Of a stretch of 64,000 bases of DNA, positions 1 through 64,000 are shown in pieces. The translations under genes were made by a program, and so were the position numbers. The stretch comes from Eledone cirrhosa. Taxonomy: Eukaryota. Location of the stretch: NCBI GenBank assembly GCA_964016885.1, contig OZ024757.1, positions 16,740,001 to 16,804,000 of the forward strand, written 5' to 3'. Every line of letters starts with the position of its first letter. Position 1 is the first letter of the stretch. The notes under the pieces are model-generated. The model was not told where the DNA came from and searched no databases. It saw only the letters and a list, made by a program, of their open reading frames with translations.

Positions 1-17970: not shown

Positions 17971-18439
17971 ACATCGGCTAATTAGCCTCATTTGCATACC
18001 GGATGATTTTGATTTAAAAACTAATTTTTCCATCTATATATTTGATTATATTTGCTCTGTATTTATCTCTACCTTTCCAACTTTGTCGCTCTAAAGAATC
18101 TACCTTTTCTTCCCACCAATATAATATATAAACACATTTAGCTAATTCTGAAACTTCTTGGCAATTATATTCTATCATATATAATGCTCTACATACATTT
18201 GAGTTTTGTATATATGTGTGTATGTGTGGGGAGGGGTTAGTGAAAGAATGAAGAGTAACATGGTTGGCTGTACAACAAGGGGCTTTATTTCAGGTATTGA
18301 CAATTGTTTCATTGATCAGGTGAGTCTAGAGGTCGATAATCGCTCGAGGTTGAGTGAAACAAAGCCGTACTTTAAAACTACCCACGACACAGAGTACTCA
18401 CAACCTCTAACTGGATTACCTATAACGATAACATGTTAC

Positions 18440-18498
<59 letters not shown>

Positions 18499-18568
18499 AA
18501 ACTAATGTATACTTCCTGGGTACTCACAGTTTCCCCGAAGGCAAGTTTATCTTCATTCTTCCGCCATC

Positions 18569-18633
<65 letters not shown>

Positions 18634-18648
18634 TGTGTGTGTGTGTGT

Positions 18649-18731
18649 GTTCCGAAGAGATTGTTTTGGTAAAATCAGGAGCAAGCAGGAGAAGTTCTCA
18701 ACAATCGTTGATTTATGTAACATCAGCATGT

Positions 18732-18813
<82 letters not shown>

Positions 18814-19022
18814 AAAAGAAAAAGGTGACGTGGTTGCCTAAACACTGTACGGCGTAATTCGGGCTGTTTGTTTGTTTACAAACAAACAAACCGAGCATTA
18901 TAATAAATGTTCGGTAAACCCATACGTGCATATATATATATATGTGTGCATGTATGTATATATATACATACTGTACGTCTGCATACATATATGTATGTAC
19001 GTATGCATACACACATACTTAC

Positions 19023-19070
<48 letters not shown>

Positions 19071-19152
19071 ACATGCTGATGTTATATAAAACAACGATTG
19101 TTGAGAGATTACTCCTGCTTGCTTCTGATTTTACCAAAACAATCTCTTCGGA

Positions 19153-19155
<3 letters not shown>
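18649..19155. repeat. Diverged ~90-bp inverted pair (18649-18735 / 19066-19155) around a fragment of the 424-bp family
   Basis: ttccgaagagattgttttggtaaaatcag... and its reverse complement; 18872-19010 matches 59595-59730. Confidence 0.8.
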
Positions 19156-19242
<87 letters not shown>

Positions 19243-19374
19243 CCTGGATTTGCGACCGGTAGATAGTATTAGAAATTGGAAAGACCAATGGAAACATTGT
19301 TTCCTCGGTCCGATTTGACGAGCTCAACCCCACTCGTTAAGCGAATGAGATCTGGGATCTTGTTGATCGACTGT

Positions 19375-19411
<37 letters not shown>

Positions 19412-19420
19412 ATATATATA

Positions 19421-19612
19421 AAACGAAGGAAATGTGGTAAGGAACCAGGTGGACCATAACGCACCAAAGTACTCAATACTTAGGGTAATAGAGTGGGTAA
19501 TAGGAACCAGTAAGACCCCGACGGCTGAGCTCAAGCCGTTTCGACGGCTAATTCTGGAGGCAGAATTAGCCGTCGAAACGGCTTGAGCTCAGCCGTCGGG
19601 GTCTTACTGGTT

Positions 19613-19614
<2 letters not shown>
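19421..19614. mobile_element. (TA)n-flanked fold-back element, family C
   Basis: A ~55-bp-arm palindrome centred on ctg-gagg-cag; other copies at 21630-21742, 55531-55722, 56351-56430 and 63796-63876. Confidence 0.8.
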
Positions 19615-19663
<49 letters not shown>

Positions 19664-19664
<1 letters not shown>

Positions 19665-20919
19665 AAAGACGTAAAATAAGAAAATATTTTTTAAAAAATT
19701 TTTAAAAAATTTTTTACTTACTTACTTAAATTTTCACTCCAACTAATTAGTTTCTGCAATGGGATAAAGACAGTTACATAATCCAACTGTCGAGAATTCA
19801 TTGCGTCATCAGGGAGTCTATTCTCAGCTGAGCCTCCAGGCAATGCGCGGACACTGGCGGCTCATATAAAAATAATAATTCGGTAGAAAGAACAGCTAGG
19901 CGAGGACTGGATTCTATGTACTGAAATTCTCACTGCTTCCAGTCAAATGGCCGATTCTAAAGAATCAATCACGTGACATAGAGGCTAGTTAGAAGGAATG
20001 GGATGGTAAGATGACTGACGCCTACTAACACCCCAAAAAAAATTTTGAAGTGATTTTGGCAGGTTTGCTCGACAAATCAGTGATTTGGAGATAAATATAG
20101 ATAATTTAATATATCAACTAACATAGGCGCACAGATGCACGTCCATGCCAGCAAATACACAGGTTATGTCATAGTACCTAGGTGGTTCAATGCAGGAGGG
20201 TGCAGAACAATAATATAAAAGACGTAAAATAAGAAAATATTTTAAAAAAATTTTTTTTTTAATTTTTTACTTACTTACTTAAATTTTCACTCCAACTAAT
20301 TAGTTTCTGCAATGGGATAAAGACAGTTACATAATCCAACTGTCGAGAATTCATTGCGTCATCAGGGAGTCTATTCTCAGCTGAGCCTCCAGGCAATGCG
20401 CGGACACTGGCGGCTCATATAAAAATAATAATTCGGTAGAAAGAACAGCTAGGCGAGGACTGGATTCTATGTACTGAAATTCTCACTGCTTCCAGTCAAA
20501 TGGCCGATTCTAAAGAATCAATCACGTGACATAGAGGCTAGTTAGAAGGAATGGGATGGTAAGATGACTGACGCCTACTAACACCCCAAAAAAAATTTTG
20601 AAGTGGTTTTGGCAGGTTTGCTCGACAAATCAGTGATTTGGAGATAAATATAGATAATTTAATATATCAACTAACATAGGCGCACAGATGCACGTCCATG
20701 CCAGCAAATACACAGGTTATGTCATAGTACCTAGGTGGTTCAATGCAGGAGGGTGCAGAACAATAATATAAAAGACGTAAAATAAGAAAATATTTTTTTA
20801 AAAATTTTTAAAAAATTTTTTACTTACTTACTTAAATTTTCACTCCAACTAATTAGTTTCTGCAATGGGATAAAGACAGTTACATAATCCAACTGTCGAG
20901 AATTCATTGCGTCATCAGG

Positions 20920-20921
<2 letters not shown>
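19664..20921 (-). mobile_element. 553-bp tandem repeat (about 2.3 copies) with one hammerhead per unit; retrozyme or tandem pLTR-like
   Basis: gacgtaaaataag recurs at 19668, 20221 and 20774; (TA)n flanks both sides. Confidence 0.85.
19736..19817 (-). ncRNA. Type I hammerhead with extended stem II (repeated at 20289-20370 and 20842-20921)
   Basis: Reverse complement reads actcc CTGATGA c gcaatg..gacagtt..aactgtc..cattgc a GAAAC taatta GTT ggagt. Confidence 0.8.
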
Positions 20922-21003
<82 letters not shown>

Positions 21004-21375
21004 TGAGATGTGTGTGTGTAATTGGAAACATACAAATTGTTTTAGGTAAAAGAATTTAGTTATTGTAAGGTCTATGTGAGTGGTGGCTCTTTATTCGATT
21101 ATTCCCTTTCTGAGTTCAGCCATTAGGTTATGGCCATGTTGGAGCACCATATTGAACGTATTTAATCGATCATATCGACCACAATATTTATTTTTTCAAA
21201 TCTGCTATTAATTTTATCGATTTCTTTTTGTCAAGCCGCTAGGTTATGGAAGATAAGTTTTCAGCTAACATTTTCGATATCCGAAAAAAAATAATTACAA
21301 AAACACGTTATTAGTAAAACCAAGTTTTCAGATTTTTTTAATGGTAATACCATTTATGGCCCACCCTGTGCGCGC

Positions 21376-21427
<52 letters not shown>

Positions 21428-21629
21428 CATATTCCCTTCCTCCAGGTGAAACCCTCGTGGCATCCAACAATACCAGAGTAATTGCCGATAACAACATAAG
21501 CTGAGTTATTCATATCAACAGCAAAGTTGGCTTGGCTCGCAAAATGTGTTCCTGGATTCTCAGAACTTTCTAGTCGAGAGATATCCACACCATTATACTT
21601 CTCTACATATATATATATATATATTTATA

Positions 21630-21740
21630 TAGGAACGAGCCGTCGGGGTCCTACTCGTTCCTATTACCCACTCTACTACCCTAAGTATTGAGTACTTTGG
21701 TGCGTTATGGTCCACCTGGTTCCTTACCACATTTCCTTCG

Positions 21741-21742
<2 letters not shown>
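21630..21742 (+). mobile_element. Family C tail with an 11-bp 5' inversion
   Basis: ataggaacgag is the reverse complement of the downstream ctcgttcctat; (TA)n lies on both sides. Confidence 0.7.
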
Positions 21743-21789
<47 letters not shown>

Positions 21790-21871
21790 TTAAGCTTGTT
21801 AAATCCCAACAAATTAAATGTAACCTCTGCATATATATATATATATATATTTGTGTATATATATATATATA

Positions 21872-22478
21872 TGGTGGCTGCCAACTCGTTTTCGAGTACG
21901 GCCACTACTTTATATCCATGTAGGAGAACCACTACCGATGCGCTGAACGAGTGTGACTTTTTAGTCCAGCCAGCGACTTGAAAACTCTGGTACAAACACT
22001 ACACTTGTGACAATTATTGACACATAGTGCTAGGCCCATGGTACCATGTGACGACAAGTGCAGAGAGATCTCCAGATATAAAGCAATGCCTGTGCCGTGA
22101 AGCTTTTATAGTGAGCAAAGGCACTGCACAAAGCCAGTCCCACTCTCTTAACCAAGATGATATTTACCAAAAAGAAGAACAAGTCAACATTATTGGATAC
22201 CATCAGGGTTGCAGGTGTTATATCAGAGTTTTCCTTCTCCTAGAATTCTGCCTTGAAAAAGGCTAAGGGGTCATCTCTCCCGGTGATTTTGGATGGCCAT
22301 TGACTCTTAAGAGCTCCTTTGCCCTTTGACAGGTTTTGTTTTTAGTTCTGCAGGATGTCCAAAGTCACCCTCCTCACCAAGAAACATTGGTGGGGTTGCC
22401 AGTTTAGTCGCCAACGACCCGACCATGAGACAGGTTGTACTGGGATACATGTTACCAGTAGCACCAACTGGTGACCTG

Positions 22479-22480
<2 letters not shown>
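21872..22480 (-). mobile_element. Second copy of the ~600-bp RTE-derived element
   Basis: Reverse complement of 9979-10578 with the same ends. Confidence 0.75.
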
Positions 22481-22551
<71 letters not shown>

Positions 22552-22835
22552 TAGACACATACACAAATATATATATATATGTATGTATGTAAAAGGTAAA
22601 CAGAAATAACAACACAATCGGTACAGTGTATGGAAGGGATATATTAGGTTAACGCTTGATATAGCAGGAAGATATATATGTAAATATACGTATATGTATG
22701 TGTATGTATAAATATATATACATACTTACACATACACGTACACACATATATGCACACATACACATACGTACACACCCAAATACACACACGCACATTGTGA
22801 GATAGAGAAAAGCGGAGATAAAAGATATGTCTGCG

Positions 22836-22953
<118 letters not shown>

Positions 22954-23179
22954 GTATATATAAAAATGTATATATAACTAAGTATAAGTGTGTGAAGTGG
23001 GATCGCTATGACAGATGGTTGTTCCTCGTCTTTGACAACAAAACATTTGCTTCATTTGTACCTAAGTGCTGACGGAAGTAAACTGTACATAACGGAAGTA
23101 GGAGAAGGCGTTGTGTAAAGGACTGCCATTGCAGTGAAGCTCGCTTCTATTAAACATTACCTGACTTGCTTATTCTAAT

Positions 23180-23236
<57 letters not shown>

Positions 23237-23361
23237 GTCTGTCTATCTATCTTTATATATATATATTATATATAAAGATACGTAACACGTATGTATATGG
23301 GTGTGTATGTATTATGTATGTATTACGTATGTATAAAACATATCACAATACAGCTCGCTTC

Positions 23362-23425
<64 letters not shown>

Positions 23426-23440
23426 TGTCAATCATATATA

Positions 23441-24195
23441 TACGAAGTGTGTCAGAAAGGTTCCAGGACTGATGTCACAACAGATTTATTTCAAACCCAA
23501 ACTTCACACTAAGAGTTTTCTCCTTCAAAAGTAATCCCCCTGGAGTATGTAACTGTAATCTTAGCTCTCTGCAACGATCAAACTTTTTTCTTCATAATTT
23601 TATATACATGTCCTCTGTTTCAGGTCGTCAAGCAATGAGCACAGAGCAACGAACAAACTTGAAGTTTCTGGTACGGTTGGGGAAAACTCCGCTGCAGCAA
23701 GTGTATGGAGATAAGACGATGTCACGCTCACGTGTTTTTGAGTGGTGCAAGAGGTTTAAAGAAGGACGCGAGGACGTGGAAGATGATCCCAGGAGCGGAA
23801 GGCCCCCAACAACCAAGACTGAGGTCAGCGTTGAACGCGTCAAGCAGATGGTGCATAGCGATCGTTGGCTGACTGTTCGACTGATGGTAAATGAGCTGGG
23901 CATGAATCGGGACAGCGTCTGGAAGATTCTCACTGAAGATTTGGACATGCGAAAAGTCTGCACGAAGATGGTGCCAAAACTGCTGAGCGATGACCAGAAG
24001 GGTCGACGCATGCAAGTGTGCCAGGACATCCTCGAGCGTCTTTAAACCGAACCAGACTTGCTAGGGACAGTCATCACCGGTGATGAGTTATGGATCTTCG
24101 AGTACGACCCGGAGGGGACCCGTTTTGAAGACGTGGACAACATCAAAAAGGCCGTGACGACGGAACTGCGGAGGATCCCGGAATAATCCTTCAAA
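23441..24195 (+). mobile_element. Mariner transposon remnant, internally deleted
   Basis: TIR-like tacgaagtgtgtcagaaaggttccaggact; ORF 23608-24045 has the HTH, DDPRSGRP and KMVPKLL, then VITGDELWIFEYDPE joined directly to C-terminal GTRFEDVDNIK. Confidence 0.9.
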
Positions 24196-24480
24196 ATTGT
24201 GAATCTGCGTGGCACAAAATGTGACAATGTTGGCTGTTCCTCTGAATTACAGGTAGTACAATCCACCCGACGGTCTTGTACGCTGTCGCCGTCTACCTAA
24301 TTTCATCCACATGTCTCAGGTATGAGTGGACATACGAATATGGAAAATACAGTTGACCGAGAAGCTACACATTTGGATCGAACGTCATTGATTCTTCCTC
24401 ATTTCAAAGCTAAATTTATTAATCCCCCAGTCATGCCTACATTATTCTCCCATCTCCCCCTTAGCTGACCTTGTGCCTAA
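24196..24480. repeat. Dispersed repeat, second copy at about 32095-32320
   Basis: Shared gttggctgttcctctgaattacaggt...cgctgtcgccgtctacctaatttcatccacatgtctc. Confidence 0.75.
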
Positions 24481-24927
24481 ATTAAGCAAAGGTTACTGCT
24501 AGATACACTTCCTCGTGTCAACCCGCAAGCCTTCCGATATCACGGGGCTTTTGGGGTGGCTTAAGCCCCTCCAATAATTTGTTTCAATATATTTGTGCTT
24601 TGGTTTTTACTACACTGATTTTCTATTGACCCTAAATATGTTAGTCTGATCATGTTTTTAATTTCTTTCTTAGAGAGTCGGTAGACATGTTAATTGGCAT
24701 TTAGCTTCGGCCCTTTACGTTCTGAGTTCAAATCCTGTCGTGGTCCACTTTGCTTTTCATACTTCTGGGGTCGGGTCTATTTAATTGACTTTCCCCTCAC
24801 CCTCAAATTGCTGGTTTATGCCTAAATTAGAAAACGTTATGGGGTGGGGTCCTTTTGGGGGCAATTATTACTGCTGGGTGGACTTCCTGGTGTGAAACCT
24901 TTGTAAATGCCTCCTAGAACGCGCAGA

Positions 24928-25283
24928 GATACTCTCATCGAATGACCAAATGAGGTTTATCTTTCAACATTGTCCCTGGAAAGAAACAATGCAGTTATTA
25001 ATAAGCAGAGTTGAAATTAATGCATGCAAGATTTAACAGCTCTAGCATCACTCCTTCATAGTCAGCCTATGAACATTTTAGCTGACCTTCGTATTCACTG
25101 TATATAGGCTGACCAAGATACTCTCATCGAATGACCAAATGAGGTTTATTTTTCAACATTGTCCCTGGAAAGAAACAATGCAGTTATTAATAAGAAGAGT
25201 TGAAATTAATGCATGCAAGATTTAACAGCTCTAGCATCACTCCTTCATAGTCAGCCGATGAACATTTTCAGCCGTCCCTCATA
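24928..25283 (+). mobile_element. Tandem pair (period ~189 bp) of 5'-truncated mariner-type MITEs
   Basis: Matches the full MITE at 53383-53584; each unit ends in a TIR such as gaacattttagctgaccttcgta. Confidence 0.7.
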
Positions 25284-25595
25284 CAATATAGCTAGCTATT
25301 GTATGGAAATACAGAGAACAGAGATAGATTTATTCATAACAAACGTTTACGTCGCTGCTTAAAGGTGTGACATTTATAATAGAACGAAGCCAAGCTTGTC
25401 AACCAATCTTTCATCACCTTCCAGAATGTCAAAGACTTTCCATAGTAAAGTATTGTTTATAGTGGTTGCCAGTTATACGTGTGTTAATGGGGTTGTCAAA
25501 ATACACACACTCTCTCTCACGCGCACACACACACACACTCTCTCTCTCACGCACACACACACACACACTCTCTCTCTCTCTCACACACACATACA

Positions 25596-25677
<82 letters not shown>

Positions 25678-25701
25678 CTCTCTCTCTCTCTCTCACACAC
25701 A

Positions 25702-25736
<35 letters not shown>

Positions 25737-25881
25737 TCTCTCTCTCTCTGTCTCTCTCACACACACACACACACACTCTCTCTCTCACACACACACACAC
25801 TCTCTCTCTTCTCTCTCTTCCCCTCTCTCTCTCTCTTTCTATCTATCTATCCCTCCCTGTCATTCTCACTCTCTCACTCTC

Positions 25882-25935
<54 letters not shown>

Positions 25936-26004
25936 CTCCCTATCTCTCTCTCTATATATATATATATAGAGAGAGAGAGAGATATAGATATATAGATATA
26001 TATA

Positions 26005-26453
26005 AGCAAAGAGATATTTAATTTGTTGGTAATTCCACAAATATATTTATAACAGATTCGAAGCACTCGACAGAATTTTCTGGAGTATAATATCAATGAT
26101 ATGAATAAATGGAAACTATATTTATAAAACCATATTTAAATCTACCTAGCGTCTAAAATTAACGATTTTTTTCAGCCCTACGCTTCAATTTCATTTGCAT
26201 ATTCATCAAAATAATTTGGAATATTTGTTCTTTTTCCTTTCTTCCTCTTTTTATTTCTATTTTTTCCTCTATCTTATCACTATCCAAACAGAACCTGAAC
26301 CGTTAAGGTCTCATTCCTGGATATGTCACTATTTATAAAACAAATTTTGTATTTTGTCTGATGAGAGCGTACCAAAGTTTTGGTACCCTTGAAATATATA
26401 TAATAGAATTATATGGTTTTATAAATATAGTTTCCATTTATTAATATCATTGA
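26005..26453 (+). mobile_element. Family F hammerhead element with inverted arm (26005-26135)
   Basis: The left arm is the reverse complement of the family 3' end (compare 30830-30930); (TA)n flanks. Confidence 0.75.
26351..26409 (+). ncRNA. Type I hammerhead, family F
   Basis: attttgt CTGATGA gagc gtaccaaa..tttggtac cctt GAAA tatatata atagaat. Confidence 0.75.
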
Positions 26454-27051
26454 TATATATATATATATATATATATATAATCAAGGTTTACAAATAAGAA
26501 AAAATTTCAAAATAAATTTTTAAAAATTAACTTTACTTACTATGGTTACCTTTACCGAATCGGTTTCGAGTCTCAAAAATAAACGGAGTCCATACGGCAT
26601 CCGTTCGCCTTGTGCGTGTAGGAACATATACTCTCTGTGCGTAATTCTTTTCTTTCGCACGCTTGGCCAGGCCGGTTGGCATTTTTTCTCTCTCTCGTCT
26701 ACGATTTCACAGAACTTATGTTTACCGAATTCACAGACTAGACCTCTTCTTCCTCCCGTTAGACCTGTGCGAAATTCCTTCCTTGCTCACATTTCAACCA
26801 GGTTTGATGGTCTTTAATCTCTCTCGTCCACGATTTCCCCGAATTTAAATTCATAGAAATTTGGGACTTGACTCCTTCTTCCTCACTTTTCGTTGCTTCA
26901 CCATTTTTGTTTGTTTACACTCGTGTCCCCTTTATTTACGTGTCCCAACGACTTTTTTTAGCTGTTGCTCGCACCAACCGGAGGTATATGGTCTTTAAAG
27001 CGATGAAATACCAATGATGGTTGGAAGATCACTGATGAAGGACTAACTTTA

Positions 27052-27126
<75 letters not shown>

Positions 27127-27227
27127 ACCCTCTCTCTTTCCCTCTCACTCTTTATCTGCCTATCTATCTCCAGTGAAGCAGGATTAAACGTTGTGTGTGA
27201 ATGTGTTTTCTGATAGATAATCTAGAG

Positions 27228-27300
27228 CAGGGGCGTGCAAAAGGCGGCCCGCGGGCCACACTCGGGCCCGCCAAACCAGTCAGAGTGGCCCGCGATGACC
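27228..27300 (+). mobile_element. hAT (Charlie-like) transposon left end
   Basis: CAGGGGCGTGCAAAAGGCGGCCCGCGGGCC directly follows the 8-mer atctagag, matching the Charlie NTCTAGAN target preference. Confidence 0.7.
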
Positions 27301-27371
27301 GTTTTTAGTTTTTAGCTTATAGGCTTCTTTAGAATTTATTTCTTAACCGTAATACAATTTTATGTTAGTTG

Positions 27372-28416
27372 ACCTACACTAAAGGGCTTCACTGTAGGGT
27401 TATGTGTGTTGTAATTTCCCAGTTGTCCTACACTAAAGGGCTTCACTGATAGGGTTATGTGTGTTATAATTTCCCAGTTGTCCTATACTAAAGGGCTTCA
27501 CTGATAGGGTTATGTGTGTTGTAATTTTCCAGTTGTCCTATACTAAAGGGCTTCACTGATAGGGTTATGTGTGTTATAATTTCCCAGTTGTCCTATACTA
27601 AAGGGCTTCACTGATAGGGTTATGTGTGTTGTAATTTTCCAGTTGTCCTATACTAAAGGGCTTCACTGATAGGGTTATGTGTGTTGTAATTTCCCAGTTG
27701 TCCTATACTAAAGGGCTTCACTGATAGGGTTATGTGTGTTATAATTTCCCAGTTGTCCTATACTAAAGGGCTTCACTGATAGGGTTATGTGTGTTGTAAT
27801 TTCCCAGTTGTCCTATACTAAAGGGCTTCACTGATAGGGTTATGTGTGTTATAATTTCCCAGTTGTCCCCTATACTAAAGGGCTTCACTGATAGGGTTAT
27901 GTGTGTTATAATTTCCCAGTTGTCCTATACTAAAGGGCTTCACTGATAGGGTTATGTGTGTTATAATTTCCCAGTTGTCCTATACTAAAGGGCTTCACTG
28001 ATAGGGTTATGTGTGTTATAATTTCCCAGTTGTCCTATACTAAAGGGCTTCACTGATAGGGTTATGTGTGTTATAATTTCCCAGTTGTCCTATACTAAAG
28101 GGCTTCACTGATAGGGTTATGTGTGTTATAATTTCCCAGTTGTCCTATACTATAGGGCTTCACTGATAGGGTTATGTGTGTTGTAATTTCCCAGTTGTCC
28201 TATACTAAAGGGCTTCACTGATAGGGTTATGTGTGTTATAATTTCCCAGTTGTACTATACTAAAGGGCTTCACTGATAGGGTTATGTGTGTTATAATTTC
28301 CCAGTTGTCCTATACTAAAGGGCTTCACTGATAGGGTTATGTGTGTTATAATTTCCCAGTTGTCCTATACTAAAGGGCTTCACTGATAGGGTTATGTGTG
28401 TTGTAATTTCCCAGTT
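27372..28416. repeat. 55-bp minisatellite, about 19 copies
   Basis: Unit tcctatactaaagggcttcactgatagggttatgtgtgttataatttcccagttg. Confidence 0.97.
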
Positions 28417-28528
28417 CCATGTTATGGAAAGAAGTTGTGGTGAATCTTTGGATTAATGCTTAATAAATATTAATGGCCCTAATAGTTGTTCCAATGTTCA
28501 AAAGTGGTTCGCTAGTATATATATATGT

Positions 28529-28624
<96 letters not shown>

Positions 28625-28649
28625 AAATTTTATATTCATATATATATAA

Positions 28650-28694
<45 letters not shown>

Positions 28695-29107
28695 ACATAT
28701 AATGTTATCGCTCTACATGGCTAAATAATCTGAGTTTTTCGAATATTAATAATAATATTCAATTCGTTTGCTAACAGTCTCATTAAGCTATGTCAGTAGA
28801 ATGACCTCGTCATTCTTGCTCTTGTGTTGGCATATAAACAGAACGGCAGACACTAATGTTTCTGGGTGATTCCCCTTCATCAGTACCGTATACTGCTTAC
28901 CTGCCAACTGTCAGAGCTAGTAAAAATATATATTTTCTGAAATATACAGTGACTGATTGGCCTGATTTGCATATTAGCAGACTGGGTGGTCAGTCAGATC
29001 CTCATATTAGCATATCCACTGATCAGCCAGATTTGCATATCAGCAGATAGGCCAGTTATACGAACGATTAATGGCCGGCTTTGCCATATTCAAATAACTA
29101 ACAAATA

Positions 29108-29295
29108 ATTGTTTCTACTTTTGGCACAAGGCCAGCAATTACCCAGTGCATTACTGGTACTTTATTTTATCGATCCCGTAAGGATGAAAGGCAAAGTTAA
29201 CCTCGGCGGGATTTGAACTCAGAATGGCAAGGGCCGTAACTCTATGCGTCAAAGCATGGCGTCCGACTCTCTACCGATACTGCCAATCTACCGCC
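29108..29295 (-). mobile_element. SINE family A
   Basis: Full-length match to the 17062 copies. Confidence 0.9.
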
Positions 29296-29689
29296 TATAA
29301 CTAACAAATAATGTTATCACTGTACATGGCTGAATACTATAAATGTAATCTGAGTTTTTCGATTCGTTTGCAATTCTGCAATTATGCAAACAATTATGCA
29401 ATTATGCAAAAGCCGTATATATAAGAAGAGGGAATGAGGTATCAAAATTTCATCATGTTTATTCAATAAACATAATGATGAGGTTTTGATACCGTGATCC
29501 ATCTCCTTGTTATTAACACTCTGCTTCTGCTTCTTGAGGATAGCAACAACGGTATAATACCAAATGTACAATACTACCTCAGCAACTGGACCCACTTTCG
29601 CAACGAGTGCTCAAACTGGTGAACCAATAGTGTATATATATATATATACGATATTAAACAAATGGAAACTATATTTATAAAACCATATT

Positions 29690-29755
29690 TATTTCATTAT
29701 ACATATTTCAGGGATACCATATTAAAAATATGGCATGCCTTCGTCAGATAAAATA
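29690..29755 (-). ncRNA. Type I hammerhead, family F
   Basis: Reverse complement reads tattttat CTGACGA aggcatgccatatt..aatatggtatccct GAAA tatgtata atgaaata. Confidence 0.75.
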
Positions 29756-29922
29756 CAATATATAAACAGTTTTATAAATAATTTTGGCGTACCGTAATAT
29801 AAGCGACCATTAAATTAGGAGGCTGCCTTGGTAGTGAAGTGTTTATAATTATTTAGTTATAGTGTTAAGCACAGTTATAAAATATTTACTTGTTGTAACC
29901 CAACAATTTTAAATAAAACTTT

Positions 29923-29970
<48 letters not shown>

Positions 29971-30146
29971 TATATTTTAATTTTAATTATATCTCATATA
30001 AAATAATACAACTGGCTTTCCACAAAATACATATAGTTAGCACACCAAACACAAAATTGGGATTACACTAACGTATATCCTAATGTTTGTTGAGTGAGAT
30101 GGTTGCCAGTCAGAGTTTATCTTAAAGCTTTCTCTGTTATTGTATT

Positions 30147-30182
<36 letters not shown>

Positions 30183-30265
30183 AAGTTTTATTTAAATTGT
30201 TGGGTTACAACGAGTAAATATTTATAACTGATATAAAAGCACTCAACAAGTATTTGGAGTATATT

Positions 30266-30627
30266 TACGATATTAAATAAATGGAAACTATATTTATAAA
30301 ACCATATTTATTTCATTATATATATTTCAGGGATATCATATTAAAAATATGGTATGCCTTCATCAGACAAAATACAATATAAACAGTCTTATAAATAGAT
30401 AGATTTGACATACCTTACACTTCAACTTCCATTTAAAAAGTTGATTTATCAACTTTTTAAATGGAAGTTGAAGTGTAAGGTATGTCAAATCTATCTATTT
30501 ATAAGACTGTTTATATTGTATTTTGTCTGATGAAGGCATACCATATTTTTAATATGATATCCCTGAAATATATATAATGAAATAAATATGGTTTTATAAA
30601 TATAGTTTCCATTTATTTAATATCGTA
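30266..30627. repeat. Near-perfect 180-bp-arm palindrome (2-nt spacer) with a hammerhead on each strand (30309-30374 minus, 30519-30584 plus)
   Basis: Centre ttgat-tt-atcaa; family F sequence. Confidence 0.9.
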
Positions 30628-30930
30628 TTTAATATTGTATATATATATATATATTTATTAAAATAACCGATTAAAGTTTCAGCAAAGAATCGCTGCTTTC
30701 ACCCTTTGGATTTTAGTCTTCAAATTTATTATTATTACTATATATATATATATATAAATAAGGTCTGGTTTCTTGGGTATGTCACTATTTATAAAACAAA
30801 TGTTGGTACCCTTGAAATATATATAATAAAATAATATCATTGATATTATACTCCAGAAAATGTGTAGAGTGCTTCGAATCGGTTATAAATAAATTTGTTG
30901 AATAACCAACAAATTAAATATCTCTTTGCT

Positions 30931-30963
<33 letters not shown>

Positions 30964-31464
30964 ATGTTTGTAGGTATGTATCTAAGTATATAGGTATGTT
31001 TGAACGTATATATGTGTATGTATACATATATATATGCATGTATAATAACATCCTGTCTGTGCGTAGTTTTCTATTGGTACATTTATAAAATCGTGCTTAT
31101 CTAGTTGCTATGGTGAAGTGTGACGTCATCCACAATGGCGACGTTTTCCTCAAAATACCTCGCCATCTTTTTTCCCCATTTTCATTGTCAAATCGATATT
31201 TCCTTTAAACAAGGCCAGAATTTATCTAGATTCTCGTTAGTATTCATTGCTAATCCCTCTTTATACACACACCCATACACACACATACATACACACTCCC
31301 ATATATACACACATCCATACACACACCTATACATACACTTATATACAGACACACTCATATATATATATATATATATATATATACACGCACACACATATTC
31401 ACACATACACACACACGCATAGATTTATGAACATATATATATATATATATACATATATACATAA

Positions 31465-31497
<33 letters not shown>

Positions 31498-31510
31498 TGT
31501 GTGTGTGTGT

Positions 31511-31542
<32 letters not shown>

Positions 31543-46747: not shown

Positions 46748-47135
46748 TTCAATACACCATAATCTCAGATCAAGTCACTTGTCAGACATATACAACTGTG
46801 GCTCAAATGACTCTCCCATGATGTAATCGTTTTAGTTTCAATACACCATAATCTCAGATCAAGTCACTTGTCAGACATATACAACTGTGGCTCAAATGAC
46901 TCTCCCATGATGTAATTGTTTTAGTTTCAATACACCATAATCTCAGATCAAGTCACTTGTCAGACATATACAACTGTGGCTCAAATGACTCTCCCATGAT
47001 GTAATTGTTTTAGTTTCAATACACCATAATCTCAGATCAAGTCACTTGTCAGACATATACAACTGTGGCTCAAATGACTCTCCCATGATGTAATTGTTTT
47101 AGTTTCAACACACAGTCTTAGATCAAGTCGTTTGC
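46748..47135. repeat. 89-bp tandem repeat, about 4.4 copies
   Basis: Unit starts at 46748, 46837, 46926, 47015 and 47104. Confidence 0.95.
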
Positions 47136-47307
47136 CAGACAAGTAAATAAGCTAATATGTGCTTAATTCCTTGTGTAGTCGTAGGGACACCGCCTTGAAT
47201 CATAGCGTATCTCGGCCATCTTTATATTGGCGGAGCCCATCCCTATCCAGATCAAAACACAAAAGAATTTCTTCTTCTTCTTCTTCTTCTTCTTCTTCTT
47301 CTTCTTC

Positions 47308-47398
<91 letters not shown>

Positions 47399-47813
47399 CG
47401 GTAGAAGAATCAATACCAATATTAGACTTATACTTTATTTATCGACCTCGAAAGAATGTAAAGCAAAGGTGAGCTGAGAGGGATTCGAACTCAGACAGCT
47501 GTGACCCGAAACAAATAGCTAGGCTCACCAGATAGCTTCATGTGTATACATGTGTATACATTTGTACATGTGTGTATACATTTGATTGTGTGTATGCATA
47601 TGGCTATTGATACCTGATCGTGTATGTAAGCATACATGTATGCATTTATATATATGAGTGTGCGTGTGTGTGTACACATTTGAGTGTGTGTATAGGTATG
47701 TATGTATACATTTGATGTGTATAGGTATGTATGTATACATTTGATCGAATGTATGCATATGCCTGTTGTTATTTGGACGTGTGTGTGAATATATGTATAT
47801 ACATTTGGATGTT

Positions 47814-47884
<71 letters not shown>

Positions 47885-47893
<9 letters not shown>

Positions 47894-47978
47894 CGTATTT
47901 GAACCTTCGTTTGCATATATAGGTATATATTTGATATAACCTATATATGCAAACGAAGGTTCAAATACGCACACACAC
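47885..47978. repeat. Hairpin with ~40-bp arms bounded by (TG)n/(CA)n
   Basis: gcgtatttgaaccttcgtttgcatatataggt and its reverse complement. Confidence 0.85.
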
Positions 47979-48486
47979 AACACACATTTTATCGGATATA
48001 TGTATGTACATGTGTGTTCGAGTATGTGTGCATAGATCTGCGTATATTTTCGTACTTGTGTGCGCATGCGTATGTTGATGGCTCGAATCAACATATGACA
48101 TATTCGACACGACCATTCAGTAAAGCTCTTCTACCAGATCGATACAGACATTAAATCTCTGAATCAATTGAACCAATAATGAACGACAAAATCCTCAATC
48201 AGTGTTTGACATGATGCTTCCTTCCATTATTGAACATATTGACATTTTGGTTTTTGTCCTGAAAGAATCCTGCCAGAATTCCTGATTGCTATTATAAAAA
48301 TATAGATGACAGTCCCTGATATCTCACCATTCCCTTTTATAAACATCCTTTGCTGTTTTGATTTCTCTCTATTTTTTATTACCATTATATAGCTCTTTCA
48401 TTATAACATTATCGTTATGTAATTGCCATTACTGCTATCACTGTGTATAAATATACAAATGTGTATGTGTGTATATATATACGCAA

Positions 48487-48586
<100 letters not shown>

Positions 48587-48592
48587 CATATA

Positions 48593-49432
48593 CAGGGTGC
48601 GGACGATATTTGTTCGCAAGATTACTGTCTAGGAAAAATTACTATAGTTTTACTTTTTAAAATATATTAATCAAACTTGGCTCAGTTTGTCTTCATGATT
48701 TGTTCTTTCGATCTCACTCGATAAACCGGCCATTGGCTTTGATGACGGCCTCAAGGCGGCCTCGGAACCGGCTACAGGCCTTCATCACTCTCCCCCGGCT
48801 TAGGCCCCTAAAGACACTTGTGATCCTGGCCTTCAGATCGTCTTTCGTATTGCAGCTAGATCTGTTGGTGTCTCGTTCCACTGCGCCCCACACAAAGAAG
48901 TCGAGGGAGTTGCAGTCAGGCGAGCTGGGAGGCCAGATGTCAGGTGAAGTGTGGTCGACGAAGTTCTCTGACAGCCAGGCTTGGGTCTTTCGGCTGGTAT
49001 GGCAGGGCGCTGAGTCTTGCTGCCACACGTATGGCCCACCTGCAGCTACTTGGTCGATCCAGGGCTTTACTATCTCGCTCAGAACGCGGATGTAGCCATC
49101 GGTGTTCAGCTTGAGGCCCTCAGGGAAGAAGTGAGGTGGCATGACGTCACCTTGACTGCTGATGACACCTAAGACCAATGTTGTCGCTGGAAACTTTGTC
49201 TGCATGGCTCTAGGCACGTCTTTGGATGAGACAGCGAGCCACTTGTTGTTCTGGGAGGTGATCTTCTGGTCTTGGCAGAAGTTTTTTCTCGTCGGAGAAA
49301 AACCACAGCATGTCTGGCTCCAGTGGGTGTTTCAACTTGTTGATCAGCTTCTTTGCGTGCTTCAGTCGCTTTTCTTGCATCGCCTTTGACAGAAATTGTC
49401 CTTTCTTCATCTTGTATGAAACGTAGCGAATG
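48593..49432 (-). mobile_element. maT (DD37D) IS630-Tc1-mariner transposon remnant; frameshifted transposase pseudogene
   Basis: WFFSDEK (49210-49410) plus QQDSAPCH...WPPSSPDCNSLD (48714-49217), with 37 residues between the 2nd and 3rd D; TA-CAGGGTG terminus at 48591. Confidence 0.9.
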
Positions 49433-49694
49433 TATAATCGTTCTTTCTTTCCTCTTCTATCTTTCTCCTTTCTTTTTTCTTCTTTTTTCTCTCTCCCTCA
49501 CATATCACCTTCTTCCAACAGTTTAATTTAAATAAACCGTTATCTTTTCAACCTTTCGGACACTCATTTGCATATTCACTCATAAGTTTGTATCACCCTC
49601 AATAAATGTAATATCTCCACTATCCAGGAAGCTCCAACCGTTAAGGTTGTCTTTTTTTCCGGGTATGTCAATATTTATTTATAAAACAAATCTG

Positions 49695-49760
49695 TATTTT
49701 ATCTGATGAAAGCGCATCATAATTTGCCTTGGTTGCCCTTGAAATATGTATAATAAAATA
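49695..49760 (+). ncRNA. Type I hammerhead, family F
   Basis: tattttat CTGATGA aagcgca..tgccctt GAAA tatgtata ataaaata, with a perfect 8-bp stem I. Confidence 0.8.
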
Positions 49761-49805
49761 AATTTGGTTTTATAAATATAGTTTCCATTTATTAATATAT
49801 TGTGT

Positions 49806-49998
49806 GGATTGGCGGTGGATTGGCAGTATCAGTAGAGGGTCGGACGCCATGCTTTCCAGCATAGTTACGTCCCTTTACGATCTGAGTTCAAATCCCGCCG
49901 AGGTTGACTTTGCCTTTCATCCTTACGGGGTCGATAAAATAAAGTACCAGTAATGCACTGGGTAATTGCTGGCCTTGTGCCTAAAGTAGAGACAATTC
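49806..49998 (+). mobile_element. SINE family A inserted into a family F element, 11-bp TSD
   Basis: TSD atatattgtgt at 49795-49805 and 49999-50009. Confidence 0.92.
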
Positions 49999-50095
49999 AT
50001 ATATTGTGTATTTACTCCACTAATTTGTTGAGTTCTTTATATCAGTTATAAAAATGTTTAAGCTTGTTGAATCCCAACAAATTAAATATAACCTC

Positions 50096-50135
<40 letters not shown>

Positions 50136-50140
50136 TACAA

Positions 50141-50260
<120 letters not shown>

Positions 50261-50322
50261 ATATATATATATATGTATATATATATAATATAAGATCAAA
50301 AGATGGTTAAAAGAGTTCCAAG

Positions 50323-50393
50323 TATTTAATTATGCGCATTTCAAAAACAAATATCATCATGGGATGATATTTGCGTTCTCATCAGATAAAATA
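50323..50393 (-). ncRNA. Type I hammerhead, family G
   Basis: Reverse complement reads tattttat CTGATGA gaac gcaaatatcatc-ccat-gatgatatttgt tttt GAAA tgcgcat a attaaata. Confidence 0.8.
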
Positions 50394-50915
50394 GGGAGAC
50401 ATGATATGAAGCTTAAAAAACACTTGCGAGCAGTGAAGCGTAATATCAACATATACATGCATTGCTTTATTGTGCTACAATAAAACTCACCTCCTTTAAT
50501 TTGGCCAGAGATTTACATTCCCAATCGCCTTTTAAAGCGTAACTTTCCGTATTTACTACGTTTATGAGATGCGGCTTGTTATTTGAGTATCACTTCTGTT
50601 TTTAGCCTAAGAAAATATCTATATGCGTGTGTAATTAATACACGCATACATTTATTTTTTAATTTCAATTGAGTTCTTAACACGTTGGATTGATAACGTT
50701 TTTGAAAAAACTAATTAACCCACGTGTATATTATTTTCTTTTCTCGTGAATCGTGGTTGTCTCCCTTTCCCGCTTCGTGACGCTATGATACTTCCTCAGT
50801 CAAAAGACTGCTGGAATTTCAAATTTGGCGGTCACTCGATGCGTGAAGGAGCAGCTTAGCAGACACGATTTTTAACTGCGGTAAGAATTTTTTCTTATAT
50901 CAAAGTTTAATGGGC

Positions 50916-51040
50916 TTCCACTGAAGATTTATAAGTGCCCACCTAAATATATTCTTACATGAATATATGTTAGGCTTCTACATAAACTGGAAACATTCTC
51001 CCAATTTATAGAAAACTTATAATGAAACAATTGTTTGGAA
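50916..51040 (+). ncRNA. Type I hammerhead with ~95-nt stem II domain
   Basis: ttcca CTGAAGA t ttataagt...acttataa t GAAAC aatt GTT tggaa; the downstream tail 51055-51225 also occurs at about 29980-30150. Confidence 0.7.
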
Positions 51041-51221
51041 AGAGAGATATACTTTAACTTTAATTATATCTCATAAAATAATACAACTGGCTTTCCACAA
51101 AATACATATAGTTAGCACCCCAAACACTTAAATTGGGTTTATACTAACATATAACCTAATGTTTGTTGAGTGAGATGGTTACCAGTCGGAGTTTAGCTTT
51201 AAGCTATCTCTGTTATAGTAT

Positions 51222-51280
<59 letters not shown>

Positions 51281-51380
51281 TTTTTTTTAGTATATGTTGG
51301 TTGTTTACCGTCACCTCAGTATGCAGAATGGAGCACTCGACGAAGTGCGCAGGTTGGTTTGGTTACTCCGGAGTAATGTC

Positions 51381-51778
51381 AAATAAATTAAAATAAATAA
51401 GTCAAATATTTAAAATTTGGCTTCGTTTATTACTGCTATATATATTTCGGTGACAGCCATCTTTGGCTGTGACCTCTTCAGGCAGTCCGAATTAGTGTGG
51501 TAGAGACGAGTACACATGTTGTTGAGGTGTTTAACTTTGTCAATACGATTTGTAAATATGATTCCAGTTCCTCATAGAAACAACAACCCAACCAGGAACT
51601 GGGCATATCAGAGTATTGACAAAGTTAAACACCTCAACAACATGTGTACTCGTCTCTACCACACTAATTCGGACTGCCTGAAGAGGTCACAGCCAAAGAT
51701 GGCTGTCATCGAAATATATATAGCAGTAATAAACGAAGCCAAATTTTAAATATTTGACTTATTTATTTTTATTTATTT

Positions 51779-51811
<33 letters not shown>

Positions 51812-52121
51812 GTATATGTATATATACAAAATTAAGTATGTGTGTGTGTCTGTGTATTACCTATAGGGGCCTACATATTACGACCGATTTTCATGAAACG
51901 TTACAGTCATACTCCAGTTCCCCAGTGAATTAACAACCCAACAAGGAACTGGGCATATCAGAGTATTGACAATATCATACACCTAAACAACATATGTACT
52001 TGTCTATACCATACTAATTCAAACTGCCTGAAGAGGTCACAGCCAAAGATGGCTGTCACTGAAATATATATAGCAGTAATAAACGAAGCTAAATTTTAAT
52101 CATTTGACTTTTATTTAACTT

Positions 52122-52125
<4 letters not shown>
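51381..52125. mobile_element. Family E cluster: ~165-bp inverted repeat (51381-51546 / 51613-51779) plus a third copy (51912-52125); hammerheads at 51432-51486 (-), 51673-51727 (+) and 52023-52077 (+)
   Basis: actgc CTGAAGA ggtc acagcca-aaga-tggctgt catc GAAA tatatata gcagt; related to the 7970 motif. Confidence 0.85.
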
Positions 52126-52213
<88 letters not shown>

Positions 52214-52599
52214 ACACATGCACATATATATATATATATCAATTTATCCCTCTCTGTGCATTTCGCTCTCTTTCTCTCTTTCTCTTTTTCTCTCTTTCTC
52301 TTTTTCCCTAGTCCTACACCCACCGCTCTCTCACGCATACACCCCCACACCCATCCACACACATTACCCCCACACACACCACACATACCCCCCACACCAC
52401 ACACATACCCCCCCCCCCCCTACACACACACACAGACAGCCACCCACCCACACACACACACACACCGATAACCTGTCAGTTTCGACAGAACGAAAACTAA
52501 AACTAAACATATCCACTATTTTGGTCAATTTCTTTATTATATTTCACTTAATTGGGGTTAGTTTAGTATCAGTGTGGTGTGGTGTGGTGGGGTGGGGTT

Positions 52600-52850
52600 G
52601 TAACAGTGTGATGGAGGTGGGGGTCAGGGTGGGCCCTGGGGTTGTAACAGTGTGATGGAGGTGGGCCCTGGGGTTAGTTTACTAACAGTGTGATGTAGGT
52701 GGGCCGTGGGGTTTAGTTTACTAACAGTGTGGTGGTTGTGGGCCCTGGGGTTAGTTTACTAACAGTGTGGTGGTTGTGGGCCCTGGGGTTAGTTTACTAA
52801 CAGTGTGGTGGTTGTGGGCCCTGGGGTTAGTTTACTAACAGTGTGATGGG
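52600..52850. repeat. ~38-bp G-rich tandem repeat
   Basis: aacagtgtggtggttgtgggccctggggttagtttact recurs. Confidence 0.85.
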
Positions 52851-53149
52851 CGTGGGGTGGGGCAGGGGCCCGTGTTTAGTTTTTTGTTATTTCTTTCTGT
52901 TGTGATTTTATTTTTTATTTTGTCTTCTAAAGACGAAAATAAAAATATTTATTTTGAAAAGAAAACGATTAAATTTTACGAAAAAAAACAATTAAAAATA
53001 GAAAATCTTTAAATATGAGGAAGACATGTCTTAAAAGATTATTGAAATCAATCTAAATTTAAATTTTTTGTCGACATCTTTCGACGGTTGGCAGTCGAGC
53101 GAGGGAGTGGGGGGGGGGGGGGGGGGTTTACTTGGTTGTTGATGTTATT

Positions 53150-53355
53150 AGCAGTATCGGTAGAGGGTCGGACGCCATGTTTTGCAGCATAGAGTTACGG
53201 CCCTTTATGATCTGAGTGCAAATCTCGCTGAGGTTAACTTTGCCTTTCATCCTTACGGGGGTCGATAAAATAAAGTACCAGTCACGCACTGGAGTCGATT
53301 TAATAGACTTTCTCCTTCCCTTCAAATTGCTGGCCTTGTGCCTGTACTAGAAATC
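53150..53355 (+). mobile_element. SINE family A
   Basis: Head and central domain match. Confidence 0.85.
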
Positions 53356-53382
53356 ATTATTACTGTTGCTGTTGTTGTTGTT

Positions 53383-53584
53383 ATTCGAGGATTGGCTGAA
53401 AGGTTCATAGACTGACCAAGGTACTCTCATGGAATGACCAAATGAGGTTCATATTTCAACATAGTCCCTGGAAAGGATGCAGTTATTAATAAGAATAGTT
53501 TAAATTAATGCATGCAAGATTTCACAGCTCTAGCATCGTCACTCCTTCATAGTCAGCCAGTGAAGTTCTCAGCCGACCCTCATA
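53383..53584. mobile_element. Mariner-type MITE (~200 bp)
   Basis: Imperfect TIRs cgaggattggctgaaaggttcatagactgac / gtcagccagtgaagttctcagccgaccctcata. Confidence 0.75.
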
Positions 53585-53996
53585 GATAGATTTGGGGGTT
53601 CTCATTTTTATAAACGGTGAAATTGTAAAGGATTATGTGGGCGGAGAGGAAGAAGCATGGCGGTGTTTAATCGGATTCAGACATGGATGTGTTGTTATGA
53701 GGACTCAATATGGGTGTGTGTTTAAGAGGATTCGAGTATGACTTGGGGGTGTTTAAAGGAGTGTGTGCATAGGTGTGCAGTCATATGATGGTGTGTAACA
53801 TATAACAGTAAAAAGCAGATAGGAACGATCATATTAGATCGTTAACCGTCGCTACGTTGCCGGTGAAACACACACACACACGCACGCACACACACACATA
53901 CACACGCACACACACGCACGCACACACACACGCACGCACACACACAAACACACGCACACACGCACGCACGCACACACACACACAAACACACACACG

Positions 53997-54027
<31 letters not shown>

Positions 54028-54036
54028 GCACGCACG

Positions 54037-54077
<41 letters not shown>

Positions 54078-54125
54078 ACACGCGCACGCACAAACACACA
54101 CACGCGCACGCACGCACACACACAC

Positions 54126-54179
<54 letters not shown>

Positions 54180-54517
54180 CCAACAAAAAAACTATATGTA
54201 TAAATATGGGGCAATGGAAGCATTTCTGAATTGGGAGAGAGGACAAATTTGGACAATTTAGTTGTAGTGATTAGTTTAGCTGTTTGCAGTCTAAAATGGT
54301 CAGAAAACTTCGATATGCGATAAACATAACATGTACGTAAATTGTAGCGCATATACAAATAGATGTGTTTTAGTAGGGGTTTTTTTGTTGGGGGAGGGGG
54401 AGGATATAATTATTGGTGCGGGATCTATGACCCCTTTTCTCCTCTCCCTCCAGTTCCACCGCCCCTGGCGTATAAGTGTGACAGGCAGACAGACGGAGAA
54501 ACAGCTCTTCGTTTATA

Positions 54518-54700
54518 ATTGTTTCTACTTTTTGGCACAAGGCCAGCAATTATCCCAGTGCATTACTGGTACTTTATTTTATCGATCCCGTAAGGATGAA
54601 AGGCAAAGTTAACCTCAGCGGGATTTGAACTCAGATCATAAAGGGCCGCAACTCTTTGCTGCAAAGCATAGCGTCCGATCTTCTACCGATTCTGCTAATC
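54518..54700 (-). mobile_element. SINE family A
   Basis: Full-length match. Confidence 0.85.
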
Positions 54701-54905
54701 CTCCAATATAGATTAATAAATATTTTACAAACACTGCCAAGAATACATTTTCGGGCAAAGTTTATCAAAGAGCTCAATAAATGTGTACATGCAGTCGAGT
54801 TACAGGAAATGTTAAGCTATCGTAATACAATGTAAACGAAACGACACATAAAAGTAATCGAAATATACATATTGAAATAAATACATTTTCTCCATAGACA
54901 TACAG

Positions 54906-54986
<81 letters not shown>

Positions 54987-55477
54987 TTAACACAAATCAA
55001 TATATTTGATAAACACAAATATCCTCATATTTATGTTTGTATTGTAAATGACCAAGTTAGCTAGATAGAAATATACTAATAATAATATTACAGTTTGCCT
55101 ATCATGACTTAAGATAATACATCATAAATCAACAAAAACAAATTGTATTGGCAATGGCCGTGGTGCTTGGACAAATTTAAGTTTCAAAATCAAACCTGTT
55201 CCGTAGACAGGTTTAAACCTTAAAATCCAAATATGTTTCGAATAATGAAAAAGTGGAAGAAAATACCGCATTTTGATTTCCTCAGCAAGCACTATAAAAA
55301 TTGGTATGTTCCACTTCAAAATATTTAGGAAGACTGTTTAGCGCACGAGGTAACCTCATGCGGTTATCCAGTGTCTAGTTAGCCTCATACTCGTGCTGCT
55401 AGAAATTGGTTCCTTTACCGGTTTCGCAGTTCTTGTGCTTTTCAAAAGTAGAATTGAAATGGAGGGTTTGTGGTTTT

Positions 55478-55530
<53 letters not shown>

Positions 55531-55534
<4 letters not shown>

Positions 55535-55721
55535 AGTAAGTAAGACCCCGACGGCTGAGCTCAAGCCGTTTCGACGGCTAATTCTGTACAGAATTAGCCG
55601 TCGAAACGGCTTGAGCTCAGCCGTCGGGGTCTTACTTACTCCTATTACCCACTCTACTACCCTAAGTATTGAGTACTTTGGTGCGTTATGGTCCACCTGG
55701 TTTCTTACCACTTTTCCTTCG

Positions 55722-55722
<1 letters not shown>
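55531..55722 (+). mobile_element. Family C fold-back element between (TA)n tracts
   Basis: Spacerless palindrome centred on attctgtacagaat, then the family 3' tail. Confidence 0.8.
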
Positions 55723-55814
<92 letters not shown>

Positions 55815-55869
55815 GATTTAAAACTGCACTATCCACAAGTGTTTTTTAGCCTTCATATCATGTTCTCCT

Positions 55870-55939
55870 GTTTTATCTGATGAAAACACAAATATTATTG
55901 CATGATGATGTTTGTTTTTGAAATGCGCATAATAAAATA
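55870..55939 (+). ncRNA. Type I hammerhead, family G
   Basis: ttttat CTGATGA aaacacaaatattat..atgtttgttttt GAAA tgcgcat a ataaaa. Confidence 0.8.
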
Positions 55940-55967
55940 CGTGGAACTCCTTTAACCATCTTTTGAT

Positions 55968-56014
<47 letters not shown>

Positions 56015-56316
56015 GAAAGGTATAGAAAACATTGTAGCAAAAAGTCAACAGTATTCCATAGTATATAAGTGACTATAGCGTCAAAATGGGAAAAATAGTT
56101 AACGTAAGATGTGGGGAAAAAAAAAAATATATATATATATAATGATTTTATTAAAGCTAAATGGTGAGTCTTATTACTCTGGAGTATCGACGAAACTCCA
56201 GAGTAACATGATTCACTATTTAGCTTAAAATGAATATTTAAACTCTACTTCAGTATTGAGTACTCCTTTCTCTCGTCCGTCAACTACATACGTTTATACA
56301 TACGTGTATACACACG

Positions 56317-56350
<34 letters not shown>

Positions 56351-56427
56351 ACGAAGGAAATGTGGTAAGGAACCAGGTGGACCATAACGCACCAAAGTAC
56401 TCAATACTTGAGGTAGTAGAACTGGTT

Positions 56428-56481
<54 letters not shown>

Positions 56482-56573
56482 GGAGGTGAGTTTTATTGTA
56501 GTACAATAAAGCAATGCAGATATCGGATAAGAAGCACTCTACAGTTTGTAGGACTGGAGTATATATAGTATAT

Positions 56574-57091
<518 letters not shown>

Positions 57092-57407
57092 TGTTCTCTA
57101 CACACCTCTCACTCACGTTACAGACGTGACGAGAGATGGAGGTGGGTAAATAGGTCCGATGTTGTGGTTTCAATATGTCATCTTGTGTCCTTTCTCTCTC
57201 CTCGTTATGTGACGATTGAGGAGTTAGAAACACACAGCGAGGGAAAGATAATTTCACTCACACTCACACACACCTACATACACGCACACACACACACAAA
57301 CAAAGATGTACATATATAGCTGTAAGTATAAATATGTATGTGTATTTACATATATATATATATATACGATATTAAATAAATGGAAACTATATTTATAAAA
57401 CCATATT

Positions 57408-57472
57408 TATTTCATTATACATATTTCAGGGATACCAAATTAAAATATGGTATGCCTTCATCAGACAAAATA
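57408..57472 (-). ncRNA. Type I hammerhead, family F (element about 57366-57625)
   Basis: Same motif as 29690-29755. Confidence 0.75.
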
Positions 57473-57622
57473 CAATATATAAACAGTTTTATAAATAACT
57501 TTGACGTACCCTATTAAATGCAACCATTAATATCGTATATCTACTCCAAAAACTTGTCGAGTGCTTTATATCAGTTATAAAATATTTACTTGTTGTATCC
57601 CAACAATTTTAAATAGAACTTT

Positions 57623-57659
<37 letters not shown>

Positions 57660-57673
57660 ATGTGTGTATATAT

Positions 57674-57746
<73 letters not shown>

Positions 57747-57916
57747 CGTGAATGTGTGTGTGTAAGTTTTTAATTCTATATATATATAAATAAATATATA
57801 TATACATAAATAAATATACTTGCATATGTATGTATATATTAATATGCGTGTGTGTGTATGTATATATATGTGTGTATATATGTGCGTGTGTGTGTGTATA
57901 TATATGTGTGTATATA

Positions 57917-57966
<50 letters not shown>

Positions 57967-58195
57967 TATATAGTAGATATATATATTTATATAAATTCTC
58001 AATTATATTTGTGAGTATATATATTGTCAATTATATTTGTAGGGTGGATTTGTATATAAGTTCTTGTTAGTGTATATATATATATATATACAATATATGC
58101 AACCTTAACGGTTGGAGCTTCCTGGAAGCTCCAACCGGTAGGATTGTCTTTTTCCAGGGTATGTCAATATTTATTTATAAAACTAATCTGTATTA

Positions 58196-58261
58196 TATTT
58201 TATCTGATGAAAGCGCACCATAATCTACCTTGGTGGCCCTTGAAATATGTATAATGAAATA
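58196..58261 (+). ncRNA. Type I hammerhead, family F (element about 58100-58395)
   Basis: attttat CTGATGA aagcgcacca..tggtggccctt GAAA tatgtata atgaaat. Confidence 0.75.
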
Positions 58262-58392
58262 AATATGGTTTTATAAATATAGTTTCCATTTGTTAATATA
58301 TTGTATATTTACTCCAATAATTTGTTGAGTGCTTTATATCAGTTATAAAAATATTTTAGCTTGTTGTATCCCAACAAATTAAATATAACCTC

Positions 58393-58440
<48 letters not shown>

Positions 58441-59060
58441 GACACACACACACAAAGAGAGACAGATAGAGACAGAAAGAAAGATTTGCCTAAATAAAGT
58501 ATACATTTAAAGTATATGTGTGTACGTGTGTGTGTGTGAGTGTGTGTATGTGTGTGTGTCTGTGATAGTGTATGTATGTGAGTGTGTGTGAGTGTGTAGT
58601 GAGAGTATGTGTATGTGCGGGTGAGTGAGTGTGTGTGTGTGTGTGTGTGTCTACATGTGTTTCCACACTAAAAATGATGAAACCAGCCGCATTTCCGTAT
58701 TCCTCTCTTTTTCTCTTCACTCTCTTGTTGTTTGGTGTCAACATATTTAGTGTTCTTTCAAATTCAGATACCTCGGCTTTCATTCTTCTATGGGGGCTCT
58801 ATTTCTAGGTGTGTGTGTGTATTTGTATGTGTGTATTTGTATGTGTGTATGGATGTGTGTATTTGCATGTGTGTATGGATGTGTGTATTTGTATGTGTGT
58901 ATTTGTATGTTCGTGTGGGTGTGTATATTTGTGTGTGTATGTATGTGTGTGTGTGTGTATTATTGTTTGTGTATGTCTGCCAGAAAGAGATACTAGCGAA
59001 CTGTTTAACATTTTAACATGCGTGTGTATTAGAATAAAAGAGCGCGGCGTAGATAGATAG

Positions 59061-59122
<62 letters not shown>

Positions 59123-59140
59123 CTATCTATCTACGCCGCG

Positions 59141-59792
59141 AAAAGGATAAACGGAAAAAATGAAACGAAATTTCATTTCCCACTCTTAGTACGGCTGTTA
59201 CTTAAATATAAGTATGTACACGTACATACATATATGTATACAGACGTACAGTAGTATGTATATATATATACATACATGCACACATATATATATGTACGTA
59301 TGGATTCACCGAACATTTATTATAATGCTCGGTGTGTTTGGGAAATGAAATTTCGTTTCATTTTTTCCGTTTATCCTTTTCGGTGCACCCGGCCGATTAA
59401 CCCACTCGATATGCAAATTGGGCTACTCAGCCGTTAATATGCATAAGGTAAGTATTTACGTTCAACAATCTGGCAGGAAGGTATACACGTTGCTGACGAT
59501 AGCTAATAAGCTTGAAACTAGTACAGCGTTCCTTTGTCAGTGTTGAACAAACGAGCAACGATGGTTGCTAGACACTACGGCTTAATACGAGATGTTTGTT
59601 TACAAACACACCGGGCATTATAATAAATGTTCGGTGAATCCATACGTACATATATATATATGTGTGCATGTATGTATATATATATACATACTACTGTACG
59701 TCTGTATACATATATGTATGTACGTATACATACTTATATTTAAGTAACAGCCGTACTAAGAGTGGGAAATGAAATTTCGTTTCATTTTTTCC

Positions 59793-59798
<6 letters not shown>
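59141..59798 (+). mobile_element. 424-bp terminally redundant hammerhead monomer (59341-59798) preceded by a 200-bp inverted arm
   Basis: 59341-59374 equals 59765-59798; 59141-59340 is the reverse complement of the monomer end, reading on into the monomer start. Confidence 0.85.
59487..59529 (+). ncRNA. Type I hammerhead ribozyme, near-canonical minimal form
   Basis: acgttg CTGACGA t agct-aata-agct t GAAAC TA GTA cagcgt; stem III is the palindrome ACTAGT and the cleavage triplet is GUA. Confidence 0.85.
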
Positions 59799-59834
<36 letters not shown>

Positions 59835-60885
59835 TAATAAAATAATGAATAAACAAAGAAACAGTTCCTTATATTTAAAAAAATTCATCATTTTACGATC
59901 GTTTCTAGGATATATATGTGTTAGAGTTGGTATGCATATTCTATAGATCTATGTACAGTATTTATACAAACTATCAGAGGGAATATACATACCTACACAT
60001 ATATATGCTGTCTTCAGAAATAATGATATTTGTTTATTGAAAAAAACAAAGATTCAATACAATAGGTCTGTTTGGGAACAGGTTTTGAATTGACCAATCA
60101 GGAGATAATATATATATATTTAACAAAAACACCATGTTTTTTAATCATTCTGACGACTGAAAACAGATACATCTGCTTTCAAGAAACCACTGGTAAATGA
60201 AATAATTATCTTATGTTGTTTATTACATAACTAATACGCTCTGTAGCCTACATAGAGCACTCTTTTTCCCTGTACCTTTCCGACGGAAATACTTCATTCA
60301 CACACACACACATATATTTATATATATATATATATATATATTTAGAGAGAGAGAGAGAAAGAGGGGAGAGAGAGACAAAGATATATATATATATATGTGT
60401 GTGTGTGGGTGTGTGTATATATATAATATATATGATGATGATGACTACATTTGATAAAGTTATCCCTTCGCATCAATCTCACCCCCCCCCCCCCCATCAG
60501 CCACCACTACCACCACCAACCCTAACACCACCACCATCACCGCCCCATCATCACTACACCCAACCCTAATACCACCACTACCACCATCACCACCACCCCA
60601 TACTGTTTCAATCAAACGACGCCGCAACATTCAATTGGTTTCTCCACTAAACCTTTCCCGTGGTTATGTCTTTCATCTTCAATACATTGATCACTTCAAA
60701 TATAAAATCTACCGAAATTGCTGTTAAATTTCACTTCACACATACAACTAACTATAAACCTGTCTTCCACACTCATCTCTATTAACATTTGTTGTTATGT
60801 TAGAAGGCCGTTTACATATTCATCCGCTCATCACAAGTGTCACTGATTCTAATTGCTTGTGTGTGTGTATCTATCTATCTATCTA

Positions 60886-60936
<51 letters not shown>

Positions 60937-61049
60937 GAACCTTTAAAGTCCTTGTGGAATCTGTAAGGCCGCCGTGGTAAAACGAACGATGTATCTTGGG
61001 TTTGAACACAGTTGAATTCATCCGGAGAAAGAGAGAGTGGGAAAAAGAT

Positions 61050-61250
61050 ATAGAGGAAGAATCGATCCCAGTTCTGGATTGGTTGGTACTTTTTTTCATA
61101 TATATATATATATATATACATTATATTGTTTTTTTTCATCGACATAGAAAGGATGAAAAGTTAAGTTGATCTTGGTGGTATTTTGAACTCTGACAGCGCA
61201 GATCTGGGACGAATACCGCAGAGCATTCTATCTGATCTGACATTCTAACG
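61050..61250 (-). mobile_element. Degenerate SINE A-like copy interrupted by (TA)n
   Basis: ggtactttt...atcgac...ggatgaaaag...tttgaactc. Confidence 0.6.
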
Positions 61251-61330
61251 ACTAATTTTACATACACACATATTTATACATACAATATATACACACGCAC
61301 ACACACACACACATTAACCCTTAGCCCAGC

Positions 61331-63166
61331 ATGTTTGCGCTATACCAGCTAATGCCGTTACCAAAGTCCAGATATGCTCTGCTTCTCTTTCTTGTCACCA
61401 TCTATAGTAATAATGAGCCGTGTCATTCTGATATCTTTTTCGGAAGAAGACCCCGGCTACACCAAAGAAGGAGCTATATTAGATGTGAACCCATTACCGT
61501 AAGAATGTGTAAAGGAATGCCTTACAACACTACTGGATTCCCGAATTTTGTTCACGATCAGAACCAAGAAAGTGCCAAGAGAGGTTTAAACCAATTTTTA
61601 ATGTTAATCGATTCAAGATGTTCCCTCTATAGCCGATTTTTCCTTTGTCTTCTTTATACACCTGTATGTAATGAGAAATTCCACCTTATTTTGCCTCCCT
61701 GCCAACAAGTCTGTACGCGTGTTCAAGAAGATTGTGAAAACATGATGAATTCTTTCGGATACAAATGGCCGAAGTTTCTTAATTGCCGAAGATTTCCTTC
61801 TTCGGGACTCTGCGCCAGTCCAGATATCAAAGATCGACAGGAAACCTATTCATATTCTTCTGTGTCAGACAAAACTACATCTATACCGGAAACTACCATG
61901 TCACCGGAAACTACCCCGTCACAGAAAACTACCATGTCACCGGAAACTACCCCGTCACCGGAAACTACCCCGTCACAGGAAACGACTCCGCCTCCGATAG
62001 CTTTGCTTGAGACCACCACTAGCATCAACAACACCAATACGACCGAAGAATTATATTGTATCCCAGGACTAAGTGTATCGGCTAAACTGAATTATAAATT
62101 GGTCATCGGTAATGCCATTATCCCTAACTGCGCAGCGCCATGCGTTGGTATGATTTTCACAGAAGATCAGGTACAGTTTTCTCGACTATTTAACGGTATT
62201 TTATCGTCTCTCAGCCTCGTTCCCTGTCTCTTAATTACTCTCACATTTCTCGTCGATGTTAAACGTTTCCAATATCCACAACGAGTCGTTGTCTTCCAGT
62301 CTTGTTGCTACACAATCATTTCACTGACTTATTACTTAGCTTTCGTCTATCGAGATAAGATTGCCTGTGTTGAAGTTTCCAATCTCCGTTGCCCTCCTCA
62401 AATTATATCTGTTATCACACAAGGAAGAACAACAGTACTTTGTACTATGACGTCTATCTTAATATATTTCTTTAGCATGGCTGCTTCGGTATGGTCTGTA
62501 ATATTTGCGATGGTATGGTTCCTCGCTGCCACGAAGAAATGGTGTTCGGAGGCTATCGAATCGAAATATCTTTATTACCATACAATATCGTGGGGCATGT
62601 CTGCTGTAAAGACGTCATTTTTATTAACATATGGCTACATTGATGGAGATATTTTAAGTGGTGTATGTAACGCTGGTGCATTCAATACAGATGTCCTCAC
62701 ATATTTAGTCCTACTACCATTCGGTCTATATTTTCTCACCAGAATCCTATTTCTTGTCCCAGCTTTCATATCAATGATCAGAATCACCGCCAGAAACGAT
62801 GTACTGTGCACAAGGACTCAACAGACCTCTTACTTAATGTACCGTTTCGGGTTTTTCTCTATCGTCTCCACAATTCACGCTCTAATCGCCATCAGTACTT
62901 TGCTGTATGAGTACAGCTTCAGAGACCTCTGGTTGACAACTTGGTGGGACTCTCGTCTCAACACCAACACCACCACTGACCAGGACGCTCCACCGACCCC
63001 AGCTGCCGCTCTTAGATTGGATTACCATCCCAGCTTGGTACTGTTTATCTTCAGATATGCCGTGGTATATACTAATGCCCTTCTTCCTGCTGTTTGGTTA
63101 TGGAACAATAAAACTTGGCTCACCTGGAAGAAGATAGGGCGTGACATTCTTCGAATCTACCGTTGA
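61331..63166 (+). CDS. fzd: Frizzled-family Wnt receptor, single exon, divergent (611 aa)
   Basis: Hydrophobic signal peptide; 10-Cys CRD ([35 protein letters not shown]); 7TM motifs RFQYPQR, WFLAA..KW..EAIE and DGDILSGVC; KTxxxW motif (KTWLTW). Confidence 0.93.
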
Positions 63167-63250
63167 CATATATATACATATATATTTACATGCATACACA
63201 TATATATATATATACATACATACATATGCATTATGTATATATATATATAT

Positions 63251-63293
<43 letters not shown>

Positions 63294-63294
63294 C

Positions 63295-63335
<41 letters not shown>

Positions 63336-63399
63336 CATATGTATATATATATATATATATACATATACATATGTATATATATATATACATTTACATATG

Positions 63400-63489
<90 letters not shown>

Positions 63490-63606
63490 CATATGTATAT
63501 ATACATATACATATATATATATACATATGTATATATACATATACATATGTATATATACATATATATATACATATATATATATATTTATTAAAATAACAGA
63601 TTAAAG

Positions 63607-63782
<176 letters not shown>

Positions 63783-63795
63783 GAAAAGAGTCAAA

Positions 63796-63876
63796 ACCCC
63801 GACGGCTGAGCTCCGGCCGTTTCGACAGCTAGTTCGGACCTAGCTGTCGAAACGGCCGGAGCTCAGCCGTCGGGGT
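63796..63876. repeat. Family C-related palindrome
   Basis: accccgacggctgagctccggccgtttcgacagctag-ttcggac-ctagctgtcgaaacggccggagctcagccgtcggggt. Confidence 0.8.
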
Positions 63877-64000
63877 CCTAGTCATCATTAAGACCTCTCT
63901 AGGAAAAGGTCACTCTGATATAAAACTTGCGACTTCGTTATCACCCAATGATGTAGACCAGTTGTTTGGGGGTGGAGGGATGCACTCGATGTTCAGAGAG

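Follow-up and report, generated by a model that had tools for sequence, protein, structure and literature searches.

Copying of DNA beside a break, before the break is closed, is known from end joining and from retrotransposition. In snap-back SD-MMEJ, inverted primer repeats at a break allow short synthesis that yields a longer inverted repeat, and the ends are then joined through newly formed microhomology; TA/AT is listed as one of the primers used most often (PMC5728401). At L1 insertions, an inverted duplication of the flank has been found on the reciprocal end, where a self-annealed 3′ end primes synthesis, in one case from 2 bp of TA/AT; the two examples come from human cells and a tumour (10.1101/2024.12.14.628481). 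L1 templated insertions number 22 in a set of 3,598 (10.1101/2024.08.27.596794). Penelope-like elements are known for inverted copies, a tail and a preference for TA (PMC8557442), and in vitro a PLE protein cleaves and extends both strands, starting at two RNA sites (PMC11167929).

The locus described here, which we call the index locus, resembles snap-back SD-MMEJ (PMC5728401), since it has an inverted primer repeat at (TA)30 with 19-nt arms. That system was described for engineered breaks with short inserts, whereas the index locus has a retroelement partner and a microsatellite primer. Compared with the L1 inverted duplications, our cases involve a long (TA)n primer, a Penelope-type retrozyme and an inherited genome, with copies of 18–324 nt at approximately 5% of the sampled loci. 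As in the R2 snap-backs (PMC11371274) and the L1 templated insertions (10.1101/2024.08.27.596794), extra synthesis templated by nearby DNA would have preceded closure of the junction; in those cases, however, the 3′ end of the cDNA serves as the primer, whereas the target end is more likely to have been the primer at the index locus.

The window, a stretch of 64,000 nt of the Eledone cirrhosa genome (GCA_964016885.1, contig OZ024757.1, positions 16,740,001 to 16,804,000), contains the following features.

59043..59062, plus strand: left genomic flank serving as template arm, single-copy DNA by exact genome search
59062..59121, no strand: (TA)30 tract, within which the fold-back would have turned (script, hairpin fold)
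59121..59140, minus strand: inverted copy of the left flank, 0/20 mismatches, its last 2 nt (CG) common to the element (script, genome search)
59139..59340, minus strand: inverted arm of the element, monomer positions 467 down to 264, starting 8 nt beyond the usual 459
59340..59798, plus strand: direct arm, made up of a full 424-nt monomer and a further 35 nt, with its end at 459, the commonest 3′ end of the family
59487..59529, plus strand: minimal type I hammerhead motif, read by pairing, within the direct arm
59796..59831, no strand: (TA)18 tract at the canonical 3′ end of the element, with the right flank next
18638..19165, no strand: further case within the window, with inverted arms of 97 nt that match at 92 positions and consist of single-copy DNA

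The order at the index locus is thus left flank, (TA)30, inverted flank copy and retrozyme sequence. The arms (59043–59062 and 59121–59140) are perfect reverse complements by sequence and script, and 19 of the 20 nt in each lie beyond the TA run; a perfect 19-nt complement is expected by chance at approximately 3e-13 per site, given the local composition. The hairpin fold scored z = -13.4 against 200 shuffles, with the TA run itself contributing much of this score. In the 3.0-Gb genome, the 20-mer has two exact matches, both at the index locus, indicating that the arm was copied locally from single-copy DNA and does not come from a repeat consensus, and 58640–59130 matched no other sampled locus. 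Among the (TA)8+ tracts of the window, the script scan found a non-simple inverted pair immediately outside the tract at 59062–59121 alone; the direct-repeat listing of the window was dominated by microsatellites. Because the reverse strand of the element begins at 59139, the CG at 59139–59140 is common to the flank copy and the element, although a 2-nt microhomology is within chance expectation. The first-pass annotation had described a flank, a (TA)n tract and the inverted flank, followed by the element with cg microhomology, and the perfect arms and the CG bear this out. The possibility it raised, that the 20-mer belongs to the element consensus, is excluded by the two genome matches. It had also placed a hammerhead element at the junction. 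The element does adjoin the copy, but the adjoining part is the inverted arm, and the hammerhead core lies approximately 350 nt further on. The index locus is a scar without sign of function.

The retrozyme monomer is 424 nt long (59340–59763). Its 36-nt core has 5150 exact matches in the genome, and tandem arrays of the unit occur at three sampled loci (L002, L016 and L017; L numbers denote such loci throughout). The direct and inverted arms at the index locus overlap by 1 nt and differ by two transitions (2/196) and a 2-nt indel. The hammerhead consists of a 6-bp stem I, CUGACGA, a 4-bp stem II, GAAA and a 2-bp stem III, with a cut predicted after GUA at 59523; stem I pairs at 6/6 positions in the commonest form of the monomer, as counted from overlapping alignments. 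An Rfam scan of the window gave 0 matches at the gathering score, hammerhead included, and free RNA folding did not recover the hammerhead (z 0.08). No open frame of at least 230 aa was found in the window’s element. The hammerhead motif, a monomer within 150–450 bp, tandem plus dispersed copies and the lack of coding of at least 230 aa place the family among non-LTR retrozymes; the 424-nt monomer, type I hammerhead and tandem arrangement are like those of metazoan non-LTR retrozymes (PMC7229834, 10.64898/2026.07.22.740005). With its single hammerhead, the index locus falls short of the two-unit definition of an “active” retrozyme (10.64898/2026.07.22.740005).

Loose matches to the CUGAnGA...GAAAC core also lie outside the retrozyme family, at 11191–11215 (-), 15520–15544, 16409–16433, 28858–28883 (-), 33360–33388 (-), 49159–49194, 55235–55285 (-) and 60150–60187, and some of these may be due to chance. 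A 613-aa open frame at 61325–63163 (+), approximately 1.5 kb downstream of the insertion, matches Fz (Pfam E 8e-30) and Frizzled (E 7e-76).

The ends of the family are those of a Penelope-type element. In a sample of 185 clusters with both flanks in view, 122 of the 3′ ends fall exactly at 459 and 85 exactly at 403; 58 clusters pair one 403 end with one 459 end, and 98 show two outward 3′ ends. Canonical ends abut TA in 192/229 cases, as opposed to only 25/87 and 14/54 for non-canonical ends. The right arm of the index element is canonical, and its left arm starts off-site by 8 nt, at the CG of the flank copy. The insertions show the (TA)n target preference, the inverted 5′-truncated copy and the two-site tail of Penelope-like elements, and the inverted arrangement, TA targets and two starts of the retrozyme are shared with published cases (PMC8557442, PMC11167929), except that its start sites are 56 nt apart and the published spacing is 30–40. 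Flank copies in inverted orientation are absent from the covered parts of the retrozyme and Penelope accounts (PMC7229834, 10.64898/2026.07.22.740005, PMC8557442, PMC11167929). Two frames, L093:7360–9192 (-) and L076:5858–7528 (-), gave weak matches below the Pfam cut-offs to GIY-YIG (E 0.0012) and RVT_1 (E 0.0006), respectively, and are candidate Penelope-like coding copies. No autonomous partner was linked to the retrozyme family among eight candidate frames from the sampled loci.

We favor, with a probability of roughly 0.58, the reading that the index copy arose by snap-back at a cut TA tract, extension into the flank, pairing of CG with the element RNA and priming of the second cDNA. A Penelope-type endonuclease would cut both strands within the TA tract, and the right end would prime cDNA at 459. 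The left 3′ end, self-complementary via its terminal (TA)n, would form a hairpin, and either a host polymerase (e.g. Pol theta) or the reverse transcriptase would lengthen it across the tract and along the adjoining flank. Having lost its TA terminus, the left end would then prime at the nearest CG (466–467) rather than at 403, and the two cDNAs would be joined via one shared base. Positions 460–467 are contiguous with 264–459 on the RNA or on a tandem copy, but not on the direct arm of the index element, suggesting that separate priming of a cDNA is the best account of the left arm. The off-site start at 467 fits a remodelled primer, no longer ending in TA, that landed on RNA.

Similar copies recur elsewhere in the genome. 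After inspection, 9 of 184 other retrozyme clusters had an inverted flank copy, 27–130 nt in length: L005 (two events), L018, L019, L066, L082, L095, L142, L159 and window 18638–19165. The arms of the last enclose (TA)34, an older retrozyme-family fragment (18831–19010) and (TA)21, with (TG)n mirrored as (CA)n; here the element sits in the loop of the fold-back. Four of the copies (L095, L142, L066 and the first of the two at L005) run directly into a non-canonical element end; the bases shared at the joins include TTCA at L142 and AATTT at L005. Such joins make up 4/140 non-canonical ends, against approximately 0.7–1.4 expected if scars arose independently of insertions, an expectation that is itself rough (P 0.006–0.054). 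Inverted copies were also found beside different repeat families (L106, L067, L231 and L121) and between two TA tracts where no element was recognised (L080, L210, L093, L256 and L261). The arm at L159 has two exact matches genome-wide, both at its own locus, and that at L142 matched its twin and four partial sequences at 83–84%; the arm is local.

Several loci have a more complex structure. At L005:333–760, there are two serial fold-backs: a 27-nt flank copy is joined to a 25-nt scrap of the element 3′ end, and a 69-nt copy from the second fold-back runs into the 25-nt scrap and continues as the inverted arm of the element. At the left junction of L018 (1100–1200 / 1860–1910), 28 nt of the right flank have been copied in direct orientation, and this copy folds back on itself for 10 nt before a TA run and the element. 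A fold-back copy is followed by an 11-nt unit repeated four times at L121:440–570, and by a second full copy and TA-rich repeats at L261:3270–4500; these slippage-like repeats suggest iterative synthesis. At L093:3552–4292, inverted arms identical at 324/324 positions surround a mirrored compound microsatellite bounded by (TA)26, and are either very recent or an assembly error. Within the window, 6870–7620 contains five near-palindromic units of approximately 55 nt with mirrored (CA)n-(TA)n-(TG)n spacers and a period of approximately 120 nt; two unit variants alternate, and the array looks like the product of repeated fold-back or rolling copying.

The scanned DNA amounted to 1.89 Mb after 17 duplicate or overlapping loci were dropped, and 1.0 Mb of this was sampled at even intervals in 100 windows of 10 kb, most of them on the four largest chromosomes. 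In the strict scan, inverted non-simple arms flanked 15/2336 (TA)8+ tracts, 0/432 CA/TG tracts and 0/205 GA/CT tracts. The loose scan, in which interrupted tracts were allowed, gave 23/1070 TA blocks versus 3/268 blocks without (TA)8, and two of these three have (TA)6–7 at the centre. Mismatched flank pairs served as the null: they gave 15/11669 in the strict scan, all of which on inspection were repeat-family ends or low-complexity DNA, and 8/5075 in the loose scan, five of them between repeat ends. Excluded from the counts were L010, whose arms belong to a family at 57–58 loci, L147 and L250 (low complexity), and L088 and L094 (related repeat ends). The evenly spaced windows yielded 3/1076 tracts in the strict scan and 7/505 TA blocks (approximately 1%) in the loose scan. 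After inspection they contain 5 solid to 8 possible cases per Mb, all centred on TA, L247 and L221 entering only the upper count of 8. The 95% range for 5 cases is 1.6–11.7 per Mb, which corresponds roughly to 5,000–35,000 inverted copies genome-wide if the sampled windows are representative. The proposal that the scar is a fold-back footprint at self-complementary TA targets is supported in that such scars recur, are centred on TA and are found at 0/637 CA or GA tracts; the contrast of TA with CA plus GA is itself borderline (p=0.05–0.08 strict, 0.02–0.10 loose).

The link to element insertion is less firm. Scars occur both with and without the hammerhead element, the two classes that the first-pass annotation had set against each other, and the excess at the retrozyme is 1.6–5-fold and borderline, p ranging from 0.03 to 0.46 by counting mode (4/360 vs 3/1076, p=0.07; 5/361 vs 3/1076, p=0.03; 4/360 vs 9/1829, p=0.25). 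Counted by element end, the frequency was 9/368 (2.4%) against 5–8/505 background TA blocks (p=0.11–0.46), with element ends inspected more closely than the background. The divergence of the arms showed no significant correlation with that of the elements (rho 0.33, p=0.36, n=10). Many background tracts may be targets of other Penelope-type families, so that host repair and retroelement action are inseparable here. The direct runs of copy into non-canonical ends (4/140) are a better sign of coupling than the enrichment. Thus, of the claimed snap-back followed by a template switch, the snap-back is supported by geometry, recurrence and uniqueness, while the tie to element insertion is weakened by element-free scars at approximately 1% of blocks and by the borderline enrichment. 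Folding back is something that broken TA tracts do generally in the Eledone cirrhosa genome, and is not a function of the element.

The index junction could instead be assembled from two events, if an older independent scar gave flank-(TA)n-copy-(TA)m and the element later hit the second tract, its left junction being trimmed into the copy. The proposed origins of such a scar are cruciform cleavage at TA, an abortive cut by the endonuclease of another retroelement and template switching at a replication fork, and human TA repeats are described to break and to be repaired by Pol theta MMEJ (PMC13645644). TA-bounded scars without the retrozyme do exist (L080, L256, L210, L093 and L261), their background frequency (approximately 1% of TA blocks) does not differ much from the 2.4% seen per element end, most non-canonical ends lack TA (25/87 and 14/54 abut it), and at 18638–19165 the element lies within the loop, as if the scar came first. 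Two events would, however, require the trimming to stop within a short arm, and they leave the unusual start at 467 unexplained. Direct copy-element joins are also somewhat commoner than this history predicts, and with 0/20 mismatches in the index arms against 2/196 in the element arms, the copy does not look older than the insertion, within the resolution that 20 nt allow. We therefore consider an older scar unlikely, though it deserves to be kept in view. A single event running in the opposite direction, in which an element-strand 3′ end in CG invades the left flank, copies 19 nt into TA and re-anneals to the TA overhang, would leave an identical product. “Trans” SD-MMEJ junctions (PMC5728401), R2 cDNA snap-backs onto nearby rDNA (PMC11371274) and L1 templated insertions of <250 bp with a source within 15 bp of the site (10.1101/2024.08.27.596794) provide precedents, this direction is the natural reading for the 5′-truncated cases L095, L142 and L082, and L018 has its 28-nt copy of the opposite flank. 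The index junction lies at the start of the inverted arm, however, so the invading second-strand end would come from a cDNA without a target primer and an extra step would be needed, which makes this direction a rather improbable one for the index locus.

An artefact of library preparation, amplification or assembly was also considered. The index arms are identical and form a strong hairpin site that no independent run spans, and the arms at L093 are identical over 324/324 positions. Of the sequencing runs searched, none contained half of the sampled words; one dataset does contain the element family, but its contigs reached neither 59112–59131 nor the left flank, so that it bears on the family and not on the index locus. 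For a chimera, the template would have to be switched twice within 20 nt while the flanks on either side stayed colinear. The two arms of the element itself are not identical (two transitions and an indel). Many other arm pairs have diverged by 2–8% (e.g. 6/115, 6/130, 4/49, 5/97 and 2/95), which argues against chimeras. Pooled over ten element-linked cases, the arm mismatches amount to 25/625 (4%), of the same order as the divergence of element copies (nearest 1–6%, median 4–10%). A tally of arm mismatches with simple-repeat columns included showed no transition bias (12 transitions, 18 transversions). The internal evidence favors real events for the fold-back copies as a class; the index locus alone, with its identical arms, is unproven, and we hold an artefact there to be very improbable. 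Finally, the 20-mer might come from the element consensus or form a terminal inverted repeat in a small DNA transposon; repeat families do account for some of the inverted arms seen at TA tracts (L010, L247 and L221). We rejected this origin on the exact-match search, in which the only copies were the two at the index locus, and other copies of the element continue into different sequence at this point; practically no weight is left to it. The fold-back of a cut TA end, extended on its flank before it primed on the element, is the reading we retain.

The fold-back also copies the tract. Interruptions are mirrored, with (CA)13 facing (TG)10 at L066 and (CT)12 facing (GA)9 at L005, and the blocks of L210 and L231 are symmetric; this shows that copying passes through the tract and doubles its flank-side part. 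Where the fold-back is bounded by TA, two tracts remain. Tracts with a fold-back exceed the others in length, with a median of 23 units against 12 (p=0.009), and at element ends the difference gives p=0.065 once the index locus is left out; this is no proof of growth, because long tracts may fold more often. Hence, the suggested route to TA-tract growth holds as far as part of the tract is duplicated, and the excess in length does not establish it.

The mechanism itself is already known from snap-back SD-MMEJ and L1 inverted duplications, and what is new is its frequency and its TA specificity. The full-text literature searched, in which subscription journals are thinly covered, reports no Penelope or retrozyme insertion with its flank copied in inverted orientation across (TA)n, and no genome-wide frequency of such copies. 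Likewise, the covered parts of the Octopus vulgaris repeat annotation (PMC13282606) and of a paper on R1/R2 junctions (PMC2718515) contain nothing on such copies.

Our reading also provides insights into retrotransposition, as the index locus would record the fate of the second DNA end in a Penelope-type insertion, which was left open in vitro (PMC11167929). A broader version, in which it is routine for Penelope-type (TA)n cutters to turn the cut end back and lengthen it along the flank before or instead of copying RNA, so that the 5,000–35,000 mirror duplications are their work and a main route by which TA and compound microsatellites double and multiply, appears doubtful to us; if true, it would be a retroelement-driven engine of palindrome and microsatellite growth. 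The long TA tracts of Eledone cirrhosa often repair by folding back and copying flank plus tract, and one tract can become two. With 5–8 of them per Mb, these scars would form a frequent kind of small structural change that has gone uncounted, and would add to the growth of microsatellites in invertebrate genomes rich in TA.
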